Shown piece after piece: positions 1 to 64,000 of a stretch of 64,000 nucleotides of DNA. Made by a program: the position numbers and the translations under genes. Below the pieces are notes generated by a model. That model did not search any database, had not been told where the DNA came from, and worked only from the letters and a program-made list of their open reading frames with translations. Positions within the stretch are counted from its first letter, which is position 1. Every line of letters begins with the position of its first letter. The stretch comes from an uncultured Chloroflexia bacterium (GTDB lineage Bacteria; Chloroflexota; Limnocylindria; QHBO01). The DNA is taken from positions 393,021 to 457,020 of the forward strand of contig CAWGTN010000002.1 in the NCBI GenBank assembly GCA_963825525.1, read 5' to 3'.

Positions 1-799
1 GACCCGCATCCTGGGACTCCGACCAGGTCGCGATTCCCTCGTTCAGCCAGCGGGCCGGTTCGTGGAACGCGTTATCGGTGGCGTCGGCGAAGACGATATG
101 GGTGACCTCGTGGACCATCGCGACCTCGAGGTAGTCGTTCGAGCCGGCTCCGAGCCACATGAAGATCGTCCGCATCTCGGAGAAGGCGGCCGCCCCGGTC
201 CACTCGCGGGCTCCGGGACCCAGCGCCTTGAAGAAGTCGTCACGCGACGCGTACACGAAGACGTCCACCGGCCCGGCCAGGCGGGTGCCGAGCAGATCCT
301 CCGCCTGGGCAACGCCATCCGCCGTCAGCTCCCCGAAGCGTCGAGCCTGCGCCTCGGCATCTCCGTACCAGTGGACGGTGGCCTCCCCGAGCTGCGCTCG
401 CTGCCACCCCAGGCTCTCGCGGTCGTCCTCGTAGCGAATGGTGGATGTCTCGCTCAGCTCAGCCGTTCCGTCGTCGGTTGTCGCCCGCCACCAGTACGTG
501 ATCAGGGTGTTGGGCGTCACGTAGTCGACCGACGTGTCCCACACGTAGGTCGCGGAGCTGCCGCTCGCCTCGACGGGAAGGACGACCGCGGTATCGCTGC
601 CGGGGAACCGTGCCAGCAGCTCGAGCCGATCCGGCTCGCCGCCCTGGAGCTCCACGTCGAAGCGAATCTCGACCTCGTACGTCGAATCGGCGCTCACCTC
701 ACCGAATCCGCTGAAGGCGGCCACGGGCGATGCGAGCACAAGGGTGGTCGCCGCCAGCGCGAGCACCGGAACGACAGCTCCTCGAATCAGCCGTCCCAT
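1..799 (-). CDS. secreted peptidase MA-family (gluzincin) zinc metalloprotease, partial; C-terminus lies beyond window start
   Basis: Manual minus-strand translation: ATG at 799 gives the signal peptide MGRLIRGAVVPVLALAATTLVLASPVAAFSG. An HEVTH motif followed 19 residues later by WLNEGIATWSE (HEXXH-X19-E) sits near position 100. G/C is strongly preferred at third codon positions. Absent from the ORF track only because there is no stop codon inside the window. The start overlaps the stop of the upstream binding-protein gene by 13 nt. Confidence 0.7.
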   Translation of the reverse strand, partial: MGRLIRGAVVPVLALAATTLVLASPVAAFSGFGEVSADSTYEVEIRFDVELQGGEPDRLELLARFPGSDTAVVLPVEASGSSATYVWDTSVDYVTPNTLITYWWRATTDDGTAELSETSTIRYEDDRESLGWQRAQLGEATVHWYGDAEAQARRFGELTADGVAQAEDLLGTRLAGPVDVFVYASRDDFFKALGPGAREWTGAAAFSEMRTIFMWLGAGSNDYLEVAMVHEVTHIVFADATDNAFHEPARWLNEGIATWSESQDAG

Positions 800-2340
800 G
801 ACACCCTCCCGAAATCGATCAGGCCGATCGTGAGGTTGCCCAGGCCGCGCAGGCCGTCGGCCACCAACCACCAATTCTCGTCATACGACCACGGAATGAC
901 CGGCGCCTCCTCCGCCACGCGCTCCTCGACCGCGTCGTACGCGCGGCCGACCTCGTCTTCGGCTGCCCCCGCGGCCGCGTCCAGCAGTCGAACGAAGTCG
1001 GCGTCGCGCCATCGCCCGTAGTTGCTCAGTGCGTCCGGCTCGAGGAGAAGGCCGTACAGCGCGTGCGGAGACGCGTAGTCGGCGATCCAGTTGATCGTGA
1101 AGATCTGCGGCGGTCTCGACTCCAGGTCCTGGAGAAATGCCCCGGCACCGGGAGTCTCCGTCTCGATGGTCACGCCCAGCTCTTCGCGCCATACGGCGAC
1201 AGCCGGGTCAACAAAGAGCCCGTAGGCGTTGACCGTGATCGTGCCCAGGTCCGCCCGATCCTCGTACCCGGCCTCGTCGAGCAATTGGCGGGCGCGGGCT
1301 GGATCGCTCGCCAGGCGCGGGCTGAAGCCCTCTGGCCAGATGGCGGGAGGCACGATGCTCGCCGCCGCCATCGATCCACCGCCCTCCGACAGCGGCACCA
1401 GGCGCTCCCGGTCGAGTGCAAGGCTGAACGCCAGGCGCACGCGGGCATCGTCGAACGGCGGACGCGACGTGTCGAATCCGAAGTAGCTGATGGTGAGCGG
1501 CTCGGCGGCATGCAGCCGCTTGCCGAGGTCGCGGTCATAGGCAATCCAGGTGGCGTCCGAGCCGGCCACCGGCGCCAGGTCGACGTTCCCGTCCGCGAAC
1601 GCGTTCACCGATCCGCCGTCAGCACCTCCCACCCACCGAACCTCGTCGATCGGAGGCGGACCGGCGACGTAGCGCGGGTTTGCCTTGAGCACGACATCGG
1701 CGCCATCGAGGCCATCGATGACGTAGGGGCCGCTGCCGACGAAGGCATCCGGGTTCTGCCAGGTCGGCGTCGCATCGGCCGTCGCCGGGACGACGAACGT
1801 GGTCGGAGTTGCCACGATGTCAAGAAAGTACGAGGCCGGGTGCCGAAGGGTGACGATCAGGGTTCGATCATCGGGCGCCGCGATCGCGACCTCGTCCGCC
1901 TCGATCTCCCCGGCGATGCGCTCCGGCGCGCCACGGATGATGCTCAGCACATCGGGCGCCGTTGCACTCGTGGCCGGGTCCAGCAGGCGAAGCCACGAGC
2001 GTCGGACATCCTCGGCCACCAGCGGATCGCCATCGCTGAACTCGAGATCGGGTCGAATCGCGAACTCATAGGTGAGCCCGTCGTCGCTGATCTCCCACCC
2101 GGAGGCGAGAGAGGGGTACGGCTCGCCGGTCTCGTCCAGCCGCGTCAACCCGGCATACACCTGGAGCAGGAACTGCACGTCGCCGGCGTTGATGATGAAC
2201 GCCGGATCGAGGGTGCTCGGCGCTCCGCCCAGGTAGCGGAGGGGCGGGCCGGCGGCGCGCGCGCTGCTGCCCGGAAGCGCCACGGCCAGCACGACAGCGC
2301 CCGCCGCGACCAACGCGGCTACCCGTGTCAGATGTCGCAT
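787..2340 (-). CDS. ABC transporter substrate-binding protein, family 5 (peptide/nickel, OppA/DppA-like)
   Basis: 517-aa ORF with an N-terminal signal peptide and length and composition typical of cluster C binding proteins; co-oriented with the metalloprotease. Confidence 0.85.
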   Translation of the reverse strand: MRHLTRVAALVAAGAVVLAVALPGSSARAAGPPLRYLGGAPSTLDPAFIINAGDVQFLLQVYAGLTRLDETGEPYPSLASGWEISDDGLTYEFAIRPDLEFSDGDPLVAEDVRRSWLRLLDPATSATAPDVLSIIRGAPERIAGEIEADEVAIAAPDDRTLIVTLRHPASYFLDIVATPTTFVVPATADATPTWQNPDAFVGSGPYVIDGLDGADVVLKANPRYVAGPPPIDEVRWVGGADGGSVNAFADGNVDLAPVAGSDATWIAYDRDLGKRLHAAEPLTISYFGFDTSRPPFDDARVRLAFSLALDRERLVPLSEGGGSMAAASIVPPAIWPEGFSPRLASDPARARQLLDEAGYEDRADLGTITVNAYGLFVDPAVAVWREELGVTIETETPGAGAFLQDLESRPPQIFTINWIADYASPHALYGLLLEPDALSNYGRWRDADFVRLLDAAAGAAEDEVGRAYDAVEERVAEEAPVIPWSYDENWWLVADGLRGLGNLTIGLIDFGRVSWDG

Positions 2341-2405
2341 GCGGGCTCCATTGGCGAGGCGGCCAGGATGAGAGCTCGACGCACGGCGGCTAGTATACGG
2401 TCGCC

Positions 2406-2942
2406 GTGCAGCCCGTCCATGAACACCGATTTCAACCCCAGCCCGCGGGCAGTCTGACCCTGCGCCAGTTCGTCGAATCTCTTCGCCGATGGACGCCGGA
2501 GATGCGCCAGATGGTGCAGATCGCGCTCACTCGCACGGCGGAAGAACGCGGGACCTACCTCCAGCAGTTCCATGCCGGCCATCACGAGCGGCAGCCCGGA
2601 CCACTCGACGGCTTCATGCGATGGGCGTACTCCGACCCGCGGCTGGAGGACATCCCCCTCCTGCTGGCCGAGCTGGACCGCACCGATGGGGACTACGCGG
2701 GCGCGCTGGAGCACGAGGCCGATGTCCTCGTCCGGGAACGCGCTCATGGCAAGTCGGCGGCTCAGCGCGTGGCGGACTACCTCGCCCTGCTCGGCATGGA
2801 GACGAGCGATCGCGTCCGCGCCGCGGTGGCAAGCCTGCTTCCGCCGGAGACGCCGGCCCCGGCCGTTACCGCCACCATCCGGCAGATGCGCCGCAGATGG
2901 CTCGAGCTGTATGGCGACGATCCCTTCTTCGGCGAGGATTGA
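2406..2942 (+). CDS. hypothetical protein
   Basis: 178-aa ORF with protein-like composition and strong G/C preference at third codon positions; the overlapping minus-strand ORF is Arg/Gly-rich nonsense. Confidence 0.55.
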   Translation: MQPVHEHRFQPQPAGSLTLRQFVESLRRWTPEMRQMVQIALTRTAEERGTYLQQFHAGHHERQPGPLDGFMRWAYSDPRLEDIPLLLAELDRTDGDYAGALEHEADVLVRERAHGKSAAQRVADYLALLGMETSDRVRAAVASLLPPETPAPAVTATIRQMRRRWLELYGDDPFFGED

Positions 2943-2943
2943 C

Positions 2944-3564
2944 GTGAGGTCGCGGCGCACGCTGGGGTGGGCGTTGATCGCCTACGGCATGCTCGGCATC
3001 GCACTCATCGTGGGCGGAGCACCGGCCGGCCTGTCGCTGGCGGCGAGCGTCGAACGACTCGCGGTCACGGCCGACGACACGCTCCGCGCGGCCGTGACGA
3101 GTACCGAGGCCGCCGCGGCAGCATTCGTGAACGTGGATGGCAGTCTCGCTCAGGCGGAGTCATCGGCAGGGTCGGCCGCCCAGCTCTCGCGCGACGCATC
3201 GGGCACGCTGGCCTCACTCGCGGCCGCCATGGAGCTCTCGGTGTTCGGCGTTCAGCCGCTGTTGCCGCTGGCCGGCGAATTCGAGACCAGCGCCAGCCAG
3301 GCATCGGCTCTGGGCGATGAGCTGGCGGATGTGGCGGGTTCGATGGGCGGAACCCGGGAGGACGTGGCCCGCATCGGCACCGAGCTCAGTGGGTTGAGCA
3401 CCGAGCTCGGCAAGCTCAGGGAAGCGGGCGGGAGCGGTAGTGCTCCCCCTCCGATCCGCGCGTTCGTCCTGCTCCTGCTCGCCTGGCTGATGGTTCCGGC
3501 GGTCGGCGGCATCGTGGGTGGCGCCGCGCTCCTCAGATCCGGGATGCCACGCTCAACGACCTGA
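2944..3564 (+). CDS. membrane protein (N- and C-terminal TM helices, Ala/Ser/Glu-rich central region)
   Basis: GTG at 2944 lies 1 nt after the stop of the preceding gene and is preceded by GAGGAT. The product begins MRSRRTLGWALIAYGMLGIALIVGG. The in-frame 5' extension of ORF 2572..3564 is non-protein-like. Confidence 0.55.
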   Translation: MRSRRTLGWALIAYGMLGIALIVGGAPAGLSLAASVERLAVTADDTLRAAVTSTEAAAAAFVNVDGSLAQAESSAGSAAQLSRDASGTLASLAAAMELSVFGVQPLLPLAGEFETSASQASALGDELADVAGSMGGTREDVARIGTELSGLSTELGKLREAGGSGSAPPPIRAFVLLLLAWLMVPAVGGIVGGAALLRSGMPRSTT

Positions 3565-3568
3565 AGGA

Positions 3569-4777
3569 TCAATCGGCGGTGCGGATCACCCGTCGCAGGC
3601 GCAGCAACGCCCCGACATACAACACCACGCCGATCCCGAGCAGCGCGAAGAGCATCCACGGTGTGGTCACCGACCCTCGGAGCATGAGGTCCTGGAGCGT
3701 GGCGATGCCGTGGGTCACCGGCAACGCGTACGCGATGTACTGCATCCACTCGGCGAAATCGCTGACGGGCAGAACGAATCCGGAGAAGAAGACGCTCGCC
3801 AGGAGGATGAGCATGCTCAGCTGCACCGCCTGCCGCTCCGAGTCCGCGACCAGGGAGATCAGCAGCCCGAACCCGAGCGACGCGAACGTCAGCAGCAGCA
3901 CGATCCCGGCGAACATCGCGATGCTCCCGAGCAGGGGAACCCCCAGCACCCCGACCAGCAGCGCGCCAACGATGCCGCTCACCACCAGGCTGAGTGCCGC
4001 GTAGGCCACGTACTTGCCGACAAGAAGCTCCATCGACGTCACCGGGGCCACCCTGAATCGGTCCATCTGGCCGGACAGCCGCTCACGGACCATCGACAGG
4101 GCGGTCAGCGTGATGGCCAGGTGCTGGATCACGAGCGCGAAGACTGCCGGGCCGAAGAAGTTCAGGACCTGCGGCTGCGAGGGCGCCACGTTCTCGGTCT
4201 CGGCCGTCGTGGGCCGCGCAATGACCTCGGGCGGAATGTTGGTGGCGGCCGGCCCCAGCTCACCCTCCGCGAAGTCGATCCCCTCGCCGGCCGCGCGCTC
4301 CACGATCTCGGCATTCAGGCTGCTCACCAGGATCGAGGTGGCCAACGTGGCCAATTGGTCGTAGACCGGGTCGACCTGGTTCCACGCCACGCGGATCGTC
4401 GTCTGGCGCCCAGCACGCAGCTCCTTCTCAGAGTCCTGCGGGACGATGACCAACAGGTCCATCTCGCCGTTGCGGAGGCGCTGTTCGGCCGCCGCACGGT
4501 CCTCGGACACCCGCGTCACTTCGAGGCGGCCGGGGGCCAGGCTCTCGTACGACTCGGCGGATCGCGAGAAGTCGCTTCCAACGGGCACCACGATCTCCGT
4601 GGCGAAGGGGGCGCGGTAGCCGCTGTAGCCGAGTCCGAACAGAAACATCACGAGGAACGGGCCGAGGATGAGGCTGAGGACGACCCCGGGGCGCCGGAGG
4701 ACCTCTCGGAGCTCCTTGCCCGTGAACGAGGCCATGCGGACCACGCTGTGCGAGATGCCCTGCCAGGCGCTACCCAC
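3569..4777 (-). CDS. ABC-2 family transporter permease
   Basis: 402 aa, with an N-terminal TM helix, a large extracytoplasmic loop and five C-terminal TM helices; overlaps the ATPase gene by 8 nt. Confidence 0.85.
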   Translation of the reverse strand: MGSAWQGISHSVVRMASFTGKELREVLRRPGVVLSLILGPFLVMFLFGLGYSGYRAPFATEIVVPVGSDFSRSAESYESLAPGRLEVTRVSEDRAAAEQRLRNGEMDLLVIVPQDSEKELRAGRQTTIRVAWNQVDPVYDQLATLATSILVSSLNAEIVERAAGEGIDFAEGELGPAATNIPPEVIARPTTAETENVAPSQPQVLNFFGPAVFALVIQHLAITLTALSMVRERLSGQMDRFRVAPVTSMELLVGKYVAYAALSLVVSGIVGALLVGVLGVPLLGSIAMFAGIVLLLTFASLGFGLLISLVADSERQAVQLSMLILLASVFFSGFVLPVSDFAEWMQYIAYALPVTHGIATLQDLMLRGSVTTPWMLFALLGIGVVLYVGALLRLRRVIRTAD

Positions 4778-5768
4778 GTGCCTGGTCCTCCAGCGGCTCG
4801 GGAGCGGGTCGTCCCTCGCGCGAGGCTCGCCGGCGCTCGACCAGCCCGGTGAAGACCTCGTCGAAGGTCGGCTGATGCTCCTCGAGACCGGTCACGCCGA
4901 TGCCGGCGCGGCGAAGGGTCTCGATGATCTGCGGCGTGGTGCTCGCGGCGTCCTCGGTCGTGACGATGAGCTTGCGGGCAGCCGGCTGGCGCACTCCGGT
5001 CACACCGGCCACGCTGGCCAGGACATCGGCGTCGACCGCGCGCTCGGTGTTCACCTCCAGCACTTCTCCGCCGAAGACGAGCCGGCGCAGGGCGTCGGGC
5101 GTGTCGAGCGCGACGAGTTCACCATCGGCAATGAGGGCCACCCGGTCGCAGTACTCGGCCTCGGTGACGTACTGCGTCGTGACCACCAGGGTTCGTCCGT
5201 CGTCTCGAAGCGCCCGGAGCTCGTCCCAGATCGCCTGGCGCAGGACCGGATCGATCCCGGCCGTGGGCTCGTCAACGAACAGCACATCCGGGCGGTGGAC
5301 CAGCGCGCAGGCGAGCTCGAGCCGGCGCTGCATGCCGCCTGAGAGGTCGCGCGCCAACCGGTGGCGAGCGTCATAGAGGTCCACGACCTCGAGCGCCCGC
5401 CGGATCTCGCGCCGACGTCGGAACGGCCCGATGCCGTAGAGGGCGGCAACGAACCCGACGTTCTCCTGGGCGGAGAGATCCTCGTACAGGCTGAACAGCT
5501 GGGGCATGTACGCGATGCGCCCGCGCGTCCTGCGGGTGAAGTCCATCGGGTCCTCGCCGAGAACGCTGATCTCACCTTCGTTACGGCCCAGCGTCCCGGT
5601 CAGCATCCGGATGGTCGTGGTCTTGCCCGACCCGCTCGGGCCGACGACGCCGAGGATGGTGCCGCGCTCAACCTCGAACGAGAGGTCATCGACGACGGTG
5701 CGGTCCTCGAAGGCGCGAGTCACGTGGGCGACCGAGATGATCGGTTGCGTGGCTTGTGGTGCGGTCAC
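4770..5768 (-). CDS. ABC transporter ATP-binding protein (ABC-2/DrrA-like with C-terminal extension)
   Basis: Walker A GPSGSGKTT, signature LSGGMQRR and Walker B LFVDEPTAGID. Start chosen at GTG 5768; the upstream 137 codons of the ORF are antisense-type nonsense. Confidence 0.85.
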   Translation of the reverse strand: MTAPQATQPIISVAHVTRAFEDRTVVDDLSFEVERGTILGVVGPSGSGKTTTIRMLTGTLGRNEGEISVLGEDPMDFTRRTRGRIAYMPQLFSLYEDLSAQENVGFVAALYGIGPFRRRREIRRALEVVDLYDARHRLARDLSGGMQRRLELACALVHRPDVLFVDEPTAGIDPVLRQAIWDELRALRDDGRTLVVTTQYVTEAEYCDRVALIADGELVALDTPDALRRLVFGGEVLEVNTERAVDADVLASVAGVTGVRQPAARKLIVTTEDAASTTPQIIETLRRAGIGVTGLEEHQPTFDEVFTGLVERRRASREGRPAPEPLEDQARG

Positions 5769-5903
5769 GGCCGTGCCGAATGCAAGTCGTGTGCCGCCCG
5801 CCGAGCAAGCCCTCGGCGCGAATTGGGATCCCCTGGTCCGGTCCGTTCCGGCATGCGATGTGCCAGTCGAAGCGGTGTAGCCGATGAGGAGACCAGCAAC
5901 CCG

Positions 5904-6155
5904 ATGACCAGCATGACCGCCGACGAGCGTGACGATCTTCGCAAGGACCAGTTCGCCTACGTCGACCGCGAGGGTGGCGAGCACCTGCCGATCCACGACG
6001 AGTCCCACGTGCGAAACGCCATTGCTCGCTTCAACCAGACCGATTTCGAGAGCAAGACGGCCAAGGAGGAGGCGCGCAAGAAGATCCTGCGCGCCGCCGA
6101 TCGGCACGGCATCGAAGTGGACGAGGACAGCAACGTCCGCCAACCGGTGCGCTGA
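5904..6155 (+). CDS. small acidic hypothetical protein, translationally coupled to ku
   Basis: ATG at 5904 preceded by GAGGAG. The 83-aa product begins MTSMTADERDDLRKDQFAYVDREGGEHLPIHDESHVRNAIARFNQ. Its stop TGA shares a base with the ku ATG (TGATG). Confidence 0.6.
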   Translation: MTSMTADERDDLRKDQFAYVDREGGEHLPIHDESHVRNAIARFNQTDFESKTAKEEARKKILRAADRHGIEVDEDSNVRQPVR

Positions 6156-6986
6156 TGCGACCGATCTGGAAGGGCGCAATCAGCTTCGGGATGGTCACCA
6201 TCCCGGTGAAGGTCTACACGGCCACCGAGGGGAAGGACGTGCGGTTCCGGCTCCTCCACAAGACGGACGGAGCGCCGATCGAGGAGAAGCGGTTCTGCAC
6301 CGAGGATGGGAAGGAAGTGGCCTGGGATGACCTCGTCCGTGGATACGAGGTCAGCAAGGGCGAGTTCGTGATCCTGGAGCCCGACGAGATCGACGCAGCC
6401 AAGCCTGAAAGCAGCACGACGATCGACATCGGCGACTTCGTGGAGGCTTCGGAGATCGACGCCGTCTACTTCGAGAAGAGCTACTTCCTCGAGCCGACCG
6501 GGGTCGGTGCCAAGCCCTTCAGCCTCCTGCGCCGCGCGCTCGAGGAGACCGATCGAGTGGCCCTGGCACGCGTGACACTCCGAACCCGGGAGCGGCTCGC
6601 CACGCTCCGCACGTACGAGGACACGCTGCTCCTCGAGACGATGTTCTGGCCCGATGAGATTCGATCGACCGGTGCGCTGGACCTTCCCGAAGGCGAGGAG
6701 GCGCGCGTCCGTGGCAAGGAGCTCGACATGGCGCGAACCCTCATCGGCGATCTGGCCGACCGGTTCCGTCCCGAGCGCTATACCGACACATACCGGACGG
6801 CGCTCGAGAGCCTGATCGAGCAGAAGATGCGGGGCGAGGTAAAGAACTCGAAGCGTCGAAAGGCCGAGCCCAAGGTCATCGACCTCATGGAGGCGCTCAA
6901 GGCGAGTGTTGCGGAGGCCGGCAAGAAGGGCACGAAGCGTCGCTCCGACCGCGGGCCGGCAGAAGAAGCGCCGCTCCGCCGCCTGA
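6155..6986 (+). CDS. ku: Ku family non-homologous end-joining DNA-binding protein; 3' end inferred assuming a 1-nt indel near 6953
   Basis: N-terminus MRPIWKGAISFGMVTIPVKVYTATE is diagnostic. As given, the frame has no stop until 7795 and runs antisense through the convergent gene. A 1-nt change in the GGG run at 6953-6955 yields the K/R-rich tail ...RRSDRGRQKKRRSAA followed by TGA at 6984-6986. Confidence 0.8.
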
Positions 6987-6991
6987 GTCGG

Positions 6992-7672
6992 CTAGAAGCG
7001 CTCCTGCTCTTCCTCGAGGTCGTCGCCGCCGACGCTCCCCGACCGCTCGGGTTCCGCGGATCCGCCGACACCGAGCGTGACGTCCGCCCGCGACGTCCCC
7101 TCCACTTCGCGACGCTCACCCGGAGTGAAGCTGTCGCTCGTGTCGTCGGGCGTCAGGTCGCCGGTGGCGCCGGTCATGCCGCCACCACCGGCGTTGCCGC
7201 GATCGGTCATCGCTGGCTTCCCGCCTCGACCTCGCCGCGCCAGGCGCCCGATCTCGGAGCCGCGGCTCTCGATGAACTCCTTGAAGCGTTCGAGGTCGCC
7301 CTTGACCTGACGGTCGAGGAACCCGAGCGCGCTTCCGACGGTCTCGACCAGTCCCTCTGGGTCAGCGTCCAGCTGCAGGGTCACCCGGGTCGTCTCGTCG
7401 TCGATGCGGTGAAAAGTCACGACGCCGGCGTTATCGGCGCCCGAGGTGGAGTTCCACGCCACGCGCTCGTCGGCATGCTGCTCGGTGACCTCGGCGTCCC
7501 ACTCCTTTTCCTTGCCCGCCACCTCGGCAACCCAATGGAGATGGGTGTCATCGGTCTGCGTGACCGACTTCACGCCTTCCATGAAGTGAGGGAAGTCCTC
7601 GAACTGGGTCCACTGGTTGTAGGCGGTGCTGACGGGCACCTTGACGTCGATGCTCTCTACGACGGAAGCCAT
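6992..7672 (-). CDS. SRPBCC (polyketide cyclase/dehydrase, START-like) family protein with Gly/Asp-rich C-terminal tail
   Basis: ATG at 7672 with GAGGAG 7 nt upstream; product begins MASVVESIDVKVPVSTAYNQWTQFEDFPHFMEGVKSV. Confidence 0.8.
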   Translation of the reverse strand: MASVVESIDVKVPVSTAYNQWTQFEDFPHFMEGVKSVTQTDDTHLHWVAEVAGKEKEWDAEVTEQHADERVAWNSTSGADNAGVVTFHRIDDETTRVTLQLDADPEGLVETVGSALGFLDRQVKGDLERFKEFIESRGSEIGRLARRGRGGKPAMTDRGNAGGGGMTGATGDLTPDDTSDSFTPGERREVEGTSRADVTLGVGGSAEPERSGSVGGDDLEEEQERF

Positions 7673-7840
7673 GGTCGATCTCCTCTGCGCGTGCGGCGCG
7701 ATGCGATACGTGGTTGCCTGACCACCTTGCAAGGGACGCGCCAGCGCGCACCTCCTCCCATCCCGGCTGAGGGCAAAGGGTCCGTATACTCATGAGGCCC
7801 GCCGCCACCCAGCCCGTCCCGATGTGCCCGCGGAGGCTCC

Positions 7841-10057
7841 GTGCAGTTCACTCCCCCGAGCGTCCCCCGTAAGCCGAGTGCGTGGCTCGCTCTCGGGTGG
7901 CTGGCCGCGATGATCCTGGTCGCCTCGATCGCGCCGGCGCGGGTATCGGCGCACGCCGAGCTCGTGACCTCCGACCCGATCGCGAACAGCTCACTTGTCG
8001 AGGCCCCGTCGACCCTGACGGTGACGTTCAGCGAACGGATCGATCCTGATCGGGCCAGCATCGAGGTACTCGATCTCCAGCTGCGCCCGGTCGCGGGCGT
8101 CGGGCCGGCGCGGGTCGACCCCGAGGGCGTCACCGTCACCTTGGACCTGCCCGTCCTGGATCCGGACGTCTACACCGTCCGCTATGACGTGGTATCGACG
8201 ACCGATGGCCACACGACCAGTGGGTTCTATGCGTTCATCGTCGATCCGACCGGTGCCCAGGCGCCGCCGAGCTCGACGCCCACCGCAACGTCCCCCTCCG
8301 CGGACGCGTTGGCGGTTGCTGCCCGCTGGCTGAGCCTGCTGGGCACGCTGATCGGGCTCGGCACCCTGGTGACCTGGTGGCACTCCGGCCGCCCGCTGGG
8401 CTTCCTGGTGCCCTGGCGCCTCGTGGCCGTGTCATCGTTCGTGGGCGCAGGGGCGCTGGCGGTCTACCTCATGCTCTCCGCCCGCACCATTCCCCCGGGG
8501 CCGGGTGGCCTGCCATTCGACCCTGCGGCCGCGTTCGGGTGGACGCCGTTTGCGGTGGCGATGCGAGTGGCCCTGCTGGGCGGACTGCTGGCCGGGTCGC
8601 TTGCCATCCTCGGAGCGATACGAGGGTCAGCCACCGGTCGGTGGTTGGTCGTCGCCGTGGCGCTTGCGGTCGGCACCTCGCTGGCGGGAATGAGCGCCGG
8701 CGGCCATGGATCGTCCCTCGGTGGACCCGTCAACGGGGCGATCGACTGGCTCCACCTGGTGGCGGCGGCTGCGTGGCTCGGGGGCATCCCGGCGATCTAC
8801 GTCATGGGGCGAAGAACCGCGACGCGGGACGTGCTGCGCCGGCATGGCAGGCTGGCCCTGGTTGCGGCCCCACTCGTCATCCTGACCGGGGTCGCCAACT
8901 CCCCCCTGGTCCTGGGCTCGGCGCGCGGCCTGGTGGCCAGCGAGTACGGCAACCTGCTGCTCGCCAAGGCCACGTTGGCCAGCATCGCGCTCGCAATCGG
9001 CGCTGTGAACCACTTCCTCCTCCGCGGTCGCGGGCGCGGGAGCGCGTCCCTCCTGGTCGCCGCCGAGCTCTCGGTGGCGGTGGTGGCCGTGCTGGCTGCC
9101 GCCACGATGGTGACGGTCCAGCCAGCTGCGGCCCGCCAGGACGTTGTGATCGGGCCGGCCATTCAGCCCGCGCACTTCTTCGGTGAGGCCGGTCCCACGT
9201 CGATCCATGCCTCGGTCAGCATCCCAGCCCCGGGCCGCCAGACGTACCAGGTCACCCTTCGCGACGCCGATACGGGAGCGCCCCGCGACGACATCCAGAA
9301 GGTCTTCCTCGAGTTCACGCCAGTGGAGACCATCGGGCTTGGCACCGAACGCATCGAGCTGGAGCCGAACACGCTCGAGGGTCTGTACTCGACGGCCGCG
9401 GCGGCCACCCCGGTCATCGGCGAGTGGCAGATGCGCGTTGTCGTCCGGCGCGCCGGTGCGCTCGACGAGTCCGTCGAGTTCGGGATGGCGGTACAGGAGC
9501 CCGGCCCCGCCCTGCGTGCCCCGCCGCCGGATACCGGCATCGGCGTCCCGTCACCGATGGCGGCGCTGTGGACGGCGCTGCCCTCGGGGTTGTCGGGCTG
9601 GATCCCGGCCTTCGCGTTGCTCGGGTTAGGCATATGGCTCGGCCGCGTTCATGCGGGACTCGCTCGCCTGCGCATCCCGGTCCTGGCGCTGGCCGTGATC
9701 CTGTTCCTCGGCGTCGGATCTCGTTCCCTGGTGGAGGGTGCGAATCGGCCGACGGTGTCGGACCTGGCGCCATACGCAAGTGCCGCCGCCGGGGATCCCG
9801 AGATCGGCGAGCGCATCTACCGGGCGAACTGCGCGGCGTGCCACGGGACCGATGGCACCGGCGACGGTCCGGTGCAGACGGCCGTGACACCGAGGTCGCT
9901 TGCCGATCGGGTCCCCGCCCTCTCCGACGCCGAGGTGTCGTACCGTATTGCGACGGGCACCGCGGGCACGCCGATGCCGGCCTTTGCCGCCAGCCTGACC
10001 GAACAGGAGCGCGATGACCTCGTGAGCTACCTTCGGGCCAGGTGGGGCACGCCGTGA
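7841..10057 (+). CDS. copper resistance CopC-CopD fusion protein with C-terminal class I cytochrome c domain
   Basis: Signal peptide followed by HAELVTSDP, which is the CopC N-terminal His after cleavage. A polytopic CopD-like region follows. The C-terminus carries CAACHG (CXXCH). Confidence 0.85.
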   Translation: MQFTPPSVPRKPSAWLALGWLAAMILVASIAPARVSAHAELVTSDPIANSSLVEAPSTLTVTFSERIDPDRASIEVLDLQLRPVAGVGPARVDPEGVTVTLDLPVLDPDVYTVRYDVVSTTDGHTTSGFYAFIVDPTGAQAPPSSTPTATSPSADALAVAARWLSLLGTLIGLGTLVTWWHSGRPLGFLVPWRLVAVSSFVGAGALAVYLMLSARTIPPGPGGLPFDPAAAFGWTPFAVAMRVALLGGLLAGSLAILGAIRGSATGRWLVVAVALAVGTSLAGMSAGGHGSSLGGPVNGAIDWLHLVAAAAWLGGIPAIYVMGRRTATRDVLRRHGRLALVAAPLVILTGVANSPLVLGSARGLVASEYGNLLLAKATLASIALAIGAVNHFLLRGRGRGSASLLVAAELSVAVVAVLAAATMVTVQPAAARQDVVIGPAIQPAHFFGEAGPTSIHASVSIPAPGRQTYQVTLRDADTGAPRDDIQKVFLEFTPVETIGLGTERIELEPNTLEGLYSTAAAATPVIGEWQMRVVVRRAGALDESVEFGMAVQEPGPALRAPPPDTGIGVPSPMAALWTALPSGLSGWIPAFALLGLGIWLGRVHAGLARLRIPVLALAVILFLGVGSRSLVEGANRPTVSDLAPYASAAAGDPEIGERIYRANCAACHGTDGTGDGPVQTAVTPRSLADRVPALSDAEVSYRIATGTAGTPMPAFAASLTEQERDDLVSYLRARWGTP

Positions 10058-10084
10058 TCGCGATCCAGACGAGGAGAAGATGAG

Positions 10085-10459
10085 ATGCAGAGACTTGTGC
10101 GCCCGCTGACCGCACTCGCCGCGGGGACGTTGCTCCTCGCCGGCTGCGCGGGGGGCGAATCGGGCTGCACGGACCTCCCGGACCGTGTCGAGATCACCGT
10201 GACCGCCGAGGCATTGGTTCCCGCCCAGCCCGCGGTGTGTGCAGGGCACGAGGTGACGCTGGTCCTGACCGCCGAGGTCGACGGAGTGCTCCACATCCAT
10301 GGCTACGACGAAGAGGCGCCGGCGACCCCGATCGTGGCCGGCGAGGTCAAGGAGCTCACGTTCACGGCGTCCCGCAGCGGTCAGTTTCCGGTGGAGCTCC
10401 ACAGCAATGACGACCCGCAGGGCGTCGATGTAGGGATCTTCACAGTCCATGAGCCCTAG
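10085..10459 (+). CDS. lipoprotein, putative cupredoxin-like metal-binding domain
   Basis: Lipobox LLAGC; HIHGY...ELHS motifs; overlaps the next gene by 11 nt. Confidence 0.65.
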   Translation: MQRLVRPLTALAAGTLLLAGCAGGESGCTDLPDRVEITVTAEALVPAQPAVCAGHEVTLVLTAEVDGVLHIHGYDEEAPATPIVAGEVKELTFTASRSGQFPVELHSNDDPQGVDVGIFTVHEP

Positions 10460-11978
10460 CCGACGGACTGCCGCGGTCGCCGCGGCCCTGGTCTTGCTGC
10501 TCATGCTCATCCCGGGTCGCGTGGCAGCGCACGCCGTCGGCGGGACGTTCGAGCTGCCGGTGCCGCTGTGGCTCTATCTGGCCGGTGCCGGCGCCGCCGT
10601 GGCTGCGTCGTTCGTCGTGCTGGCCGTGGCGTCGCGCGGGGCACCCAGGGCAGCGCCCATCATCCCGATTCCTGCGTCACTGGAGCACGTCGCCCGGCCC
10701 GTGCTCCGTGCCCTCGGGATGGTGTGGTGGTACGGCGCCATCGTGGTTGGGTTCGTGATCGGCGACATCTCGCCGCTGCCGGCCGTGCTGCTGTGGATCG
10801 GCATCTGGGTCGGTCTGCCCATCGTCTCGGTGCTGATCGGCAATCCATGGCCGTCGCTCAGCCCATTCCGCACGACCTTCGCGGGTCTCGAGTGGCTGGC
10901 GCGGCGTGCCGGCGCGGGTCGGCTGGACCTGGGCCTCACCTACCCTCCGGGCCTGGCGCGCTGGCCGGCATTCGCTCTTCTGGCGATTGCCATCTGGGTC
11001 GAGCTCGTGCTGCCGGGCGGCGAGGTGGCGGGCACCGTGGCGGTCCTCATGCTGTCGTACACGGTGATCACCTTGGCCGGGATGCTGTCCGTTGGACCCG
11101 CCGCATGGCTCCGTCACGCCGAACTGTTCGAGGTCCTGCTCGGTTGGTTCGGCAGGATCGGGCCGATCGGTCGCATCTCGACCGATCCCGCCCTGTGCGC
11201 CGGCTGCGGCGATGAATGCGATCCGTCCCGATGCGTTGATTGCCCCGAGTGCTCCACCACGGCCGATGATGGCGAACGCCATGCGGTGCTGCGGCCCTGG
11301 GCCGCCGGGCTGATGGACGCGGGCCGGTCCGGTCCGTCCGACGCGGCATTCATCATCCTGGCGCTGGCCGGCGTCACCTACGACGGACTGCAAGAGACCT
11401 CGATCGGTGGATGGCTGTTCGACCTCGTCTACGGTCCACTCGCCTCGCTGCTGGGTCCCACGGACGCCCGGACGTTCCTCCTCGCCGAGACGGCGCAGTT
11501 CGCGCTGGTCTTCGTCTCATTCATGGCGGCCTTCGTGCTGGTGATCGCGTCGGCCCGGCTCATCGGCGCATCTCAGCACCGGCGACCCCTCGGGTCGGAC
11601 CTCGGCCGCTACGCGATCACCCTGCTCCCGATCGCGGGCGGATACCTCATCGCGCACTACTTCACGCTGGTCATCCAGGGCATCGTCTGGCTGCCGTCGC
11701 TGATCGTCGATCCGTTGATGAGCCTGGCCCCCCAGCTCGACGCCATCCCGATTGCTCTCGTCTGGTACACGAGCGTCGGGGCGATCGTGGTCGGGCACGT
11801 CATCGGGATCGTGCTGGCGCATCGGCTTGCGAAGGCGGATGACCCGAGCCGCTCGACCATCGCCGGCCTACCCCTGGTCGGGTTGATGATCGGATACACG
11901 GTCCTGTCACTCTGGATCATCGCCGCGCCGCTGGTCGTCGAGCCCGGTATTCCGCCGGCCGCGCTGCTCCTTCCATGA
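10449..11978 (+). CDS. polytopic membrane protein of unknown function with a six-Cys loop and His immediately after the predicted signal-peptide cleavage site
   Basis: 509 aa with about 10 TM segments. Predicted signal-peptide cleavage at VAA/HAVGG. Cys cluster CAGCGDECDPSRCVDCPEC at 11195-11252. The stop overlaps the ccdA start (ATGA). Confidence 0.7.
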   Translation: MSPSRRTAAVAAALVLLLMLIPGRVAAHAVGGTFELPVPLWLYLAGAGAAVAASFVVLAVASRGAPRAAPIIPIPASLEHVARPVLRALGMVWWYGAIVVGFVIGDISPLPAVLLWIGIWVGLPIVSVLIGNPWPSLSPFRTTFAGLEWLARRAGAGRLDLGLTYPPGLARWPAFALLAIAIWVELVLPGGEVAGTVAVLMLSYTVITLAGMLSVGPAAWLRHAELFEVLLGWFGRIGPIGRISTDPALCAGCGDECDPSRCVDCPECSTTADDGERHAVLRPWAAGLMDAGRSGPSDAAFIILALAGVTYDGLQETSIGGWLFDLVYGPLASLLGPTDARTFLLAETAQFALVFVSFMAAFVLVIASARLIGASQHRRPLGSDLGRYAITLLPIAGGYLIAHYFTLVIQGIVWLPSLIVDPLMSLAPQLDAIPIALVWYTSVGAIVVGHVIGIVLAHRLAKADDPSRSTIAGLPLVGLMIGYTVLSLWIIAAPLVVEPGIPPAALLLP

Positions 11979-12688
11979 CCGAGGTCAGCATCGGGCTTGC
12001 GTTCCTTGCCGGCCTGATCTCGTTCATCTCGCCGTGCGTGCTGGCCCTGCTGCCGGTCTACCTTGCCTTCCTGGGCGATGCGGCTGCGCTTTCGACCATT
12101 CCGGGCGGTGCAACCGTCACCTCGAGGACGTCGGTTGTCACGCAGGCGCTGCTGTTCATCGGCGGCTTCACGGCCGTCTTCGTGATCCTCGGCACGTCAC
12201 TGGGCCTCGTCGGCGGGCCGCTGTTCCGGATCCCGGAGATCCGGCAGGTTGCGGGCGTGGCCGTGATCGTCCTCGGGGTCCTGACGACCGGCGTCTTCGG
12301 CCCGGTCCTCGATCGCGTGCGCGTGGGCCTGGATCCCGCCGCTCTGCCGGCGGCGCGTTCGGTTCGATCGTTGGCGCTCGGTGCGTTCGTGGCGGTCGGC
12401 TGGTCACCGTGCATCGGCCCGGTCCTGGGCGCCATCTTCACGATGGGGGTCTCCAGCGGCTCCGCGCCGGCGGTGTTCGTGCTGCTCGTGGCCTACTCGG
12501 CGGGACTCGCCGTTCCGTTCCTTGCGGCCGCGGTTGCGCTCCCCCGCCTCCGGCCGCTGCTCGACTGGCTGCGGCGTCACCACACGGCGGTCCAAGTGGT
12601 CTCCGGCGCGTTCATTATCGGCATCGGCATCATGATCTTCTTCAACGTCTTCGCCCAGCTTGCGGGGCTGTTCGTCTTCGTGCTGTAG
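11975..12688 (+). CDS. ccdA: cytochrome c-type biogenesis protein CcdA (DsbD-family thiol-disulfide transporter)
   Basis: Motifs SPCVLALLP and WSPCIGP; six TM segments. Confidence 0.85.
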   Translation: MTEVSIGLAFLAGLISFISPCVLALLPVYLAFLGDAAALSTIPGGATVTSRTSVVTQALLFIGGFTAVFVILGTSLGLVGGPLFRIPEIRQVAGVAVIVLGVLTTGVFGPVLDRVRVGLDPAALPAARSVRSLALGAFVAVGWSPCIGPVLGAIFTMGVSSGSAPAVFVLLVAYSAGLAVPFLAAAVALPRLRPLLDWLRRHHTAVQVVSGAFIIGIGIMIFFNVFAQLAGLFVFVL

Positions 12689-12744
12689 GACTGGCACGGG
12701 CCCTGCGTCGTCCCTCTGGCAAAGCCGAGTACCAGGAGAACCCG

Positions 12745-13317
12745 ATGAACCTCGACGGACTCAAGGTCGCCGTGCTGGTGACCGATGGTTACGAGCCAAG
12801 CGAGCTGACGGAGCCGGTCGCCGCCCTGCAGCAGGCGGGAGCGACCACCACGATCATCTCGAACCACGACGGCACCATCACTGGGAAGACTGATGCCGAC
12901 ACCGCGCAGGTCGACCTCACCCTCGACGGGGCCGATGCTGCCGAGTTCGACGCATTGCTGATCCCCGGCGGCACGAAGAATCCCGACACAATGCGACAGG
13001 AGCCGAAGGCGGTCGATTTCGTGCGCGCCATGTTCGACGCGAAGAAGCCGATGGCCTCCATCTGCCACGGCCCGTGGATGCTCATCGAGGCCGACGTCGT
13101 GCGCGGCCGCCGCGTGACGAGCTACCCCTCGCTGAGGACGGACCTGCGCAACGCCGGCGCCGAGTGGACCGATGAGGAGGTCGTCGTCGACCAGGGCCTC
13201 GTCACGGCCCGCACGCCGAAGGATCTCCCCGCGTTCAACGCCAAGATGGTCGAGGAGTTCGGCGAGGGCACCCACGACCGCCGATCGACGGCCGCCGAGC
13301 CCGTCAGCGCCGGCTGA
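12745..13317 (+). CDS. DJ-1/PfpI family protein (type 1 glutamine amidotransferase-like)
   Basis: ATG at 12745 with AGGAGA upstream; motif ASICHGPWMLIEA. The 5' two-thirds of ORF 12034..13317 are nonsense. Confidence 0.85.
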   Translation: MNLDGLKVAVLVTDGYEPSELTEPVAALQQAGATTTIISNHDGTITGKTDADTAQVDLTLDGADAAEFDALLIPGGTKNPDTMRQEPKAVDFVRAMFDAKKPMASICHGPWMLIEADVVRGRRVTSYPSLRTDLRNAGAEWTDEEVVVDQGLVTARTPKDLPAFNAKMVEEFGEGTHDRRSTAAEPVSAG

Positions 13318-13426
13318 CGATCGGGAGGCGGGATGTCGAGCGCGTCCTCGCCCGAGTCGCGCACCGAGGCACCGCAGCAAGCGCCTGCCGAGGGTCGTCC
13401 GGCGCCGTGATCGGTATCCTTGCGGC

Positions 13427-13772
13427 ATGCCAGCCATTCCCAGCGGGACGGTCACCTTCGTGTTCACCGATATCGAAGGCAGCACGCAGCTTCTGAAGCG
13501 GCTTGGAGACCGCTACGCCGAGCTCCTGGGCCAGCATCGGCGCCTGCTGCGCGCCACCTTTGCCGAGCATGACGGCCAGGAGATCGACACGCAGGGCGAT
13601 GCGTTCTTCTATTCGTTCGCACGTGCCCGCCAGGCAGTGGCCGCGGCGGTCCAGGCCCAGCGAGCGCACGACGAAGCCTCGTGGCCCGACGACGTCGTCC
13701 TCCGCGTCCGGATGGGCCTCCACACCGGTGAGCCTCTCGTCGGTGAGGAGGGGTACACCGGCCTCGATGTCG
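13427..13772 (+). pseudogene. 5' fragment of a class III adenylate/guanylate cyclase-domain regulator gene (cyclase-ATPase-LuxR type), truncated
   Basis: MPAIPSGTVTFVFTDIEGSTQLL...GDAFFYSF...RVRMGLHTGEP...YTGLDV matches the cyclase catalytic-domain N-terminus. Homology stops abruptly after about 115 codons. The ORF then runs on through a lower-GC tail into the convergent response-regulator gene. Confidence 0.55.
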
Positions 13773-13913
13773 TCCTGACCGACGATGACTTGGCAGTGGG
13801 CGCCCAGCCCATCCGACATGTTTGCGGTGCTTTCCACCGGATGGACCGCACTTGTCACGATGCTGCCAAAGAGTCGGGGCTCGGCCCTGCACGGACCAGT
13901 ACGTGGAACGCCG

Positions 13914-14507
13914 CTACTCGGTGCCCTCGAGCCAGCCCTCTCGCAGCGCCCTGGCCGTCAGCTCCGTGCGTGAGGCGACGCCCGTTCGTTCGAACAGTCG
14001 CCGCAGATGCGATTCCACGGTTCTCGAGCTGATGCCAAGCCGCCCGCCGATCTCATCGTTCGACGAGCCGCTGACGATGAGGTCGACCACCTCCCGCTCC
14101 CGGGCCGATAGCCGGACCCCACCTCCGGGCCTGACGCCGAAGGCCAGTCCGCCCGAGGCCGCCCGCCGAATCGCGTCCAGCAGCTCCGACGTGGGGGCGG
14201 TCTTGACCACAAACCCGGCCGCGCCGAGCCGCATGGCGGCATCGGCGTATTGAGGGTAGTCGTACGACGTCAGGCAGACCACGGCCGGCAATGCCGAGTC
14301 ACCGCGGTCGCGCAGGAGCTCGAATCCGGACTCCTGCCCGAGGCGGAGGTCGAGCAGCAGGACGTCGACCGAGCCATCGAGGAGCGGGCGCAGCTCGTCC
14401 AGCGATCCAGCCACTCCGGCGATCTGCATGTCATCGGCGCGATCGATGATGGCGGCCGTTCCCTCGCGCACCAGCGGATGGTCGTCGACGACCGCGACCC
14501 GGATCAT
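13914..14507 (-). CDS. two-component response regulator, NarL/LuxR family
   Basis: Receiver domain VAVVDDHPLVREG...LLLDLRL followed by a LuxR helix-turn-helix LSAREREVVDLIVSGSSNDEIGGRLGISSRTVESHL. Confidence 0.9.
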   Translation of the reverse strand: MIRVAVVDDHPLVREGTAAIIDRADDMQIAGVAGSLDELRPLLDGSVDVLLLDLRLGQESGFELLRDRGDSALPAVVCLTSYDYPQYADAAMRLGAAGFVVKTAPTSELLDAIRRAASGGLAFGVRPGGGVRLSAREREVVDLIVSGSSNDEIGGRLGISSRTVESHLRRLFERTGVASRTELTARALREGWLEGTE

Positions 14508-14519
14508 CGGCTCACTGGC

Positions 14520-15611
14520 TCATTGCGGGCGCCACTCGAGAGCGACACGCGTGCCGCCGCTCGGCCAGCGACGAACGTCGAGCAGGGCGCCGATCTGCTC
14601 CGCCCGCTGCTGCATGTTGACGAGCCCGAAGTGGCCATCGCCCGGCGCCTCCTCGGTGGCGTCGGAGCCGATCCCGTCGCCGGCGTCGTCGATGGCCAGC
14701 GTGACCCGTCCATCGGCGCTCACGTCGTAGCGGACCGCGATCGGCGGCTTGCCATGCTTGATCGCATTGGTCAGCGCTTCCTGGGCGACGCGGAAGACCG
14801 CCAGCTCCACGTCGGCGGGCGGGCGCGAGGCGTCGGAGCGCTCGAGCTTCACCACGCCGCCGGCAAGGGGCTCGACACGCTCGACGAGCCATTCGAGCGC
14901 GGCTCCGGCACCCAGATCGTCGAGGATCGGCAGGCGCAGGTCCCCGACCACGGAGCGCAGCTTCGTCGCGACCTCGCGTGCCTCGGCGGCTTCGGCTTCG
15001 TGGCCACCCTCGTCGAGGGTACGGACCAGCATGGTGAGCTGCTGGAGCGCGTCGTCGTGGAGGTCCGCGGCCAGGCGAGCGCGCTCCGTCTCCGCGGCCG
15101 CGACCGCGACGTCGCGCTGGAGCTGGGTCCTGACTGCCAGTCCAACGAGCGGATTGATCGCGAGGTAGCGCCAGACCACGATCCCGCCAAGCCAGCCGGC
15201 AAGGATCAGCCCGCCGGCCGAGTTCGGTACGAGGACCAGCGACGCGACAAGTGGTGTTGCGGCCACCGCAAGCGTCTCGAGGCGCCACGCCATCGCCCTC
15301 GGTTCGGTCCGATCAGCGAAGGCGACCGGGATGCCCGGGATGAGTGGGATCAATCCCACCAGAGGGACGAAGAAGCGGGATTGGAGCAGGGCGGTGATGA
15401 CGAACAGGCCGGCGAGGCCGACCGAAGCCATGAAGAGGCGTGCCGCAAGTGATGGATCGGAGTGGCGCGACGCGAGCAGATGCGCGACCGACAATCCGGC
15501 AAAGGCGGCCGGCAGCAACAGGATCGGTTGACCTTCGGAGTACGACCCCCAGGCGGCGGGCACCAGGAGGATCGGAACGGCGACGGCTGCTGCCAGACGG
15601 AATGGCCGCAT
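14520..15611 (-). CDS. sensor histidine kinase, HisKA_3/NarL-type, multi-TM N-terminus
   Basis: About five TM helices, followed by the H-box LAADLHDDALQQL and an HATPase_c region (DDAGDGIG, GLVNMQQRA). In this frame, TGA lies 20 codons upstream of the ATG. Confidence 0.85.
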   Translation of the reverse strand: MRPFRLAAAVAVPILLVPAAWGSYSEGQPILLLPAAFAGLSVAHLLASRHSDPSLAARLFMASVGLAGLFVITALLQSRFFVPLVGLIPLIPGIPVAFADRTEPRAMAWRLETLAVAATPLVASLVLVPNSAGGLILAGWLGGIVVWRYLAINPLVGLAVRTQLQRDVAVAAAETERARLAADLHDDALQQLTMLVRTLDEGGHEAEAAEAREVATKLRSVVGDLRLPILDDLGAGAALEWLVERVEPLAGGVVKLERSDASRPPADVELAVFRVAQEALTNAIKHGKPPIAVRYDVSADGRVTLAIDDAGDGIGSDATEEAPGDGHFGLVNMQQRAEQIGALLDVRRWPSGGTRVALEWRPQ

Positions 15612-16458
15612 CGGTCCAGTCGCTGCCGAACACGCCCTGGCGCAGCCCGATCCAGATCACGAGGCCGACGGCAGAACCGAGGACGATCGCCCACTCCGAC
15701 TGGTGGGTGAGAGAGATGACCAGTGCGAGGCCGATGAGCGCGAGGGTGAGCAGGTCCCGACGCTCGCGATCGAGCGGGGACGCCGTCGGATCCGGCGAGA
15801 TCCGCACCGATCGCATGCGCGCGAACCCCGCGCTGACCCGTCGCATTCCTCGCTCCCACGGAAGCGCAAAGCTGGTGGCAACAGCCCCGAACGCCACCAT
15901 GGGCCACACCGGCATGACGTCGCTCGGCACGATGGCAACGAGGCCGATGGCGGGCAGGATGCCCAGCGCAAACAGCTGCCCGCGCTCGCGTGCGCTGCGC
16001 TTCCCGGTCAGTCCGGCAAGCACCCCGGGCGCGAATGCAACGGCGCCATAGAGCACGGCGATCGGGCCTCGCTCGTCCGGTGACAGCGTCGGCGTCGTCA
16101 TGTGCTGCACCACGAGCAGCGCCGCCACCACGGCGGCTCCGCCAGTGATCGCCAGTCCCGCCCGCCTACGGCCCTGAGACGACATGTGGTCGACGAGTCC
16201 CATGCCCAGGAGCACGGCCACAGCAAGCGTGGTCGCCCAGGTCGCGGCGACGCCGACCCCGCTACCGACTTCGACGACCGGGACCAGCAGGAGCGGCAAC
16301 GCCACGGCCACAGCGGCGACGAACGCCAAGCGCCGTCCCGCAGCGCCCATCAGTCCGCGGAGGAGGAGATACGCGACGATGGCGGCCAGCAGCAGGCCGA
16401 ACCCCACGGCGTAGATGTCGGTGGCGAGCGTGCTCTCGAGCCACTGGCGCTCCATCAT
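15313..16458 (-). CDS. polytopic membrane protein (LiaF-position partner of the two-component system); true 3' end uncertain
   Basis: TM-rich sequence from MMERQWLESTLATDIYAVGFGLLLAAIVAYLL through to ...IWIGLRQGVFGSDWTD. After that the frame continues as Arg-rich nonsense for 300 nt over the HK N-terminal coding region. Confidence 0.5.
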   Translation of the reverse strand: MMERQWLESTLATDIYAVGFGLLLAAIVAYLLLRGLMGAAGRRLAFVAAVAVALPLLLVPVVEVGSGVGVAATWATTLAVAVLLGMGLVDHMSSQGRRRAGLAITGGAAVVAALLVVQHMTTPTLSPDERGPIAVLYGAVAFAPGVLAGLTGKRSARERGQLFALGILPAIGLVAIVPSDVMPVWPMVAFGAVATSFALPWERGMRRVSAGFARMRSVRISPDPTASPLDRERRDLLTLALIGLALVISLTHQSEWAIVLGSAVGLVIWIGLRQGVFGSDWTDAAIPSGSSRRRSDPPGARRLGVVLRRSTDPVAAGRLCRIVGRASARVAPLRSITCGTPLHGFGRPRRPVRHHRPAPIPLLRPSGGIDPTHPGHPGRLR

Positions 16459-16489
16459 TCCGTACCCGTACACCACGACCCCGCGCTGG

Positions 16490-16978
16490 TCGCCCTCGAA
16501 CGCGCCTGTCTTCGTAGACGTCGCCCACGATGATGCCGGCGATGCGGCCGGATGAGATCGCCTCGATCGGGATGGACATGGCGTCGCCGTATTCCGAGTG
16601 CATGACGACCTCCCCGACGCCAGGCGAATCCAGCGTCGATACGGACTCAACCGGGGCACCGTCGACCGTGGTCAGGGACACGACGCGCGAGCCGGGGTAG
16701 ATGCCGTTGCGCGCGGCGTTCCCATCAGGCGTGACGGACACGACGAAGACGCCCGGGAGGGTCGCATCCGCGAATCCGGGCAAGGGCATCATCGCGGCGG
16801 CCTGCGATCCCTCCGCGAGCTCGAGCCCGATGGCGACGCGGCCGTTCGCCCACAACGCGACGCTCGACAGCACGGCGCCGGTCGCGATGAGGATCGCCAG
16901 GACGTCGCGCCAGGTGGGTCGCAGCGGCATGCTCGGACCATACCAGCGCTCCATCGGCCCACCAATGCGGTAGATCAC
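16490..16978 (-). CDS. membrane-anchored PDZ domain protein, N-terminal part; reading frame lost near 16500 (possibly one gene with 15313..16458)
   Basis: Product begins MIYRIGGPMERWYGPSMPLRPTWRDVLAILIATGAVLSSVALW, followed by a PDZ-like GVFVVSVTPDGNAARNGIYPGSRVVSLTTVDGAPV. After IIVGDVYEDRR the frame turns to Arg-rich nonsense. Confidence 0.5.
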
Positions 16979-17182
16979 CTAATCGGAAGCGGTGAGCCAC
17001 CGGATGGGCGTCGGCTCATCTCACGGTCACCATTGGCTGCCGAGGAGGTGAATCGATGCAGACCCTTCGCGCGTCCGCCATCGCGGTCCCGTTCGTCGCC
17101 CTCGCCGTGCTGGTGGCGCTGCTCTCTCTGATCGTCGGGCCGGGGGCCTAGGCGTCTTTGCCGGCTAAGCACCGAGATTCGG

Positions 17183-17611
17183 CTAGGCGGGCGAGGCGTC
17201 CCCGATTTGACGGCCTTCACCTTCGCAGCCCCAGCCGATCCTTGGCTGCGGACGGCCACCGATCAAGGGTCCGTCGCGTTCGACGAACACGATGAGCTGC
17301 TCGTTCGGTGTCCCCGCGACGTCGCCAACTTCGCCGTCGGGCGGCGGCACGCACCAGCACTCGGAGTAGCCTGCGTTCCCGTTCATCGACGTCCCGTAGG
17401 AGTAGCGCCAGCTTGGACGGATGCCAGCAGCCTCGAGCGCCGCGCTCGCCTCTTCGGCGCTGAGTCCGGTGATCGGAGGCACTTCCCTGTCGCCAAGCAC
17501 CTCATCGGCAGCCGGCGGGTCCTGGCAAGCCAAACCGCTCTCTCCGATCCCGAGCCCGCACGCCGTCAGCACCGTGAACAGGCCGATGAGCAACCCGACT
17601 CGCACGACCAT
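17183..17611 (-). CDS. lipoprotein with PASTA-like domain
   Basis: Lipobox LTAC; motif ITGLSAEEASAALEAAGIRPSW. Confidence 0.6.
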   Translation of the reverse strand: MVVRVGLLIGLFTVLTACGLGIGESGLACQDPPAADEVLGDREVPPITGLSAEEASAALEAAGIRPSWRYSYGTSMNGNAGYSECWCVPPPDGEVGDVAGTPNEQLIVFVERDGPLIGGRPQPRIGWGCEGEGRQIGDASPA

Positions 17612-17612
17612 G

Positions 17613-17714
17613 CTACGAGCGGCGGAACGCGAAGATCATCACCACGATCACGATGATGACCACGACCAGCCCCACGATGAGCCCGACTGGCGAGCCAACA
17701 TCGACCGTATTCAC
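17613..17714 (-). CDS. candidate small single-TM peptide (33 aa)
   Basis: GTG start giving MNTVDVGSPVGLIVGLVVVIIVIVVMIFAFRRS; the stop TAG abuts the lipoprotein ATG. The complementary strand here reads as a His/Asp-rich low-complexity stretch. Confidence 0.3.
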   Translation of the reverse strand: MNTVDVGSPVGLIVGLVVVIIVIVVMIFAFRRS

Positions 17715-17739
17715 GCGGCGATCCTCCCCTGGGTCGTTC

Positions 17740-17815
17740 TGGCGCCCCCGGAGGGATTCGAACCCCCGACGCCCGCCTTAGGACGGCGGCGCTCTATCCA
17801 CTGAGCTACGGGGGC
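17740..17815 (-). tRNA. tRNA-Arg (anticodon CCT)
   Basis: Manual fold: acceptor GCCCCCG/CGGGGGC, D-arm GCTCAGTGGATAGAGC, anticodon stem CCGCC/GGCGG with loop GTCCTAA, T-arm GGGGGTTCGAATCCCTC, encoded CCA. Confidence 0.9.
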
Positions 17816-17849
17816 GGCGCCAGCTCAAGCCTACCGTATCATCCGCGCC

Positions 17850-18083
17850 ATGCCGTCCCGTCCCACGCTCTATGTCCGCCACGGGTGCCACCTGTGCGAG
17901 GACGCGAGCGTCCTTCTCGACGCCATGCTGGGAGCCGATGGATGGGACGCGGTCGACATCGAGGCCGATGACGACCTCCTCGTGCGCTACGCGCACCGAA
18001 TCCCCGTGCTCGCCGTCGACGGCGAGGATCGGTGCGAACTGATGATCACCCGTCCCGACGTCGAGGCGGCGCTGGCCCGATGA
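17850..18083 (+). CDS. glutaredoxin-like protein (DUF836 family)
   Basis: 77 aa with CHLC (CxxC) near the N-terminus; the stop overlaps the next start (ATGA). Confidence 0.8.
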   Translation: MPSRPTLYVRHGCHLCEDASVLLDAMLGADGWDAVDIEADDDLLVRYAHRIPVLAVDGEDRCELMITRPDVEAALAR

Positions 18084-18637
18084 TCCCCGCGGTGCTGCGG
18101 CGACGTCGGTGGAGCCTCGCATGGCTCATCGGCATCATCGGCCTGGCGATCGTATTCGGCGTGCTGGCGACCATCCCGCTGCTGCGCGGCACGCCCGACG
18201 GTCGGAGTGGGCCCCTGGTCGGCCAGCCGGCGCCTGAATTCCGGCTCGAGGACCTCGCGGGCCGCACCTGGTCCCTCGATGAGGCCGATGGCCGCCTGGT
18301 CTGGGTCAACTTCTGGGCCACGAGCTGCGAGCCATGCCGCACCGAGATGCCGGCCATGCAACGCCTGGCGGACGCCTACCCCGACGAGCTGCTCATCCTT
18401 GGGATCGATTGGGGCGAGGGACGCGACGCTGTCACAGACTTCGTCGACCGCTACGGCGTCGAGTATCCGATCCTGCTGGACCCCACTCTCGAGACCTACT
18501 ACCGCTGGGCGGGAACGGACGGCCTTCCACGCCACTACTTCATCGGCGCCGAGGGGACCGTCCTGCGAGAGGTGATCGGCCCGCTCGATCCGGCACGCAT
18601 GGTGACGATCGTCGAGGAGCTACTGGAGGGGGCGTGA
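18080..18637 (+). CDS. TlpA/ResA-family thiol-disulfide oxidoreductase (membrane-anchored thioredoxin fold)
   Basis: N-terminal TM anchor; active-site motif WATSCEPC. Confidence 0.85.
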   Translation: MIPAVLRRRRWSLAWLIGIIGLAIVFGVLATIPLLRGTPDGRSGPLVGQPAPEFRLEDLAGRTWSLDEADGRLVWVNFWATSCEPCRTEMPAMQRLADAYPDELLILGIDWGEGRDAVTDFVDRYGVEYPILLDPTLETYYRWAGTDGLPRHYFIGAEGTVLREVIGPLDPARMVTIVEELLEGA

Positions 18638-18693
18638 GCGCGAAACAGGCCGGGCGTCGCGCCCGGCCTGTTGGCATGTGGATCGGCTCGAGG

Positions 18694-19128
18694 TCAGCCC
18701 TCGACGACGATCGCCCCGGTCATCTCGGCCGGGTGCAGGTCGCACACGAAGAAGTACTCCCCCGCCTCGAGCGTGGGAACCTCGACCTCGACAGTCGCGC
18801 CGGCGTCGATGATCTCGCCGGTGACGATGGCCTCGCCACCCTCCTCGGTGTAGACGCTGAAGTTGTGCGGGACGGTGTCGTTGTTGACGAGGGTGACGGT
18901 GAACGCCTCGCCGGCCGTCGCCTGGATAACGTTGGCGTCGAACGCCAGGTCGGCCGCGGTGATCTCGGCGGCGCCATCGATGACGCCGATGGTGCCACCA
19001 CCTGTGTTGTCGTCATCGGCCGACGCGCCGTCGCCGCTCCCGGAAGAGCACGCCGCGAGCACGAAGGCGAGGGTAGCGAGGATGATCAGGAACGGCGCAC
19101 GACGCAGCGCCGATGGGTTGGTCTTCAT
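18694..19128 (-). CDS. blue copper (cupredoxin/plastocyanin-like) lipoprotein
   Basis: ATG at 19128; lipobox LAAC. Type-1 copper ligands ...PHNF... and C-terminal CDLHPAEM (Cys-x2-His-x2-Met). Confidence 0.8.
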   Translation of the reverse strand: MKTNPSALRRAPFLIILATLAFVLAACSSGSGDGASADDDNTGGGTIGVIDGAAEITAADLAFDANVIQATAGEAFTVTLVNNDTVPHNFSVYTEEGGEAIVTGEIIDAGATVEVEVPTLEAGEYFFVCDLHPAEMTGAIVVEG

Positions 19129-19226
19129 TCGAGGAATTGTCCTTTCGACGAAGTCGATGCGGCTTCGGAAGTGGCGTCTCGCATGATACCCGGGTGAGCG
19201 CGTCACGTCCGGTGCCGACCAAGCGC

Positions 19227-20105
19227 TCAGTCGGCCGCGCGGTAGCCCCTTTCAGTCGCCTCGATCCGGATCGGCAGCGCACCTGGGTCGTGCGTGAAGT
19301 AGCACCACCAGCCCTCCGTCGCGGCGCGCGCCACGAGCTCGTTGCGGACCTCGATGGCGTCGATCGGATAGTCGTCGTACGCGCTGGTCCAGCGCACGGG
19401 AATCTGCCATCGGGTCGGAATCAGGTCGCCCCAGAAGATCGCACGTTCGGTCGGGTCGCCGGCGCGCCCGCGCGCGCGCTCAGTGCCCAGCAGCACGGCC
19501 TGCGAGCCGCGGGTATGGCCTCCCGTGCGAAGAACCCGAACGCCTTCCACGAGCTCCACCTCGCCATTGACTTCCGCCAGCTGGCCGGCCGCCCGCACAG
19601 CGTCCAGCTGCTCGACTTCCATGACGCCCTGCAGCCGAAGCTCGTCGCCGTGGGCCGCTTCCGCCTCGTCGCGCTGGATGACGTAGCGCGCATTCGGAAA
19701 CGCGGGGGTTCCGTCCGCACCGAGCATCCCGCCGGCATGGTCGTAGTGAAGATGAGAAACGACCACGAAGTCGATGGAGGCCGGATCCTCGCCGACCGCG
19801 CGCAGGGCCGCCACCGGGTCACCGCCCTCGACGCCCTTGATGTCGCGATCCTTGTCGCTCATCCGCACGCCGGTCCCGGTCTCGACCAGGATTCGCTTGC
19901 CGCCGGCCTCGACGAGCAGAAGGTTCAGGCGACAGGTCAATCGGCCGCGATCGTCCACCTCGACCAGCCGGCTCCACAGCGGCTTCGGCACGACGCCGAA
20001 GAAGCCGCCGGCATCGGGCCGGAACCAGCCGGAGCGCAGGACCCGGACCGACACGTTGCCGGCGAAGACGCGCGCCTCGCCAAGATGGTGGAGCGGCTCG
20101 CTCAT
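19227..20105 (-). CDS. MBL-fold metallo-hydrolase
   Basis: Motif HLHYDHAGG. Confidence 0.85.
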
Positions 20106-20683
20106 CGGCTCACGCGGCCGCGATCGAAGTCGGCGTGGTAGCGGCTGGCCGTGGGATCCGTCTGGCCGCGGTACTTGCTCCCGATCCGCTTGTCGCCGTA
20201 GCCGATCTCGACCGGCGAGCTGAGGCGTTGGAAGCTGATCTGGCCGATCTTCATGCCGTCGTAGAGCTTGATCGGCAGGTTGGCCACGTTGCTCAGCTCG
20301 AGCGTCAGCGTGCCTTCCCAGCCCGGATCCACGTAGCCGGCCGTCGAATGGATGAGGAGGCCCAGGCGTCCCAGGCTCGACTTGCCCTCCAGCCGCGCGA
20401 CGAGGTCGTCGGGCAGGGCCACGCGTTCGAACGTGGCGCCAAGCACGAACTCGCCGGGGTGGAGGATGAATGGCTCGTCGCCGATGATCTCCACCAGCTC
20501 GGTGAGCTCCGGCTGGTCGGCCCTGGGGTCGATCACCGCAGTGCGGTTGTTCCTGAACACGCGGAAGCGATTGCCCAGGTGCAGGTCAACGCTCGATGGC
20601 TGGACAGCCTCAGGTGTGTATGGGTCAACGACGATTCGGCCCGCGTCGATCTCGGCGCGGATGTCGCGGTCGGACAGGATCAT
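20102..20683 (-). CDS. dcd: dCTP deaminase
   Basis: Product begins [22 protein letters not shown]...VDLHLG; full-length match to Dcd. Confidence 0.9.
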
Positions 20684-20695
20684 GCGTCGCTGATC

Positions 20696-21160
20696 TTACG
20701 ACCCCGGCCGCTGCTTGATGAGCCGATCGACTTCGCGCTGCAACGTCTCGATGTCGTCGTACGCGTGATAGACCGATGCAAAGCGGATGTAGGCCAGCTG
20801 GTCGAGCTCACGCAGGGCGTCCGTCGCCAGGCGCCCGATCTCGGTGGATGGCAGCTCGGCGTCGCCGCGGGTGCGCAGCTGGCTCTCGATGTCGTCGAGT
20901 GCGGCCTCTACCCGGTCGAGCGTCACCGGGCGCTTCTGGAGCGCCTTGAGCAGACCCGTGCGCAGCTTCTCGCGGTCGAACTCCTGTCGGCTGCCGTCAC
21001 GCTTGATGACGACGAGGCGCGCGCCCTCAGGCCGCTCGTAGGTCGTGAAGCGATATGAGCACGTCTCGCACTCTCGTCGTCGGCGGATGGTGCTCCCGGC
21101 TTCGAGGTCGCGCGAGTCGATGACGCGCGTGCCGGTCTCTTCGCAGCGTGGACATCGCAT
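20696..21160 (-). CDS. nrdR: transcriptional repressor NrdR
   Basis: Product begins MRCPRCEETGTRVIDSRDLEAGSTIRRRRECETCSYRFTTYE (zinc ribbon plus ATP-cone). The in-frame 5' extension of the ORF is nonsense. Confidence 0.9.
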   Translation of the reverse strand: MRCPRCEETGTRVIDSRDLEAGSTIRRRRECETCSYRFTTYERPEGARLVVIKRDGSRQEFDREKLRTGLLKALQKRPVTLDRVEAALDDIESQLRTRGDAELPSTEIGRLATDALRELDQLAYIRFASVYHAYDDIETLQREVDRLIKQRPGS

Positions 21161-21246
21161 GAGTCTGAGCGTGGCTCCGTTGCGGACTACACCAGTGGTT
21201 GTACCGTTCCGGAGAGTACCACAACATGTGGACCTCGAAGCGGACG

Positions 21247-21765
21247 TCAGCGCTGGCGAGTGCGCTCCAGACGCGCGGTGACGGATCCGTCGGCAAGCAG
21301 CCCCGGCTCCCAGTGAAGCAGGACATCCACGATCTCGGTCATGCGCAGCCGGGCGTGGGTGACGTTGGCGTGGGCCCGCTTGTAGTACGTGAACGGCTCT
21401 TCGTCGCCCGGGGGCCGATGCGGAAGCCGCGTCAGCGAGCATCCGCGCTCGGCGGTGACGATCCCGCGCAGCACGCGTTCCAGGTTGGCCTCGTACTCCA
21501 TGTGGAGCCCGTGGAGATCCTCGGGCGCCATCATGCCCTGCAGGCCCATGACCTCATCGTCGAGCGTGTCCTCCTGGGCGGTGAGCCGCTCGACCGCCTC
21601 GTCGGGGTCGAGATCCCGCCGCCGGAGCGCGTCGATCTCGTCGGCGACCGAGGCGATCTGGCCGTCGATGCGCGCGGAGCGATCCGACATCTCGTTGCGG
21701 TACGCGGCCAGCTCCTTGCCGGGTCCGAAGACACTCCGTCGCCGGCCGCCGAACAGCACCTTCAT
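21247..21765 (-). CDS. hypothetical coiled-coil protein
   Basis: 172-aa acidic, helical ORF with good G/C preference at third codon positions. The overlapping 641-aa plus-strand ORF is an antisense artefact. Confidence 0.5.
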   Translation of the reverse strand: MKVLFGGRRRSVFGPGKELAAYRNEMSDRSARIDGQIASVADEIDALRRRDLDPDEAVERLTAQEDTLDDEVMGLQGMMAPEDLHGLHMEYEANLERVLRGIVTAERGCSLTRLPHRPPGDEEPFTYYKRAHANVTHARLRMTEIVDVLLHWEPGLLADGSVTARLERTRQR

Positions 21766-21774
21766 GCTCGTAGC

Positions 21775-22764
21775 CTACCCGCTGGCCGACGATTTGCGGC
21801 GGCGAATCTCGGCAGTCAGGGCCGGCACGATCTGGAACAGGTCCCCGACCACGAACAGGTCCGCGAACTCGCCGATGGGAGCGTCCGGATCACGGTTGAT
21901 GGCCACGACGTGCTCCGCGGTCTGCATGCCGACCCGGTGCTGGATGGCACCACTGATTCCCGCGCCGATGTAGAGCGCCGGCTTCACGACCTTGCCGGTC
22001 TGGCCGATCTGGAGCTGGTACGGGATCCAACCCGCGTCGGCCGCGGCACGCGACGCGCCGACGGCACCACCCAGCGCCTCGGCCAGCTCGCGCAGCGGGC
22101 CGAAGCCCTCCTCGCCGCCGACACCGCGGCCGCCGGCCACGATGATCGTCGCCTCCTCGAGGTTGACGACCTTTGCATCGGCCTCGTGGCTCTCGGCGAC
22201 GGTTGCCTTCCCCAGTGCCGACTCGGCGGCCTCGGGCGCCCCGCTGACCTCTGCCGTGCCGGAACCGCCATCGGCGGGCGTGAACGTGTTGGCGAGCACC
22301 AGGACCACCGATGGCGTCGGGGCCCCGTCCGCCGGTCGGGCGGTGGTGATGACGCGCCCCTGCAAGGTCGCCTGCTCGGACTCGACCACGCCGTCGACGA
22401 TCCGCGCGGCGCGCACGGGGCCGAATGCCGGAAGGTCGAGCGATCCCACGAGCGCAGCAGCCAGGTCGCGTCCGTTGGGCGTTGCCGGGGCGAGGACCGC
22501 GAGGCCGGCGTCGCGTGCCGCCGCGATCGCTGCGGGCGCGTAGGTGATGGCCGGGCGATCCTCATTGCCCAGCACGATGGCGCGCGCGGCGCCATGGGCA
22601 CCCAAGGCAGCGGCACCTTCGGCGGCGCCGGCTCCGTACGCCAGGGCCACGGCGCTGCCGCCGGACTGAGATGCCAGCTCGGCCGCACCGGTTGCGAGCT
22701 CGAGAGCCGAGCGGGCCGGCGCTCCGCCGGTGAACTCGGCCAGGAACAGGATGTCGTTGCTCAT
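21775..22764 (-). CDS. etfA: electron transfer flavoprotein subunit alpha
   Basis: FAD-binding C-terminal region [31 protein letters not shown]. Confidence 0.9.
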
Positions 22765-22766
22765 GG

Positions 22767-23549
22767 TCAGATCAGCTTTCGTGAGGCGAGCCAGTCGGCG
22801 ATCTTGGCCGCGGCTTCGGGGGCTGGCAGGTCGGCGATCCGCTCCGTGGGAGGCTTCTCCTCCGGGGCGCGCGCATCGGTGACCTTGGTCAGGGCCGCGC
22901 CGTGGAGATCATCGGCCGAAAGGCCGACGTCACTCAGTGACCACGTCTCCATCGGCTTGCGCTTGGCGGCCATGATGCCCTTGAGGCTGGCGTACCGCGG
23001 CTCGCCGACCTGGTCGGTCACCGTGGCGACCACCGGCAGCGGTGCGGCGATCCAGTCGAATCCGGCTGCCGACAGCCGACGCACGCGCGCCTCACCGTCG
23101 GACAGCGCGAGCTCGGACCCGTAGGAGAGCAGCGGGACGTCGCGCATCGCGGCCACCGCACCGGGCACCAGCGAGCCGCGGGCGTCGTCCGAGGCCATGC
23201 CCATGAGCGCCACATCGGGCGCCAACTTGTCGAGCGCGGCCGCGAGCACTTTGGCGGTGGTCCACTCGTCCGCGCCGACCAGCGCCGCATCGGTGATGAG
23301 CACCGCATCGTCACCGCCCATGGCGAGCGCGCGTCGAAGGGCCTCCGACGCCTGGTCGGGCCCCATCGAGAGGTAGGTCACGGACTCTACGGTGCCGGCA
23401 TCCACGAGGCGCAGCGCCTGCTCGATGGCGTACTCGTCGAGAGGGTTGATGATGGCCTCGACACCGGTGCGGTCGAGGCGCAGGTCATCGGTATAGCGCT
23501 TGTCGGCGCTGGTTGCCGGGACCTGCTTGATACAGACGACGATCTTCAC
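22767..23549 (-). CDS. etfB: electron transfer flavoprotein subunit beta
   Basis: GTG at 23549 gives (M)[10 protein letters not shown]...; length ~260 aa as expected for EtfB. Confidence 0.9.
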
Positions 23550-23571
23550 GATCCGCTTGCACTGCTCCTGT

Positions 23572-24741
23572 CTACGAGCCCCGCTTCGCCACGCCGGCCC
23601 GCTGGAGGAGCTGGCGCGCGATGATGAGGCGCTGGATCTGCTGGGTTCCCTCGTACAGCTGCGTGATCTTGGCGTCACGCATCATGCGCTCGACCGGATA
23701 CTCGGTGATGTAGCCGTACCCGCCCAGAACCTGGACGGCGTCGGTGGTCACGCGCATGGCAGTGTCACCTGCCACCAGCTTCGCGCTCGACGTCCAGTAT
23801 GGGAGGTCGGGCGCATTCGCATCAACGCGAGCCGCGGCCGCGTAGGTGAGCTGCCGGGCCGCCTCGTTCTGGGATGTCATGTCGGCAAGCATCCACCCGA
23901 TGCCCTGGAAGTCGGCCACGCGTTGGCCGAACTGCTGGCGGTCGGCTGCATAGGCCACCGCGGCGTCGATGGCTCCCTGCGCGATGCCCACGGCCTGCGC
24001 CGCGATCCCGAGCCGGCTGCGGTCCAGGGTCTCCATCGCGATCCTGAAACCCTCCCCCTCCTCGCCGAGGCGGTTGGCGAGCGGCACGCGGACGTCGTCG
24101 AATGTGAGCTCTGCCGTGGGCGAGCCTCGGATCCCCATCTTGTGCTCGACCCGCGGAGCCGCGAAGCCGGGCGTATCGGCCTCGACGATGAAGGCGCTCA
24201 TGCCCTTGCGCCCGCCGGCCTCCGCATCGGTGATGGCGAATACGGTCAGAACGTTGGCCACGCTGCCGTGGGTGATGAAGCGCTTGCTGCCGTTCAGGAC
24301 GTAGACATCGCCATCGCGCACCGCGCGCATGTGGTTGCTTGCCACGTCGCTGCCGGCCGCGGCCTCGGTCAGCCCGAAGGCGATCAGCCACTCGCCCGAG
24401 GCGAGCCGCGGGAAGTAGCGGTCTCTCTGCTCGTCGGACCCGGCCAGGATGATCGGCAGGGCGCCGAGCTTCTGGACGATCGGGATGAGGCTGGTCGTCG
24501 CGTCCGCCCGGGCGATCTCCTCGACCAGGATGCTCTGCGCGACCGTGTCGAGGTTCGTGCCGCCGTGCCGCTCCTCGAAGCAGGTCCCGAGGAGGTCCTG
24601 CTGGGCGAGCAGCTGGCGGAGGTCCTCGGGGAACTCGGCCTTCGCGTCGATGTCGGCGGCGCGTGGCGCGATCTTCTCGTCGGCCAGCTCGCGCACCACG
24701 GCGCGCAGCTCATCGTGCTCTGCGGTCGGAAGGTAGGTCAC
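23572..24741 (-). CDS. acyl-CoA dehydrogenase
   Basis: 389 aa; motifs GSDVAS and YEGTQQIQRLIIARQLL. Confidence 0.9.
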   Translation of the reverse strand: MTYLPTAEHDELRAVVRELADEKIAPRAADIDAKAEFPEDLRQLLAQQDLLGTCFEERHGGTNLDTVAQSILVEEIARADATTSLIPIVQKLGALPIILAGSDEQRDRYFPRLASGEWLIAFGLTEAAAGSDVASNHMRAVRDGDVYVLNGSKRFITHGSVANVLTVFAITDAEAGGRKGMSAFIVEADTPGFAAPRVEHKMGIRGSPTAELTFDDVRVPLANRLGEEGEGFRIAMETLDRSRLGIAAQAVGIAQGAIDAAVAYAADRQQFGQRVADFQGIGWMLADMTSQNEAARQLTYAAAARVDANAPDLPYWTSSAKLVAGDTAMRVTTDAVQVLGGYGYITEYPVERMMRDAKITQLYEGTQQIQRLIIARQLLQRAGVAKRGS

Positions 24742-24837
24742 TCGGCTCCTCGGGCGCGGAGTTCTGCGGCAGGGGCTCGGGCGATTGAGTGTAGCGGATC
24801 GACGGCGCAGATCAGCCGAGCGGCGGAGCCGCCACGT

Positions 24838-25704
24838 TCAGTCGTGTGGCCCCTGGAGCTCCACCTGTCCATCGTGCACCCGGGCACGGTAGGTCACCTG
24901 GCGAGTCGACGCCGGTCCGTGGACCACGGCACCGTCGCGGAGACGGAACACCGATCCGTGCCAAGGACAGCTGATCGTCCCGTCGCGCAGCTCACCTTCC
25001 GAGAGCGGGCCACCGGCGTGCGAGCAGGTGTCCTTGAGCGCATGGACCAGGTCGCCACGGCGGACGAGGACCACCTTGGTCGCGCCGAAGCTCACCTGGG
25101 TGGCCTCGCCATCGGGCACCTCGGCGACCGGAGCGACCGCGGTGAACTCCTTCGCGCGCTTGCCACGGCTGAATGCGTTGTGGTTGACCATGTAGCCGTA
25201 CTTGAAGACGACATGGCCGCCGATGTAGGAGCCGACCGAGATGATCCCGTAGCCGATCAGCATCGGCCAGAACGCTCCGTCCACATTCCCGCCGAGCCGC
25301 AGCGCGAGCGAGATGCCGAATCCGGCCATCCCGACGAAGTTGATGATGCCGTGGAGCCCGACCACGTTGCGCTCGTTGCCCGATGCCGTGTCCTTGAAAT
25401 CGGTCCAGCCCGACAGGATGGATCCGACGCCCGCGGCATAGGTCAGCGCAAGTACCCAGGTCGCCGCGTCCTCCGTGCCGGACGCTCCGAACACGACGCG
25501 CAGCACGTCCAGGAAGACGACGGCCGTCGCGCCGCCGATGACGACGTCGACGAGCACCGGGTGGAGCGAATGGCCGAGCCACGAGCCGTTGAGGAGATCC
25601 TGGAGCAGCTTGCCGGGTCTCCCCAGGACGCGAAAGACCGCGTTGAGGAACCCGGCCAGCCAGTTCAACAGGCCGGCGAGTGGCTTGGCGGCACGCTCGA
25701 TCAT
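24838..25704 (-). CDS. DUF2231-type membrane domain fused to Rieske [2Fe-2S] domain protein
   Basis: ATG at 25704 shares a base with the stop of the upstream aminotransferase (TGATG). The C-terminus carries CSHAGGPL...CPWHGS. Confidence 0.8.
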   Translation of the reverse strand: MIERAAKPLAGLLNWLAGFLNAVFRVLGRPGKLLQDLLNGSWLGHSLHPVLVDVVIGGATAVVFLDVLRVVFGASGTEDAATWVLALTYAAGVGSILSGWTDFKDTASGNERNVVGLHGIINFVGMAGFGISLALRLGGNVDGAFWPMLIGYGIISVGSYIGGHVVFKYGYMVNHNAFSRGKRAKEFTAVAPVAEVPDGEATQVSFGATKVVLVRRGDLVHALKDTCSHAGGPLSEGELRDGTISCPWHGSVFRLRDGAVVHGPASTRQVTYRARVHDGQVELQGPHD

Positions 25705-27155
25705 CAGCCCGTCAGCTCGGCCGCGAACTCGCCGAAGACCTCGATGTAGCGATCGATGTCGGCGTTGGTGTGCTGCACCGAGAGCGTCCACTGGTCGTCC
25801 GGACCGGGCGGAAGCAGGATCCCGCGGTTCGCCAGGTAAAAGAAGCTGGCTGCCCACAGGTCGGAGTCCAGGTCGACCAGGGTTCGGTAGTTGGTGACGC
25901 GCTCCGGGGTGAACATCACGCAGCCCTTGGGACCGACGTTGATCGCGTAGCCCGGCAGCCCATGGTCATCGATCACGGACTGGCTGCCTGTCGTGAGCCG
26001 GTCGGCCATCGCGTTGAGCACCGGATAGGCGTCCTTGGTGAGGATCTGGGTGAGCGTCACGACGCCGGCGGTCATCGACAGCGGATTCCCGTTGAAGGTG
26101 CCCAGGTGTGCGACGCGGGTCGCACCGCTCGGAAGCGTCGAGCGCTCCATCCCCGAGCCGAGCGCCCCACTCATGCCGGCGAAGTGCTGGCTGCCCTCGA
26201 GCGTCTCGATGACGCGCATCACCTCGGCACGCCCGCCGAAGGCGCCGATCGGGATGCCGCCGCCGATGCTCTTTGCCAGGCAGAAGAGATCGGGCTTCAC
26301 GCCGTAGTACTCGTAGGCCCCGCCCCAGGCGATCACAACGCCGGTCTTGACCTCGTCGAAGATGAGCACGACGCCGTGCTCGGTTGCCAGCTCGCGAACG
26401 CGCTGCAGGAATCCCGGCTCGGGCGGGACGACGCCGATGTTGAACTGGACGGGCTCCACGATGATCGCGGCGATCTCGCCCTCGTGGGCCTGGAGGATCG
26501 CCTCGAGCATGTCGGGCTCGTTGAACGGAGCGATGACGGTCTCCGCGATCCGGCTGCGCGGGATGCCGGCACTTGCCGGCACGGTGGCCGGAGCGTCGAT
26601 CGGTCCCATGGCCTCGCGCGGCGGCTGAATGCTGACCAGCACGTCGTCATGGTGGCCGTGATAGCCGCCTTCGAACTTGATGATCTTCTCGCGTCCGGTG
26701 TAGCCGCGGGCCACGCGGATGGCGTCCATGGTGGACTCGGTGCCCGAGTTGCTGAAGCGCACGGAATCGGCGCCAAAGCGGGCTCGGATCTCCTCGGCCA
26801 GCGTCACGCCGTCCTCGACCGGGAAGGTGTAGCACGTGCCGTTCGCCACGCGCCGCTGAAGGGCCTCCGCCAGCAGCGGATGCGAGTGACCGGCGGCCAG
26901 CACGCCGAACGCCATGTCGAAGTCGATGTACTCGTTGCCGTCCGCGTCCCAGATCCGGCTGCCCCGGGCGTCGCCCATGAACAGCGGATATGGGTCGTAG
27001 GCCTGAAACGAGCTTGCGACGCCAAGCGGCATGGACTCGCGCGCGCGATCGAAGAGCGCCTTGCTCTTTGCGGTTCGCGCCCGATACGCCGCCTCTTCCC
27101 GCGCGCCGATCTCGTTGACGCGCGCCCGATCGATTTCGTGCCTGGTGACCGTCAC
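25704..27155 (-). CDS. class III (aspartate aminotransferase fold) aminotransferase, glutamate-1-semialdehyde aminomutase-like
   Basis: GTG at 27155 with AGGAGG 6 nt upstream. PLP-lysine region FDEVKTG. Confidence 0.85.
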   Translation of the reverse strand: MTVTRHEIDRARVNEIGAREEAAYRARTAKSKALFDRARESMPLGVASSFQAYDPYPLFMGDARGSRIWDADGNEYIDFDMAFGVLAAGHSHPLLAEALQRRVANGTCYTFPVEDGVTLAEEIRARFGADSVRFSNSGTESTMDAIRVARGYTGREKIIKFEGGYHGHHDDVLVSIQPPREAMGPIDAPATVPASAGIPRSRIAETVIAPFNEPDMLEAILQAHEGEIAAIIVEPVQFNIGVVPPEPGFLQRVRELATEHGVVLIFDEVKTGVVIAWGGAYEYYGVKPDLFCLAKSIGGGIPIGAFGGRAEVMRVIETLEGSQHFAGMSGALGSGMERSTLPSGATRVAHLGTFNGNPLSMTAGVVTLTQILTKDAYPVLNAMADRLTTGSQSVIDDHGLPGYAINVGPKGCVMFTPERVTNYRTLVDLDSDLWAASFFYLANRGILLPPGPDDQWTLSVQHTNADIDRYIEVFGEFAAELTG

Positions 27156-27165
27156 GGTCGCCCTC

Positions 27166-27690
27166 CTAGCGAGCTCCCCATTGGTAACTTTCCTTGACAA
27201 AGCGCAGCTCGACGAGCGTCTCGGTCGAACGGATACCGTCGATCCCCGCGAGTCGTTCGGTCAGCACGCGCAACAGGTGATCATTGTCCTCGCACACGAT
27301 CTCGCACACGAGGTCATAGCGCCCGGCGGTGATGACGAGGTACGTCACCTCGTCCAGCTTCGCGATCTCGTCGGCAACCTCCGTCAGGCGCGCCGCCTCG
27401 ACCTTGAGGCCGATGAGGGCCGGCTGCTGAAAGCCCATGGCCAAAGGATCGGTGACCCCCACGATCTGCACCACGCCTCGTCCGATCAGCCGCTCGGCGC
27501 GCTGCCGGACGGTGGCCTCGGGAACGTCAAGCTGACGTCCGATCTGAGCGTACGGCCGTCGACCATCCAGCTGAAGACACTGGATGATGCGCTTGTCGAG
27601 GTCGTCGAGAATGGGCCGCCGCCCCGGTTGCTGGATCGATCGCACCGCCATGGCGAGAAGAGTACTCAGCAGCTGGGAGACGGTCAACAT
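27166..27690 (-). CDS. Lrp/AsnC family transcriptional regulator
   Basis: Helix-turn-helix ILDDLDKRIIQCLQLDGRRPYAQIGRQLDVPEATVRQRAERL followed by a RAM domain. The start is ATG 27690 or 27651. Confidence 0.85.
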   Translation of the reverse strand: MLTVSQLLSTLLAMAVRSIQQPGRRPILDDLDKRIIQCLQLDGRRPYAQIGRQLDVPEATVRQRAERLIGRGVVQIVGVTDPLAMGFQQPALIGLKVEAARLTEVADEIAKLDEVTYLVITAGRYDLVCEIVCEDNDHLLRVLTERLAGIDGIRSTETLVELRFVKESYQWGAR

Positions 27691-27854
27691 TCCGCAACAT
27701 TCGAGGTCCGATTCTACGGATTCCGCGAGGTTTGACGGAATCCGTGGGGTTTCGAGGGTGCTGTTCAGTGGCGTTGGCTCAGGTGGGTGGGTTGGGGGCC
27801 GCGGACGGCGGCGGCGACGGCGGCAGCGACGCTTTGGGTGATCCGGTGCCGCTC

Positions 27855-28252
27855 GACTTGTCAACTGCACCCCACACGCGCATTAGCGGGGGCAGAGGCC
27901 GGCGGCGACCCGTGGCCACGCTCAGCAACGCCGCCCGAGACTCCTGATTACCCGCTAATGCGAACCAGGCGAGCAGTTGTCAGGGCGCGGCGCGGGGACC
28001 GGTGAGCTGCATCCGTGGTGCGCGCTACCCGGCCGCAGAGACCAGACGCGAGCCGGGCCAGACGACCCAGCGCCGCCCGACTTGTCAACTGCACCCCCCA
28101 CGCGCATTAGCGGGCGCCGAGGCCGGCGGCGAGCAGTGCCCACGCTCAGCAACGCCGCCCGAGACTCCTCACTACCCGCTAATGCGAACCAGGCGAGCAG
28201 TTGTCAGGGCGCGGCGCGGGGACCGGTCAACTGCACCTCACACGCGCATGAG
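27855..28252. repeat. tandem direct repeat of a ~150-bp unit (2 full copies + partial third; ~223-bp period), each carrying a 12-bp inverted repeat and a nested helix
   Basis: Copy 1 is 27855-28004, copy 2 is 28078-28227, and a partial third copy is 28228-28252. The copies are ~90% identical. Inverted arms cgcattagcggg / cccgctaatgcg lie ~65 nt apart, enclosing GGCGGCG...CGCCGCC. Confidence 0.8.
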
Positions 28253-28288
28253 CTGGCCGCGGAGACGCAACGCTCCAGCTCTCCAGCG

Positions 28289-30511
28289 TCAGTCCCCCCC
28301 GGTCTCCGCCGCACCCACCTCGCGCTTCCACGCCCCCGTCGCATCGGCGAGCAGCTCCGCGACATCGCGGACCGCGACATCGGTGCGGTCGAGGTCCGTG
28401 GTGCCATCTCGCAGCATGATCAGGCAGAAGGGACACGCGGTCGCGATCTCGTCCGGTGTCTTCTCGAGCGCCTGCTCCACGCGCTTGTGGTTGATGCGCG
28501 TGCCCTCGCGCTCCTCCATCCACATCCTCGCGCCGCCGGCGCCGCAGCACATCCCCTTGCGGTGGTGAAGGTCCATCTCGACCACGCTCTGGCCCGGCAC
28601 GGAATCCACCACGCGACGGCCCTCGTCGTAGACCTCGTTGTAGCGTCCCAGGTAGCACGCGTCGTGATACGCGATCACGGCGTCATGGTGCTCCTCGGGC
28701 ACCAGCCGGCCATCAGCGACCAGCCGATCGAGCAGCTGGGTGTGGTGGATGACCTGGATCCCGGTGAGGCCGAACTGCGGGTACTCGTTCTTGATGGTGT
28801 TGAAGCAGTGCGGGCAGGTGGCCACGATGGTCGAGATGCCGTGCTCGGCGTGCGCGGCAGACAGGGTCGCGACGTTCTCCTCGGCGAGCATCTGGTAGAG
28901 GTACTCGTTGCCGGCCCGCCGCGCCGGATCGCCCGTGCAGGTCTCCTGGGCGCCGAGCACCGCGAACGGTATCTCGGCCTGGTTCAGGAGCTGCGCCATG
29001 GCACGCACCACCTTCCGATTGCGATCGTCGAATGCGCCGGCGCACCCGACCCAGAACAGGATGCGCCCGCCGAGCACGTCGCCCGTGGGATCGGACTCGT
29101 GAATCGTCCTCCATGGCGTGGTGCCGTCCGTGCTGCGCCGGGGCGGATCGGCATCGGCCAACAGGGGAACGTCCAGGCCCTTTGCCCAGTCCATGCGCGA
29201 TGATTTCGGCTGGCCCCAGGGGTTGCCGGCGTTCTCCATGTTGCGAAATGCCGCATTGAGCTCCTTGGGGAATCGGCTCTCCTCGAGCACCGCGTTTCGG
29301 CGAATCTCGACGATCGTGTCAACGTGCTCGATGAGCACCGGGCAGCCCTCGACACACCAGCCGCAGGTCGTGCACTGCCAGACCGCCTCCTCCGGGATCA
29401 CGTTGTCCATGAGGGGCAGGGTGAGCGCCTCCTCCGCGCGGCCCCGGGCCAGCGACAGCGCATCCTCCGAGGCCGATGCACCACCGTTGGCTCCCCCCTT
29501 CCACGCACGCTGGGCCGATGCGGCCGCTGCCAGCGCCGTCTCGGCCGATGCGATCTGATCGCGCAGTCCTTCCATGAGGTGCTTGGGCGAGAGCGTCTTG
29601 CCCGTCATCGAGGCCGGACAGAACTCCATGCAGCGTCCGCACTCCGTGCACGCCAGGCCGTCGGAGAGGTGACGCCAGGTCAGGTCCTGCAGGCCCTTGG
29701 CACCGAAGACGGGAAGCTCCTCGCCTTCCTCGGGCTCCGCCTCGAGGTCCATCTTGCGGAGCGCGCCACGCGGCTCGAGGTTGCGGAAATAGACGTTGGG
29801 CTCGCTGCTGATGATGTGGAGGTGCTTGCTGTACGGCAGGTAGGCCCCGAATCCAAGGACCAGGATGATGTGCGACCACGCCATGACCCCGAAGCCGATG
29901 GTGGCGGCTTCCCGGCCGATCGGCTCGAGTGCCAGGCTCAGCGGGCCGGCCAGGGGCGCCCAGGCACGAGCCGGGTCCTCTGGCTCCAGCACGAATCCGA
30001 ACGCGTCCCCCAGCCACTCGGTGAGCACGATGCTGAAGATGAGGCCCAGGATGATGAAGGCGTCACGCGTGAGGGCCAGCCGCGCCGGACGAATCACGGT
30101 GCGACGAATGACGAAGTACGCGACCGAGGCCAGTACCAACCCGACGAAGACGTTGGCGAACAGGACGATCACGCTCCAGAAGAAGCCGCCCAGCGGCCAT
30201 CCGACGACGGTCTCCACCAGCCCGTTGGTCAGGTAGTTGCCGGTCGTGGCGAGGAGCACGATGAACCCCCAAAACACGAAGGCGTGCGTCAGCCCTGGAC
30301 CGGGGTCCTGGAGCAGCCGGCGCTGACCGAACACGAACACGCCGAGGGCCTTGATCCGCTGCGGGACGCGGTCAAAGCGATCGAGCGGCCGCCCGGCGCG
30401 CACCACGGCCAGGTGCCAACGGGCACGGCGCCAGAACAGAATGCCGGCCGCCACGATCGGGATGATGATCAGCGGATACGCCGGAATGGACGCTTCCATG
30501 AGTCGCGCCAT
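28289..30511 (-). CDS. membrane-bound Fe-S oxidoreductase (HdrD/GlpC-like: NarI-like TM domain + 2x[4Fe-4S] ferredoxin motifs + two CCG domains; Rv0338c-type)
   Basis: 740 aa. Six N-terminal TM helices; ferredoxin motifs [12 protein letters not shown] and [12 protein letters not shown]; CCG-type cysteines CPHCFN and CPFCLIM. Confidence 0.85.
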
Positions 30512-30532
30512 GGTAGCGGCGCGGGCAGGTGC

Positions 30533-31505
30533 CTAGTGGTCGCCCCCGGCCAGCTGGTCGAGCGCATGACGCAGGACGGGTGACAGGGCGTCGAACGACT
30601 CCAGTGGCACCCCGGGGCGAACCGGGCAGGTTGACGATGAGCGTGGCTCCACGCGAGCCGACAACGGATCGCGAGAGGGCGGCCATCGGCGTCGAGGCCA
30701 CACCAACCGACCGCATGAGCTCAGCGAGCCCAGGAGCCTCGCGGTCGATCACCCGCCGCGTCGCCGCCGGCGTGACGTCGGTGGGCGACATTCCGGTGCC
30801 CCCGGTCGTGAGGATCAACCGATGGCCGGCATCGGCCAGGGAGATGAGCAGCGCCGCGATCTCCGACTCGTCATCGCGCACCACGACGGCCTGCGGCGCG
30901 ACATCGAATCCCGCGCCACGCGCACGAGTGACCAGCTCCGGACCGGAGAGGTCGTCCCGCTCCCCTGCCGCGGACCGATTCGAGCAGGTCACGACGATCG
31001 CCTCGTGATCCGCTCGCGGGACGGGGGCAACGTCAAGCCGATAGTCCCCCGAACGACCCCCGTACTTCTCCAGCAGGGTCACGCCCCCAATGACGATGTC
31101 CCTCTGCAGCGCCTTCGCCATGTCGTACACGGTCAGTGCGGCCACGCTGACTGCGGTCAGCGCCTCCATCTCGACGCCGGTCCGTGCCGTCACGCTGACC
31201 TCGGCACGGATGACCACGGTGCCGGCGGCCGAGTCGGGCTCCAGCTCCACGCTTACCCTGTCGAGAGGGAGGGGATGGCAGAGGGGAATGAGCTCGCTCG
31301 TTCGCTTCGCCGCGCCGATGCCGGCCAGTCGCGCGGTGACGAGGGCGTCGCCCTTTGGCCCGCCACCGGCGAGGAGCGCTTCGAGCACATCGGGGCGCAT
31401 GTGGACCGTCGCCTGGGCCACCGCGCGGCGCGCGGTGATCGGCTTGTCACCCACGTCGACCATCCGCGGCGCCCCGTCATCGTCGAGATGGGTCGGGCGG
31501 GTCAT
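30533..31505 (-). CDS. moaC: bifunctional molybdenum cofactor biosynthesis protein MoaC/MoaB(MogA-like) fusion; apparent 1-nt frameshift near 30610-30617
   Basis: MoaC part [10 protein letters not shown]...LCHPLPL, then MoaB part ...[11 protein letters not shown]...[11 protein letters not shown]. The C-terminus [22 protein letters not shown] is encoded in the +1 frame and ends at TAG 30535-30533. Confidence 0.8.
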
Positions 31506-32699
31506 GCCAGCGCACCGAGCAGGATCGCGTCGTACTCGCCGCCGATGCGCGTCGCCGGCTCACCCTCGGGCACCACCAGCAGCCCGTTCGCCGACGCGAG
31601 GGGCAACAGCTGCGAGGAGCCCTGGCCCCCGGCCGAGGTTGCCCGATAGCCGGTTGCATCGGCTTCGACCCTGACCCGCAGGTAGGCGCGACGACCGGGA
31701 TCCTTGGCGATCTCCTCTTCGGTCCGCGCTCGCACACGAACGCGGTCGTCGACCGACAGGCCCAGCATGGCGCGGATCATGGGGCGCACGAACACCTCAA
31801 AGGTGACGAGGGCACTCACCGGGTTCCCCGGCAGGCCGATGAACGGCAGCACGCCGATCTTCCCATACGCGAGTGGCTTGCCGGGCTGCACCGCGATCCG
31901 CCAGAAGTCCAGGTCTCCGAGGCGCTCGATCACGGCTCGCACGTGATCGTGCTGGCCCACGCTCACGCCCCCTGATGCAACGAGCAGGTCCGAGCCACCG
32001 GTCGCGTCACGGATCCGCGCCTCGATGACCTCCGGATCATCGGGCGCCCGCTCAAGGATGTTCGGCATGCCGCCCGCCTCCTCGACCGCCGCGGCGAGCG
32101 CGAAGGCATTGGCATCGTAGATCTGGCCGTGGCCAAGGTGATCTCCGGGCGACCGCAGCTCGTCGCCGGTCGACAGGATCGCCACGGTGGGACGGCGGCG
32201 GACCGCGACGGTCGCGACACCCATGGCCGCCAGCAGCCCGATGGCCGACGCTGTCAGCGGCGTCGACCCGATGGGGACGCGCTGGCCACGGCCCACGTCC
32301 AACCCTGCAGGCCGAACGTGAGAGCCGGGCACCGGAGACAGCGAGAATTCCACGTGGCCGTCACGCTCGACGGCATCCTCGATCGGCACGATCGTGTCCG
32401 CACCGTCCGGGACGGGGGCCCCGGTCATGATGCGCACCGCCGTGCCCGGTGCGACGGCCGGTGCCGGTGGCCCACCCGCTCGCGACTCACCGATCACCGG
32501 ACGGCTCCGTCGGTCATCCGAGGAACACACGGCGTACCCGTCCATCGCCGAGTTGTCGAATGTCGGAACGTCGGCACTCGCGACGATCTCGCGGCTCGGA
32601 TGGCACCCGGCCACGGGCTTCCGACAGTGGCACCTTCTCAGAGTCCACGATGCTGACCGCACTGACGAGCCTGCGAAGCGCCTCGTCGACCGAGAGCAT
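31502..32699 (-). CDS. moeA: molybdopterin molybdotransferase MoeA; apparent 1-nt frameshift near 32585-32600
   Basis: The N-terminus [32 protein letters not shown] is in one frame (ORF 32514..32699). The body ...[14 protein letters not shown]...GDEL... is in the 386-aa ORF 31502..32662. Confidence 0.85.
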
Positions 32700-32703
32700 C
32701 GGC

Positions 32704-33828
32704 TCAGACGCCGAGCTTCATCCGCGCCTCGATGAGGCGCATGATCCCCCGTCGTGACACGAGCCCAACGGGGAGCCGCGCCTCGTCGCCGATGACCGGG
32801 AGCTGGCTCACCTCGTGCTCCTGGATGAGTCGCAGCGCCTCGACCAGGGGCTCATCCGGGCCGATGGTCGCCAGGTCGCCGTAGCGGGTCATGATGTCGG
32901 TCACGCGTGCCCCCTCCCACGACTCGCGGGGCAATCGCCGGACGTCGGAGAGGGTCACCACGCCGGCCAGTCCGCCGTCGTCGTGCCGAACCAGGAACGA
33001 TCGGTCGTCACCGCGCATGAGGTGCTCCGAGACGAGCTCGGAGACCAGCTCATTGGGTGCCACCGTTGCCGGTTCCAGCTCCATGGCGTCGCGGACCCGG
33101 ACGCCGCTCAACGAACGCTCGAGGCCAGCCTGCGCCTGTGACGACTCGGCGGCCGTCGCCAGGAACCAGCCGACCAGGGCCAGCCACAGTCCGCTGCCGA
33201 TGTCACGCGAGCGAAGGGCCCAGAACACGCCACCGGCCACCATGAGGTAGCCGACAACGCGACCCACAATCGCCGCCTGGCGGGTGGCCGTGAGCTGGTC
33301 GCCACGGATCCGCCACAGGACGGCGCGCAGCACGCGGCCGCCGTCCATCGGGTATCCGGGAACGAGGTTGAAGACGCCGAGCACGATGTTGATGAATCCA
33401 AGCCAGCCGAGCAGGGTCTGCGCCTCCCGCTGCGGAATGAGCGCGCCGACACCGAGCAGCAATGCGCCCAGCAGGAGGCTGGAGATGGGACCGGCGAGGG
33501 CGATGGCCGCCTCGTCACGCGGCCGCTTGCTATCGGCCTCGATGCTCGTCGCGCCACCGAAGATGAACAGGGTGATGCCCGACACCTTCAGGCCCAGGCG
33601 CCGCGCCAGGATGGCGTGCGAGAACTCGTGGATCAGGACCGAGACGAAGAAGAGGATCGCGGTCCCGGCCCCCAGCAGCCAGTACTGGGTGGTCGTCAGT
33701 CCGGGGGTGGTACTCGGGAAGAACGCATCGGCCAACGTGTAGGTGAGGAGGCCGGCAATCACCAGCCAACTCGGATGCACGGAGAGGTCGATTCCCGCCA
33801 CGCGTGCGATCTTCCATCCGTTGCCCAT
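32704..33828 (-). CDS. site-2 protease (M50) family protein with tandem CBS domains
   Basis: HEFSH motif; C-terminal CBS pair. Confidence 0.85.
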   Translation of the reverse strand: MGNGWKIARVAGIDLSVHPSWLVIAGLLTYTLADAFFPSTTPGLTTTQYWLLGAGTAILFFVSVLIHEFSHAILARRLGLKVSGITLFIFGGATSIEADSKRPRDEAAIALAGPISSLLLGALLLGVGALIPQREAQTLLGWLGFINIVLGVFNLVPGYPMDGGRVLRAVLWRIRGDQLTATRQAAIVGRVVGYLMVAGGVFWALRSRDIGSGLWLALVGWFLATAAESSQAQAGLERSLSGVRVRDAMELEPATVAPNELVSELVSEHLMRGDDRSFLVRHDDGGLAGVVTLSDVRRLPRESWEGARVTDIMTRYGDLATIGPDEPLVEALRLIQEHEVSQLPVIGDEARLPVGLVSRRGIMRLIEARMKLGV

Positions 33829-33837
33829 GGGCGGAGT

Positions 33838-34464
33838 CTAGATCAGGGCGGGCGGCGCGTCCCCGGAGGCGCCTCTCCATCTCGCGTAGCCGATCAAGGT
33901 GACGATCAGGGCGGTCAGGATGACGGCCAACCCAGCAAGCAGCGTCGCGTCGAACCAGAACCCGTCGGGGAACAGGACGATGAGCTGCGAGCCGGGCGCG
34001 AACAGGTAGGTGCCCGGTGGAAAGAAGATCGCGTGGAACGCTAGGAAGGCAGGCTCGAAGGCCACGCTGAACACGACCGCCAGGACGAGCGCGACGAGAC
34101 CGACCGAACCCGATGCGATCAGCATCACGCGACCCTGGCGTCGCCGTTCGCGGCGCAGCCACGAGCCGGCGACCCCGACCAGCACGAGCCCCATGATCGC
34201 CACGGCCGCCAGGACCTGCACCAGGCGCGACACATCGGCCATGTGCGAACGCTCACGCTCGTCCAGGAGCGGCTCCTGGCCGTCCAGGGCGGCATCGAAT
34301 GGTCCGTTGACGTAGATGTCAGCCAGGATCGCACCGGTCACACGATCGATCTCGGCCTGGGTCGTACCCAACTCGGCGGCGACCTGGTGGCGCTGCTGGA
34401 GCGCGGAGGTCAGCCACGGGTTGAACAGCAGCAACGGTCCGGCGAGCGTGATCGTGACCGCCAA
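33838..34464 (-). CDS. DUF1461-like integral membrane protein
   Basis: 208 aa with four TM segments. Confidence 0.6.
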   Translation of the reverse strand: MAVTITLAGPLLLFNPWLTSALQQRHQVAAELGTTQAEIDRVTGAILADIYVNGPFDAALDGQEPLLDERERSHMADVSRLVQVLAAVAIMGLVLVGVAGSWLRRERRRQGRVMLIASGSVGLVALVLAVVFSVAFEPAFLAFHAIFFPPGTYLFAPGSQLIVLFPDGFWFDATLLAGLAVILTALIVTLIGYARWRGASGDAPPALI

Positions 34465-34529
34465 CCCGAGTCCGAAGAGGATGCCGACCGCGCCCGGGGC
34501 GCGCGACGCCGGTCGGGGTTCGCCGACGG

Positions 34530-34907
34530 TCAGAGGACGCGACCAGCCATGCGGCTCGACCCGATGACCATGGAAAGCACCATGCCGACGATGCTGATCA
34601 CGATCGATCCCAGGAGGGCCGCGAAGAAATCGCCGACAACGAACCCGAGGGCCAGCTCAGACGAGATCGCGCTCGTGAGGAGCAGCAGCAGGGCGTTGAT
34701 GACGAGGAGAAAGAGCCCCAGGGTCATGATCGTGATCGGCAGGGTGAAGATCCGAAGCACCGGTCGCAGGAACGTGTTGACGGCCCCGAAGATGGCGGCG
34801 ACCAGCAGCAGCTTCCACCACTCGCCGGTGAACTCGAGGTTCGGCACGATGAGGACCGCCACGTACAGCGCGGCGGCGTTGACCAGGATCTGAATGACTC
34901 GGTCCAT
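34530..34907 (-). CDS. phage-holin-4-like (DUF360) small membrane protein
   Basis: ATG at 34907; product begins MDRVIQILVNAAALYVAVLIVPNLEF... Confidence 0.7.
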   Translation of the reverse strand: MDRVIQILVNAAALYVAVLIVPNLEFTGEWWKLLLVAAIFGAVNTFLRPVLRIFTLPITIMTLGLFLLVINALLLLLTSAISSELALGFVVGDFFAALLGSIVISIVGMVLSMVIGSSRMAGRVL

Positions 34908-34917
34908 GGCGCCTAGC

Positions 34918-36255
34918 CTAGCCGATGGTGTCCACGCCCGGCGGCCCGCCGAGCAACCGACCGCGTACCCAGGCGGCGCGGACCATGTTCGGGTGGGGCC
35001 GGAAGATGAGGCGGCTGGCAAGCTCGTCCGCGTCGGTGGGCGGCTCGTCCCCGGGAAGTGGCGTGGTCAGGCGCGGGTCGATCGCGATCAGGTCCGCCTG
35101 CTTTCCGACCTCCAGTGATCCGATCTCGGACTCGAGCCCCAGGGCCGTGGCGCCACCCAGGCTCGCGACCCGGAGCCAGTCGAGGGGTCGGAATGCTCCC
35201 CCGCTCGATGCTCGGCCGGTGAGCTCAAGTACTCGTTGGGTCACCGCGCCGGCCCGCATGACGCTGAACATCGAGACCTCGGGTCCGCCCGCCACATCGC
35301 TCCCCAGCCCGAGCACCATCCCCGCCTCCCGGTAGGCGGCCAGCGGCATCATCCCGCTCGAGAGGAACAGGTTCGACGCCGGACAGTGAGCCACCCGCGA
35401 GTCGCTGTCCACCAGGCGCGCCACCTCGTCATCGGAAAGGTGGATGGCGTGCGCCAGGATGGCCCGGGGTCCGAGGCCGCCGGCACGCTCGTACACGTCG
35501 AGATAGTCGCGCGAGCCGGGAAACAGCCGAAGGACCTCTTGGATCTCACCGGCGTCCTCGGAGATGTGGGTCTGCCAGTACGCACCGTGGCGGGTCGCCA
35601 GCTCCGCCGACTCGCGGAGCATCTCGGCGGAGCACGACACCGCAAATCGCGGCGTGAAGGCATAGCGCAGGCGTCCGTCGTCCCGACCGTGCCACCTTGT
35701 TGCGAGGTCGTCGGATTGACGCAGGCTGGTCTCGAGGATGTCGCCAGCCCCTATTTCGGCGTCGTAGGTCAGCCGATCCATCATCACCTTGCCGATGACG
35801 GCGCGGATGCCGTGCTCCTCGGCGGCCTCGAACGCCGCGTCCGTCGAATCCGGCCAGAGGGCGGCATAGGCAACCACGGTGGTCGAGCCGGCGGCCGCGA
35901 AGGCGCGCCACGCTGCCGGGGCCTGCCGCTCGGCGACGGATCGGTCGTACGCTCGCTCGAGCGGGAAGATGTAGCGGTCGAGCCACGCCAGCAGATCCAG
36001 CCCGCTTCCCAGGCCGGCGTTGGGCAGCTGCGGCAGATGGGCATGGAGGTCGACGAGACCGGGCATGAGCACGAGTGGGCGCAGGTCGACCGCCTGCTCC
36101 GCGGCGCGTCCTGTCCAGGCACCAACGTGGGAGATCCGGCCGGCAGCATCGACCTCGATGAGGCCGTCCACCTCGTCGAGCAGACCGCCATCATCGCGCG
36201 GCGAGAGCAGCCGGGCGCGAAGCGCGAACGAGGGATTCGGCGGAAGTACCGTCAT
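34918..36255 (-). CDS. amidohydrolase family nucleobase deaminase (guanine/cytosine/SAH deaminase-like)
   Basis: Metal-ligand motif LVDLHAHLPQ; 445 aa. Confidence 0.85.
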   Translation of the reverse strand: MTVLPPNPSFALRARLLSPRDDGGLLDEVDGLIEVDAAGRISHVGAWTGRAAEQAVDLRPLVLMPGLVDLHAHLPQLPNAGLGSGLDLLAWLDRYIFPLERAYDRSVAERQAPAAWRAFAAAGSTTVVAYAALWPDSTDAAFEAAEEHGIRAVIGKVMMDRLTYDAEIGAGDILETSLRQSDDLATRWHGRDDGRLRYAFTPRFAVSCSAEMLRESAELATRHGAYWQTHISEDAGEIQEVLRLFPGSRDYLDVYERAGGLGPRAILAHAIHLSDDEVARLVDSDSRVAHCPASNLFLSSGMMPLAAYREAGMVLGLGSDVAGGPEVSMFSVMRAGAVTQRVLELTGRASSGGAFRPLDWLRVASLGGATALGLESEIGSLEVGKQADLIAIDPRLTTPLPGDEPPTDADELASRLIFRPHPNMVRAAWVRGRLLGGPPGVDTIG

Positions 36256-36317
36256 CGACGCCGATGCTACATGCCCGGAGCGAGTATCCTTCCGGTTCTA
36301 CCGTTAGGAGGCCTCTC

Positions 36318-36524
36318 ATGGCCAGTGGCAGCATCAAGAAGATCGTGGCCGATCGCGGCTTCGGCTTCATCACCGGCGAGGATGGCAAGGATTATTTCTT
36401 CCACCGCGACGGGCTCAGTGAGACGATCGACTTTGATCGTCTCGTCGGCGGCGAGGCAGTAACCTTCGACGTCGAGTCCAACCCGCGCGGTCCGCGCGCA
36501 GCGAACATCAAGGCCGCCGAGTAA
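36318..36524 (+). CDS. cold-shock protein (CspA family)
   Basis: AGGAGG at 36306; motifs KKIVADRGFGFI and DYFFH. Confidence 0.9.
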   Translation: MASGSIKKIVADRGFGFITGEDGKDYFFHRDGLSETIDFDRLVGGEAVTFDVESNPRGPRAANIKAAE

Positions 36525-36547
36525 CTCACTCGACTTCCTTGCGACAC

Positions 36548-36592
36548 GGCGGCTGACGACGTCCCTCGGGCGCTCGTCAGCCGCTTCGTCAT
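36548..36592 (+). terminator. putative hairpin terminator downstream of csp
   Basis: 11-bp stem gcggctgacga / tcgtcagccgc with a 14-nt loop, followed by ttcgtcat, which is only a weak U-tract. Confidence 0.4.
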
Positions 36593-36753
36593 ACATGCGG
36601 GCACGACAGACGCCCCATGCCGATCCGAATTCGTCTTGTGAGTGCGGATGGCGCGAACGTTGTGGTTCGTCAACCCGGGGTGGCCCGGAGCGCCGCGTCG
36701 GATGTCCGCCGTCTCCAGCGCGGCGCGACGGCCGACAGCTCGGGATCGAAGGA

Positions 36754-36830
<77 letters not shown>

Positions 36831-36861
36831 GACCGACGGCGGTCAGTATAGCGGCCACCGC

Positions 36862-37875
36862 TCAGCCGCCGGCAATGCCCCCGAGCTCGTCCTTCGTGCT
36901 GCGCGCCATGAGCTCCGCGACGGCGGCCATCGGTGCGCGGCCCTCGAACACCACGGCACGCACCTGCTGGGCGATCGGCATCTCCACGCCATGCTCGGCG
37001 GCGAGCTCCAGCGTGCCGGCGAGGGTCGCGACGCCCTCCGCCACTCCGGTGAGGTGCTCCCCCGCCTCGGGCCACGGGATGCCGGACGCGATGAGCTCAC
37101 CGGCCCTCCGGTTCCGTGACAGAGGCGACATGCAGGTCGCGATGAGGTCACCCACCCCGGCCAGCCCGGCAAACGTGAGGGGGTGCGCGCCGGCCGCGAC
37201 GCCGAGACGGGTCATCTCAGCCAGGCCCCGGGTGATGATCCCCGCCTTGGCCGAGTCGCCGAACTCGAGTCCATCGACCATGCCGGCGGCGAGGGCGACG
37301 ACGTTCTTCAGCGCACCGCACAGCTCGACCCCCACCATGTCGGGGTTGGTGTAGATCCGGAACCGATCGGACGAGAGGAGCGCGGCCACGTCCGCGGCCA
37401 GCTCGGCATCATCGGAGGCAACCACCGAGCCCGCCGGCTTTCCGGCGCCGATCTCCCGCGCCAGGTTCGGGCCCGACAGTGCTGCCACTCGTCGACCCGG
37501 CAGCACCTGTTCGATGACCTGGGTCATCCGCAGATGCGTCCCCTCCTCGATGCCCTTGACCACCGAGACGATCGCGGCATCGGGGTCCAACAGAGAGCCG
37601 ATCGCCTCGAGAGTCGTGCGCACATGAGCTGATGGGACCGCGAGCACGTACAGGCGGTGCGGCTCCGACAGGAACGCATCGTCGGTCACGATCCGCACGT
37701 TCGGTGGAAACACGACACCCGGCAGATAGCGCTCGTTGGAGCGGGAGTGCGCGAGCCGTTCGGCAGCCTCCGTGGTGTGCGCCCGCAGGCTCACCGGCCG
37801 CTGGGCATCGGCCAGCAGGACGGCCAGGGTGGTGCCCCAGGCACCTGCGCCGATGATTCCGATCTGGTCACTCAT
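36862..37875 (-). CDS. gpsA: NAD(P)H-dependent glycerol-3-phosphate dehydrogenase
   Basis: ATG at 37875 with GAGGAT upstream; Rossmann motif [14 protein letters not shown]. The in-frame 5' extension is nonsense. Confidence 0.9.
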
Positions 37876-37885
37876 GGCTGCATCC

Positions 37886-39349
37886 TCACCGCCGCCGGTT
37901 CGTCGCTCGCTTTCGCGGTCGCACGGACTTCCGCGCCGCCTCCTCCGACTCCCGCTTGCGCAGGATGAGCCGGATCGGCGTGCCCAGGAAGCCGAACTTC
38001 TCGCGAACCTGGTTCTCGAGGTAGCGCTTGTAGCTGAAGTGGACGATCTCCGGGTCGTTGCAGAAGACCACGAAGGTCGGTGGCGCAACGCCCACCTGGG
38101 TCGCATAGAAGATCTTCGGCAGCCGATTCCGCACGTGCGACGGCGGATGCGCTCGGACAGCATCCATGATGAGCCGATTCAGCTCGCCCGTCGGAACGCG
38201 CCGATACCGCTCCTCGGCCACGCGCAGCGCCTCGCGGAGGATTCGCTCGAGTCGCTGTCCGGTCAGTGCCGAACCGAACACGATGTCCGCCCAGGCCAGG
38301 TACGGCGCGTCGCGACGGAGTCGCTTCATCCAGCGGTCGGCGGTGTTCTCGTCCTTCTCCACCGCGTCCCACTTGTTGAGGACCAGGACGATCCCCTTGT
38401 GCGCCTCGAGGACGTAGCCGACCACGTGGGCGTCCTGCGCGGTGTACCCCTCGATCGCGTCGATCATGACCACGGCCACGTCCGCCGAGTCGATGGCCTT
38501 CATGCTGCGCAGCACGCTGTAGCGCTCGATCCCGCGGTCGATGGAGCCACGGCGTCGGATGCCGGCCGTATCCACCAGCACGAGCGGCTGTCCGTCGAGC
38601 TCGATGGCCGTGTCGATCGGGTCGCGGGTGGTGCCCGGCGTATCCGAGACGATCATGCGCTCCGAGCCGAACACGCGGTTCACGAACGTCGACTTGCCCG
38701 TGTTCGGCCGTCCCACGATGGCGATCCGCGGCGCGCCGAGTTCCGTCTCGGCCAGCTCCGCCATCTCTTCCTCGGTCATGTCCTCCGGCTCGAGGATCAC
38801 GGCATCCTCGGCTTCGGTCTTCGGCGGAAGGCCCTCGACGATGAGGTCGGCCAGGTCGCCGGTATTGCGCCCGTGCTGCGCGCTGACCGTGATGGCAGGA
38901 TCGAATCCCAGGGCGTAGAACTCGACCGCATCGGCCTCGCGCGCCGGGTTGTCGCCCTTGTTGATGACCAGGATCACCGGCGCCTCGGCTCGGCGCAGGC
39001 GATCGGCCACGTCGTGGTCGAGAGGTGCAAGTCCGACATGGGCGTCGACCACGAAGAGGATGAGATCGGCTTCCTCGACCGCCACGCGCGCCTGGTCCTG
39101 CACCCGCTCCTCGATGTGCGTCCCGGGCTCGAGCTCCAGGCCCCCGGTGTCGACGACCGTGAAGGTCCGGCCATTCCATTCGGCCGTCCCGTAGACGCGG
39201 TCGCGAGTCGTGCCGGAGACGTCGGAGATGATCGCCACGCGCTCGCCGATCAGCCGGTTGAAGAGCGTGCTCTTGCCGACGTTCGGGCGACCGACGATGG
39301 CGACCACGGGAAGGGAGGACATCGACTGAGTGTAGCGGCGTGTCGCCAT
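37886..39349 (-). CDS. der: ribosome biogenesis GTPase Der (EngA), tandem GTPase domains + KH-like C-terminus
   Basis: Two G1 boxes, GRPNVGKST and GRPNTGKST. The start may be Met10 at 39322. Confidence 0.9.
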   Translation of the reverse strand: MATRRYTQSMSSLPVVAIVGRPNVGKSTLFNRLIGERVAIISDVSGTTRDRVYGTAEWNGRTFTVVDTGGLELEPGTHIEERVQDQARVAVEEADLILFVVDAHVGLAPLDHDVADRLRRAEAPVILVINKGDNPAREADAVEFYALGFDPAITVSAQHGRNTGDLADLIVEGLPPKTEAEDAVILEPEDMTEEEMAELAETELGAPRIAIVGRPNTGKSTFVNRVFGSERMIVSDTPGTTRDPIDTAIELDGQPLVLVDTAGIRRRGSIDRGIERYSVLRSMKAIDSADVAVVMIDAIEGYTAQDAHVVGYVLEAHKGIVLVLNKWDAVEKDENTADRWMKRLRRDAPYLAWADIVFGSALTGQRLERILREALRVAEERYRRVPTGELNRLIMDAVRAHPPSHVRNRLPKIFYATQVGVAPPTFVVFCNDPEIVHFSYKRYLENQVREKFGFLGTPIRLILRKRESEEAARKSVRPRKRATNRRR

Positions 39350-39409
39350 GGCATCGGACGATGGTCCCGGAGGCTACGACGGGCGGACGCCGCGCATTAG
39401 GATCAGGCC

Positions 39410-40675
39410 ATGAGGATCGGGTTCGTCGCCACGAGACTGTTCGGCGTCGACGGGGTGACCTTCGAAGCCGCGAAGTGGGAGGCCGTGCTCGGGCGCATGG
39501 GCCACGAGATGCGCCTGCTGGCGGGCGAGGTGGACGCACTCCGGCCGAACGCCACGATGGTGCCCCCGATGCACTTTGCCTATCCACCCGCCGCTCGTGT
39601 CACCGCCGCCGCATTCGACCCGGCCAGCGATCCCGACGCGGTGCGTGCCGAGATCCAGCGGCTCGCCAACCAGCTCCTGCCGGTACTGCACAGCTGGGTT
39701 CAGGTCCAGCACATCGAGCTGCTGGTGATCGAGAACGCCTGGGCCATCCCGATGCACCTTCCACTCGGCGTTGCGCTGCGACGGCTCGTCGAAGAGACGG
39801 GTCTTCCGGCGATCGGCCACCACCACGACTACTGGTGGGAGCGGGAACGGTTCGCAGGCTGCGTGGTTCCGGAGGTGCTCGAGGCGGCGTTTCCTCCGGC
39901 CATGCCCGGCGTCCGTCACGTCAGCATCAACAGCCTGGCGGCCGATCAACTGCGCCGGCGTCGAGGCATCGCGTCCTCGGTTGTGCCGAATGTCTTCGAC
40001 TTCGCAATGGGCCGACCGCGCCCGCATCCCGCCGTCCGTCGTCAGTTGCGTGCCGAGCTCGGCATGGGCGAGCGAGGCGTGCTCGTCGTTCAGCCGACGC
40101 GGGTCGTGCCGCGCAAGGGCATCGAGCTTGCGATCGAGCTCGTCGGACGCCTGCGCGATCGGCACGCCGTGCTTCTGATCACGAGTCCGGCCGGCGACGA
40201 GGGCCTCGACTACCTCGTTGAGCTCGAGCGCCGGGCCGATGGCGCGGGGGTGCGCCTGCGCTACGCGGCGGATCGGTTCACGCCTGACTTCGAGGGTCAG
40301 CCACTCCGACCGGCCCATTCGCTCCACGACGCCTACCTGGCCGCGGATCTCATCACCTACCCGTCGCTGTACGAGGGGTACGGCAATGCGCTGGTGGAGG
40401 CGATCTACTACGGGAAGCCGACCGTCGTGAATCGCTACAGCGTCTATGAGGCCGACATCCGGCCCCTCGGCTTTCGGCTCATCGAGATCGATGGCGCAAT
40501 CAGTGCCGACACCGTCAGCGAGGTCCGAGCCACGCTGGCGGACCCGCGCCGCCAGGCGAGGGTCGCCCGCAAGAACTTCGAGATCGGCAGGCGCCACCTC
40601 TCGTACGAGGTCCTTCGAAGCCGCCTGCGACGCTACATCGGCAAGCTGACCGAGACACGGGAGCAACCAGGATGA
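39410..40675 (+). CDS. glycosyltransferase, GT-B fold (family 4-like)
   Basis: C-terminal motif YPSLYEGYGNALVEAIYYGKPTV. Confidence 0.8.
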   Translation: MRIGFVATRLFGVDGVTFEAAKWEAVLGRMGHEMRLLAGEVDALRPNATMVPPMHFAYPPAARVTAAAFDPASDPDAVRAEIQRLANQLLPVLHSWVQVQHIELLVIENAWAIPMHLPLGVALRRLVEETGLPAIGHHHDYWWERERFAGCVVPEVLEAAFPPAMPGVRHVSINSLAADQLRRRRGIASSVVPNVFDFAMGRPRPHPAVRRQLRAELGMGERGVLVVQPTRVVPRKGIELAIELVGRLRDRHAVLLITSPAGDEGLDYLVELERRADGAGVRLRYAADRFTPDFEGQPLRPAHSLHDAYLAADLITYPSLYEGYGNALVEAIYYGKPTVVNRYSVYEADIRPLGFRLIEIDGAISADTVSEVRATLADPRRQARVARKNFEIGRRHLSYEVLRSRLRRYIGKLTETREQPG

Positions 40676-40687
40676 CCTGAGGCCCGC

Positions 40688-41569
40688 TCAGGCTGTCAGC
40701 GCGAAGACCCGTTCCCGGATTTCCTCGAGGTCAACCTCCGGCGTGGATGTGCCGCCGGTGATGCCGATGCGGGCCTTGCCCTGCAGCCAGCCGGCGTGCT
40801 CGGCGGCGAGCTCATCGGCATCGGCGACGTGAACCGTATCGGGCAGGATCTCGCGGCATTTCACGGCGAGCTCCTTGGTGTTCGAGCTGTTCTTGCCGCC
40901 GACCACGATCATGGCGTCGACCTCCTTGGCGAGCGCCACAGAGTCGTCCTGGCGCGTGAGCGTCACGGGGCAGACGGTATTCACCACCCGCAGGTCGTGG
41001 GCGCGGCGCAGGCAGAACGCGGCGAACTCTTCGAGCTTCTGCGGCAGGATCGTCGACTGGCTCAGCACGCCGATCTTCTTGGTGCGTGGCACGCGCTCCC
41101 AGGTGGATCGGTCCATGTCATCCACGACGACGTGCTTCTCGCCGGCGTAGGAGCGGACGCCCTTGACCTCCGGATGATCCTCGTGGCCGATGATGCAGAC
41201 CGTGTAGCCGGCCTCCGCAAGCTCCCGGGCCGCTTTCTGCGACTGGAGAACCCAGGTGCAGGTGGCATCGATGACCTCGAGGCTCCCCTTGCCCTTCACC
41301 GTCTCGAACTCGGACTTCGGCACGCCATGGGCACGGATGACGAGGGTGCCACCCTCGACCTGGTCGGCGAGGTCGGCGGTGCGGATGCCGCGGTCCGATA
41401 GATCGGCCTTGATACCGGGGTTGTGTACCAGCTGGCCGAGGGTGGTCACGTCCTTCCCCTCGCTTCGGGCGTGCTTGGCCTTGTCGATCGCCAGCCGCAC
41501 GCCGTAGCAGAAGCCGGCGCGCTCGGCGATGCGAACGTCGGGTCGGGTGGCCGTGGTCATGACATCCAT
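40688..41569 (-). CDS. ispH: 4-hydroxy-3-methylbut-2-enyl diphosphate reductase
   Basis: Motifs RAGFCYGV, ...HNP... and ...TVCPVT...; the start is Met42/Met45 of the ORF. Confidence 0.9.
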   Translation of the reverse strand: MDVMTTATRPDVRIAERAGFCYGVRLAIDKAKHARSEGKDVTTLGQLVHNPGIKADLSDRGIRTADLADQVEGGTLVIRAHGVPKSEFETVKGKGSLEVIDATCTWVLQSQKAARELAEAGYTVCIIGHEDHPEVKGVRSYAGEKHVVVDDMDRSTWERVPRTKKIGVLSQSTILPQKLEEFAAFCLRRAHDLRVVNTVCPVTLTRQDDSVALAKEVDAMIVVGGKNSSNTKELAVKCREILPDTVHVADADELAAEHAGWLQGKARIGITGGTSTPEVDLEEIRERVFALTA

Positions 41570-41667
41570 TCTAGAAGGGATACGACGCAGGTTCCGTACC
41601 GGCATCATGTGAATGACGGCGGCCCACCGTAGGATGGGTGTTACCCACCGTACTGGAGATGTTGCAA

Positions 41668-41868
41668 ATGTCCGGACACCACAACGAATCACCCCTCGAA
41701 ATGGCCGAGGATCTCCCGGCCGAGACGTTCATCGCCGCGACCGGCCTGTCCATCGCACTGTCGCTCGTGCTCTATGCCACCGGCCGCAAGCAGGCGGCGC
41801 AGTTCGTCGGCCTCTGGGCACCGACGATCATCAACCTCGGCCTGTTCCTGAAGCTCATCCGCAGGTAG
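41668..41868 (+). CDS. small membrane protein, hypothetical
   Basis: ATG at 41668 with GGAG 9 nt upstream; two hydrophobic helices. Confidence 0.45.
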   Translation: MSGHHNESPLEMAEDLPAETFIAATGLSIALSLVLYATGRKQAAQFVGLWAPTIINLGLFLKLIRR

Positions 41869-41876
41869 CCGTCGGG

Positions 41877-42515
41877 CTACTGCTGGGCCGGGGGGAGCAG
41901 CGCCCGCACTGCGGCGTGCATCCGGGCCGTTGCCTGCTCGAGGGCCTCGCGGTCGATACGTCCCGATGGCTGATGTGGAAGGGTGATCGGTTCCCCGATC
42001 CGCACGGTCAGGCGGGTCGCGTGAGGGATGCGGGAGCCGTCGGGGAAGAGCCGGTGTGATCCGGCGATCGCGACCGGCAGCACCGGAGCACCGGACCGGA
42101 TGGCGAGGAACGCTGCCCCGGACTTGAACTCCTTCAGGTGGCCGTTTCTTGATCGCGTGCCCTCCGCGAAGATCGCGATCGGGCGGCCGGAGGCCAATGT
42201 CTCGAGGCTGAAGCGCTGCGCGTTTCGGTCGCCTTCCCCACGCCGCACGAAATACGTGCCTGACTGGGTCGCCAGCCAGCCGATGAAGAACCAGCTGCGC
42301 ATCTCGATCTTGGCCATGAAGTGAATCACGCGCCCCACCTGGTGGCCGGTCGCCCAGCCGATGAAGGGCGGATCCAGGTTCGAGCAGTGGTTCGACACCA
42401 GGATGAACGACCCCGTGCGCGGCACGTGCTCGACTCCCTCTGCCCGCAGTCCCCACAGCAGGCGCGCCGCCCCAGCGATGAGTGCCGCACCGGGATGGAA
42501 GAACCAGCTACGCAT
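41877..42515 (-). CDS. plsC: 1-acyl-sn-glycerol-3-phosphate acyltransferase
   Basis: Motifs NHCSNLD (HX4D) and FAEGTRS; ATG at 42515. Confidence 0.85.
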   Translation of the reverse strand: MRSWFFHPGAALIAGAARLLWGLRAEGVEHVPRTGSFILVSNHCSNLDPPFIGWATGHQVGRVIHFMAKIEMRSWFFIGWLATQSGTYFVRRGEGDRNAQRFSLETLASGRPIAIFAEGTRSRNGHLKEFKSGAAFLAIRSGAPVLPVAIAGSHRLFPDGSRIPHATRLTVRIGEPITLPHQPSGRIDREALEQATARMHAAVRALLPPAQQ

Positions 42516-43183
42516 CGAGCTCCTCCAGGCGAGCCACCATGGCGTCGACGCATTGGGTGACGTCCAGCCGGCCCGTGTCAAGCACCAGGGCATTCGGAGG
42601 AACGCGAAGCGGGGCCACGGCTCGCTCCGAGTCCGCCGCGTCGCGGTCCCGAATCTCGGCCAGGTATGCGGCGACGCGATCCGGACGCCCCATCTCGTTC
42701 GCACGACGCGCGGCGCGGACCTCGGCATCGGCTGTCAGGAACACCTTGAGCGTCGCTTCGGGCAGCACCACGGTGCCGATGTCGCGCCCGACCATGACCA
42801 CGTCGCCGCGCATGCGCCGTCGCTCGCTGGACGCCGAGCATCGCCTCGCGAACCTCCGCGTGCCGGCTCACCGCACTGACGGCCCGGTCCACGGGTGGGG
42901 TGCGGACCTCGAGCGTCACGTCGCGCCCCTCCAGCCGCACCGTCTCGAGACGGTCCACCTGGTGGGCTGCGGGCTTCTCGACCGCGATCGCGCAGTCATT
43001 GGCGAGCCGTCCGAGTGCCGCGCCGTCATGCAGGTCAACCCCGCGCTCGAGAGCGGCGAGCGTCAGGGCCCGGTACATGAGCCCGGTGTCGACGAACGTG
43101 GCGTCGATGCGGCGCGCGAGCGCATGGCCCACCGTGCTCTTGCCTGCACCCGACGGGCCGTCGACGGCGATCGCCCGGCTCAT
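42508..43183 (-). CDS. cmk: cytidylate kinase; apparent 1-nt frameshift near 42800-42840
   Basis: N-terminal half MSRAIAVDGPSGAGKSTV...REAMLGVQR is in ORF 42578..43183. C-terminal half RGDVVMVGRDIGTVVLPEATLKVFLTA... is in ORF 42508..42813 in the +1 frame. Confidence 0.85.
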
Positions 43184-43926
43184 CGGCGCCGAGCGCCGGA
43201 GAGCGACGCCACCTCGTCCGGCCTGAGGTCACGCCACTGCCCTGACGAGAGGCCGCTGAGGCGCAGCGGACCGATCCCGATGCGGACCAGCCGATCCACG
43301 CCGGCGTCGAGGGCGGCGAACAGGCGCCGGACCTCTCGCTTCCTGCCCTCGCCGATGCGGACCTGGAGCCAGGCTCCCGATTCATCCCGCTCGCGCTCCA
43401 CCTCCCGCGGCGGCAGAGCGTACTTCGCATCGAGCACGTGGGCAGGGCCGTCATCAAGCTCCACGCCGACGCGGAGACGCTGGAGGTCCTCGCGGCTCGG
43501 GGGCGGATGCACCAGGACCGCGTACTCGCGAATCGTGCCGTAGCGCGGATGGAGAATGCGATTCGCCCACTCCCCGTCATTCGTCAGGATCATCAGGCCC
43601 TCCGAATCAACATCCAGCCGTCCGGCCGGCCACAGACGTTCCCCGCCGGTGTCGACGAGCGACACGACCGAGCGACGCCCGCGCTCGTCGAAGGCGGAGC
43701 TGAGGAAGCCTCGCGGCTTGTGAATGGCCAGGTGAACAGCCCGACCGGCCGTCGGCAGGCGCTGGCCGTCAACCTCGACGCTGTCGACTGCGGGATCCGC
43801 CGATTGGCCGATCTGCGCGACCGTCCCATTGACTCGAACGCGGCCGTCCACGATGAGCTGCTCAGCCCCACGCCGCGAGGCAAGCCCGGCGCGCGCGATG
43901 AGCTTCTGAAGGCGCTCAGTCGCCAT
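43180..43926 (-). CDS. rRNA pseudouridine synthase (RsuA/RluB family) with S4 domain
   Basis: S4 domain RLQKLIARAGLASRR; catalytic motif HLAIHKPRG. Confidence 0.85.
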   Translation of the reverse strand: MATERLQKLIARAGLASRRGAEQLIVDGRVRVNGTVAQIGQSADPAVDSVEVDGQRLPTAGRAVHLAIHKPRGFLSSAFDERGRRSVVSLVDTGGERLWPAGRLDVDSEGLMILTNDGEWANRILHPRYGTIREYAVLVHPPPSREDLQRLRVGVELDDGPAHVLDAKYALPPREVERERDESGAWLQVRIGEGRKREVRRLFAALDAGVDRLVRIGIGPLRLSGLSSGQWRDLRPDEVASLSGARRR

Positions 43927-44488
43927 CGGCCGAGACGGGCACTTCGGTGAGGGCGGCGAGCTGCGCCGCGTCGGATGAGAGCGGCGGCAGGTCCTCGAGC
44001 GACGTGAGGCCGAACCGCTCGAGGAATGTGAACGTGGTGCCGAACAGCACGGGCCGGCCGGGCGTGTCGCGGCGACCCACCTCGACCACCAGCCGCCGAT
44101 GCATGAGCGAGCGAATCACGTAGTCCGAGTCGACACCGCGGACGCGCTCCACGTCGGCGCGGGTGCACGGCTGGCGGTAGGCGACGACGGCGAGCGCCTC
44201 GAGGGACGCCGGCGACAGACGAGCCTCCTCGCGCGCGGCGTAGGCGGCAAGCCGGGCGCCGACCTCCGGCGCGGTCACGAGCTGCCACGCATCGTCGTGA
44301 TGCTGAAGCCGAATCCCCCGCTCGTCCTCGTCGAGGCGCTCGGCCAATGCGGCGAGCGCCGCCTCGGCCTGCAGCCGCGGGACCTCGGCCAGGTCGCCGA
44401 GCTCGGCAGAGCTCAGCGGTCGCTCGGCGATGAAGAGCAGCGCCTCGAGGAACACGCCGAGCTCGTGCGGCATTCCGTCGTCACTCAT
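43916..44488 (-). CDS. scpB: segregation and condensation protein B
   Basis: 190 aa, located downstream of scpA. Confidence 0.85.
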   Translation of the reverse strand: MSDDGMPHELGVFLEALLFIAERPLSSAELGDLAEVPRLQAEAALAALAERLDEDERGIRLQHHDDAWQLVTAPEVGARLAAYAAREEARLSPASLEALAVVAYRQPCTRADVERVRGVDSDYVIRSLMHRRLVVEVGRRDTPGRPVLFGTTFTFLERFGLTSLEDLPPLSSDAAQLAALTEVPVSADGD

Positions 44489-45279
44489 CGGCTCACCTCG
44501 GGCGCCATCTCGATGAGGATCGTGCCGAAGATGTCGTCCTGGTGGGCGGTCACCTGCCTGCGCCGGACGAGCTCGAGGGTGGCGAGGAAGGTGACGGCCG
44601 CCTCGGTGCGCGAGTGGCAGCGAGAGAGGATCGACTGCAGGATGACGCGGCCCCCCCGTCGCAGGGCCGCCCGCAGGACCTCGATCTGCTGGCCGATGGT
44701 GACCTCGCGCGCAACGATCTCGGGTGGCGGTGCCACCGGCTCGGGGATTGCGGCCAGCGTCTCGAGTGCGGCAACCAGCACGCCGACCGGAAGGGGCTCG
44801 GATGGGGCCTCGGGCAGATCGGACTCGCGCGGCTCGCGACGCATGACCGGCGCGACGCCGTCCCTCGCCCCGAGTGCGACCGCCGCGTCACGAAGGGCCC
44901 GGTATTCCAGGATTCGGCGACGGAGCTCGTCCTCATCGGGCTCGTCGAGTCCCTCGGGGATGGCAGGAAGCGGCTCGGCCGGCAGCATCCGCTTCGATTT
45001 CAAGAGAATGAGCTGGGCCGCAATCGCCACGAACTCGGACAGGTTGGCCGCGTCCACCGGATGCCGCGTCAGGTGCTCCACGTACGCGTCGGCGACGTCG
45101 GCCAGCGGGACGGAGAGGATGTCGAGCTGGCGCGATTCGATGAGATGCAGGAGGAGCTGCAGAGGTCCCTCGAAGACCGGCAGCGCGATCGAAAACTCGC
45201 CGTCGCCGACAGATACCGCCACCGGGACCTGCGGCTCGACCGGGATGGCGCGACGCGAGGTTCCGTCAGCTGGCGTCAT
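44485..45279 (-). CDS. scpA: segregation and condensation protein A
   Basis: ATG at 45279; motif LQLLLHLIESRQLDILSVPLADVADAY. Confidence 0.85.
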   Translation of the reverse strand: MTPADGTSRRAIPVEPQVPVAVSVGDGEFSIALPVFEGPLQLLLHLIESRQLDILSVPLADVADAYVEHLTRHPVDAANLSEFVAIAAQLILLKSKRMLPAEPLPAIPEGLDEPDEDELRRRILEYRALRDAAVALGARDGVAPVMRREPRESDLPEAPSEPLPVGVLVAALETLAAIPEPVAPPPEIVAREVTIGQQIEVLRAALRRGGRVILQSILSRCHSRTEAAVTFLATLELVRRRQVTAHQDDIFGTILIEMAPEVSR

Positions 45280-45751
45280 CGGCCAGGCGCAGTGCGCGTA
45301 GCAGGGGCTCGTCCACGTCGGACACGGTACCGCGGATGAACCCGGACGCGCGCGGCCCACAGCCCGCGCTGCTCGCCAGGTCAGCCGACAGGGCGTCGTG
45401 GTTGAGATACAGCTCGAATCCGTAACGCCAGGAGGCCGGATCGTCGTGCGCCAGCCGCCGGAGAAGCGAGGGCGCCGCAGCCTCGAGCAGCACCCCGACA
45501 ACCCTGTGCCAGAGCCGCATGCGATGTCCCTTGGCGGCATCGTGGAGAAGAGCCGCGGCCAGCAGGTCCGGATCGTCGTGGCCGGCACGCCGCAGCCTGG
45601 CGGCGACGTCCAGTGCATGGCGCCGGTCTGCGACCGGCATCCCCTCGAAGATGGCGGCGGCCCGATCGGGCAGTGCGCGTCGCACGAGGAGCGACTCCTC
45701 CGGTTCCACCCGCGCCCGCACGTGGGCGATGAACTGCCCGACCCTATGCAC
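45266..45751 (-). CDS. HD-domain-like hypothetical protein
   Basis: Motif LLHDAAKG. Confidence 0.55.
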   Translation of the reverse strand: MHRVGQFIAHVRARVEPEESLLVRRALPDRAAAIFEGMPVADRRHALDVAARLRRAGHDDPDLLAAALLHDAAKGHRMRLWHRVVGVLLEAAAPSLLRRLAHDDPASWRYGFELYLNHDALSADLASSAGCGPRASGFIRGTVSDVDEPLLRALRLADDAS

Positions 45752-46361
45752 CGATCAGGACCCGCGTGATGGGAGCGGAGAGGCCAAGGAGCGCGCGCAG
45801 GGGGCTGCCCGGCAGGAAGATGAGGAGCAGGAGCACGATCACGCCATACGGTGCGTACCGCGCGATGAGCATCGCCTGCGGCGCCGGCAGATAGGCGAGG
45901 GCCACGTTGTAGCCGTCCAGCGGCGGGATCGGGAGCAGGTTGAAGATCGCCAGCAGGATGTTCAGCTGGACGATCAGCGCGACGAGGTTCGGCCCGAAGC
46001 CACCTTCGGCGCCCGACAGCGTGATGACGCGGTAGATGACCGCGAAGACGATGGCGACCGCGACATTGGCGAGCGGCCCTGCGAACGCGACCGTGGCCAT
46101 CGAGCGTCGGCCGCCGCGCAATGCGGCGGGGTTGACCATGACAGGCTTTGCCCAGCCGAAGCCCGCGAACACGAGCATCAGCGCCCCGATCGGGTCGACG
46201 TGGGCGATCGGATTGAGCGTCAGGCGGCCCATCGCACGCGGCCGATGGTCTCCCAGCTCATCGGCAACGAACGCGTGACTGAACTCGTGGAATGTCAGCC
46301 CCACCAACAGGGCCACCGCCCCGGCGATCAGCCGCTCGAGCGAGATGTCGCCGAACAGCAT
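45744..46361 (-). CDS. site-2 protease (M50) family membrane protein, short form
   Basis: HEFSH motif; about six TM segments. Confidence 0.8.
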   Translation of the reverse strand: MLFGDISLERLIAGAVALLVGLTFHEFSHAFVADELGDHRPRAMGRLTLNPIAHVDPIGALMLVFAGFGWAKPVMVNPAALRGGRRSMATVAFAGPLANVAVAIVFAVIYRVITLSGAEGGFGPNLVALIVQLNILLAIFNLLPIPPLDGYNVALAYLPAPQAMLIARYAPYGVIVLLLLIFLPGSPLRALLGLSAPITRVLIGA

Positions 46362-47245
46362 CAGACCAGCCGCGGAAGCAGGTCGCCCAGCAGCGTTACG
46401 AGCCGACCGGCACCCAGGCGACCCATCTCGATCACCTCGGCGTGCGTTGCGCCTTCCACCACGTCGTCCGTCGCCTTGTTCGTGATGAGGCTGAAGCCCA
46501 GGACCGTGCGGTCGGCATGCCGCGCCACCTCCGTCTCATGTGCCGTGCTCATCCCGACGGCATCCGCCCCCAGCCCGCGCAGCATCCGCATCTCGGCCCT
46601 CGTCTCGTAGGCGGGTCCCGAGAGCATGACGTACACCCCCTGGCGCAGCGGCACCCCGGTTGCGTCCGCGGCGGCGAGGGCGGCGGACCGCAGCTCGGGA
46701 TCGTATGCGTCCGTCATGGGTGGGAAGCGTGGCCCAAAGCGGTCGAGGTTCGGGCCGAGGAGCGGGTTCTCGCCCGACAGGTTGATGTGATCGGTGATCA
46801 GCATCACGTCCCCAGGCTCGAAATCGGGATCGAGACCGCCGGCGGCGTTGGTGAGCACCACGATGTCGGCGCCGAGCGCGATCACGGCCCGCAGCAGGAT
46901 GGTCGCCTCCCGATGGGAGTAGCCCTCGTACGGATGTGCTCGGCCCGAGAGCACCATGACCGGCATCTCTCCCACCGTACCGGCGATCAGCTCACCGGCG
47001 TGGCCCTCGACGCCAGCGGGAGGGAGGTGCGGAATCTCACGGTACGGGATCCGCTGTCGTCCTTCGGGAGCGAGGAGCTCGGAAACGCCGCCGAGGCCCG
47101 AACCGAGGACCGCCACGACACGCGGGCGTGCCAGGGCCGGGGTTGCCGTGAGCCGCTCCTCGATCGCCTCGCTGGCCTCGCGGATCCGCCGATCGAGCTC
47201 GGGACCGTGGATCCCGTCGGGAAGCGCGCCGAGGTCCGTCACCAC
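46361..47245 (-). CDS. purine nucleoside phosphorylase (PNP/MTAP family)
   Basis: Motifs VLGSGLGG and GMSTAHE. Confidence 0.85.
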   Translation of the reverse strand: MVTDLGALPDGIHGPELDRRIREASEAIEERLTATPALARPRVVAVLGSGLGGVSELLAPEGRQRIPYREIPHLPPAGVEGHAGELIAGTVGEMPVMVLSGRAHPYEGYSHREATILLRAVIALGADIVVLTNAAGGLDPDFEPGDVMLITDHINLSGENPLLGPNLDRFGPRFPPMTDAYDPELRSAALAAADATGVPLRQGVYVMLSGPAYETRAEMRMLRGLGADAVGMSTAHETEVARHADRTVLGFSLITNKATDDVVEGATHAEVIEMGRLGAGRLVTLLGDLLPRLV

Positions 47246-47249
47246 CCGG

Positions 47250-48053
47250 CTACATCCGCTCCAGCAGATCGCGTTTCTTGGCCTCGTATTCGTCGGACGT
47301 GATGAGGCCCTTGTCGCGCAGGCCGGCCAGGCGTTCGAGCGTCACCGCGAGCTCATCCGCCGGGCTGCGCGGCTCTGCCGGCGCGGTGAGCGGGGCACTC
47401 GGATCGGCCGTGGGTGCAGCCTCGCTGTCGTGCACCGCCACGCGATCCGACCCCGCCCGCGGGGCCATCGGCTCGGCTCGCTGCATCTCGGCCACGGCAG
47501 CCGTGGACTGGTAGCGGGGGCGGGCGAGGTCCGGGCGCTCAAGCATTTCCTTCTGGTCGAGCATCGCCTTCTTGAACTCGATCGGGTCGGCGATCATCGG
47601 GAAATCGGCGACGTTCGAGCCGCTCACGGCCTCCTCGGCAGCCGTCAGGATGTCGAGCGTGCCGAAGCCGAAGATGCGCCCGAAGACACTCTGGTCGAGC
47701 CGCGCGTCGTTGATCTTCTCGAGGCTGGAGTCGGACATGCTCTTGTTCAGGACGCCTTCGGCCCGGATGACGCGGCGAGTGGTGATCAGCCACTCCTGGT
47801 TGCGCCAGTCCCAGAACACGAAGGCCACCCAGGCCGCCGCTCCGATGAGTGTCGCGACCGCGATGATGGTCAGGATGCCGTCGACGGTTTCGTTGGCCAC
47901 CACGCCGTTCGAGCCCATCCACAGGATGAGCGCCAGCGCCACGATGGCGAGCACGATCCACAGCCACGTCCGCGCGATGACCGCAAACCAGTGCTGGCGG
48001 CTCTCGTGGACGACCTCTTCCCCGCGACTCAGGAGGTTCCGGGCGTAACTCAT
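47250..48053 (-). CDS. membrane PH-domain (bPH_2/YdbT-like) protein with C-terminal SHOCT domain
   Basis: Two N-terminal TM helices; C-terminal LITSDEYEAKKRDLL. Confidence 0.75.
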   Translation of the reverse strand: MSYARNLLSRGEEVVHESRQHWFAVIARTWLWIVLAIVALALILWMGSNGVVANETVDGILTIIAVATLIGAAAWVAFVFWDWRNQEWLITTRRVIRAEGVLNKSMSDSSLEKINDARLDQSVFGRIFGFGTLDILTAAEEAVSGSNVADFPMIADPIEFKKAMLDQKEMLERPDLARPRYQSTAAVAEMQRAEPMAPRAGSDRVAVHDSEAAPTADPSAPLTAPAEPRSPADELAVTLERLAGLRDKGLITSDEYEAKKRDLLERM

Positions 48054-48073
48054 CGGCTTGGTGCGCTCCGCTT

Positions 48074-48997
48074 TCAGGCTCTCGGATGGGCCCGCGAGTA
48101 GACCTCGCGGACACGCTCGCCGGTCAGGTGGGTGTAGAGCTGGGTGGTGCTGATGCTAGCATGGCCGAGCAGCGCCTGGACCACTCGCAGATCCGCTCCG
48201 CCTTCGAGCAGATGGGTCGCGAAACTGTGGCGAAACGTGTGCGGAGTCACGTGGCCGCCCACCCCCGCGGCCTCTGTCCAGCGCCGGACCAGCCGCCACA
48301 CCGACTCACGACCCACCCGCGTGCCGCGCGGCCCCACGAAGACCGCCGGCGTCGGTCGCCCCGCCGTCCACTCGGTGCGCGGTCCTGACCGATAGCGGTG
48401 CAACCGCTCGCGCGCTTCGTCCCCCATCGGCACCCGCCGTTCCTTGTTGCCCTTGCCGATGACCCGCACCTGCTGGCTCGCGAGATCAACGCGATCGGTG
48501 TCCAGCCCCACGAGCTCGCTGACCCGCAGCCCGCACGCGTACAGCAGCTCCATGATCGCCCGGTCCCGGATGCCCATCGGATCATCGGCCGGCGGGGCAT
48601 CCAGGATGCGCACCACGTCGTCCGGTGCGAGGACATCCGGCAGGTAGCTGCCCGGGCGCGGCGCGTCGACGAGGGCGGGCACGTCGCGGGTCGCCAGGCC
48701 CTCACGCAGGGCGAACCGATAGAAGCTGCGCACGGCGGCACTCTTGCGCGCCTGGGTGCTCCCACGCGCTCCCTGTTCCTGAAGCCTCCGCACGAACTCG
48801 ACGAGCGGCCCGGAATCGTCGCGCCAGCGCGTCTCGGCTCGCTCGCCAAACTGCGCGAGATCGCGTCGATAGGCCGCGATGGTCAATGGCGACAGGCCCC
48901 GCTCGACCCGCAGCTCCAGCAGGAATGCCTCGATCGCCGATTCAAGGGCCGGATCGAGGGCCGGGTCAACGGCCAGGTCGGGCGCCGAGTCAGGCAT
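48074..48997 (-). CDS. xerD: site-specific tyrosine recombinase XerD
   Basis: ATG at 48997; catalytic motifs ...HTFRHSFATHLLEGGADLR...LGHASISTTQLYTH. Confidence 0.85.
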   Translation of the reverse strand: MPDSAPDLAVDPALDPALESAIEAFLLELRVERGLSPLTIAAYRRDLAQFGERAETRWRDDSGPLVEFVRRLQEQGARGSTQARKSAAVRSFYRFALREGLATRDVPALVDAPRPGSYLPDVLAPDDVVRILDAPPADDPMGIRDRAIMELLYACGLRVSELVGLDTDRVDLASQQVRVIGKGNKERRVPMGDEARERLHRYRSGPRTEWTAGRPTPAVFVGPRGTRVGRESVWRLVRRWTEAAGVGGHVTPHTFRHSFATHLLEGGADLRVVQALLGHASISTTQLYTHLTGERVREVYSRAHPRA

Positions 48998-50663
48998 CGA
49001 CGCCGGCTGTCGCCGCCGCCCGCAGCAGCGCATCGGCGGCGGCCCGCGCCTCGGTGCCCGGTTCAGCTCCCCCGAGCATGGCGGCGAGCTCCGCGGCGCG
49101 TGCCGGCCGGTCGAGAACCTCGGCATACGTCGTGGTGCGGTCGCCTCGAATTCGCTTTCCGACAACGATGTGTGTGTCTGCCAGTGCCGCGACCTGCGGC
49201 AGGTGGGTCACGCACAGCACCTGGTGATAGCGGCTCAGGGCGCGCAATCGCTCTCCCAGGGCCGCGGCATTTCGGCCACCAACACCAGCATCGACTTCGT
49301 CGAACACCAGCAGCGGCGTATCGTCCGCGGCGGCCAGCACGACCTCGAGAGCCAGTGACAGGCGGCTTGCCTCGCCTCCCGACGCGATCCGGGCCAGCGG
49401 ACGAGGCGGCTCACCTCGATTCGGCGCGAAGGTGAACACGACTCGATCCGCGCCGTCGGGTCCGACGTCGGATGCTTCCCGATCGATCCCGAATGCCCCG
49501 CCTTCGATGCCCAGTGGAGGCAGCTCGGCATTGACGTGCGCGCTCAACCGGGTGGCCGCTTCGACTCGAGCGGCCGACAGCCCCTCGGCCGCGGCGGACA
49601 GCTCCGATCGACGCGCGGCCTCCTCGACGCGCAGGCGCTCGCGCGCCCCTTCCTGGTTCTCGAGTGCCTCGAGCTCGGCCGCCGCCGCGTCGCCGAACGC
49701 CACCACCGCCTCGAGCGACTCGCCGTACTTGCGGCGCAGCTCGTAGAGGAGCGCGAGCCGCTCCTCTGCCGCTGCCCGGCTCCCCGGGTCGAGATCCACC
49801 GCCTCTGCCAGGCCGCTGGCATCGCGCGCCAGCTCCGCTGCCTCGGCCACCAGCGCCGACGCGCGATCGACCAGGGGTACGAAGCGCTCGTCGTGCTGCG
49901 CCGCGGTCGCCAGGTCGCGTTCGGCGGCGCCCAGGACATCGGTGGCGCCGGAATCCTCGCGCAGCGCCGCAGCGGCCGAGGTCGCCGAGCGGGCGATCGT
50001 TTCCGCATGCTCGGCAGCGCGCAGCTGCGCCTCGAGCTCCGCGTCCTCGCCGATCCGGGGGGCCGCCGCGCCTATCTCCTCGGCCTGGTGGCGCAGCAGC
50101 TCAACGCGGCGTGCCAGCTCGTGGGCATCGGTCAGCAGTTCGGCGGAGGCAGCCACGGTTGCCCGCCACGCCCGGAATCGATCACTCACCACGGCCCGGG
50201 CGGCGTCGAGGCCGCCGAATCCGTCAAGCAGGGCCAGCTGGCGGGCCGGCTGCAGAAGGCGCTGCTGGTCGTGCTGGCCGTGGATCTCGCCGAGATGCGC
50301 CCCGATGGCGGCCAACCCCCCGACCGTGACGGTCCGGTCGTTGACCCTCACGATCGAGCGACCGTCCGCACCCACCTCGCGGCGAATGACGACGCTCCCC
50401 TCTCCCGCCGCGACCACATCATGCATGGCGTGGTCGTCGGGCATTGCCGGCGCGTCGAAGATCGCCTCGACCCGCGCCGCATCCGTCCCGGAGCGCACCT
50501 GGTCGGTGGCAGCTCGGGCGCCGAGCACGAGTGCCACGGCATCGACCACCAACGACTTACCCGCGCCGGTCTCGCCGGTCAGGACCGTGAAGCCGTCGCG
50601 AAGTGGCAGCCGTACCGATTCCACGACCGCCAGGTTCTCTACGGTCAGCTCACGAAGTGCCAT
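48990..50663 (-). CDS. recN: DNA repair protein RecN
   Basis: 557 aa; N-terminal Walker A GETGAGKS and C-terminal signature region. Confidence 0.9.
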   Translation of the reverse strand: MALRELTVENLAVVESVRLPLRDGFTVLTGETGAGKSLVVDAVALVLGARAATDQVRSGTDAARVEAIFDAPAMPDDHAMHDVVAAGEGSVVIRREVGADGRSIVRVNDRTVTVGGLAAIGAHLGEIHGQHDQQRLLQPARQLALLDGFGGLDAARAVVSDRFRAWRATVAASAELLTDAHELARRVELLRHQAEEIGAAAPRIGEDAELEAQLRAAEHAETIARSATSAAAALREDSGATDVLGAAERDLATAAQHDERFVPLVDRASALVAEAAELARDASGLAEAVDLDPGSRAAAEERLALLYELRRKYGESLEAVVAFGDAAAAELEALENQEGARERLRVEEAARRSELSAAAEGLSAARVEAATRLSAHVNAELPPLGIEGGAFGIDREASDVGPDGADRVVFTFAPNRGEPPRPLARIASGGEASRLSLALEVVLAAADDTPLLVFDEVDAGVGGRNAAALGERLRALSRYHQVLCVTHLPQVAALADTHIVVGKRIRGDRTTTYAEVLDRPARAAELAAMLGGAEPGTEARAAADALLRAAATAGVDA

Positions 50664-51514
50664 CAGTACGGCAGCAACCCTGCCTTCGTGCGCAGCAGGT
50701 CGTAGAACGGAGTCGCACCGGTCGGCTCGAGCAACCTGAGGGGCTCGGCAAGGGCCCGAACGTCAACGCGATCCCCCGGATGCAGCTCCTCGTCCCACTG
50801 CCCGTCGATGCTGACGATGGCGGGGTCCGCCGCCTCTCGCAGGGTCAGGGTCACGACCTGGTCCTCGCCCGCCACCACGCTGTGGAGTGGGGAGAGATAG
50901 CTCGCCACCGGCGTGATGATCATGTTGCGCAGCCGGGGGTCGAGAATCGATCCGCCGGCGCTGAAGCTGTAGGCGGTCGAGCCGGTTGGTGTGGCGACCA
51001 CGACGGCATCGGCGACGTAGGTCGCCAGGTGGCTGCCCGAGACCTCCACCTCGAGCCGGATCATCCGAACGCGACGCCCCCTGGCCACGACGACCTCGTT
51101 CAGGCAGGCGTGGCTGGCGCCGGCCGATCCATCGGCGTGCACGATGGACGCCTCGATCCGAAACCGCTCCTCGATCGAGAAGTCGCCGCTGGCGACCTGG
51201 TCGAGCGCGCCCTCGAGACCCTCGGTCTCGACCTTGGCCAGGAAGCCAACACGGCCGAGGTTGATGCCCAGGGCCGGGACGCCGGTCTCGCCGATCGCCC
51301 GGGCACCACGCAGGAACGTGCCGTCACCCCCCAGCACGCAGACGAGATCCGTCCCGGCGCCGCACCCCGCCTCGATCACGTCGCGGTCCTCCGCCCGGGC
51401 ATCCCAGGCGTCGACGCCATGGGCGGCACACCACTGGTGGGCTCGTTCGAGAACGGCTCGAGCCTCCGCGTTGTACGGGTTGAAGACGAAGCCGATGCGC
51501 CGCAGGTCCATCAA
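50663..51514 (-). CDS. nadK: NAD(+) kinase
   Basis: Motifs GGDGT and ...ATPTGSTAYS... Confidence 0.9.
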   Translation of the reverse strand: MMDLRRIGFVFNPYNAEARAVLERAHQWCAAHGVDAWDARAEDRDVIEAGCGAGTDLVCVLGGDGTFLRGARAIGETGVPALGINLGRVGFLAKVETEGLEGALDQVASGDFSIEERFRIEASIVHADGSAGASHACLNEVVVARGRRVRMIRLEVEVSGSHLATYVADAVVVATPTGSTAYSFSAGGSILDPRLRNMIITPVASYLSPLHSVVAGEDQVVTLTLREAADPAIVSIDGQWDEELHPGDRVDVRALAEPLRLLEPTGATPFYDLLRTKAGLLPY

Positions 51515-51762
51515 CCCTCCTGGCCCGCGTCGCTACCGCGCAGCAGACGAGCGAGAGCGTCGATCCGCTCGGTGAGCGCCGCGAGCTCGGTCGAGACCTC
51601 CCGCGGGCCAGCGCCCTCGCGAACCGCCGCGTACGAGCGGTCGAGCCCCGCGGCGATCAGGGCTCGCATCAGGCTGGATGGCGACACGCCGCGAATCCTG
51701 GCGGCCTCCTCGACCCGCTCGAGCAGGGCGTCGGGCATGCGGAGGCTGACGATCTGGCGCAT
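51511..51762 (-). CDS. ribbon-helix-helix (CopG-like) domain protein, hypothetical; start uncertain (alternative GTG at 51798)
   Basis: Product begins MRQIVSLRMPDALLERVEEAARIRGVSPSSLMRALIAAGL. Confidence 0.4.
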   Translation of the reverse strand: MRQIVSLRMPDALLERVEEAARIRGVSPSSLMRALIAAGLDRSYAAVREGAGPREVSTELAALTERIDALARLLRGSDAGQEG

Positions 51763-51904
51763 CGTGTCAGGCGCGGGCTCGTGGACGGGCGGCTCCACGA
51801 CCTCGATTCCCTCGAAGCCGATGCCGAGCTGCTCGATCGGCGGCGACGCCGCGGCTCTGCGCTTCACCCCGTGATCGTAGTACGCGCGTCGTACAGCCGT
51901 GGCC

Positions 51905-52684
51905 TCAGGTCGTCTCGACCATCTTGAGGATCCACTCCGCCCACTCGTCGTCATCGCCTGGCTGGGTCCGCAGCTCCACGAGAAACTCGACGTTGCCGTC
52001 CGCGCCGGTGATCGGCGAGCGGATCACGTTCCAGGGATGGAGATCAACGTCCTCGGCCGCAGACGCCACGTCGCGCAGGACACGCTCCCAGACCGCCCGA
52101 TCGCGGACCACGCCCCCGCGCGGGACGTCATCGCGGCCGGCTTCGAACTGGGGCTTGACCAGGGCCACGACGCGGGCCCGATCGGCCATCAACGCTCGCA
52201 CTGCCGGAAAGACGAGCGCCAGGCCGATGAAACTCAGATCCAGCGTCACCAGGTCGATCGGCTCAGGAAGCTGACGGAGCTCGCGAAGGTTCGTGCGCTC
52301 CATGCTCACGACCCGCGGGTCGTCGCGCAGGCGCTGGATGAGCTGGGCTCGGCCCACGTCCACGGCGTAGACCACCCGGGCGCCCCGGGCAAGCAGAACG
52401 TCGGTGAAGCCGCCGGTCGATGCGCCGGCATCCAGGGTTGCCAGCCCGGTCGGGTCGATGGCGAAGGCATCCAGCGCACGATCGAGCTTCGCCCCCGCTC
52501 GACTGGCCCAGCGGGGCTTCTCGGCGATCGTCACCTCGGCATCGCTCGCCACGAGCTGTCCGGGCTTCAGGCGTCGTGTCCCGCCGAGCTCGACGTCCCC
52601 GGCATGGATGAGCGATTGCGCTTCAGCCCGCGAGCGCGCGAGGCCACGTTCGTGAAGCAGCTGGTCGAGGCGCAGACGAGGCAT
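51905..52684 (-). CDS. tlyA: TlyA family rRNA (cytidine-2'-O)-methyltransferase
   Basis: S4-like RLDQLLHERGLARSR; FtsJ fold motif LDAGASTGGFT. Confidence 0.9.
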   Translation of the reverse strand: MPRLRLDQLLHERGLARSRAEAQSLIHAGDVELGGTRRLKPGQLVASDAEVTIAEKPRWASRAGAKLDRALDAFAIDPTGLATLDAGASTGGFTDVLLARGARVVYAVDVGRAQLIQRLRDDPRVVSMERTNLRELRQLPEPIDLVTLDLSFIGLALVFPAVRALMADRARVVALVKPQFEAGRDDVPRGGVVRDRAVWERVLRDVASAAEDVDLHPWNVIRSPITGADGNVEFLVELRTQPGDDDEWAEWILKMVETT

Positions 52685-52690
52685 GCTGCG

Positions 52691-54646
52691 CTACGCGGCG
52701 GGAATCCTGGCGTTGCGCTTTGGCGGTGCATGCTCTGAGCCGAGCGCCTCGCGAACCTGCGCCAGGATGCCCGGCGCATCGATTCGCTGCTGGGCTCGCA
52801 GGTCCGTGACGGCGCCGTGGTGCACGAAGCCATCGGCCAGCGCGATCTTCCGGACCGGGACGCGGATGCCAGCCTGGTTGAGCGTGTCGAGCACCCCGTC
52901 ACCGAACCCACCTGCCGCGGCCGATTCCTCTGCTGTGACGACAAGCCGCTTCCCGGCGGCGTGCTCGACGATCAGGGCCTCGTCGAGCGGCTTGGCCCAG
53001 CGCGCGTTGATGACGGCGGCCGCGACGCCGTCCTGCTCGAGCGCATCGGCCACCGCGAGAAGGCGCTGCACGATCGGGCCGAATCCCACGAGGAGGACAT
53101 CGTCCCCGGAGCGAAGGAGCTCACCGCGTCCGATCTCGAGCTGGGTGCCCTCGCGATCGTCGAGGTCCTCGCCAGCGTCGCGGGGATAGAGCAGCGCCGC
53201 CGGACCGCCGTGGGCGTGTGCCGTCACCAGCAGATCCCGCAGCTCCTGTTCGTCCTTTGGTGACCCGATGACCAGGTTCGGCAACGAGCGCATTGCCGGC
53301 AGCATGAACATGCCCTGGTGACTTGTTCCGTCCTCGCCGACCAGCCCCGATCGGTCGAGCCCCAGGATCACCGGCAGGTCGTTCTGGCAGACGTCATGGA
53401 CCAGCCCGTCATAGGCGCGCTGGCTGAACGTGGAGTACAGCGCAACCACGGGCCGCATTCCGGCAAGCGCCATTCCGGCGGCCATCGTCACCGCGTGCTG
53501 CTCAGCGATCCCGACGTCATGGAAGCGACGTGGATAGTTGTCCGCAAAACGTGAAAGGCCGGTGCCCGTTGGCATGCCGGCGGTGATCGCCAGGACGCGA
53601 TCATCCGTTCCCCCGAGCCGGACGAGCTCCTCGACAAAGGTCTGCGTGTAGGACTTCGGCTTCCGCTTCCCGTTGCCCTCGGGCGGAAGTGGCTCCTCGG
53701 TGGGATCGATGAGGCACAGGTCGATCGGCGGCAGGCTGGCGCCATGGAAGCTCATCGAGTCTTCCTCCGCCGGTGCGTATCCCTTGCCCTTGACGGTCTT
53801 GACGTGCACCAGAACGGGAGCGCGGAGGTGGAACGCGGCCTCGAAGGCGGCCTCGAGCTCCTCGCGATTGTGACCGTCCAGCACCCCGATATACGTGATG
53901 CCGATGTCCTCGAAGAACCCGACCTTGGCCCAGCTGCGCTTGAACCCCTCCTTGGCCCACGCGAGGAGATCGAACGCCGGCTTGCCGATGAGCGGGATGC
54001 GCGGAAGCGCCCGCTGCGTCACCGACTTCGTCTCCTGATAGGCACGGGACAGCCGCATCTTGTTCAGACGCGTCGAAAGGCCGCCGACTGACGGGCTGAT
54101 GCTCATCTCGTTGTCATTCAGCACGATCAGCAGCGGATGGCGCGTGTGGCCGAGGTGGTTGAGCGCCTCCATGGTCAAGCCCGATCCGATGGCGGCATCG
54201 CCCACGCACACCGCGATCCGCTGGCGCGAGGCCGGTGCGGTTGCCGGGTGCAGGTCCCTGGCCGCCGCCAGCCCGACGCCGATGCTCACGCCGGTGCCGG
54301 CGTGGCCGCCGTCGAACACGTCGTGTTCGCTCTCGCTGCGCCTGGGGAAACCGCCGACTCCATCCAGCTGACGGAGCGTGTCGAATCGGTCCCAGCGGTT
54401 CGTCAGCAACTTGTGCGCGTACGCCTGGTGGCCGGTGTCCCACACGATTCGGTCACGCGGAGAATCCATGGTCCGATGCAGGGCCAGCGTGATCTCGACC
54501 ACGCCCAGGGAGCTTGCGAGGTGCCCGCCGGTCTGATGCACGGTCCGGATCATCTTCTCGCGCAGCTCGTCAGCCAGCGTTTCCAGCTGCTCGGGCGTCA
54601 TGCCGTGCAGCTGTGCCGGGTCGCGGATCGTCTCGAGCAGCGTCAT
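52691..54646 (-). CDS. dxs: 1-deoxy-D-xylulose-5-phosphate synthase
   Basis: ATG at 54646; thiamine diphosphate-binding motifs GGHLASSLGVVE and GDAAIGSG. Confidence 0.9.
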   Translation of the reverse strand: MTLLETIRDPAQLHGMTPEQLETLADELREKMIRTVHQTGGHLASSLGVVEITLALHRTMDSPRDRIVWDTGHQAYAHKLLTNRWDRFDTLRQLDGVGGFPRRSESEHDVFDGGHAGTGVSIGVGLAAARDLHPATAPASRQRIAVCVGDAAIGSGLTMEALNHLGHTRHPLLIVLNDNEMSISPSVGGLSTRLNKMRLSRAYQETKSVTQRALPRIPLIGKPAFDLLAWAKEGFKRSWAKVGFFEDIGITYIGVLDGHNREELEAAFEAAFHLRAPVLVHVKTVKGKGYAPAEEDSMSFHGASLPPIDLCLIDPTEEPLPPEGNGKRKPKSYTQTFVEELVRLGGTDDRVLAITAGMPTGTGLSRFADNYPRRFHDVGIAEQHAVTMAAGMALAGMRPVVALYSTFSQRAYDGLVHDVCQNDLPVILGLDRSGLVGEDGTSHQGMFMLPAMRSLPNLVIGSPKDEQELRDLLVTAHAHGGPAALLYPRDAGEDLDDREGTQLEIGRGELLRSGDDVLLVGFGPIVQRLLAVADALEQDGVAAAVINARWAKPLDEALIVEHAAGKRLVVTAEESAAAGGFGDGVLDTLNQAGIRVPVRKIALADGFVHHGAVTDLRAQQRIDAPGILAQVREALGSEHAPPKRNARIPAA

Positions 54647-54720
54647 CGAAAACCCATGCCTCCAGGATCGAAAAAGTATACGGGCGGTCGCACCGGCACG
54701 CCTGCGGACGGCCGATCCAC

Positions 54721-55158
54721 TCAGACGAGCGACTTCTCGAAGACGTGACTGCGCTTGGTCTCCACGAACCCCATACGTTCGTAAAAGCGATGCGCACGCG
54801 TCCGCGTGCTGCGCGAGCGGACGAGCATCGTGTCGAGGGCATGACCGCGCGCCCATGCCTCGCCGGCCGAGAGCAGCGCCGTCCCGGTGCCCACCGACCG
54901 TGCATCCTCGTCGACCACCAGGCCGGCGATGAGCGCGCGCTCGGGCTCCTCGAGGGTCGCGTGCCGAAGGACGTGGAGCCAGCCGATCGGGCGATCGGCC
55001 TCGTCAGTGGCCACGAGCAGCAGGTGATCGTCACGATCCATGATCGGCTGTGCGCGACGGAGCATCGCCACCGCGTCCACCGGATACCCGAGCTGCGTGG
55101 TCAGCGCAGCGACCGCCGGGGCGTCATCGGCGCGCATGGGTCGGATCCGCGTCGTCAA
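54721..55158 (-). CDS. GNAT family N-acetyltransferase
   Basis: 145 aa; motif ...RSVGTGTALL... plus C-terminal FYERMGF. Confidence 0.8.
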   Translation of the reverse strand: MTTRIRPMRADDAPAVAALTTQLGYPVDAVAMLRRAQPIMDRDDHLLLVATDEADRPIGWLHVLRHATLEEPERALIAGLVVDEDARSVGTGTALLSAGEAWARGHALDTMLVRSRSTRTRAHRFYERMGFVETKRSHVFEKSLV

Positions 55159-55427
55159 GTGGTGGACGCTGGCTCCGCATCGAGCTCCGCGCCGACCACG
55201 CCTCGCCGGCCGAGCTCGGTGATCGTGAGCTCGGCGTCACGCAGCCGGGTCTCGCATGCCGAGTGGAGCCGCAGCCCGCGCTGATAGAGCTCGATGCTCT
55301 CCTCGAGCCCGGCATCACCGCCCTCGAGCCGCTGGACGGTCGCCTGCAGAGCGACCACCAGCTCATCGAAGGGGCGCTTGGCGAGGTCCTCGTCGCTCAG
55401 TCCGTCGAGGGTTGCGTCATCGATCAT
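55155..55427 (-). CDS. xseB: exodeoxyribonuclease VII small subunit
   Basis: 90 aa, helical, immediately downstream of xseA. Confidence 0.85.
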   Translation of the reverse strand: MIDDATLDGLSDEDLAKRPFDELVVALQATVQRLEGGDAGLEESIELYQRGLRLHSACETRLRDAELTITELGRRGVVGAELDAEPASTT

Positions 55428-56719
55428 GAGAGGAGCTCCTCGGTGCCGTCGGCGCGGGTCTCTTCCACGCGCGTGTCCACGGTACCCCGCGCGACGATGA
55501 CCTGCAGCGGGTCGCCGACCGCGACGCTCGTCGCGTCCCGCACGATTCGCCCGTCCGCGGCGCGGGCCACGGCATAGCCCCGCTCGAGCGTGGCCAGCGG
55601 CGAGAGAGTACGGAGCGTGGCGTGGGCCGTATCGACCAGCATGCGGCGTTGCATCGTTCGCTGGCTGACGGCGCGAAGTCCACGCTCGAGGAGGTCCGAG
55701 GTTCGCTGGCGTGCAGACCCGATGTCCGGTGCGAGCCCGGCCAGTGCCCGGCGCTCGGCATCGAGCCGGCGCCGCCGCTCGGCCGCTCGGCCGGTGAGGG
55801 CAGCCGTGGACCGATCGCGCATGCGGCCGATGACCGAGGCGAGCTGGGTCGCGTCGGGGGTGGCGAGCTCGGCGGCAGCGCTGGGAGTCGGAGCCCGCAG
55901 GTCCGCGGCAAAGTCTGCCAGCGTCACGTCGGACTCGTGGCCGACGCCCACGATGATCGGCACCGGTGACGCGGCGACAGACCGCACGACCTTCTCATCG
56001 TTGAAGCACCACAGGTCCTCGAGCGAGCCGCCTCCGCGCGCCAGGATGATCGTGTCGAGATCCGGCTGGGCATACAGCCGCTCCAGCGCCCGCACCACGG
56101 CCGGGGCCGCCGTGACGCCCTGCACCACGGTCGGCGACAGGACCAGCTCGGCCAGCGGGTAGCGCCGCCGCAGAACGTTGGTGATATCACGCCAGACGGC
56201 TCCCACGGGCGATGTCACCACGCCGATGCGACGCGGCCAACGCGGGATCGGGCGCTTGCGCGATTCCTCGAACAGGCCGGCCGCGGCCAGCTCGACTCGC
56301 AGCGCCTCGTAGCGGGCGTGGAGATCGCCGGCGCCCGCGGCGGTGATGGTGTCGACGTACAGCTGGTAGACGCCCTGCGGCTCGTACGCGCGCACCCGAC
56401 CGTGGATGATCACGTTCATGCCATGGACCGGACGCATCCCGGACCGGGTGAGCTCCTCGCGGAACAGGGCCGCGCGAAGCTGGCTGTTGGCGTCCTTCAG
56501 GGTGAAGAAGCAATGGCCGGAGGCGGGAAACGATGGCTGGCTGATCTCACCCTCGACCCACACGTCGGCGAGGACCGCATCGCTGTCGAGCAGGCTTCGA
56601 ACTCGACGATTGAGGTCCGTCACGCGAAGGATGCGCGGGGTCGCCCGGATCGGCGTCGACTCCGGCTCCGTCTCGGGTTTCGCCTGGTCCCAGATGCTCG
56701 GCTGGTCCGGAGAGCCCAT
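55424..56719 (-). CDS. xseA: exodeoxyribonuclease VII large subunit
   Basis: OB-fold N-terminus followed by ...RGGGSLEDLWCFNDE... Confidence 0.9.
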   Translation of the reverse strand: MGSPDQPSIWDQAKPETEPESTPIRATPRILRVTDLNRRVRSLLDSDAVLADVWVEGEISQPSFPASGHCFFTLKDANSQLRAALFREELTRSGMRPVHGMNVIIHGRVRAYEPQGVYQLYVDTITAAGAGDLHARYEALRVELAAAGLFEESRKRPIPRWPRRIGVVTSPVGAVWRDITNVLRRRYPLAELVLSPTVVQGVTAAPAVVRALERLYAQPDLDTIILARGGGSLEDLWCFNDEKVVRSVAASPVPIIVGVGHESDVTLADFAADLRAPTPSAAAELATPDATQLASVIGRMRDRSTAALTGRAAERRRRLDAERRALAGLAPDIGSARQRTSDLLERGLRAVSQRTMQRRMLVDTAHATLRTLSPLATLERGYAVARAADGRIVRDATSVAVGDPLQVIVARGTVDTRVEETRADGTEELLS

Positions 56720-56724
56720 CGGCC

Positions 56725-57285
56725 CTACTGGACCCGGGTGACGTACTCGCCGGTGCGGGTGTCGATCCGCAGGAGGTCGCCCTCGTTCACGAACAGCGGA
56801 ACCTGGACCACGAGGCCGGTCTGCACGGTTGCGGCCTTCTTGGCGCCGGTCGCCGTGTCACCGGCAAAGCCCGGATCGGTCTGGGTCACGCGCAGATCGA
56901 CGGTCACCGGGAGGTCGACGCCGAGGATCTCGTCCTCGTGCGAGCTCACGAACACCTCGGTGTTCTCCACCAGGTAGCGCGCGTCATCGCCCAGCATCGC
57001 CCCGCCGACCGCGAACTGGTCGTACGTCTCGCTGTCCATGAAGTGGTAGACGTCACCATCGGCGTACAGGTACTGGACCCGACGCTGCTCGACCCGCGCT
57101 CGGGGCCAGCGGGTGCCAGCCTGGAACGTGCGCTCGACGATGTCGCCCTTGCGCACGTTCTGGAGCTTCATACGGACCTGGGCCGATCCCCGTGCCATCT
57201 TGATGTGGCTCCAGTCGAGGACCTTCATCAGCTGCCCGTCAAGCTCGATGATGACGCCCTTCTTGACGTCGCCGGTGCTGATCAA
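56725..57285 (-). CDS. efp: elongation factor P
   Basis: Product begins MISTGDVKKGVIIELDGQLMKVLDWSHIKMARGSAQVRMKLQN... Confidence 0.9.
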   Translation of the reverse strand: MISTGDVKKGVIIELDGQLMKVLDWSHIKMARGSAQVRMKLQNVRKGDIVERTFQAGTRWPRARVEQRRVQYLYADGDVYHFMDSETYDQFAVGGAMLGDDARYLVENTEVFVSSHEDEILGVDLPVTVDLRVTQTDPGFAGDTATGAKKAATVQTGLVVQVPLFVNEGDLLRIDTRTGEYVTRVQ

Positions 57286-57334
57286 TCGTGACTCCTGTTG
57301 GTGGACCGATGTGGTGCGCGCTCAAGGATAGCGT

Positions 57335-58432
57335 TCAGCCGATCACCAGCGCCTCACGCGGCGAGGTCGTCAGCAGCCGTGGGCCTGACTCCTCCAGCGC
57401 CACGATGTCCTCGATCCGGATCCCGGTGACGCCCGGGAGGTAGATCCCGGGCTCGACGCTGAACACCATCCCCGCCTCCAGCCTCGAGGGCGCGCTGCGC
57501 CGCAGGCTCGGCGCCTCGTGAGTCTCCAGCCCGATGCCATGACCCAGGCCGTGCCCGTAAGGCTCAACCCCCTCCTGCTCGATGCGCTCCCGTGACAGGC
57601 GATCGAGTTCCTGGCCGTCCGCGCCGACAGTGATTCCCTCGATCGCGATCTGCTGTGCTTCCCGAACCGCATCGTGGTATCGACGGACGTCGTCCGGCAC
57701 ATCGCCGACGAACAGGGTGCGCGTCATGTCCGAGCGGTAGCCATCCACCGCACAACCGAAGTCGATGAGGAGCACGTTGCCACGCTCGATCACGGCGTCC
57801 GATGGCCTGCCATGCGGCATCGCGGCCCTGGCGCCGGCCAGAACGATGGGCTCGAAGGCCAGGCCCTCCGCCCCGCTCGTCCGGAAGAATCGCTCGAGCT
57901 CAAGGGCGACCTGCCGTTCGGTCATGCCCGGTCGGATCCAACCGACCAGGTGGGCGAGACACGCGTCGGTCAACTCGCAGGCACGCTCGATGTCCGCGAT
58001 CTCCTGCGCGGTCTTCAGGAGGCGCAGCGGGATGAGCTCGTCGTCGATCGCATGCAGCTCGACGCCGGGTGCGGCCTCCGCCAGCAGCGACCAGTCCGCG
58101 TGGCTCATCACCCGCGACTCCATGCCGAGCGCCGCGACACGGTGTCGGAGGAGCACCTCCGGCAACTCGCCGTGGATCGCGCCGGCGGTGGCCACGAGCT
58201 CCCAGCCCGGAGCCTGGTCCGCCGCCTGCTCCACGTAGCGGGAATCGGCGAAGATCAGCATCTCATCGGACGTCACCAGGAGGGTGCCTGACCAGCCGGA
58301 GGTCGGGCCCTCGGCGTCGCCCAGCTGGAAGCCGCTGAAGTAGCGGCGATTCGCGTTCCGGCTGATGAGCACGGCATCCAGGGACCGAGCCGCGAGCACG
58401 GCCCGAAGGCGTTCGATGCGAGCGGCCGTCAC
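57335..58432 (-). CDS. Xaa-Pro aminopeptidase / M24 family metallopeptidase
   Basis: GTG at 58432 overlaps the stop of mltG (GTGA). Metal-ligand motifs DFGCAVDGYRSD and HGLGHGIG. Confidence 0.85.
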   Translation of the reverse strand: MTAARIERLRAVLAARSLDAVLISRNANRRYFSGFQLGDAEGPTSGWSGTLLVTSDEMLIFADSRYVEQAADQAPGWELVATAGAIHGELPEVLLRHRVAALGMESRVMSHADWSLLAEAAPGVELHAIDDELIPLRLLKTAQEIADIERACELTDACLAHLVGWIRPGMTERQVALELERFFRTSGAEGLAFEPIVLAGARAAMPHGRPSDAVIERGNVLLIDFGCAVDGYRSDMTRTLFVGDVPDDVRRYHDAVREAQQIAIEGITVGADGQELDRLSRERIEQEGVEPYGHGLGHGIGLETHEAPSLRRSAPSRLEAGMVFSVEPGIYLPGVTGIRIEDIVALEESGPRLLTTSPREALVIG

Positions 58433-59811
58433 AGGCCGGCACACTCCTGGTTGGCGCGCGCGATGTTGGCGTTGTGCTCGTCGAGGGTCGTCGAGAAATA
58501 GTGCGAACCATCCCGCACCCCGTTCGGGCAACCGGCCACGAAGAACAGATAGCCCTCGTCGAGCGGCGCACTGGCCACCGCGGCGATGGACCCGATGCGC
58601 GGCGCGGCGATCGGCATCGGCGGCAGGCCGGGCCGCGTGTAGGTCTGGAAGCCGAGCAAGGTTTCGTCCAGGGCGACATCGCCACCGCTCACCTGCAGCT
58701 GCGGCCACCAGTTCACGGTGCCCCACTCGTCCACCGGAAGGTTTCCGCCGCCCTCGCCCAGCAACGGATGCCCGACCGGCCGCAGCTCGCCCGTGGTCAG
58801 GCCGTATTGGAGCGTGGGATCGGCATTGAGGAGGCCCACGGTCTGTTGGTTGTCCGGCTGCAGGAAGCGGTTGGTATAGACCGCCGCGATGCGCGGGCGC
58901 TCCTCGTCGATCACGGCCTCGCGCTCGACGATGCTGGCGATGATCACCGCCTCGTCGATCGACAGGCCCTTGGCGGCGATCCCGTCGCGAATCTCCTGGG
59001 TCAGCGCCTTGCCGAACTCGTCGAGGAGGCGCCGCACCACGGCTCGCGGCGTGGAGCTCTCGCCGCTGATCTGGTATTCGAGCGTCTCGGGCAGGATGTA
59101 TCCCTCGAGTGATCGACCTGCCGGCAGATCGGCCAGGAAGTCGAACTCGTTGAGGAGTTCGGCCGGCGGCGCCTGCAGCAGCGAGGCGAACTCCTCCATG
59201 TTCATGGTCATCTTGCTCTCGGCGAAGGCCGCCACCACCTCCTCGATACGGAGGCCCTCGCGCAGGGTGACGCTGGTCACCTCGCCGAACGGCTGACCCT
59301 GGAGCGCGGCGACGATCTCCGATGGGCGCAGGGTGGGTGACAGGTCGAACACGCCTGCCGCAAGCGTTCCCTCTCTCCCGGAAGAGATGACGGCGTACTG
59401 GAAGGCGATCTGGTTGCGGACCAGGCCCTGTTCGAGGAGCAGCTGGCCGATCGAGGTGTCGGTGGCCCCCTGCTCGACAGTGACCGTCACGCGACGCTGT
59501 TCGGCGCTGGCTGGCTCATCGGCCAGGACGTCGGGCTGGTACCAGCGCACGAAGTCCTCGACGAGGCCGTGCTCGATCGCCCCGGGGTTGTCCTCGACCC
59601 AGGCCATGACCCGCGGTGCGAAGAACGTGGTGAAGCCGAAGAAGATGAGAAAGCCGAGCAGCGCGATGGATCCGGCGATCCAGACGACCAGGAGCAGAGG
59701 CTCGATGCGGCGTCGCCGGCGAACGGGGCCCTCGCGCTGTTCGCGCAGGCGCCGGATGCGTGCGTTGCGTCGCTCCTCGTACTCCCCCATGGGCGCCGGG
59801 CGTCGGCTCAT
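58429..59811 (-). CDS. mltG: endolytic murein transglycosylase MltG (YceG-like)
   Basis: N-terminal TM anchor followed by a YceG-type C-terminal domain. Confidence 0.85.
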   Translation of the reverse strand: MSRRPAPMGEYEERRNARIRRLREQREGPVRRRRRIEPLLLVVWIAGSIALLGFLIFFGFTTFFAPRVMAWVEDNPGAIEHGLVEDFVRWYQPDVLADEPASAEQRRVTVTVEQGATDTSIGQLLLEQGLVRNQIAFQYAVISSGREGTLAAGVFDLSPTLRPSEIVAALQGQPFGEVTSVTLREGLRIEEVVAAFAESKMTMNMEEFASLLQAPPAELLNEFDFLADLPAGRSLEGYILPETLEYQISGESSTPRAVVRRLLDEFGKALTQEIRDGIAAKGLSIDEAVIIASIVEREAVIDEERPRIAAVYTNRFLQPDNQQTVGLLNADPTLQYGLTTGELRPVGHPLLGEGGGNLPVDEWGTVNWWPQLQVSGGDVALDETLLGFQTYTRPGLPPMPIAAPRIGSIAAVASAPLDEGYLFFVAGCPNGVRDGSHYFSTTLDEHNANIARANQECAGL

Positions 59812-60233
59812 TCGGTCTCCTCAGGCGGTTGGGCGTCCAGGTATTGTTGCAGGATCACACGGGCCGCTGCCGAGTCGAGCTGCCCGCTGCGACGCGACGG
59901 CCGCGCCCCGGCGTCCGCCAGGCGCTCCCCCGCCTCCCATGAGCTGAGTCGCTCGTCCTGGTAGGCAATTCTCATGCCGAGAGCGGCCAACCGGTCTCCG
60001 AACGAGCGAGCGGCAGCGGCCTGCGAACCCTCGCTGCCGTCCATGTTCAGCGGGAGCCCGATCACGACCATGCTGGCATGCTCGGATGCGGCGAGAGCGC
60101 GGAGTGCGGCGAGGTCGGCATCCAGGTTGCTTCGGATGAGCGCGGGTCGTGCAAACGCCATCCGGGTTTCCGTGTCCCCCGCCGCCACGCCGATGCGACG
60201 ACCTCCGTGATCGAGGCCGATGACGGTTGTCAC
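59808..60233 (-). CDS. ruvX: Holliday junction resolvase-like nuclease RuvX/YqgF
   Basis: GTG at 60233; product begins (M)TTVIGLDHGGRRIGVAAGD. Confidence 0.85.
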   Translation of the reverse strand: MTTVIGLDHGGRRIGVAAGDTETRMAFARPALIRSNLDADLAALRALAASEHASMVVIGLPLNMDGSEGSQAAAARSFGDRLAALGMRIAYQDERLSSWEAGERLADAGARPSRRSGQLDSAAARVILQQYLDAQPPEETE

Positions 60234-61876
60234 GGAGCCGTCGACGGCACTGGTTCGCCCTCGACCGTGACGATGACGCGCCAATCCAGGGCGGGCACGT
60301 CTCCCACCCACCCCGGCCACAGCTCCACGGTCGCGTCGCCGAGCGGCTCCAGCGCGGCCTCCGCCTGTTCGGCCGACAGCCCGCGAACGAGGTCCACGAT
60401 GGCCTGCCGATCCACCGCCTCGACGATGGTCCCCACGACCTCAACCCGGACGACGAGCTCGGAGCCATCACGGTTGGCATCCACGATCTGCACCTGGTGA
60501 CTGCCCGGGACGAGCTCCGTTCCCTCGGGCAGGAGTGACCGGTCGCCGTTCACCCTGGACTCGGCGAGTGCATCGACTTCGCTCCGCTCGACGGTCATCC
60601 GGTCGTACTCGATTGATCCCTGGATCTCGGCGGTCTCCTCGTCGCGCGTCCCGACGAGCCCCTCCAGGCCGTCGACCAGGGGATCGGCAGCCCCCGTGCC
60701 CGATTCGACGACCTGGCCATCGGTGCCCCCGAACCGCTCGCTCAAGGCATCTTCGAGATCGGAGATGAGCTGTCCGCGCGCGGCGTCCACGTCGGCCTGG
60801 AGGATCTCGGTGCCGACGTCGTCGATCCCTCCCGATGTCGGTTCGGGGTTGATGACCAGCCGCTGCGTGTTGTTCGGGAATCCGCGGAGGCGCGCCGCCA
60901 CGTTCTGGCTCAGAACGGTGTCGATTGCCTCCGCCGCCACGTTGCCATCCGGCCCGGCAGCGGCGGCCCGCACGTCGACGGCCTCCTCGCCGGCACGGAT
61001 GGTTCCCTCGGCGGTGAGCGCGCCGGCGGGGACCACGATCTCCGCAACCGTCTCGTATGCCTGCTCTCCGGCCGCCACCAGCGCGCCGGCCCCGACGGAT
61101 ACCGCCACGGTGTTGAAGTTCCGGAACACCACGGTCCCGGTGGCCGGGGCCTGGATGGGATACGTGCCGGACGCCGTGACGGTGGCGGTGGCCTCGACGC
61201 TCCCCTGCAGGCGTCCCGGATCGGCGATGCGCAGCGCGTACGACGCCGGCCCGATCTGCCGGCTGGCTGGGACCAGGCGGATCGATGCAGCGGGGGCCAC
61301 CGCGAGGACGCCGACCGTACCGCCGACCAGGAGCAGCGCGATGAGTGCCACCGGAATGACGACCGCCCGACCTGCGCGTCGTTTCCGGGCCGCACCAGCG
61401 GCGGGCGGTGAGGGGACCCTCGCACGGGGCACCGTGACCTCGCGCGTCTCCTCGGCGTCGGCGAGGAGTGCGGGGCCGGGCATGCCGGCCTGCGGGGCGC
61501 TGACGACGGCGGCCGCCAGCCCGGTCGTCTCCTCGGACATGTCACCGCGAACCACCCGGATGGGGGCGCGTGCGGAGGGGGCCTCGGCGTCAGTCATCGG
61601 CTCGGCCGTCCGCGCATCGGCGATGGTCGCCCACGCGTCCAGACCGGCCTCGGCAGCCAGCGAACGAGTCAGCGGATCCCCCACCACGGACAACCCGCGC
61701 CCGGTGGCATCGGCGACGCGTGCCAGCAGGCGGAGAGCAACGACGCTCGATGTCGCGCGCGAGCGGCCGGGCGCCACGAGCACGATCCGCTCGGCGTCCA
61801 GCGCGCGGATACGACGCACGACGCTCGTCACCTCGTCATCCGACTCGAGGTACAGGAGTGCGACTGCGTCGGTCAC
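60230..61876 (-). CDS. bitopic membrane protein of unknown function (175-aa cytoplasmic N-domain, one TM, ~350-aa extracytoplasmic domain)
   Basis: 548 aa with the TM helix VVIPVALIALLLVGGTVGVLAVAPAA. Overlaps both flanking genes by 4 nt. Confidence 0.6.
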   Translation of the reverse strand: MTDAVALLYLESDDEVTSVVRRIRALDAERIVLVAPGRSRATSSVVALRLLARVADATGRGLSVVGDPLTRSLAAEAGLDAWATIADARTAEPMTDAEAPSARAPIRVVRGDMSEETTGLAAAVVSAPQAGMPGPALLADAEETREVTVPRARVPSPPAAGAARKRRAGRAVVIPVALIALLLVGGTVGVLAVAPAASIRLVPASRQIGPASYALRIADPGRLQGSVEATATVTASGTYPIQAPATGTVVFRNFNTVAVSVGAGALVAAGEQAYETVAEIVVPAGALTAEGTIRAGEEAVDVRAAAAGPDGNVAAEAIDTVLSQNVAARLRGFPNNTQRLVINPEPTSGGIDDVGTEILQADVDAARGQLISDLEDALSERFGGTDGQVVESGTGAADPLVDGLEGLVGTRDEETAEIQGSIEYDRMTVERSEVDALAESRVNGDRSLLPEGTELVPGSHQVQIVDANRDGSELVVRVEVVGTIVEAVDRQAIVDLVRGLSAEQAEAALEPLGDATVELWPGWVGDVPALDWRVIVTVEGEPVPSTAP

Positions 61877-63108
61877 AGCGCCATCTCCCGTACCACGCCA
61901 CGCATCGCGCGGTCGACCGAGGAGGCTCCGGCGTCGAGGATGAGTGCCTGGTGGGCCAGTGCCAGCGGGGTCACGTCCTGCCGGCTGCCGAGGTGCCCGG
62001 TGGCGTCACGCAGTCCGACGACCTCGTCCGGCGACATGGCGCGGACTTTTGGCTGCCGAGCGAACGGCAGGGCGCCCCACCAGCCGTCCTCGTCCAGGAC
62101 GCTCCTGACCTGGGCAAGGTCGGCGCCGCCACCGCACAGCAGGATGCGGCCGGGCAGCAGCTCGCCGGCGGCGAGGTCGCCGATCATGAGCTCGATCCCG
62201 TCACGCCAGATCCGGGCGTCCTCCAGGAGCGCATCGGAGACGTCGGGCCGCGCGGCATCGGCCGACGCGAGCTTGAGCGTCTCGGCCTCGGCGAACGAGA
62301 TCGCGAGTCGTTCCGCCACGCCCTTGGTGAACGCTCGTCCCCCGAGGGCCAACATCTTGGTACCGGCGATGCCTCCACCCCGGACCAGCGCAACGTCGGT
62401 CGTCCCGCCGCCGATATCGATGAACACGGCTCCCGCATCGCCCAGCTCACCCGGGTCCAGGCAGGTCGCGACAGCATACGGCTCGGCGATGACTCCCAGC
62501 AGCTCGAGGTCGAGGGCGGTGGCAACCGATTGCAGCGCCCCCAGGTGGACCATTGGCGCAAAGGCGTTGAACAGGTGCAGCTCGACCTGCGCCCCGGTGA
62601 AGCCGATGGGGTTGCTCACCGGATAGCCATCGATCTCCATCTCGACGATCGCGGCGTGAACGAGGCGCACGTCAAGGCGCTCCATCCCGGACTCCCAGCG
62701 GATGCGCTCCTCGGCCTCACGCAGCGCCGAGGTCTGGGCACGCGCCACGATCCGTTGCAGCTCATCCTCGTCGAGAGGCCTGCGCGGCGCGTCACGGCGC
62801 ATGACGAGCGTGCTGGTGGCCCCCTTGACGAGCTCGCCCGCGATGCCGATGACGGCCGCCGTCGGACGGCGCCCGGCCATGGCGCGTGCCTCGTTCATGG
62901 CCAGACGACAATTCTCGACCACGGCGTCGATGTCGCTCACCGTGCCCGATTGCATGTGCGCCAGGCCCTGCCGCTGACGGCCGCTGCCCAGCACGACGCC
63001 GGAGAGGTGGCCACTCGGATCTCGATCCACTGACAGGACGAGCGCCTTCGCGAACTCGGTGCCGATGTCGAGGGCCGCGATGGCCGGGCTCGCGCCACCG
63101 CGCGCCAT
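61873..63108 (-). CDS. FtsA/PilM-like actin-fold ATPase
   Basis: ATG at 63108. Motifs AIAALDIGTEFAKALVL, ...SGTVSDIDAVVE... and ...FIDIGGGTTDVALV... Confidence 0.7.
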   Translation of the reverse strand: MARGGASPAIAALDIGTEFAKALVLSVDRDPSGHLSGVVLGSGRQRQGLAHMQSGTVSDIDAVVENCRLAMNEARAMAGRRPTAAVIGIAGELVKGATSTLVMRRDAPRRPLDEDELQRIVARAQTSALREAEERIRWESGMERLDVRLVHAAIVEMEIDGYPVSNPIGFTGAQVELHLFNAFAPMVHLGALQSVATALDLELLGVIAEPYAVATCLDPGELGDAGAVFIDIGGGTTDVALVRGGGIAGTKMLALGGRAFTKGVAERLAISFAEAETLKLASADAARPDVSDALLEDARIWRDGIELMIGDLAAGELLPGRILLCGGGADLAQVRSVLDEDGWWGALPFARQPKVRAMSPDEVVGLRDATGHLGSRQDVTPLALAHQALILDAGASSVDRAMRGVVREMAL

Positions 63109-63169
63109 GCCGCGGATTCGATCCGCGACGCGGCCCCAGACCCCCTGCACGACCGTCACCGCCGGCGTG

Positions 63170-64000
63170 TCAGGCCGTCTCGATCCGACGGAGCGCCTCG
63201 AGCGACAGGCGCGCCGCCTCACGCAGGGCATCATCGAGCCGTGCCGTGTCACGCCCGCCGGCCTGGGCCAGCTCGGGCCGGCCGCCGCCACCACCGCCGA
63301 TGAGCGGTGCTGCCTCCCGAATGATCGCGCCGGCATCGAATCCCTCGGCTGCCAGGTCCCGGCTGGCCGCAACGAGCAGCGAGGGCTTGCCGTCCGCGCC
63401 GCCGGCCGCCACCAGGACGAATCGCCCGGTCATGCCGCGAAGGTCGTCGGCGAGCGCGCGGAGCGCGTTCGCATCGGCGTCGGGGAAGGTCTCGACGATC
63501 ACGCGAGCGTCACCGGCCTGCTGGGCGCCATGCAGGGCCGCCGCGGCATCCAGCCGCGACTCGGCCGCCCGGGGGGCCTTCGCGGCGCGCTCCGCCTCGC
63601 GCAACCGGGCCAGGAGCGCCTCGACGCGCTGTGGCACCTGGTCCTCCCGCTCCCCCAGCAGCTGGGCCGTGGCCCGCAGTGCCTCGAGCCGCGACCCGAC
63701 CAGCTCGTCGGCAGCCTCGCCGGTCACTGCCTCGATCCGCCGCAGGCCGGCGCCGATGCTCGACTCGCCGGTGATCACGAACTGGCCGATCTGTCCGGTG
63801 CTCGCCACGTGGGTCCCGCCACACAGCTCCTTGCTGTAGCCGTCGACTGACACCACCCGCACGGACTCGGGAATGTACTTCTCGCCGAAGAACATGTCGG
63901 CACCGAGCTCGCGTGCTGCGTCCATGGCCATCCACTCGGTCAGGACGACCGCATCTCGACGGATTTGCGCATTCACGATGCGTTCGACCTGGCGCAGGCT
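63170..64000 (-). CDS. alaS: alanine--tRNA ligase, C-terminal portion (N-terminus beyond window end)
   Basis: Motif FGEKYIPESVRVVSVDGYSKELCGGTHVASTGQIGQFVITGESSIGAGLRRIEAVTG is the AlaS editing / C-terminal region. The ORF is open to the window edge. Confidence 0.85.
   Translation of the reverse strand, partial: SLRQVERIVNAQIRRDAVVLTEWMAMDAARELGADMFFGEKYIPESVRVVSVDGYSKELCGGTHVASTGQIGQFVITGESSIGAGLRRIEAVTGEAADELVGSRLEALRATAQLLGEREDQVPQRVEALLARLREAERAAKAPRAAESRLDAAAALHGAQQAGDARVIVETFPDADANALRALADDLRGMTGRFVLVAAGGADGKPSLLVAASRDLAAEGFDAGAIIREAAPLIGGGGGGRPELAQAGGRDTARLDDALREAARLSLEALRRIETA

Follow-up and report, generated by a model that had tools for sequence, protein, structure and literature searches.

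This work reports that a 509-residue protein, encoded beside copper genes on a contig of an uncultured bacterium, belongs to a large, widespread and previously undescribed family of ten-helix membrane proteins. Tentatively, and somewhat short of an even chance in our estimate, we propose that this protein is a new metal permease or relay, most likely for copper, which works together with periplasmic copper-binding proteins. Its gene, hereafter the target, lies in the window, the whole stretch of 64,000 nucleotides of DNA that was analysed, within the following operon:

7841-10057, + strand: first gene of the operon, a 738-residue fusion of CopC, CopD, a middle domain of about 200 residues and a c-type cytochrome
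10085-10459, + strand: cupredoxin-like lipoprotein of 124 residues, the conserved partner of the family
10449-11978, + strand: target membrane protein gene, an open reading frame with an ATG start, 509 residues
11975-12688, + strand: last gene of the operon, ccdA, a thiol-disulfide electron transporter of the DsbD_TM family, 237 residues

The coordinates confirm the tight packing that had been claimed in an earlier, sequence-only reading of this DNA: the target overlaps the lipoprotein frame by 11 nt, and its stop codon TGA at 11976-11978 overlaps the ATG of ccdA at 11975 as ATGA. A promoter and terminator scan of 7000-13500 gave nothing exceeding the shuffled expectation. In the first gene product, Pfam recognizes CopC (2.1e-16, positions 38-134), CopD (2.2e-12, 331-424) and Cytochrome_CBB3/Cytochrom_C (~1e-12, 653-733), and NCBIfam recognizes copper_CopC and copper_CopD; no Pfam family matches its middle domain (nt 9161-9760). 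The fusion is read as a putative YcnJ-like copper importer, following the architecture and function described for YcnJ (PMC13344008).

An undescribed family of ten-helix membrane proteins

The target consists of a signal peptide followed by about 10 transmembrane (TM) helices, as DSSP on an AlphaFold model and hydropathy agree, and the length and segment number given by the sequence-only reading are thus upheld. The AF2 model is of high confidence (pLDDT 90.1, pTM 0.89), with a helix at residues 5-19 and residues 27-30 as the sole low-confidence internal stretch. The failure of that reading to place the protein in any known family was borne out by every search: Pfam and NCBIfam gave zero matches even at E<=1, the best PDB match by sequence reached only E=0.24, and a fold search with the model returned no solved fold relative. 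The weak best PDB matches (E 0.24) aligned residues 214-295, including a cysteine loop, with the C-terminal part of TnpB-type nucleases, which is their zinc-finger region; these matches are at chance level. Homology to CopD was rejected, given the lack of any Pfam or NCBIfam match and an hhalign probability of 0.13% for the family profile against an 11-sequence alignment of CopD domains. No internal repeat of the N-terminal and C-terminal halves was detected by hhalign, and no paralog of the target occurs within the window.

Clustering at 50% identity divides the family into 2,206 clusters, and a search for related loci with 12 sequences places it in the genomes of at least 564 species of bacteria and haloarchaea, its cultured carriers including Mycolicibacterium, Rhodococcus-type actinobacteria, Variovorax, Rhizobium and haloarchaea. 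Every member named by its source is called "hypothetical", and the core region is without a Pfam domain. In the literature searched, we found no prior description of the family, of its HxHGYD cupredoxin or of the genes linked to SigC and the copper membrane monooxygenase (CuMMO); a review of NBB4 lists sigC and passes over the two hypothetical genes. Some members carry natural C-terminal fusions, either to Cu/Zn-SOD (6.6e-34) or, by a weak match, to a YtkA-like domain. Variants of about 900 residues gave nothing in Pfam, and a PDB profile search identified their extension as similar to ABC-type solute-binding proteins (4e-15 to 7fi3).

By the positive-inside rule, both the N- and the C-terminus of the target are predicted to lie outside. 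The counts of Lys plus Arg alternate between loops, with a mean of 8.3 in loop L5 (residues 216-295, thus predicted cytoplasmic) versus 0.3-1.3 in the outside loops, and the C-terminal fusions to extracytoplasmic domains agree with the predicted outside C-terminus. The signal peptide and the conserved residues after it are located as follows:

10449-10529, + strand: predicted cleavable signal peptide, residues 1-27, ending in VAA (from the sequence; cleavage by prediction)
10530-10532, + strand: codon of His28, directly after the predicted cleavage site
11655-11822, + strand: conserved polar residues of TM8, outside loop L8 and TM9 (conserved in 349-356 of 363 sequences; helix boundaries from the model)
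11655-11657, 11709-11714, 11796-11798 and 11820-11822, + strand: codons of H403, D421-P422, H450 and H458, respectively

The signal peptide has the layout MSPSRR, hydrophobic core and VAA/HAVGG, and the sequence-only reading had pointed to this site, to the His left as first mature residue and to the same arrangement in the CopC domain upstream. All three are present in the sequence, the last as VSA/HAELV, and cleavage is predicted. Of 363 homologs, 357 keep H28. An AxA-like site stands ahead of this His in 108 of the 115 representatives of the family, the stretch before the His having a median length of 26 residues, so that the mature proteins of the family are predicted to begin normally with H28. 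Actinobacterial members have 5-9 residues ahead of the His, leaving no room for a signal peptide, and therefore a true histidine brace through the N-terminal amine could not be universal. The predicted cleavage resembles that of histidine-brace proteins (CopC, YcnI, LPMO, PmoB) in leaving a near-invariant His as residue 1. However, known brace proteins are soluble or single-anchor beta-sandwiches, whereas the candidate His heads a helical protein of 10 TM segments; the likeness is confined to the first His, which the actinobacterial subgroup keeps without a signal peptide.

Among 363 family sequences sharing only ~30% identity, H28, E185, D312, H403, D421-P422, H450 and H458 are conserved in at least 96%. 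The helix boundaries of the model place H403, H450 and H458 within TM helices or at their inner ends, their depth in the membrane being estimated from helix positions, and we propose that H403, D421-P422, H450 and H458 form a putative metal path through the membrane. The conserved ligand-type set is made up of His, Asp and Glu plus one Met (M480), with no Met- or Cys-rich path. Such a set is unusual for the translocation of Cu(I), and Cu(II), Fe and Zn would all be equally good fits to it.

The cupredoxin partner and the genomic context

The lipoprotein encoded just ahead of the target has these features:

lipobox, + strand: LAGC with C21 (from the sequence)
10292-10309, + strand: invariant H70-x-H72-G-Y-D
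10400-10402, + strand: H106
10166-10168 and 10238-10240, + strand: clade-specific Cys pair C28/C52

Upstream of the target homolog, an HxHGYD...H partner was found at 62 of 86 loci; the reverse-strand and downstream controls gave none. Against Pfam Cupredoxin_1 (PF13473), the protein of the window scores 17.7 bits, under the cut-off of 27, and 14 of its relatives match at E<=0.01, the strongest at 2.7e-12; the partner profile also matches CuA domains, NirK and two-domain laccases. The AF2 model of the partner (pLDDT 88.5), predicted with database homologs as input, has a cupredoxin fold, a superposable Greek-key beta-sandwich. Foldseek matched this model with Cupredoxin_1 proteins of B. anthracis (4hcf/4hcg/4hci; probability 1.00, TM-score 0.75-0.79) and, among its further best matches, with the ba3 CuA domain, EfeO (7wgu) and FtrB (8vuk). 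A type-1 (blue) copper site, with its ligand set His...Cys-x-His-x-Met, was rejected, as the C-terminal half is without Cys and the conserved residues are H70, H72 and H106. The closest structural matches, 4hcf and 4hcg, are Cu- or Zn-bound crystal forms. In the literature searched, neither the HxHGYD...H signature nor an obligatory pairing with a 10-TM protein is described.

In most loci, the gene just upstream encodes a Cupredoxin_1, CopC-CopD-cytochrome c or YtkA protein, and CopC/CopD, YtkA-like, Cu/Zn-SOD and solute-binding-like domains recur as neighbours or fusions; fusions of CopC to the partner cupredoxin also occur. On mycobacterial plasmids, the partner-target pair either adjoins sigC and the CuMMO genes or lies within a CsoR/CopC/CtaG/TlpA copper island; copper acquisition is under SigC control (PMC7924339). 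Since the family is almost always beside copper-handling genes, the target is probably a new metal transporter or relay. The sequence-only reading had suggested a copper or thiol handling component, to be profiled for co-occurrence with copCD and ccdA; the copper part is strongly backed by gene context and fusions across phyla, with CopC and CopD as recurrent neighbours, and the thiol part turned out to be specific to one clade.

The same neighbours could also suit a copper hand-off or maturation factor, a membrane-anchored platform in which an outer-face His/Asp/Glu site would take copper from CopC, the cupredoxin or YtkA and deliver it, with no membrane crossing, to extracytoplasmic cuproenzymes, for example SodC, the CuA/CuB centres of oxidases or copper monooxygenases. 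We consider both the hand-off and these recipients unlikely, though worth weighing, as the family includes the Cu/Zn-SOD fusion and adjoins the CuMMO genes and, at one context, heme-copper oxidase subunit III and a CtaG-type assembly factor. At 25 loci a YtkA-like protein is among the neighbours, and assembly of CuA is a process in which YtkA/CtaK has been implicated (PMC13344008). The CopD importer already present in the operon points the same way. However, H403, H450 and H458 in TM helices and the predicted cytoplasmic six-Cys insert are hard to square with purely periplasmic chemistry, and the fused solute-binding-like domains and the context with P19 and a DyP peroxidase indicate permease systems.

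That last context is haloarchaeal: the members concerned share an operon or gene cluster with genes for a DyP peroxidase and for a P19/FetP 'Fe2+ transport protein'. Neither of the two Haladaptatus operons has an annotated FTR1-type permease in the stretch examined, and the target thus sits where a permease is expected. An iron permease, functionally analogous to EfeU/FtrC/Ftr1, would have its iron oxidised or presented by the periplasmic cupredoxin, like FtrB, the Cup domain of EfeO or Fet3, and its six-Cys loop could accept electrons as the polyferredoxin FtrD does, with the logic of the FtrABCD system as the model (PMC11966278). This reading, which we regard as rather improbable, draws on the match of the partner fold to EfeO and FtrB, on the haloarchaeal operons and on the conserved His/Asp/Glu ligands, which fit iron. 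Against it, the neighbours in the window and in most loci are copper-specific (CopC, CopD, YtkA, SOD_Cu fusion, CuMMO, SigC, CsoR island), REXXE motifs and a Pfam FTR1 match are absent, and the six-Cys loop is missing from about half of the family and has no ferredoxin motif. P19 proteins themselves bind copper, which also counts against iron.

Proposed function and comparison with known systems

For the permease or relay reading, we infer the metal, the transport itself and its direction, and the steps could be as follows. First, cleavage of the signal peptide would leave 10 TM helices with both ends outside. The partner, through its HxH...H site, and in this operon the CopC part of the YcnJ-like fusion as well, could capture copper outside the cell and pass it to an outer-face entry site made of the N-terminal His28 and the carboxylates E185, D312 and D421. 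The ion would then reach the cytoplasm by way of the intramembrane histidines, H403 and H450 at mid-membrane and H458 at the inner face. There the Cys6 knuckle, found in one third of the family, may receive or buffer the metal, or may just bind structural zinc.

A permease role is argued for by the match of the partner fold to EfeO and FtrB, since these are periplasmic partners of FTR1-type permeases (PMC11966278), and by the fused solute-binding-protein-like domain, which is typical of importers. On the other side, the operon already encodes a putative CopD-type importer, and therefore a second importer looks redundant; the target shows no internal repeat by sequence, and metal-related neighbours are missing from some distant loci of proteobacteria and haloarchaea. 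The fullest form of the permease reading, a histidine-lined copper permease of new fold, with the processed N-terminal His as entry site, fed by a dedicated HxH...H cupredoxin and supplying cuproenzymes (copper monooxygenases, SodC, heme-copper oxidases) in bacteria and haloarchaea, is a speculative possibility that we hold to be doubtful as a whole.

The family resembles CopC/CopD and YcnJ (PF04234, PF05425; B. subtilis YcnJ-YcnI) in joining a polytopic membrane protein to periplasmic proteins with a Cu(II)-binding mature N-terminal His; the target shares its operon with the CopC-CopD fusion, and YtkA-like and CopC proteins recur near the family. In YcnJ, the CopC site and the transmembrane CopD site are both needed (PMC13344008). 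However, the target differs from CopD in its 10 TM helices and its other conserved residues, and from CopCD/YcnJ in bearing the N-terminal His on the membrane protein itself and in having a cupredoxin, rather than CopC, as constant partner.

The layout of a small non-canonical periplasmic cupredoxin with an inner-membrane permease is shared with EfeUOB, FtrABCD, FetMP/P19-Ftr1 and Fet3p-Ftr1p, the haloarchaeal context of an EfeB-like DyP and P19/FetP parallels such oxidase-dependent permease systems, and the Cys-rich cytoplasmic element of the target recalls FtrD (PMC11966278). Unlike FTR1/OFeT permeases (EfeU, FtrC, FetM), the target has neither their Pfam match nor RExxE and has 10 rather than 7 TM helices; its partner carries HxHG...H where FtrB carries an Asp/His/Glu set, and the contexts of the family are mostly related to copper rather than to iron.

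To our knowledge, few families of bacterial copper importers are known. How copper is brought to and across the bacterial cytoplasmic membrane is acknowledged to be under-explored (PMC13344008). Should the target family prove to be a new copper permease, bacteria would have three general ways of taking up copper, with CopCD/YcnJ and CcoA as the other two. As a copper permease or relay, it would fill a gap in the supply of cuproenzymes, for example the hydrocarbon-oxidising copper monooxygenases on mycobacterial plasmids, and would give a name to thousands of 'hypothetical proteins' as well as a new membrane fold. The family is abundant yet without annotation, domain model or structural relative, its invariant His/Asp/Glu set is testable, and the module, with just two genes, is of a size that allows direct tests by genetics and biochemistry in culturable organisms.

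The six-cysteine loop and ccdA

The cysteine loop lies in the predicted cytoplasmic loop L5:

11196-11252, + strand: six-Cys motif CAGCGDECDPSRCVDCPEC, C250 to C268, in an insert of about 30 residues

The motif claimed by the sequence-only reading is present, with two corrections: the spacing is C250-x2-C253-x3-C257-x4-C262-x2-C265-x2-C268, with x4 in place of x5, and it starts at 11196 instead of 11195. All six Cys of the target fall within 19 residues, an arrangement found in 0 of 2,000,000 random placements. Two CxxC pairs, C250/C253 and C262/C265, are included, beta-hairpin strands flank the loop in the model (240-244 and 277-281), and the spacing across the family is C-x2-C-x3-C-x4-6-C-x2-C-x2-C. 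The loop resembles a zinc-ribbon knuckle or else a small metal-thiolate cluster; a [4Fe-4S] ferredoxin-type domain was rejected, as the CxxCxxCxxxCP motif is absent from the target and the spacing differs.

The homologs do not support the loop as a core feature of the protein. The insert is all-or-none, the loop measuring 45 residues with Cys versus 14 without; at least six Cys occur in 35 of 121 representative clusters and none in 63 of 121. Of the Cys and His positions whose conservation had been at issue, the His thus held and the Cys did not, and the six-Cys loop is an optional, lineage-variable add-on rather than the core of the protein. The idea that loop and N-terminal His form one metal site falls too, since the loop is predicted to be cytoplasmic and His28 extracytoplasmic.

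These findings also bear on a membrane redox protein, a cupric/ferric reductase or electron conduit, whose intramembrane His would ligate heme b and whose six-Cys loop would hold Fe-S, and we give this reading, together with an electron route from the cytoplasm or quinone pool to or from the periplasmic cupredoxin or cytochrome c, a slim chance. Partners of electron-transfer fold, namely the cupredoxin and the c-type cytochrome domain carried by the CopCD fusion, would suit it, as would invariant His at mid-membrane on adjacent helices and the resemblance of C262-x2-C265-x2-C268 to part of an Fe-S motif. However, there are just three TM His, with H450 and H458 8 residues apart on one helix, which does not match the four-His, two-helix pattern of bis-heme reductases; most of the family can do without the loop, and the searches linked the protein to no family of cytochromes b or of reductases.

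A component of thiol handling or cytochrome-c maturation that acts with CcdA through the six-Cys loop is very improbable. The ATGA overlap, the cytochrome c domain encoded in the same operon and the presence of ccdA next to the gene in 23 loci speak for it, whereas WWD and CxxCH motifs and any similarity to ResB/CcsA are absent. A cytochrome c synthase or heme-handling role (CcsBA, ResBC) was rejected for the lack of a Pfam match and of a WWD-like motif and for ccdA being limited to one clade. CcdA moves reducing power outward, and the loop, predicted to be cytoplasmic, would therefore not be its client.

The ccdA product of the window passes Pfam DsbD_TM (PF02683) with 29.2 bits against a cut-off of 27.1 (residues 6-221). 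A ccdA gene directly follows the target homolog in 23 of 80 loci, all of Limnocylindria type with at least 50% identity to the protein of the window. At 47 loci the Cys loop is present and ccdA is not. The Cys pair of the partner is present in 16 of 19 loci with ccdA versus 0 of 37 without it. Adjacency of ccdA is thus clade-specific and tracks the Cys pair of the cupredoxin partner, not the loop of the target.

A membrane protein family without described relatives

The target is encoded in an operon of the following layout (window coordinates):

Upstream of the partner: CopC-CopD-(unassigned domain)-cytochrome c fusion gene
10085-10459 (+): partner, 124-aa cupredoxin-like lipoprotein, sharing 11 nt with the target gene
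10449-11978 (+): target, 509-aa ten-TM membrane protein
11975-12688: ccdA-like gene, passing the DsbD_TM/CcdA model and joined to the target gene by an ATGA overlap

The target ORF and the operon arrangement, first described from sequence alone, were borne out with small corrections only, and the upstream CopC domain does begin VSA|HAELV. The N-terminus of the target is a typical Sec signal, consisting of MSPSRR, a 15-residue hydrophobic core and VAA|H, which places His28 (nt 10530-10532) as the first residue of the predicted mature protein.

Searches of Pfam-A and NCBIfam gave no match to the target even at E<=1, and the PDB sequences returned nothing better than E=0.24. The AlphaFold2 model, built from a 58-sequence alignment, is of high confidence (pLDDT 90.1, pTM 0.89, with weaker stretches confined to residues 27-30 and the C-terminus), and its Foldseek comparison with solved structures yielded nothing at E<=1e-3, the best TM-score being 0.18, while hhalign detected no internal repeat. 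The sequence-only reading, that the target cannot be placed in any described family, is upheld by the profile, PDB and fold searches. The family is nevertheless large: an exhaustive HMMER search covering 1.84 billion cluster representatives recovered 2,206 clusters at E<=1e-3, or 1,005 at the stricter E<=1e-10, and a 5.8-billion-protein collection added thousands of further members. Every member with a source name is a "hypothetical protein", and in none was a Pfam domain found on the core region. A scan with one genome per species confirmed at least 564 relatives, those listed including Chloroflexota (Limnocylindria, the window's own clade, and Dehalococcoidia), Rubrobacter, Methylomirabilota/Rokubacteria, Alpha-, Beta- and Gammaproteobacteria, Gemmatimonadota, Deinococcota and Zixibacteria. 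Plasmid tblastn found further relatives, all annotated as hypothetical, in cultured Variovorax, Rhizobium, Pseudonocardia and Mycobacterium/Mycolicibacterium strains and in many haloarchaea. Neither the family nor its cupredoxin partner, nor the SigC/CuMMO-linked pair, is described in the literature searched. In our assessment, the target represents a protein family and a fold that are both new, and it probably acts in a process of a known kind: the operon logic is familiar, the central membrane component is not.

Conserved residues, predicted topology and the six-Cys loop

Across 363 family members, many just ~30% identical, a small set of polar residues is near-invariant, as are some Trp, Pro and Gly positions.

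Conserved target residues among 363 family members, with predicted positions
H28: 357/363; mature N-terminus, outward
E185: 355/363; outer end of TM4
R282: 356/363
D312: 360/363; outer end of TM6
H403: 356/363; mid-membrane (TM8)
D421 / P422: 349/363 / 355/363; loop L8, outward
H450: 354/363; mid-membrane (TM9, neighbouring TM8)
H458: 355/363; inner end of TM9
M480: 96%

The proposal that His is the first mature residue agrees with the predicted VAA|H site and the conservation of H28. Among 121 full-length representatives at 50% identity, an AxA-like site precedes the His in 108/115 and the His follows a median of 26 residues, so that cleavage to an N-terminal His is the predicted rule. In actinobacterial members, by contrast, just 5-9 residues precede the His, and the upstream sequence has no coding space for a signal peptide; the imidazole of His28 is universal in the family, the free alpha-amine is not. 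An N-terminal His exposed by processing, as predicted for the target, would be a feature in common with histidine-brace proteins.

Loop charge, averaged over the family with helix boundaries from the target model, alternates strictly along the protein: mean K+R is 2.6, 4.9, 8.3, 1.1 and 2.0 in the inner loops L1, L3, L5, L7 and L9, versus 0.9 in the mature N-terminus and 0.6, 0.3, 1.3 and 0.9 in the outer L2, L4, L6 and L8. By this pattern, loop L8, the N-terminus with H28 and the outer ends of TM4 and TM6 face outward; the model would place H403 and H450 mid-membrane and H458 at the inner end of TM9. Independent support for the N-out/C-out prediction comes from naturally occurring fusions of extracytoplasmic domains to the C-terminus, namely a Cu/Zn superoxide dismutase (6.6e-34), a weak YtkA-like match (3.6e-4, under Pfam's threshold) and a ~400-aa domain homologous to the ABC-type oligopeptide-binding protein 7fi3 (E 4e-15). 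The last occurs in ~900-aa members (L048:7453-8649, L075:3920-5320 and L076:7420-8685; proteins P0131 and P0186) and has no Pfam match; its similarity to the solved di/oligopeptide-binding structure makes it a solute-binding-protein-like extension of the membrane protein.

All six target cysteines lie within CAGCGDECDPSRCVDCPEC (C250 to C268, nt 11196-11252), a clustering that random placement reproduced in 0 of 2,000,000 trials. The cluster noted earlier is thus present, with the spacing C-x2-C-x3-C-x4-C-x2-C-x2-C, the fourth interval being x4 rather than x5. It sits in a ~30-aa insert that brings loop L5 to 45 aa, against 14 aa without it, and insert-bearing members keep C-x2-C-x3-C-x4-6-C-x2-C-x2-C. 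At least six loop cysteines occur in 35/121 representatives, none in 63/121 and partial sets in the remainder; of the Cys and His positions whose conservation had been put forward as a test, His28 holds and the cysteines do not. By the predicted topology L5 is cytoplasmic, on the opposite membrane side from His28, and a loop so placed could neither form one shared metal site with His28, as had been asked, nor be a client of CcdA.

The partner lipoprotein and the gene neighbourhoods

The partner is the constant companion of the target family, directly upstream. With the window copy as query, tblastn found it in 52/80 loci, and the signature H-x-H-[GS]-[YFWV]-[DEP], sought in open frames on the same strand within 1.5 kb upstream of the target, occurred in 62/86 loci, versus 0/86 reverse-strand and 0/82 downstream controls. 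Two partner histidines, H70 and H72, never vary, and H106 hardly does. With the partner profile, CuA domains, NirK and two-domain laccases are recovered, and CopC-partner fusions exist among homologs. Its model (pLDDT 88.5 overall, ~97 in the mature domain) superposes best on the B. anthracis Cupredoxin_1 structures 4hcf/4hcg (Cu or Zn crystals; TM-score 0.75-0.79), and also on the ba3 CuA domain, E. coli EfeO and Brucella FtrB. The partner HIHGYD (window 10292-10309) carries the invariant HxHG in a stretch that aligns, by PDB profile, to domain 1 of two-domain laccases and to other multicopper oxidases; it resembles the first copper-binding signature (HxHG) of these oxidases.

The ccdA gene directly follows the target in 23/80 loci, all of them among the window's closest relatives, which are of Limnocylindria type and share at least 50% identity with the window protein, and 47 loci carry the six-Cys loop without ccdA. 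The suggested link of the target to thiol or cytochrome c maturation is not sustained, given this clade-confined ccdA, these 47 loci and the predicted cytoplasmic loop. An extra partner Cys pair (C-x22-25-VC; C28 and C52, window 10166-10168 and 10238-10240; loci L001-L020) is found in 16/19 loci with ccdA, the three exceptions being fragmentary ORFs, and in 0/37 without. This correlation within a single clade may reflect shared descent or functional coupling, which are not separable there. In the simplest reading, the clients of CcdA are the partner thiols, the CopCD fusion's cytochrome c domain, or both, and apparently do not include the target.

Copper-related genes recur around the target. 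CopC is found in 23 loci and the cytochrome domain in 21, as CopC-CopD-cytochrome c fusions; YtkA-like proteins with their own AH| N-terminus occur in 25 loci, and multicopper-oxidase-like matches recur. At position -2, L040:4514-5065 and 24 other loci encode a ~190-aa protein with a signal peptide ending ...A|H, another predicted N-terminal His in the cluster, followed by a beta-rich domain and anchored by a C-terminal TM segment; weak YtkA-like Pfam matches are seen for some copies. Nine loci encode a small, unannotated His-rich membrane protein (position -3 relative to the target, as in L081:4220-4654, L082:4402-4803 and L046:4173-4595, upstream of YtkA-like, cupredoxin and target genes); it carries the conserved stretch ...DHHFAERxPYHGHV...HxHP...H(T/S)HD... 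and is probably a further metal-binding component.

Among cultured organisms, on the M. dioxanotrophicus plasmid (L085 4490-12563), sigC, a hypothetical gene, the partner and the target precede a zf-HC2 anti-sigma factor and copper membrane monooxygenase (CuMMO) subunits C, A and B, and on M. chubuense NBB4 pMYCCH.01 (L088 1-8335) hmoAB is followed by sigC, partner and target; the published description of the NBB4 cluster leaves out both hypothetical genes, partner and target (PMC8784404). Regulation of copper acquisition under scarcity by SigC is experimentally supported (PMC7924339). The target also lies in an M. gallinarum copper island with a CsoR-type regulator, CopC, heme-copper oxidase subunit III, TlpA, a CtaG-type assembly factor and DUF305.

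In haloarchaea, the target accompanies a DyP-type peroxidase and a P19/FetP-family protein in 3/4 annotated loci examined. On Haladaptatus plasmids (L092 4941-8775, L087 5941-8593), the target, the DyP-type peroxidase (DUF7405) and a P19/FetP "Fe2+ transport" protein with DUF7350 are adjacent and appear to form an operon; in Halobaculum (L091) the latter two are encoded downstream, a few kilobases away. The examined stretch of the two Haladaptatus operons has no annotated FTR1-type permease, an arrangement like EfeUOB/FtrABCD with the target in the permease position. Iron is a possible metal in some family branches. Made up of His, Asp, Glu and a single Met, the ligand set does not separate iron from copper. 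For the window's target copper is favoured, because every operon neighbour and most contexts are copper-specific. At some distant proteobacterial and haloarchaeal loci no metal genes were seen.

A proposed role in metal handling

These observations support a metal-handling membrane protein cooperating with periplasmic copper-binding proteins, and we consider a copper-related role fairly probable. In FtrABCD, FtrA is the P19 protein, FtrB the cupredoxin, FtrC the permease and FtrD a polyferredoxin (PMC11966278). The target occupies the slot of CopD beside CopC, of EfeU beside the EfeO cupredoxin domain and EfeB, and of FtrC beside FtrA and FtrB; since known systems place a permease there, we propose that it is a permease or relay. 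The cupredoxin and CopC would capture copper and pass it to an outer site of His28 and the conserved carboxylates, from which it could travel via H403, H450 and H458 into the cytoplasm, where the optional six-Cys knuckle may accept it or merely bind structural zinc. We give this mechanism somewhat less than an even chance, and its inward direction is more tentative still. The fused solute-binding-like domain argues for import; the superoxide dismutase fusion and the cuproenzyme neighbours fit a periplasmic hand-off equally well. The target resembles CopD/YcnJ and FTR1-type permeases in proposed function; profile and motif tests for membership of either were negative, and relationship to the CopD domain was rejected (hhalign probability 0.13%).

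Several further features surround the target. In the upstream fusion, CopD and the c-type cytochrome are separated by a ~200-aa domain (window 9161-9760, fusion residues 441-640) that has no Pfam match, is conserved in related loci at 34-65% identity and could, by analogy with YcnJ, be YtkA-like. A 546-aa open frame at 6155-7795 (+) is headed by a Ku domain (Pfam Ku 1.2e-50, residues 10-192); its distal part overlaps a convergent SRPBCC/polyketide-cyclase-like gene (6992-7732 (-)), and the frame past the Ku domain is probably a high-GC artefact. Downstream of the operon follow a DJ-1/PfpI gene, an adenylate/guanylate-cyclase-domain ORF and, on the opposite strand, a LuxR-type response regulator and HisKA_3 histidine kinase (12751-13317 (+), 13914-14507 (-), 14520-15611 (-)); a two-component pair also comes after a Pseudonocardia homolog.

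Follow-up and report, generated by a model that had tools for sequence, protein, structure and literature searches.

The locus described here lies in a window of 64,000 nucleotides (the whole stretch of DNA that was analysed) from an uncultured Chloroflexia bacterium, and we consider it likely that it represents one two-component system from a family restricted to Candidatus Limnocylindria, of which the window keeps the kinase, the regulator and a micropeptide without the exporter, the indels that break the kinase gene being artefactual. The two-component system is of ordinary type, and its sensor is unusual and lineage-restricted. A divergent 31-aa transmembrane (TM) micropeptide, a 7-2-7 inverted-repeat box, a kinase of ~800 aa and a NarL-type regulator form a conserved set found in Candidatus Limnocylindria only, and all four elements occupy orthologous positions in the window (Table 1), with a degenerate box and a frame-broken kinase. 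A preliminary description had proposed here a LiaFSR-like envelope module with a combination of genes that seemed undescribed; this impression is largely the product of ORFs split by frameshifts.

Table 1. Features of the locus, with positions counted from the first nucleotide of the window
Feature	Position	Strand	Evidence or remark
NarL/LuxR-family response regulator, 197 aa	13914-14507	-	Pfam Response_reg + GerE
Sensor histidine kinase, single gene, conceptual 802 aa, read in three frames	14520-16930	-	Frame plot, homologues, Pfam
Kinase piece 3: last about 6 TM helices + HisKA_3/HATPase_c	14520-15596	-	
One extra base, ATTCC[GT]CTGG, frame 0 to 2	15597-15598	-	Pairwise DNA alignments
Kinase piece 2: TM2 to about TM10	15598-16509	-	
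Extra G, GAA[G]ACAGG, frame 1 to 0	16510	-	Pairwise DNA alignments: absent from L001, present in L086
Kinase piece 1: TM1 + PDZ-like domain	16511-16930	-	
Kinase promoter (predicted): -35 TTGGTG (16960-16965), 17-nt spacer, extended -10 TGgTATGGT (hexamer 16937-16942)	16937-16965	-	
Putative response-regulator box, degenerate 7-2-7 copy TAGGTGA-TC-TACCGCA	16966-16981	-	Abuts the -35 element
31-aa single-TM micropeptide MQTLRASAIAVPFVALAVLVALLSLIVGPGA, divergent from the kinase, SD GAGGAGGTG	17056-17151	+	Conserved position
142-aa lipoprotein, lipobox LTAC, family with four conserved Cys	17183-17611	-	Sub-threshold PASTA-like first 25 residues
33-aa hydrophobic ORF, translationally coupled to the lipoprotein	17613-17714	-	GGAGGA SD
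tRNA-Arg(CCT)	17740-17815	-	Upstream neighbour, context only

A single kinase gene read in three frames

The ‘PDZ protein’, the ‘polytopic membrane protein’ and the ‘5-TM intramembrane kinase’ of the preliminary description are reading-frame pieces of one gene. The GC3 frame plot passes from frame 1 to frame 0 near 16515 and from frame 0 to frame 2 near 15610, with a stop codon at neither switch and with undiminished periodicity in each of the three pieces. In addition, the stitched sequence is 99% covered by 25 database homologues, each 777–834 aa long and spanning all three pieces, and the kinase is a single frame in 13/13 short-read loci (tblastn). The catalytic end was correctly recognized as a HisKA_3 kinase: within 14520–15611 on the minus strand, Pfam reports HATPase_c over its threshold (36.8 bits) and HisKA_3 marginally under its own (23.4 bits for a cutoff of 24), while the H-box (LAADLHDD), the N-box and the G-boxes are intact. 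The NCBIfam matches are the MctS, NarQ, NarX and LiaS cores, and the kinase core is 81–90% identical across the family, with 4-fold degenerate sites at chance identity, which points to an exceptionally tight constraint on the core with synonymous sites saturated.

Structure models of the sensor (AF2, pLDDT 84.5 and 81.4) predict that TM1 is followed by a PDZ-like domain, acidic and extracytoplasmic, and then by about 15 additional TM helices ahead of the DHp/CA core. For the homologue P0010, the modelled topology holds 16 TM helices that obey the positive-inside rule and places about 105 residues in the extracytoplasmic domain; a kinase with about five TM helices and intramembrane sensing, as first proposed, does not agree with this prediction. 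The PDZ assignment corresponds to this PDZ-like domain of the sensor and not to separate genes; the top structural matches of the domain are PDZ domains without exception, and its Pfam PDZ match is weak. Likewise, the membrane proteins placed in the position of LiaF or VraT make up the first two-thirds of the kinase, counted from its N-terminus. The sensor is found in Limnocylindria only, and the data support a device that is heavily membrane-embedded and envelope-facing.

Origin of the two insertions

The two 1-nt insertions are most probably not biological but long-read (Nanopore) consensus errors, located where the strains vary. The kinase gene is broken in 8/12 long-read loci and in 0/13 short-read loci (p = 4.6e-4), and the MFD MAGs are Nanopore-only, assembled by Flye with one Medaka round (PMC12313526). 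Break positions vary between near-identical assemblies: different indels occur in the kinase gene among three assemblies that are 98–99% identical, and four further indels lie in flanking genes of one of them, L086. At the second junction, CCGT in the window looks like two merged alleles, because L086 reads CCG-CTG and L001 reads CCT-CTG. Moreover, another gene of the window, the essential cmk, is split too, with Cytidylate_kin positions 1–111 and 113–209 in different frames (Pfam).

An alternative, which we hold to be unlikely, is that the frameshifts are real, the kinase being either a recent pseudogene or a truncated protein of ~360 aa with 5–6 TM helices started from an in-frame ATG at 15611, ahead of the third piece, in a system that has been decaying since its target, the ABC exporter, was lost. 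The window and L086, separate assemblies that differ by nearby SNPs, have the extra G at 16510 in common, and an inherited real frameshift fits this shared base better than a random error does. Four indel events separate the window from L001, every one of them within the kinase gene (chance about 0.003), and both the missing exporter operon and the box, degenerate at 3/14 specified positions, are compatible with decay. However, between the window and L001 the catalytic part shows 13 synonymous versus 1 nonsynonymous differences, the TM part 13 versus 5 and the regulator 20 versus 3, and pN/pS values of 0.03–0.22 indicate strong purifying selection on all three kinase pieces and on the regulator. 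The full GC3 periodicity of every piece, the intact short-read assemblies, the broken cmk and the variable breaks speak against real frameshifts as well, and the ATG at 15611 has no SD before it.

Read as consensus errors, the insertions illustrate how a single large membrane kinase can come to look like a ‘novel module’ of several genes when a high-GC MAG built from long reads contains single-base errors. The errors concentrate in the gene that varies most between strains in this region. A frame plot and the length of the homologues expose such false modules quickly.

Regulator, operator box, micropeptide and exporter

The LuxR-type regulator was rightly identified (Response_reg 61.9 bits, GerE 57.3 bits, Pfam). 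It starts 12 nt after the kinase stop and is 57–87% identical to the kinase-adjacent regulators of the other scorable family loci (tblastn), with NCBIfam matches that are NarL-type and every one under its equivalog cutoff. The family inverted repeat, TGCGKGA-NN-TCMCGCA, occurs as an exact motif in 13 family loci, once in each and just ahead of the kinase, and in 0/52 unrelated loci; the window copy, with 3 mismatches, is by itself at chance level and lies at the orthologous position. The spacing and sequence of the -35, extended -10 and ATG elements are conserved across loci, although the putative kinase promoter stays under threshold in a generic sigma-70 scan, whose consensus is of E. coli type. 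The ATG at 16930 lies 6 nt past the -10 element, which would imply a leaderless kinase mRNA.

Not all genes of the locus are on the minus strand, as had been stated, since a conserved 31-aa ORF preceded by the SD AGGAGGTG runs on the plus strand between the lipoprotein and the kinase. This micropeptide is found in the same divergent position in 18 other loci and was called by gene callers in L001, L003, L004 and L086; its pN/pS is 0.38 and its N-terminal 14 aa are nearly invariant. The majority of family loci place it at the head of an ABC-2 exporter operon, before a DrrA-like ATPase and five ABC-2_memb_rel permease paralogues. The ATPase, 73–90% identical, follows it in most loci with a divergent micropeptide, with a stop/start overlap between the two genes in L004, L011, L012 and L023. 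In the window the micropeptide stands alone: no ABC-2_memb_rel permease homologue was found anywhere in the 64 kb, and the sole ATPase match is generic (34%, 5145–5684). The exporter operon is also absent beside the micropeptide in L001, L002, L003, L005, L007 and L030.

Considering the system as a whole, the kinase would sense a membrane- or envelope-associated cue via its polytopic, PDZ-like sensor and phosphorylate the co-transcribed NarL-type regulator, a dimer of which may bind the 7-2-7 box inside the ~125-bp divergent intergenic region. This binding would control two transcripts, the putatively leaderless one of kinase and regulator and that of the micropeptide. The latter would run on, in most family members, into the DrrA-type ABC ATPase and the five ABC-2-like permease paralogues, giving a sense-and-export module, while in the lineage of the window the exporter may have been lost from the site or never present there, with the micropeptide alone retained.

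The role of the micropeptide can be read in more than one way. MgrB and SafA, which act on PhoQ, are small membrane proteins modulating sensor kinases, and by analogy a short single-TM peptide lying beside a sensor kinase, and probably co-regulated with it, could feed back on it, although the micropeptide has no known sequence relationship to either of them. Extending this idea, the locus would hold an undescribed sensing device, in which the 16-TM, PDZ-like, Limnocylindria-only sensor works with an obligatorily linked micropeptide as co-sensor or feedback regulator, mostly encoded as the first cistron of a six-gene exporter operon; we regard this as possible, if rather doubtful. Within that reading, the minimal version in the window (kinase, regulator and micropeptide without exporter) designates the kinase, and not the transporter, as the partner of the micropeptide. 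Conversely, being the first cistron of the exporter operon in most loci, it could instead be a transporter subunit. Should the kinase be its partner, it would add a case, outside the Proteobacteria, of two-component signalling controlled by a small protein, and an entry point into envelope or antibiotic sensing in Candidatus Limnocylindria. In either case, this uncultured class of soil and freshwater Chloroflexota carries a lineage-restricted sensor (PDZ-like ectodomain, ~16 predicted TM helices and HisKA_3 core). The kinase always comes with a conserved 31-aa micropeptide and a 7-2-7 operator, and an unusual five-permease ABC-2 exporter is usually part of the set as well.

Neighbouring genes and known systems

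The small TM peptide of the preliminary description is indeed present as the 33-aa ORF with its SD, whose stop overlaps the ATG of the lipoprotein. The lipoprotein ORF with its lipobox also stands, while the PASTA domain attributed to it does not reach significance, with 17.8 bits for a cutoff of 23.2 over profile positions 2–25 (24/64 matched, Pfam). This match is sub-threshold in 12/34 members of the lipoprotein family, whose profile finds the PknB PASTA in the PDB at E = 0.65, and no NCBIfam match was obtained. The lipoprotein and the 33-aa ORF lie next to the kinase only in the window's own strain cluster (the window, L001 and L086), the 33-aa ORF being seen in these three alone, and they are not conserved kinase partners. 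The plus-strand ORF that separates the lipoprotein from the kinase makes a simple tight operon impossible.

These results bear directly on the envelope-stress operon first proposed, in which a separate PASTA lipoprotein, a PDZ protein and LiaF-like proteins would modulate a small intramembrane-sensing kinase. Such an operon is extremely improbable, even if a HisKA_3 kinase paired with a NarL-type regulator resembles LiaSR and VraSR, with an envelope-stress flavour that is merely suggested, if Pfam gives weak PDZ and PASTA matches, and if the lipoprotein homologues elsewhere, in unrelated contexts, sometimes lie near PspA, PspC or ECF-sigma genes. In all intact homologues the supposed accessory proteins run on without a break into the kinase, and the lipoprotein and the 33-aa ORF have no synteny with it outside the strain cluster and are cut off from it by the plus-strand gene. 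No LiaF/LiaI-type Pfam match appears even at E ≤ 1, and the LiaFSR analogy fails because there is no LiaF homologue. In contrast to LiaFSR and VraTSR, the locus also lacks a VraT homologue and does not encode an intramembrane-sensing kinase with 2 TM helices, the kinase core scoring 37 bits against the LiaS equivalog model for a cutoff of 450 (NCBIfam).

A parallel in gene layout is offered by LnrJK-LnrLMN of Bacillus subtilis, whose kinase LnrJ is of the HisKA_3 type and whose regulator LnrK is of the NarL type, and by comparable HisKA_3/NarL two-component systems in control of a neighbouring ABC exporter. The genes of LnrJK (YfiJK), a membrane kinase and a regulator, adjoin a regulator-induced ABC exporter operon, LnrLMN (YfiLMN), with one NBD gene and permeases (PMC7472640). 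The canonical family loci follow the same logic, with a DrrA-type ATPase, in a comparison of gene layout and not of sequence. They differ by the kinase, with its about 16 predicted TM helices and extracytoplasmic PDZ-like domain, and by the exporter operon, which is divergent, starts with the 31-aa micropeptide and holds five permease paralogues; the window has no exporter. Bce-type modules differ: BceS is a HisKA-type kinase, not HisKA_3, and in place of a BceAB-type permease with an FtsX domain the family has a DrrA-like ATPase with ABC-2_memb_rel permeases, and the window no adjacent transporter.

In ComP, the PDZ-like segment sits in the first extracytoplasmic loop. It may be asked whether the large polytopic, PDZ-containing HisKA_3 kinase could sense the 31-aa peptide in a form of quorum sensing comparable to ComX-ComP-ComA, which we judge very unlikely. 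PDZ, HisKA_3 and HATPase_c together form the catalogued ‘ComP family’ architecture (PMC6411480), and the size of ~770–800 aa, the order of TM1, PDZ-like loop and multiple TM helices, and the NarL-type partner are as in ComP; a conserved small peptide gene adjoins the kinase, and the ABC exporter could carry the peptide out. Nevertheless, profile-profile alignment (hhalign, probability 96% for the HisKA_3 cores) pairs only columns 589–764, the catalytic core, with ComP, homology of the sensors being undetectable, and the sensor is confined to Limnocylindria. The 31-aa product consists of a simple hydrophobic TM helix and carries no leader or cleavage motif, and neither a ComQ-like prenyltransferase nor a ComX equivalent was seen in the neighbourhoods listed. 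The likeness to ComP rests on comparable length, many TM helices, the PDZ domain listed for the class, the HisKA_3 core and the NarL-type partner.

One kinase gene read in three frames

Every item that the preliminary description had placed in a LiaFSR-like envelope module (small TM peptide, PASTA lipoprotein, PDZ/polytopic membrane proteins, HisKA_3 kinase and LuxR-type regulator) was visible in the ORF list, but the three middle genes did not stand as separate genes, and the observation is thus partly confirmed. Indeed, the 238-, 448- and 363-aa ORFs overlap one another by 300–400 nt, which is unlike the behaviour of true neighbouring genes, and in a plot of third-position GC the coding frame moves from 1 to 0 near 16515 and from 0 to 2 near 15610, with no stop codon at either switch and with the coding signal gone from the tail of each earlier ORF past its switch point. 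When the three frames were stitched into one query and searched against a collection of 5.8 billion proteins, 25 proteins were recovered, the intact ones being 769–834 aa long (most 777–816) and covering 89–100% of the query (most 95–100%); several are annotated as ‘signal transduction histidine kinase’ or ‘ATP-binding protein [Candidatus Limnocylindria bacterium]’, and their alignment runs unbroken over both junctions. Since the frame switches without a stop codon and the homologues are continuous across both junctions, the three middle ORFs are a single gene, running from 16930 to 14520 (-) and encoding a conceptual protein of 802 aa. A contig of 98.9% identity from a near-identical assembly of the same strain cluster (L001) pinpoints both breaks, namely a G inserted at 16510 (GAA[G]ACAGG, junction 1) and a single base inserted at 15597/8 (ATTCC[GT]CTGG, junction 2).

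Features of the locus (window coordinates) and, in the last line, of the exporter operon in locus L004
Feature	Position	Strand	Source or remark
tRNA-Arg(CCT)	17740-17815	-	ORF/feature list
33-aa hydrophobic ORF	17613-17714	-	ORF list
142-aa lipobox protein	17183-17611	-	ORF list
Micropeptide	17056-17151	+	same position as in family loci
7-2-7 box	16966-16981		three mismatches to consensus
238-aa ORF, weak PDZ match	16262-16978	-	ORF list and Pfam
448-aa hydrophobic ORF	15313-16659	-	ORF list
363-aa ORF, HisKA_3 + HATPase_c	14520-15611	-	ORF list and Pfam
197-aa regulator, Response_reg + GerE	13914-14507	-	ORF list and Pfam
Canonical exporter operon	L004 1233-6899	-	also L008-L012, L015, L017, L018, L022-L024, L027

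The N-terminal domain of the kinase is probably PDZ-like, in a divergent form. In the AF2 model of residues 1–140 (pLDDT 84.5), a TM helix (7–28) is followed by a beta-rich domain, for which nearly all Foldseek matches in the PDB were PDZ domains or PDZ-containing proteases (DegS, DegQ, Scribble, Par-6; E 0.06–0.6), while the Pfam PDZ match stays under the cutoff in the window and none was found in two intact homologues. The sensor region of one homologue (P0010) was modelled (pLDDT 81.4) with ~16 TM helices and positively charged cytoplasmic loops, and its PDZ-like loop is acidic (21 D+E vs 5 K+R) and placed outside.

The DHp/CA core of 197 residues (window 14520–15110) is 81–90% identical across the family (loci L003–L019) without indels, whereas the whole sensor regions of the same homologues are just 33–65% identical to the stitched query. 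At 4-fold degenerate sites the core reaches an identity of 0.38–0.56, against 0.43 expected by chance; because of this chance-level identity, recent horizontal transfer or gene conversion is ruled out, and the alignments indicate extreme purifying selection. Given a sensor diverging to about 35% identity, the constraint on the core is unusually tight.

Origin of the frame breaks

The frameshifts are probably artefacts. Indeed, the kinase is single-frame in 13/13 full-length short-read loci and broken in 8/12 long-read ‘contig_N’ loci (Fisher p=4.6e-4), so that breaks are confined to the latter, and the ABC and regulator genes are broken too in several of the loci with a broken kinase. Within the window, the cytidylate kinase gene cmk (42508–43183, -) likewise falls into two overlapping ORFs that do not share a frame (Pfam Cytidylate_kin positions 1–111 and 113–209), and such an indel in an essential housekeeping gene indicates consensus errors in the assembly. 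The rather unlikely alternative, a real and very recent disruption of the kinase, would agree with the G at 16510 being common to two assemblies and with all four indel events between the window and L001 falling inside the kinase gene (chance about 0.003). Note that kinase and regulator also form the most SNP-dense part of the region in this comparison, and such stretches are where an accumulation of consensus errors would be expected.

In addition, the substitutions between the window and L001 are overwhelmingly synonymous in all kinase pieces and in the regulator (synonymous/nonsynonymous: PDZ part 4.5/2.5, TM part 13/5, catalytic part 13/1, regulator 20/3), which speaks against disruption. 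So does the indel pattern of a third near-identical assembly (L086), unlike that of the others: it has the G at 16510 without the extra base at 15597/8, a further G, private to it, is inserted in its kinase gene at window position 15186, and four indels lie in its flanking genes. Furthermore, junction 2 reads CCG-CTG in L086, CCT-CTG in L001 and CCGT in the window, where the insertion looks like a merger of the two other alleles, again more in keeping with an artefact than with disruption.

Some side observations concern the same comparisons. Between the 98.9%-identical strains (window vs L001), pS is 0.12 in the regulator, 0.086 in the catalytic part of the kinase and 0–0.05 in flanking genes, and this 2–10 times higher synonymous divergence at 13914–15100 points to either a local import by recombination or a hotspot that varies among strains. 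In the gene calls of L086, Dcd is fused to a Lactamase_B gene and a Glrx-like gene to Redoxin (1427–2884 and 3474–4262), both fusions being caused by 1-nt indels that set L086 apart from the window and L001. An automatic frameshift scan over the entire window was crude and its hits were mostly false positives, since ORFs in the wrong frame run long at the window's GC content of ~69%, and cmk was the one case verified; among the other hits was a candidate frame switch on one strand, with no stop codon, at ~5900–6450.

A conserved module with micropeptide, box and exporter

The module was defined from homologue neighbourhoods and 27 GTDB loci, all from Candidatus Limnocylindria or ‘uncultured Chloroflexia’ MAGs. 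The regulator follows the kinase in every locus long enough to show it, often with NfeD next, and divergent from the kinase lies a 31-aa TM micropeptide (MQTLRASAIA(L/V)PFV..., SD AGGAGGTG) that the preliminary description had overlooked. Its pN/pS is 0.38, and its first 14 residues hardly vary although synonymous changes have occurred. The divergent intergenic region of ~125 bp holds a 7-2-7 inverted repeat, TGCGKGA-NN-TCMCGCA (consensus TGCGTGATCTCCCGCA, window variant TAGGTGATCTACCGCA), which stands directly upstream of the kinase as a single copy in each of 13 family loci, against 0/52 unrelated loci. No regulon could be called from it in the window, where 16 matches with up to three mismatches compare with 17 expected by chance. 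The box abuts a conserved arrangement TTGGTG / 17 nt / TGnTAYCGT / 6–7 nt / ATG, which implies a putative extended -10 promoter and a probably leaderless kinase mRNA; a scan of 13700–17900 for generic sigma-70 promoters and for terminators returned no promoter, and the sole terminator-like site was at chance level.

Around the micropeptide, a CAUCGG...CCGAUG inverted repeat brackets the SD and ends at the AUG (16990–17058, + sense, and orthologous loci), and a CCGGATGG motif ~55 nt upstream is also conserved. An RNA hairpin around the SD/start was rejected, as RNAalifold gave just -2.9 kcal/mol with 6 pairs, one of them with a compensatory change.

In most loci, the next gene after the micropeptide encodes a DrrA-type ABC ATPase (73–90% identical between loci), and its start is often overlapped by the micropeptide stop; five tandem paralogous ABC-2_memb_rel permeases of 28–47% mutual identity come next. 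This operon is absent beside the micropeptide in the window and in L001, L002, L003, L005, L007 and L030, and a permease of this type was found nowhere in the window. Because the micropeptide persists in loci without the exporter, it may be linked primarily to the kinase, as a co-sensor or feedback element. We propose that the kinase would perceive a membrane or envelope cue and phosphorylate the NarL-type regulator, a dimer of which would bind the putative 7-2-7 box and control both divergent promoters, leading to autoregulation and micropeptide expression, plus that of the exporter where present. Note that one MAG (MFD05747.bin.1.151) carries two full paralogous copies of exporter, micropeptide, kinase and regulator (L011 and L012), and the family has thus expanded within Limnocylindria.

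The functionally closest known systems are two-component systems with an adjacent controlled ABC exporter, such as LnrJK-LnrLMN (PMC7472640). The combination of PDZ, HisKA_3 and HATPase_c is catalogued as the ‘ComP’ class architecture (PMC6411480), but in a profile-profile comparison nothing outside the catalytic core aligned with authentic ComP proteins. The likeness to LiaFSR fails on its defining feature, since the window has no separate LiaF-type protein and the three middle ORFs are one gene; that reading was largely an artefact of the split ORFs. What is left at the locus is a system of an ordinary class that has a lineage-specific sensor and a conserved micropeptide.

Neighbouring genes

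The lipoprotein and the 33-aa TM peptide, translationally coupled and located directly after the tRNA gene (17183–17714, -), accompany the kinase only within the strain cluster to which the window belongs. The lipoprotein's family, which has at least 64 small members and matches no Pfam or NCBIfam entry, is marked by a lipobox and, in addition, by four conserved cysteines (GLACQ, GYSECWC, GWGC). The PASTA domain proposed for it remained sub-threshold (17.8 bits vs a cutoff of 23.2, profile positions 2–25 only), as did the PASTA-like match in 12/34 family members, and the family profile reached PknB PASTA in the PDB at E=0.65. Because three homologues sit in unrelated neighbourhoods, near PspA/TPM_phosphatase, PspC or ECF sigma genes, membership of the lipoprotein in the module is ruled out and the pair is a neighbour, not a part of it. 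On the other side, an ORF at 13172–14032 (+), convergent with the response regulator and overlapping its 3′ end, contains a partial adenylate/guanylate cyclase catalytic domain (~13440–13745, Pfam positions 5–114 of 183) and is either truncated or frameshifted.

Follow-up and report, generated by a model that had tools for sequence, protein, structure and literature searches.

The stretch of DNA analysed here (hereafter the window) is 64 kb long and houses a repeat array in the 637-bp intergenic gap between a Fe-S/CCG oxidoreductase gene and lrp. The gene context given by the original prediction, with a Fe-S oxidoreductase gene on one side and an lrp-aminotransferase-Rieske operon of the minus strand on the other, was confirmed by Pfam. 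The features of the locus are listed below.

30511..28289, minus strand: CCG/4Fe-4S oxidoreductase gene, by Pfam
28223..28256, minus strand: solo right arm CCAGCTCATGCGCGTGTGAGGTGCAGTTGACCGG upstream of W_b, by pattern match with two mismatches
28077..28211, minus strand: full unit W_b, by covariance-model match (117 bits, E=1.1e-24)
28197-28205, 28175-28186, 28141-28149, 28103-28114 and 28083-28092, minus strand: boxes A-left, B-left, C, B-right and A-right of W_b
27999..28032, minus strand: decayed solo right arm CCGGGTAGCGCGCACCACGGATGCAGCTCACCGG between W_a and W_b, read from the sequence
27853..27987, minus strand: full unit W_a, by covariance-model match (116.6 bits, E=1.4e-24) and alignments A1-A3
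27973-27981, 27951-27962, 27917-27925, 27879-27890 and 27859-27868, minus strand: boxes A-left, B-left, C, B-right and A-right of W_a
27848..28235, no strand: 224-bp tandem duplication, (solo arm + full unit) x2, by blastn and repeat search
27687-27682 (TTGACC), 27664-27659 (TACTCT, N17) and 27651-27649 (ATG), minus strand: lrp promoter-like element, by conservation
27651..27166, minus strand: Lrp/AsnC gene (lrp), by Pfam
27200..25704, minus strand: class-III aminotransferase gene, by Pfam
25857..24838, minus strand: Rieske/DUF2231 gene, by Pfam

Two tandem copies of about 90% identity had been predicted, and this was borne out: in a blastn of the unit against the window 27848-28011 and 28072-28235 are 93.3% identical over 164 bp (E=9e-67) with a period of 224 bp, and a repeat search returned a 210-nt pair at 86% with a spacing of 224. 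The predicted inverted repeat of 12 nt, CGCATTAGCGGG/CCCGCTAATGCG, is exact and occurs at four sites (27879-27890, 27951-27962, 28103-28114 and 28175-28186), with 0.42 matches expected by chance and four or more reached in none of 100 shuffles, but the arms of the window units to which it belongs are longer, measuring 37-44 nt at 70-73% complementarity. Outside the array it has no match in the 64-kb window, and blastn with a word size of 7 gave no additional unit copy there. TTGTCAACTGCACC is found at 27858 and 28082, and a third start with two mismatches at 28224. The latter had been described as the beginning of a third copy (28228-28252); the sequence is indeed similar (28226-28253 and 27860-27887 are 92.9% identical by blastn), but it constitutes a solo arm at 28223-28256. 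Nor is the 73-bp spacer between the copies unique, as had been stated. It holds the decayed solo right arm of 27999-28032, homologous to this supposed third start and weakly alignable with 28223-28256 in a global alignment, and a 15-nt spacer, TCCCCGCGCCGCGCC, common to both array halves, follows each solo arm. As a decayed solo arm lies ahead of each full unit, the 224-bp period consists of a solo arm plus a full unit, duplicated. This duplication, at 93% identity, is the most recent local-duplication event of the arrays. A GGC/GAC-rich microsatellite with periods of 3, 6 and 12 nt (GACGGCGGCAGC x2.3, 27797-27831) lies between the array and the boxes that precede lrp.

Family orientation is defined as that of the window's minus strand. 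The unit is a palindrome of about 125 bp, made of two inverted 32-bp arms around a 60-bp interior, in which each arm consists of box A (TGACAACTGC), 10 nt and box B (CGCATTAGCGGG). The complete layout reads YYCCYTG-ACAACTGC (box A), N10, CGCATTAGCGGG, about 26 nt, CTGAGCGTG, about 25 nt, CCCGCTAATGCG (box B'), N10 and GCAGTTGTCA (box A'). The central element, box C (CTGAGCGTG), starts 54-55 nt past CAACTG and 57 nt before CAGTTG in copies of standard length, which places it at the exact centre. Inspection of alignments A2 and A3 showed the arms to be without internal palindrome. The interior measures 59-61 nt in 14 of the 17 copies of alignment A2 and is essentially random in sequence; any alignment of these variable interiors carries no meaning. 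Longer interiors were found in L009, with some 20 extra nt, and in both copies of L005, with some 30 (L-numbers denote loci). A small ORF in the unit was ruled out by the length variants of the interior (59, 61, +20 and +31 nt) together with in-frame stops. The second helix of the original prediction, GGCGGCG...CGCCGCC, is real in the window but present there only, and is not conserved across the family.

Members of the family turned up on 11 further contigs, all from Limnocylindria-type Chloroflexota; their intergenic contexts include at least eight unrelated ones, and most form tandem doublets with partial units. A genome scan of one genome per species with the exact pattern CAACTGC-N10-CGCATTAGCGGG yielded four real loci, each in a MAG of Chloroflexota that bears the label Chloroflexia or Limnocylindria, while L003 (Paenibacillus) and L006 (Thermoleophilia) were discarded as chance pattern matches in coding or AT-rich DNA. 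A three-motif pattern scan of JGI metagenomes added five contigs, and the same kind of scan of viral contigs gave no matches. A plasmid or phage origin was rejected given this null result and the lack of any plasmid or phage match by blastn in distant mode. The Fe-S protein that flanks the array has homologs in Limnocylindria, which assign the window to this class, the best match being 91% identical. Covariance model R1, built from 17 copies, recovers all of its source copies at 74-123 bits as well as a second doublet in L001. The neighbour genes are unrelated and include glyoxalases, NDH-2, MreB, DUF885, L33, a PD40 protein, an ABC-2 transporter and a CCG protein.

Outside the array R1 detected no unit in the window (64 kb), and about 200 kb of DNA from elsewhere in Limnocylindria likewise yielded none; sites are therefore sparse, with about one for every 100 kb sampled. 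Local values range from one site in the 64-kb window to three sites with six copies within the 16 kb examined of one MAG. The interiors of the L001 and L002 copies, which belong to one MAG, are unrelated and there is therefore no sign of a recent burst. Orientation with respect to genes is mixed: the units are sense to both neighbours at the site between the Fe-S gene and lrp (hereafter FeS-lrp) in the window, L012 and L013, and also in L005 and L011; the L007 unit is antisense to both neighbours and the L022 unit is inverted at the FeS-lrp site, several of these calls being based on GC3-based gene calls. A full-text literature search gave nothing on repeats in Limnocylindria and nothing relevant on MITEs of Chloroflexi. 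This family of palindromic intergenic repeats of about 125 bp, from a soil Chloroflexota group, is previously undescribed.

Orthologous sites show considerable turnover. At the FeS-lrp site the window has two units and two solo arms, L012 has one unit and one solo arm, L013 has two units, L022 has one decayed unit in opposite orientation (6874-7008) and L021 has a remnant. The layout of solo arm, spacer and unit is common to the window and L012, which argues for common descent. The site is empty in L014 and L016, with an intergenic region of about 155-165 bp; L013, which is filled, has L016 as its closest relative. A GNAT acetyltransferase gene sits at this site in L015 (12199-12822) and L023 (6028-6600). 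Both lrp and the aminotransferase gene are missing in a further lineage, L017-L020 (12220-12465), where the Fe-S gene is directly followed by the Rieske gene. The FeS-lrp junction appears a generally variable spot. The other orthologous site precedes a Glyoxalase_6 gene (87-90% amino-acid identity). Units occupy this site in L011 and L001, L024 and L026 have none there, and L025 retains no more than a solo right arm (GCGCCGCGATGCACGTCAACCGAAACCG) as remnant. Two glyoxalase genes of L025 are separated by 60 bp (9940-10001). The L001 orthologs of this pair, with 86% and 90% identity, are 2.1 kb apart (921-3047), and between them lie one doublet, the gene pair padR-HAAS and another doublet in the same orientation. 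Deletions and inversions, and in at least one case the insertion of genes, are found in association with the repeat.

The boxes are conserved to a degree that differs strongly from the rest of the unit. Mean identity between loci is 0.95 for A-left, 0.89 for B-left, 0.77 for the C window, 0.75 for B-right and 0.77 for A-right, and TGAGCGTG within the box C window is nearly invariant; the interiors have 0.33 identity vs a random expectation of 0.27. In many loci the search patterns had themselves selected for boxes A, B and C. No pattern had selected the FeS-lrp copies of the window, L012 and L013, whose box identities are, in the same order, 1.00, 0.94, 0.76, 0.89 and 0.73 vs 0.28-0.39 for the interiors. 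At four-fold codon sites of the flanking Fe-S gene identity is 0.48-0.64 vs 0.42 at random, which is near saturation and means that the genomes compared are distant. The boxes stay conserved in copies that were apparently inherited vertically. Such in-situ conservation is easier to reconcile with a function for the host than with a purely selfish element.

One suggestion of the original prediction was a tandem cis-regulatory RNA leader, with Rfam and covariation across homologous loci among the checks named. The arms are truly complementary, since 80.9% of cells pair in the 17 copies vs 31-41% when the partner is slid by 1-3 columns. The covariation score is 0.118, below the shuffled mean of 0.133, and 434 of 500 column shuffles scored at least as high; RNAalifold found no compensatory pairs and retained just the two arm helices. 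Changes in the arms are largely one-sided, with the right arm decaying and the left one staying. Of the 17 copies, 15 retain the left CAACTGC, which is lost only from the decayed L001_B1 and L022; its partner is broken at one position in seven of the 17, with one compensated change. On neither strand are the interiors more stable than dinucleotide shuffles (mean z -0.06 and +0.13), whole units have folding z-scores of -0.5 to -2.1 and single-sequence folds vary between copies. Conserved internal helices are ruled out by this variation, by interior z-scores around zero and by RNAalifold, which returns arm helices only. A known RNA family was likewise rejected: Rfam at gathering score (window and 12 loci) and at E<=10 (region) gave tRNAs and a chance match of 14.7 bits, and no match for the unit. 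The only Rfam matches in the window are two tRNA genes, at 17743-17815 and 36758-36831, both on the minus strand.

A consensus scan of the units gave no sigma-70-type promoters and no intrinsic terminators. A promoter inside the arm, made of a TTGACA-like box A followed after 17 nt by CATTAG, was dismissed as the conserved final T is missing and the consensus scan was negative. A hammerhead or other ribozyme core was rejected too, because CUGAGCG departs from CUGANGA and Rfam gave no match. The absence of covariation, the one-sided changes and the shuffle-like folding mean that what is conserved are sequence boxes at a fixed spacing and not base pairing. Judged by sequence, this pattern would point to recognition by a protein.

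The control region of lrp is separate from the array. Nine orthologous loci, with or without repeat units, have two or three GCGGAATCCGC boxes ahead of lrp; the boxes are followed by TTGACC-N17/18-TACnCT at 6-8 nt before the lrp ATG. The window boxes lie around 27690-27760 and include a 19-bp TRF repeat at 27716-27752; the whole control region spans 27649-27760 of the minus strand in the window, 3650-3760 in L012, 12640-12740 in L013, 12270-12380 in L014 and 12285-12385 in L016. The lrp promoter is thus probably located between the array and the start codon, at a place where the simple consensus scan did not call a promoter. The lrp transcript would then be nearly leaderless, and the arrangement suggests an autoregulated gene. 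The units lie upstream of this probable promoter, therefore a leader RNA for lrp is excluded; the leader also disagrees with the negative Rfam and covariation results and with the inverted orientation in L022 and L007. An array of Lrp binding modules, also proposed, is not supported either: the lrp-proximal GCGGAATCCGC boxes are unrelated to boxes A, B and C and are retained in loci that lack the unit, and units are also found at loci that have no lrp nearby. The GCGGAATCCGC boxes are the probable Lrp operators, and differ in sequence from the repeat unit. We infer that the repeat element is not part of lrp regulation, lrp having its own promoter and operator-like boxes.

The third suggestion, a MITE-like element duplicated in place, came closest to the evidence. 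The dispersed family, the TIR-like arms expected of a MITE, the presence or absence at orthologous sites and the local duplication all agree with it, but target-site duplication, a parent IS and a high copy number were not found in the DNA sampled. No consistent target-site duplication is present among 18 copies at offsets of -8 to +8 and k=2-8, where the best 2-mer occurs in 5 of 18, which is chance level. Exact arm-pattern scans of genomes, metagenomes and viral contigs, in which diverged ends are undetectable, gave short units and no parent IS. There were no solo arms elsewhere in the examined loci, and no full-length element with unit arms in about 400 kb. Neither the window nor L001, L002, L004 and L005 contains a transposase, and no transposase, RAYT or PF01797-type gene was identified among about 80 neighbouring ORFs. 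A GTAG head occurs in none of the 18 copies; CGTC/GACG was seen in 5 of 18, in flanking bases. A CRISPR or TIGR-like guide array was rejected, interior segments having no second match in the window.

In architecture the unit appears closest to REPINs and to the BIME-1/RIP or Correia elements. REPINs, in the work of Bertels & Rainey of 2011 and later studies, are reportedly REP doublets that form hairpins and are mobilised or maintained by RAYT transposases in Pseudomonas and E. coli. The likeness consists in two inverted conserved modules of about 30 nt with a spacer that keeps its length and varies in sequence, a strictly intergenic location as singlets, doublets and tandem clusters, the lack of target-site duplication, and persistence at orthologous sites with presence and absence differing between relatives. 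Unlike those of REPINs, however, the unit's arms are not short palindromes and have no GTAG/CGTC head; the unit has a nearly invariant central box, no RAYT (Y1 transposase) gene lies near any copy examined and the density is about one per 100 kb, compared with hundreds of REPINs per genome. BIME-1/RIP (RIB) of E. coli and the Correia elements of Neisseria are, like the unit, intergenic and of about 100-150 bp, with two inverted terminal modules that flank a conserved motif at the centre, which binds a protein (IHF) in their case. BIME-1/RIP and Correia elements can be co-transcribed as hairpins and can promote rearrangements. They have no sequence relationship with the unit, whose box C does not fit the IHF consensus, and Correia elements in addition differ by TA duplications and by hundreds of near-identical copies.

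MITEs and imperfect palindromes of the ERIC type share with the unit a non-coding nature, TIR-like arms, unrelated intergenic sites and insertion polymorphism at orthologous loci, and ERIC is also old, diverged and of low to moderate copy number. They differ in that the unit is without target-site duplication and without a parent IS in exact-pattern scans, its interiors are diverged to saturation with intact boxes and its left arm is more conserved than its right. The attC/pdif sites of integrons resemble it as imperfect palindromes of 60-140 bp with a variable centre, and by the one gene pair that is bracketed in L001; the unit ends TGACAAC...GTTGTCA, however, match RYYYAAC/GTTRRRY at AAC/GTT and one further position only, the units form doublets without ORF and no integrase is adjacent. 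We take box B (GGTTCGCATTA, or GGTGCGCATTA in L005) to resemble the XerC arm of E. coli. A dif/Xer site was nonetheless rejected on geometry, as the inner end of box B faces away from box A and a central region of 6-8 bp is lacking; given this wrong geometry the likeness is treated as coincidence. A tyrosine recombinase gene (Phage_integrase with a SAM-like N domain) is located at 48077-49207 on the minus strand, beside NAD kinase (nadK) and FtsJ/TlyA genes and 20 kb from the array; it most likely encodes a housekeeping XerC/XerD that is unlinked to the repeat.

Taken together, the array probably belongs, though our confidence is modest, to a family of non-coding, non-autonomous palindromic repeats of about 125 bp that is REPIN/MITE-like in kind and occupies intergenic regions of Limnocylindria-type Chloroflexota. 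The boxes would be recognition sites on DNA for a trans-acting protein, which could be a transposase or recombinase, perhaps assisted by a host factor that acts on the central box. The target could be double-stranded DNA or a hairpin or cruciform extruded from the arms, and this recognition would keep the boxes intact. The arrays grow by local duplication and would be hot spots at which DNA is duplicated, deleted or inverted and genes are inserted. A bolder version, to which we give a rather small chance, is that the units, far from being junk, form in an uncultured soil lineage a new class of protein-bound genome element whose three boxes at fixed spacing are under purifying selection through saturating divergence and tied to a dedicated enzyme, either in a symbiosis such as that of REPINs and RAYT with a new partner or as a cassette-capturing recombination system, to which the padR-HAAS insertion between arrays in L001 would point. 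That the units are host-selected and immobile cis-acting DNA elements, with boxes serving as operator or architectural sites for a global regulator or nucleoid-associated protein, is rather unlikely. This explanation stays alive because the boxes are conserved in situ across saturated divergence, at two orthologous sites, and it would also suit the fixed 60-bp spacing with free sequence, the dyad symmetry about the central box, the low copy number without target-site duplication or detected transposase, and the several copies that immediately precede a promoter (Glyoxalase_6, ndh, mreB and lrp). Against it, the genes next to the copies share no function, many copies are placed between convergent genes or next to 3' ends of genes, close relatives lack the unit at an otherwise unchanged site (L014, L016, L024-L026), decayed, inverted and partial copies are common, and the tandem duplication and solo arms resemble repeat dynamics and not operator design.

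It seems improbable that the unit functions as a structured RNA, such as a hairpin in a 3'UTR or between cistrons or an sRNA, in which the P1/P2 stem would be an RNase III site, an mRNA stabiliser or a terminator without U-tract and box C a loop recognised by a protein. A stem of 7 bp plus 12-17 bp is possible on both strands, box C is exactly central and both neighbours run in the direction of the unit in the window, L012, L013, L005 and L011. On the family strand G-U-type mismatches outnumber A-C-type ones by about 26 to 12, which is a weak hint only because the count was made by hand and includes related copies. These points are outweighed by the lack of covariation with one-sided decay of the right arm, interiors no more stable than shuffles and whole units only slightly so, the absence of an Rfam family even at E<=10 and of promoter or terminator consensus, the antisense unit of L007 and the inverted one of L022, and an apparently leaderless lrp with its promoter downstream of the array. 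We regard as very improbable a site for site-specific recombination like attC/pdif, where arrays of units bound gene cassettes that are exchanged by a tyrosine or other recombinase. The L001 gene pair between co-oriented doublets, set against the 60 bp with a solo arm in L025, is what one would expect of such a system, as are the inverted array of L022, solo arms as possible recombination footprints and arms that can form a hairpin as in attC. This cassette is however a single instance, the core sites do not fit, the doublets have no ORF between them, no integrase adjoins any array, the sole tyrosine recombinase of the window is Xer-like and distant, and box B, for all its likeness to a XerC arm, does not have the geometry of a dif site.

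Limnocylindria are abundant and uncultured, and a repeat family with a working covariance model provides a marker for their genome dynamics; the sites also flag places where MAG assemblies and annotations are fragile. Since the array is not a riboswitch-like lrp leader, a false lead is removed. With the REPIN/MITE-like reading, conserved boxes and randomised interiors pose the REPIN puzzle of selfish element or beneficial resident in a different architecture and without known partner enzyme, whose identification would be a real result.

Smaller derivatives of the unit were observed at several loci. Mini versions of about 42 nt, comprising little beyond the two outer arm ends and scored at 13-19 bits by R1, adjoin full units in L004 (1177-1218), L005 (4311-4352) and L012 (3374-3416). 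In L022 four tandem 72-bp units (6613-6852) with a box-C-like CGCTGAGCGTGCGAAC directly adjoin the inverted decayed unit, and each of them carries GTTCGCACGCTCAGCG, which corresponds to box C and part of the arm spacer, reversed. By their sequence, these 72-bp units may be a deletion derivative that was amplified separately.

Follow-up and report, generated by a model that had tools for sequence, protein, structure and literature searches.

A conserved gene pair for a putative FtsA-type ATPase and a membrane protein with a baseplate-wedge ectodomain in the alaS-ruvX-mltG operon of Limnocylindria

Bacteria link cytoplasmic filaments to envelope machines through pairs in which an actin-like ATPase works with a bitopic membrane partner, of which FtsA-FtsN/Q, PilM-PilN and MreB-RodZ are described examples. 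MltG acts with the elongasome in other bacteria, and the adjacency of alaS, ruvX and mltG is mainly a Terrabacteria trait. In a 64,000-nucleotide stretch of DNA from an uncultured Chloroflexia bacterium (hereafter the window), two genes lie between alaS and ruvX and encode an FtsA-like ATPase and a bitopic protein, here called the partner (Table 1). Literature searches found no publication describing the two, and they are an undescribed gene pair of uncultured soil and freshwater bacteria, the Limnocylindria; if our reading of them is correct, they would represent a further pair of this kind in an abundant and essentially unstudied lineage. These bacteria are monoderm and have peptidoglycan (bioRxiv 10.1101/2021.08.23.457424).

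Table 1. Coordinates of the genes and of the segments of the partner protein, as positions in the window
Feature	Coordinates	Strand	Remarks
alaS 3' part (alanyl-tRNA synthetase)	63170..64000	-	extends past the window edge; stop TGA 63172..63170
FtsA-like actin-fold ATPase (X)	61873..63159	-	428 aa from GTG 63159 (most likely start)
Bitopic partner (Y)	60230..61876	-	548 aa; stop TGA 60232..60230
Partner, N-terminal cytoplasmic alpha/beta domain	61601..61876	-	aa 1-92; most conserved part
Partner, disordered cytoplasmic linker	61364..61600	-	aa 93-171
Partner, single TM helix	61289..61363	-	about aa 172-196
Partner, predicted extracytoplasmic domain	60230..61288	-	aa 197-548; Baseplate J/gp47 wedge fold
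ruvX (yqgF)	59808..60233	-	141 aa from GTG 60233
mltG (yceG), endolytic transglycosylase	58429..59811	-	460 aa

The genes are read from the minus strand in the order alaS, ATPase, partner, ruvX and mltG. The alaS segment has Pfam matches to tRNA_SAD (2.8e-18) and DHHA1 (1.3e-16), and both ruvX (Pfam RuvX, 6.7e-35; TIGR00250, 95.7 bits against a cut-off of 43.25) and mltG (Pfam YceG, 5.9e-57; TIGR00247, 114.6 bits against 103.4) score above the thresholds for their families. That the two intervening genes are real, as a first-pass annotation of the window had proposed, is confirmed by the thousands of homologues of both and by a coding-like GC3 of 0.83-0.86, as is usual for coding sequence in the window. 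The same annotation had the pair fused into the operon by 4-nt overlaps on each side, ATGA and GTGA. Such overlaps are present at the ATPase/partner (GTGA, 61876..61873) and partner/ruvX (GTGA, 60233..60230) junctions, but on the alaS side there is a 10-nt spacer without overlap, and the ATGA (59811..59808) belongs to the 4-nt overlap of ruvX with mltG. The operon is of mixed housekeeping character, with alaS, ruvX, pepP and efp, and with xseAB also downstream. An FtsZ signature is absent from the 64-kb window, and there is no dcw gene among its annotated ORFs.

The gene order alaS-ATPase-partner-ruvX-mltG-(pepP)-efp is kept at all 82 related loci examined, and is also intact in a deep subgroup in which the partners are just 31-33% and the AlaS proteins 40-45% identical. 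Relatives identified with a single peptide pattern occur in 542 species-level genomes, nearly all of them labelled Chloroflexota/Limnocylindria. The module is fixed in the Limnocylindria (Ellin6529) and specific to that lineage, where the arrangement is ancestral, with no insertion event. The locus does lie outside a dcw context, as was first noted, but the idea of a module inserted into a conserved cluster is not upheld, and a sporadic insertion absent from relatives is not borne out because the pair is present and adjacent in 82/82 loci. Overlaps of 4 nt recur across these loci between ATPase and partner (49 of 81), partner and ruvX (66 of 77) and ruvX and mltG (66 of 74), and the ATPase and partner genes, adjacent at each locus examined, are translationally coupled. 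Median identities are 72% for AlaS, 69% for the ATPase, 63% for RuvX, 60% for MltG and 42% for the partner, the ATPase coming close to a tRNA synthetase (AlaS) in its degree of conservation. The window's partner protein has no exact record in the collection searched; the nearest relatives are 94% (P0001) and 99-100% (P0122, P0121) identical.

The ATPase most likely begins at GTG 63159, because its homologues are 425-428 aa long and their conserved N-terminal stretch, MTVVQGVWGRVADRIRG, is also encoded in the window; the ATG at 63108, from which a 411-aa product had been proposed, would be internal. The phosphate 1, phosphate 2 and adenosine motifs of the actin fold are all present and intact (DIGTE at aa 31, DIGGGTTD at aa 248 and LCGGGA at aa 341), and matches to Pfam FtsA PF14450 (about 5e-14 to 6e-14, above cut-off) and TIGR01174 (3e-31, 108.5 bits) agree with the FtsA/PilM-type actin-fold ATPase initially described. 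The equivalog cut-off of TIGR01174, 175.85 bits, is reached neither by this protein nor by four other diverse family members (97.4-111.8 bits), and the match is confined to model positions 2-260 of 371, leaving the C-terminal third unmatched. Scores against PilM TIGR01175 (26.7-33.1 bits; cut-off 133) and MreB TIGR00904 (22.5-27.1 bits; cut-off 365.75) are far below their thresholds, with a match to PilM PF11104 down to 4.7e-5 in one family member. A PDB profile search ranks FtsA first (7q6f, 3.4e-14, residues 20-300). The ATPase belongs to the FtsA branch of the actin-fold ATPases as a divergent member, and it is very strongly conserved. Homologues of the ATPase are annotated by JGI as FtsA.

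The resemblance to FtsA and its bitopic partners (FtsN tail, FtsQ/DivIB; TIGR01174, PF14450, PDB 7Q6F/7Q6D) has several components. Both ATPases have an actin fold with the same three nucleotide motifs, the stretch that aligns by profile with FtsA structures runs across the position of the SHS2 1C subdomain, which is specific to FtsA and is inserted in domain 1 of a protein without a 1B subdomain, a terminal helix is likely to be amphipathic, and the ATPase is encoded with a bitopic protein that bears a conserved short cytoplasmic motif. Among the differences, the ATPase is far more conserved than typical FtsA and carries an extra basic amphipathic N-terminal extension, and the partner has neither a POTRA (FtsQ) nor a SPOR (FtsN) domain. 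Hydrophobic moments identify basic amphipathic stretches at both termini, and the C-terminal segment SVDRAMRGVVR (muH 0.91) lies in a short, invariant tail without a variable linker. PF02491 SHS2_FTSA has a sub-threshold match (2.4e-4) in one family member only. The AF2 model, made with 19 close homologues, is poor (pLDDT 55), with a beta-alpha-beta-beta segment at aa 109-197 that shares this low confidence, and for that reason the putative 1C domain and amphipathic helices are argued from the profile alignment, the weak SHS2_FTSA match and the sequence pattern.

Could the ATPase be the lineage's FtsA orthologue, divergent and displaced from the dcw cluster, with the partner replacing FtsQ/DivIB or FtsN as divisome membrane partner and the module serving as the core Z-ring tether instead of as an additional system? 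No other family matches nearly as well as FtsA (TIGR01174, 97-112 bits; PilM and MreB, about 30 or fewer), the PDB alignment over residues 20-300 includes the 1C region, the C-terminal amphipathic 14-mer (muH 0.91) recalls the FtsA membrane-targeting helix, and both the JGI annotation and a degree of conservation that suits an essential function point in this direction. However, all five diverse members fall well under 175.85 bits with model positions 260-371 unmatched, and ftsZ adjoins the ATPase gene at none of the 82 loci. In canonical FtsA the C-terminal helix follows a flexible linker, whereas the tail of the ATPase is short and invariant. In other Chloroflexota the dcw cluster closes with a canonical ftsA-ftsZ pair (PMC10608941), and a second, canonical ftsA copy is therefore plausible in Limnocylindria. 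On balance we find orthology somewhat unlikely. Were canonical FtsA absent from the lineage, Z-ring tethering there would be redefined by the pair; were it present, the pair would constitute a second FtsA-type system.

In line with the first description, the partner is bitopic, co-translated and of a size well beyond that of PilN, with one TM helix and an external part of ~350 aa; the ~175-aa cytoplasmic domain of that description resolves into a 92-aa fold and a disordered linker of ~80 aa. The N-terminal domain is the best conserved segment (0.51, against 0.25-0.40 for the other parts) and has invariant residues Y9, L10, D13, D14, E15, T17, R22, R24, R49, L50, D67 and R71. Its fold is weakly STAS-like but matches no known family; profile searches detect no STAS or HTH sequence match, similarity to the STAS domains of SpoIIAA, RsbS/RsbR and SLC26 is undetectable at the sequence level, and the likeness may perhaps be just that of a generic alpha/beta sandwich. 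The domain is a new alpha/beta family. The linker has pLDDT values <50 at aa 95-173 in the AF2 model and contains the conserved motif I-R-V-V-R-G (aa 106-111, nt 61544..61561), in another form I-H-V-V-R-G; the pattern I[HRS]V[VIM]RG recurs at 62 of 81 related loci, and alignment A1 has it without variation. The TM segment has the hydrophobic run AVVIPVALIALLLVGGTVGVLAVAPAA, with an AF2 helix at aa 175-192, and because it is directly preceded by the basic stretch RKRRAGR the positive-inside rule predicts an N terminus inside and a C terminus outside.

The extracytoplasmic domain has a fold match across the whole of a phage baseplate-wedge protein (Baseplate J/gp47), and the Baseplate J family signature GPxGNV is present at aa 308-313. 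PF04865 matches 17 of 24 partner family members (best 2.5e-11) and is found in all deep-subgroup members among those listed (at least 120); for the window's own partner there is no Pfam match at E<=0.1 but one to PHROG_6, 'baseplate wedge subunit' (5e-4). We conclude that a phage baseplate-wedge (Baseplate J) fold has been domesticated as the ectodomain, which, with the new cytoplasmic family, departs from the FtsQ/PilN-style partner originally suggested. Relative to the wedge proteins compared (P2 gpJ, Mu gp47, T4 gp6, diffocin TRI-2, PF04865, PHROG_6 and the T6SS relative TssF), the partner differs in being TM-anchored, predicted to be extracytoplasmic and fused to a cytoplasmic domain, in having no partner wedge, sheath or tube genes, and in its vertical inheritance within a housekeeping operon. 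We know of no other reuse of the baseplate-wedge fold as a cell-surface module, and to our knowledge domesticated phage tail parts are rarely seen outside T6SS and tailocins. A PASTA-like C-terminal module (motif G-x-S-x-x-E-A-x-x-x-L) was also considered and rejected, with a Pfam match in 1 of 16 members (E 0.09) and no PDB signal.

The Baseplate J fold with its sequence signal, and a single weak tblastn match to a Paenibacillus phage baseplate J protein (1e-3), would be expected if the partner had been left behind by a prophage, tailocin or contractile injection system and adjoined the ATPase gene incidentally. Yet the neighbourhoods examined contain no other tail, sheath, tube or baseplate genes (gp25/W, gpI/gp7), the gene occupies the same place between alaS and ruvX in 82/82 loci across deep divergence, composition (GC 0.70-0.74) is in line with that of the flanks, and phage proteins lack both the TM helix and the conserved cytoplasmic domain to which this fold is joined. 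No contig in the viral collection has the partner's N-terminal motif together with a relative, and the partner family has no close phage relatives, being only distantly related to any phage protein searched. A phage or injection-system role as the present function is rejected on vertical conservation and operon fusion, and we regard the remnant explanation as barely conceivable.

PilM-PilN/GspL offers the same layout, in which the gene for an FtsA-like ATPase overlaps the next one and this encodes a bitopic protein that should bind the ATPase from the membrane. Together with the weak matches to TIGR01175 (27-33 bits) and, in one member, PF11104 (4.7e-5), the layout could indicate that the pair is the alignment subcomplex of a machine for type IV pili, competence or secretion. 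The scores stay far under the PilM cut-off of 133 bits, however, and the partner, at 548 aa with a folded 92-aa N-domain in place of a short peptide and a wedge ectodomain, is about 2.5 times larger than PilN (~200 aa), which has a ferredoxin-like periplasmic domain. Moreover, pilO/P/Q and pilB/C/T are absent from all Pfam-annotated or tblastn-mapped neighbourhoods. We consider a pilus-type role very improbable.

The MreB-RodZ system is similar in pairing a membrane actin-like protein with a bitopic protein and in its connection to wall growth, and RodZ, like the partner, has a folded cytoplasmic N-domain of ~90 aa that is joined by a linker to a TM helix, with a beta-rich domain on the outside. 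In contrast, the ATPase is of the FtsA and not the MreB type (TIGR00904, 22-27 bits against 365.75), and the partner's N-domain is alpha/beta and STAS-like instead of helix-turn-helix.

We tentatively propose, as a reading that falls a little short of probable, that the pair is a transmembrane scaffold with a role in wall growth or division, expressed in an alaS-X-Y-ruvX-mltG operon. The ATPase would be attached to the cytoplasmic side of the membrane by the basic amphipathic helices at its termini, may polymerise there, and would bind the cytoplasmic part of the partner at the N-domain or the linker motif, comparably to the binding of FtsA to the FtsN tail, of PilM to the PilN tail and of MreB to RodZ. 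The wedge-fold ectodomain could oligomerise outside the membrane, in the wall zone, purely by analogy with wedge proteins in baseplates. Given membrane placement, partner contact and ectodomain oligomers of this kind, the pair would couple nucleotide-driven assembly in the cytoplasm to the cell wall, and co-translation with MltG suggests that its most likely role would be in positioning or regulating peptidoglycan growth or septation.

This envelope or division role is inferred entirely from operon context and analogy. The link to peptidoglycan is one of operon membership only, and alaS and ruvX, in the same operon, have no wall connection. The module might instead serve the non-wall genes or a housekeeping task such as membrane quality control, STAS-like stress sensing or the positioning of chromosome or ribosomes, with MltG an irrelevant neighbour. 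The mixed content of the operon (alaS, ruvX, pepP, efp, xseAB) and an N-domain whose STAS-like fold is a signalling or partner-switching module in other proteins are consistent with this, as is the general point that wall function cannot be read from gene neighbourhood alone. A role in translation or RNA processing is, however, hard to square with a membrane-bound FtsA-type ATPase and a structural domain of 350 aa on the outside, and the ruvX-mltG pairing is itself widespread, with mltG the sole envelope gene translationally chained to the pair; we think a housekeeping role quite improbable. A more specific form of the scaffold proposal is that a domesticated baseplate wedge protein makes up the outer half of a new cytoskeletal machine spanning the envelope, in which the wedge ectodomains build a ring or lattice at the level of the wall and are coupled, mechanically or allosterically, through the TM helix and the novel domain to filaments of the unusually conserved ATPase, organising wall growth or septation in place of, or besides, canonical FtsA/MreB; in this detailed form we judge it unlikely.

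Every gene between 52,000 and 64,000 of the window lies on the minus strand, and the FtsA-like ATPase gene and the gene for its bitopic membrane partner sit within this series between alaS and ruvX (see the table). RuvX and MltG score above their curated thresholds, the GC content is flat over the region (0.68-0.74), and the GC3 values of the ATPase and partner ORFs (0.83-0.86) are high, as in genuine genes here. No promoter-like or terminator-like sites were found within the cluster on the coding strand. The first-pass annotation started the ATPase at the ATG at 63108 (411 aa), but its homologues are longer (425-428 aa) and have conserved extra N-terminal residues with the consensus MT-V--LWGRV-DRVRSA. 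The window encodes a matching stretch, VTVVQGVWGRVADRIRG, from a GTG, and because of this and the length of the homologues the tabulated extent is the most likely one.

Gene order in the alaS-ruvX-mltG region, in window positions
Feature	Position	Strand	Remarks
alaS, 3' end	stop TGA 63172..63170	-	tRNA_SAD and DHHA1 domains
alaS/ATPase junction	10-nt spacer	-	
FtsA-like ATPase ORF	61873..63159	-	428 aa (most likely extent)
Partner ORF	60230..61876	-	548 aa; GTG start within the GTGA ending the ATPase gene
ruvX	GTG start 60233	-	start within the GTGA that closes the partner ORF
mltG	start at ATGA 59811..59808	-	
pepP, efp, xseA, xseB, GNAT gene, dxs		-	downstream of mltG, in this order

The window's AlaS C-terminus, ATPase, partner, RuvX, MltG, PepP and Efp were mapped by tblastn onto 82 related loci, 80 of them from a genome scan and two from exact-protein look-ups. 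The ATPase and partner genes are adjacent and co-directional in all 82, and where the contig reaches, alaS lies upstream and ruvX-mltG-(pepP)-efp downstream. This arrangement is kept even in a deep subgroup (L077-L082), where identity falls to 31-33% for the partner, 51-56% for the ATPase and 40-45% for AlaS. Because the pair is kept throughout, it is not the sporadic element that absence from relatives would have suggested, and 'insertion', as the pair was originally described, is the wrong word: alaS-ATPase-partner-ruvX-mltG is an ancestral, fixed operon architecture. Four-nucleotide overlaps join ATPase to partner in 49 of 81 loci, partner to ruvX in 66 of 77 and ruvX to mltG in 66 of 74, with a slight bias towards overlaps since start choice preferred the codon nearest the upstream stop; nevertheless, chance is an unlikely source of an NTG fused in frame to the stop. 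A spacer of about 10 nt is usual at the alaS/ATPase junction. The ATPase and partner are translationally coupled and strictly co-occurring.

Some variation is seen around this core. A subset of relatives lacks pepP and has efp directly after mltG (L033, L035-L037, L039, L040, L047, L048, L051, L054, L061, L062, L066, L071, L074 and L080), so that pepP varies within an otherwise fixed cluster. The window ends inside alaS; in both Pfam-annotated relatives, L001 (4857-5979) and L002 (4772-5997), three small genes (PLDc_N+SHOCT, DUF948 and YtxH) precede alaS, so the conserved block may extend further upstream. xseA and xseB are separate in the window and in L001, and a single 512-aa gene call in L002 (15091-16629) contains both Exonuc_VII_L and Exonuc_VII_S; this apparent fusion may be real or a read-through from sequencing error. 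In the Microflora Danica (MFD) long-read MAGs L044, L046, L052, L057, L067, L070 and L073, several cluster genes are split between frames in the tblastn mapping, which looks like assembly indel errors and not real pseudogenes.

The only Pfam match of the ATPase is to the C-terminal FtsA domain PF14450. Its top NCBIfam match is the FtsA equivalog model TIGR01174, at 108.5 bits, below its cut-off of 175.85, with only model positions 2-260 of 371 covered. Four further members of diverse sequence reach 97-112 bits. Scores with the PilM, MreB and EutJ models are far lower. A PDB profile search also places FtsA first (7q6f, 3.4e-14; 7q6d, 1.3e-12; residues 20-300), followed by MreB, EutJ and PilM at 1e-5 to 1e-3. 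The phosphate-1 (DIGTE), phosphate-2 (DIGGGTTD) and adenosine (LCGGGA) motifs are intact. In a low-confidence structural model (pLDDT 55), the stretch from the third strand to the first long helix is too short for a 1B subdomain, and the segment at aa ~109-197 has a strand-helix-strand-strand arrangement resembling the SHS2 1C insert of FtsA; a sub-threshold match to SHS2_FTSA occurs in one relative only. Basic amphipathic stretches lie at both termini (muH 0.77-0.80 at the N terminus and 0.91 for SVDRAMRGVVR at the C terminus), and the N-terminal one keeps its character family-wide with variable sequence (QQLWGRVADRLR, QLLGRVAGRLG, FWRRIWQRD).

FtsA is thus the nearest family, and together with the suggestive C-terminal amphipathic helix this would suit a canonical FtsA that has been relocated. 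We consider this unlikely, however, because the equivalog threshold is missed across the ATPase family, the gene is never beside ftsZ in the loci mapped, and in other Chloroflexota ftsA-ftsZ is kept within the dcw cluster (PMC10608941). We file the ATPase as a distinct family in the FtsA branch of actin-fold ATPases and not as canonical FtsA. A PilM-PilN-like pilus subcomplex is very improbable, as the family thresholds are missed, the partner has the wrong architecture, and there are no pilus genes in the neighbourhoods.

The AlphaFold2 model of the partner (32-sequence alignment) is good, with a mean pLDDT of 81. It has a compact beta-alpha-beta-alpha-beta-alpha-beta-alpha domain (aa 1-92), a disordered linker (95-173), a helix (175-192) inside a hydrophobic run (172-196), and a multi-domain, beta-rich ectodomain (196-548). 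The sequence RKRRAGR precedes the helix and the region after the helix is poor in charges, which favours an N-in/C-out topology. Many deep-subgroup partners (e.g. L079 3094-4854, P0325, P0375, P0389) have low-complexity Pro/Ser/Ala-rich C-terminal tails of up to ~100 aa, which fit an extracellular C terminus and may be wall-spanning or glycosylated linkers; the window partner has no such tail. In 62 of 81 loci the linker, elsewhere variable, holds the motif I-[HRS]-V-[VIM]-R-G, a candidate docking peptide that reads IRVVRG (aa 106-111) in the window.

The ectodomain is a domesticated baseplate wedge protein. Foldseek aligns it in ~340-360 columns with baseplate wedge proteins of 346-386 aa, over essentially their full length (E 8e-8 to 2e-5, probability 1.0), with high rmsd because the inter-domain angles differ. 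The Baseplate J family PF04865 matches 17 of 24 family members (best 2.5e-11) and is present in all 120 listed deep-subgroup members, and the 'baseplate wedge subunit' PHROG_6 matches the window partner at 5e-4 and that of L078 at 1.2e-11. The most invariant ectodomain residues (A304, G308, N312, V313 and I318, in the GPxGNV region) fall within the stretch matched by PF04865 and PHROG_6. The partner family is distant from all phage proteins searched, with a single tblastn match (1e-3) among 50,697 phage records and no relatives in 2.9 million viral contigs, and the neighbourhoods mapped have no tail, sheath, tube, gp25-like or gpI-like genes beside the pair. It is not a prophage remnant; a phage or CIS remnant is contradicted by vertical conservation and the fusions, and is scarcely credible.

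Median identities over the 82 loci are 72% for the AlaS C-terminus, 69% for the ATPase, 63% for RuvX, 60% for MltG and 42% for the partner, and the ATPase, whose conservation is very high, is 80-89% identical among its best 120 matches. The ATPase and the partner's cytoplasmic domain are under strong purifying selection. The top ATPase matches include PDB 7q6f and 7q6i, which we take to be FtsA-FtsN peptide complexes. By analogy with FtsA-FtsN, PilM-PilN and MreB-RodZ, the ATPase would be bound to the membrane by its amphipathic termini and would engage the partner's N-domain or linker motif, and the ectodomain would self-associate on the outer side of the membrane, in the manner of wedge proteins forming a baseplate ring, making the pair a transmembrane scaffold. 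The role that we favour is the organization of peptidoglycan growth or septation, because translational coupling links the pair to ruvX and mltG within a constitutive operon of housekeeping genes. Taken whole, this proposal is tentative, its chances falling a little short of even, and the anatomy stands on far firmer ground than the function. A non-wall housekeeping or signalling role stays a rival since the operon is functionally mixed, and seems to us rather improbable. The module itself, which belongs to uncultured organisms, is solid, lineage-wide and apparently essential, with the partner as its one surprising component.

Literature searches found no description of the ATPase-partner pair. 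Public annotations call the ATPase a 'cell division FtsA domain-containing protein' or 'rod shape-determining protein', and the partner 'hypothetical' or a 'baseplate J/gp47 family protein'. The general design of an actin-like ATPase with a bitopic partner is known; what is new is a partner that joins a novel cytoplasmic domain to a domesticated baseplate wedge at the cell surface, along with the pair's constant place in the alaS-ruvX-mltG operon.

The named homologues are from MAGs that carry the label Chloroflexota or Candidatus Limnocylindria, a lineage also called Ellin6529, RIF-CHLX or 'Eulabeiota' that is monoderm with peptidoglycan genes (bioRxiv 10.1101/2021.08.23.457424). Its genomes average 2.39 Mb and 68.9% GC (PMC10608941), in agreement with the roughly 70% GC of the window. 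The genome scan, using one back-translated peptide pattern from the partner N-domain (YL[DE]xDDE[IV]T), found relatives in 542 species-level genomes. Screening 1.84 billion representatives with a profile yielded 366 clusters at E<=1e-30, rising to 3,048 at E<=1e-10 and to 6,472 at E<=1e-3, the weaker ones being matches by score alone. Limnocylindria-type loci also occur on contigs with unrelated labels, namely Steroidobacteraceae (L014, L028), Patescibacteria group (L077), Dormiibacterota (L076) and Clostridia (P0514). The genes around these loci share 70-80% identity with those of the window, L076 and L077 are about 71% GC, and the labels are probably binning or taxonomy errors.

Elsewhere in the window, a 753-aa protein (7796-10054, plus strand) is a copper-resistance/cytochrome fusion in which CopC and CopD are joined to a cytochrome c domain at the C terminus. 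It is followed by ORFs at 10058-10456 and 10434-11975 that encode secreted or membrane proteins, the second with no Pfam match. On the minus strand, 28292-30532 encodes a 747-aa protein that resembles heterodisulfide reductase or GlpC and has a membrane segment at its N terminus, together with 4Fe-4S dicluster motifs and two CCG cysteine-rich domains.
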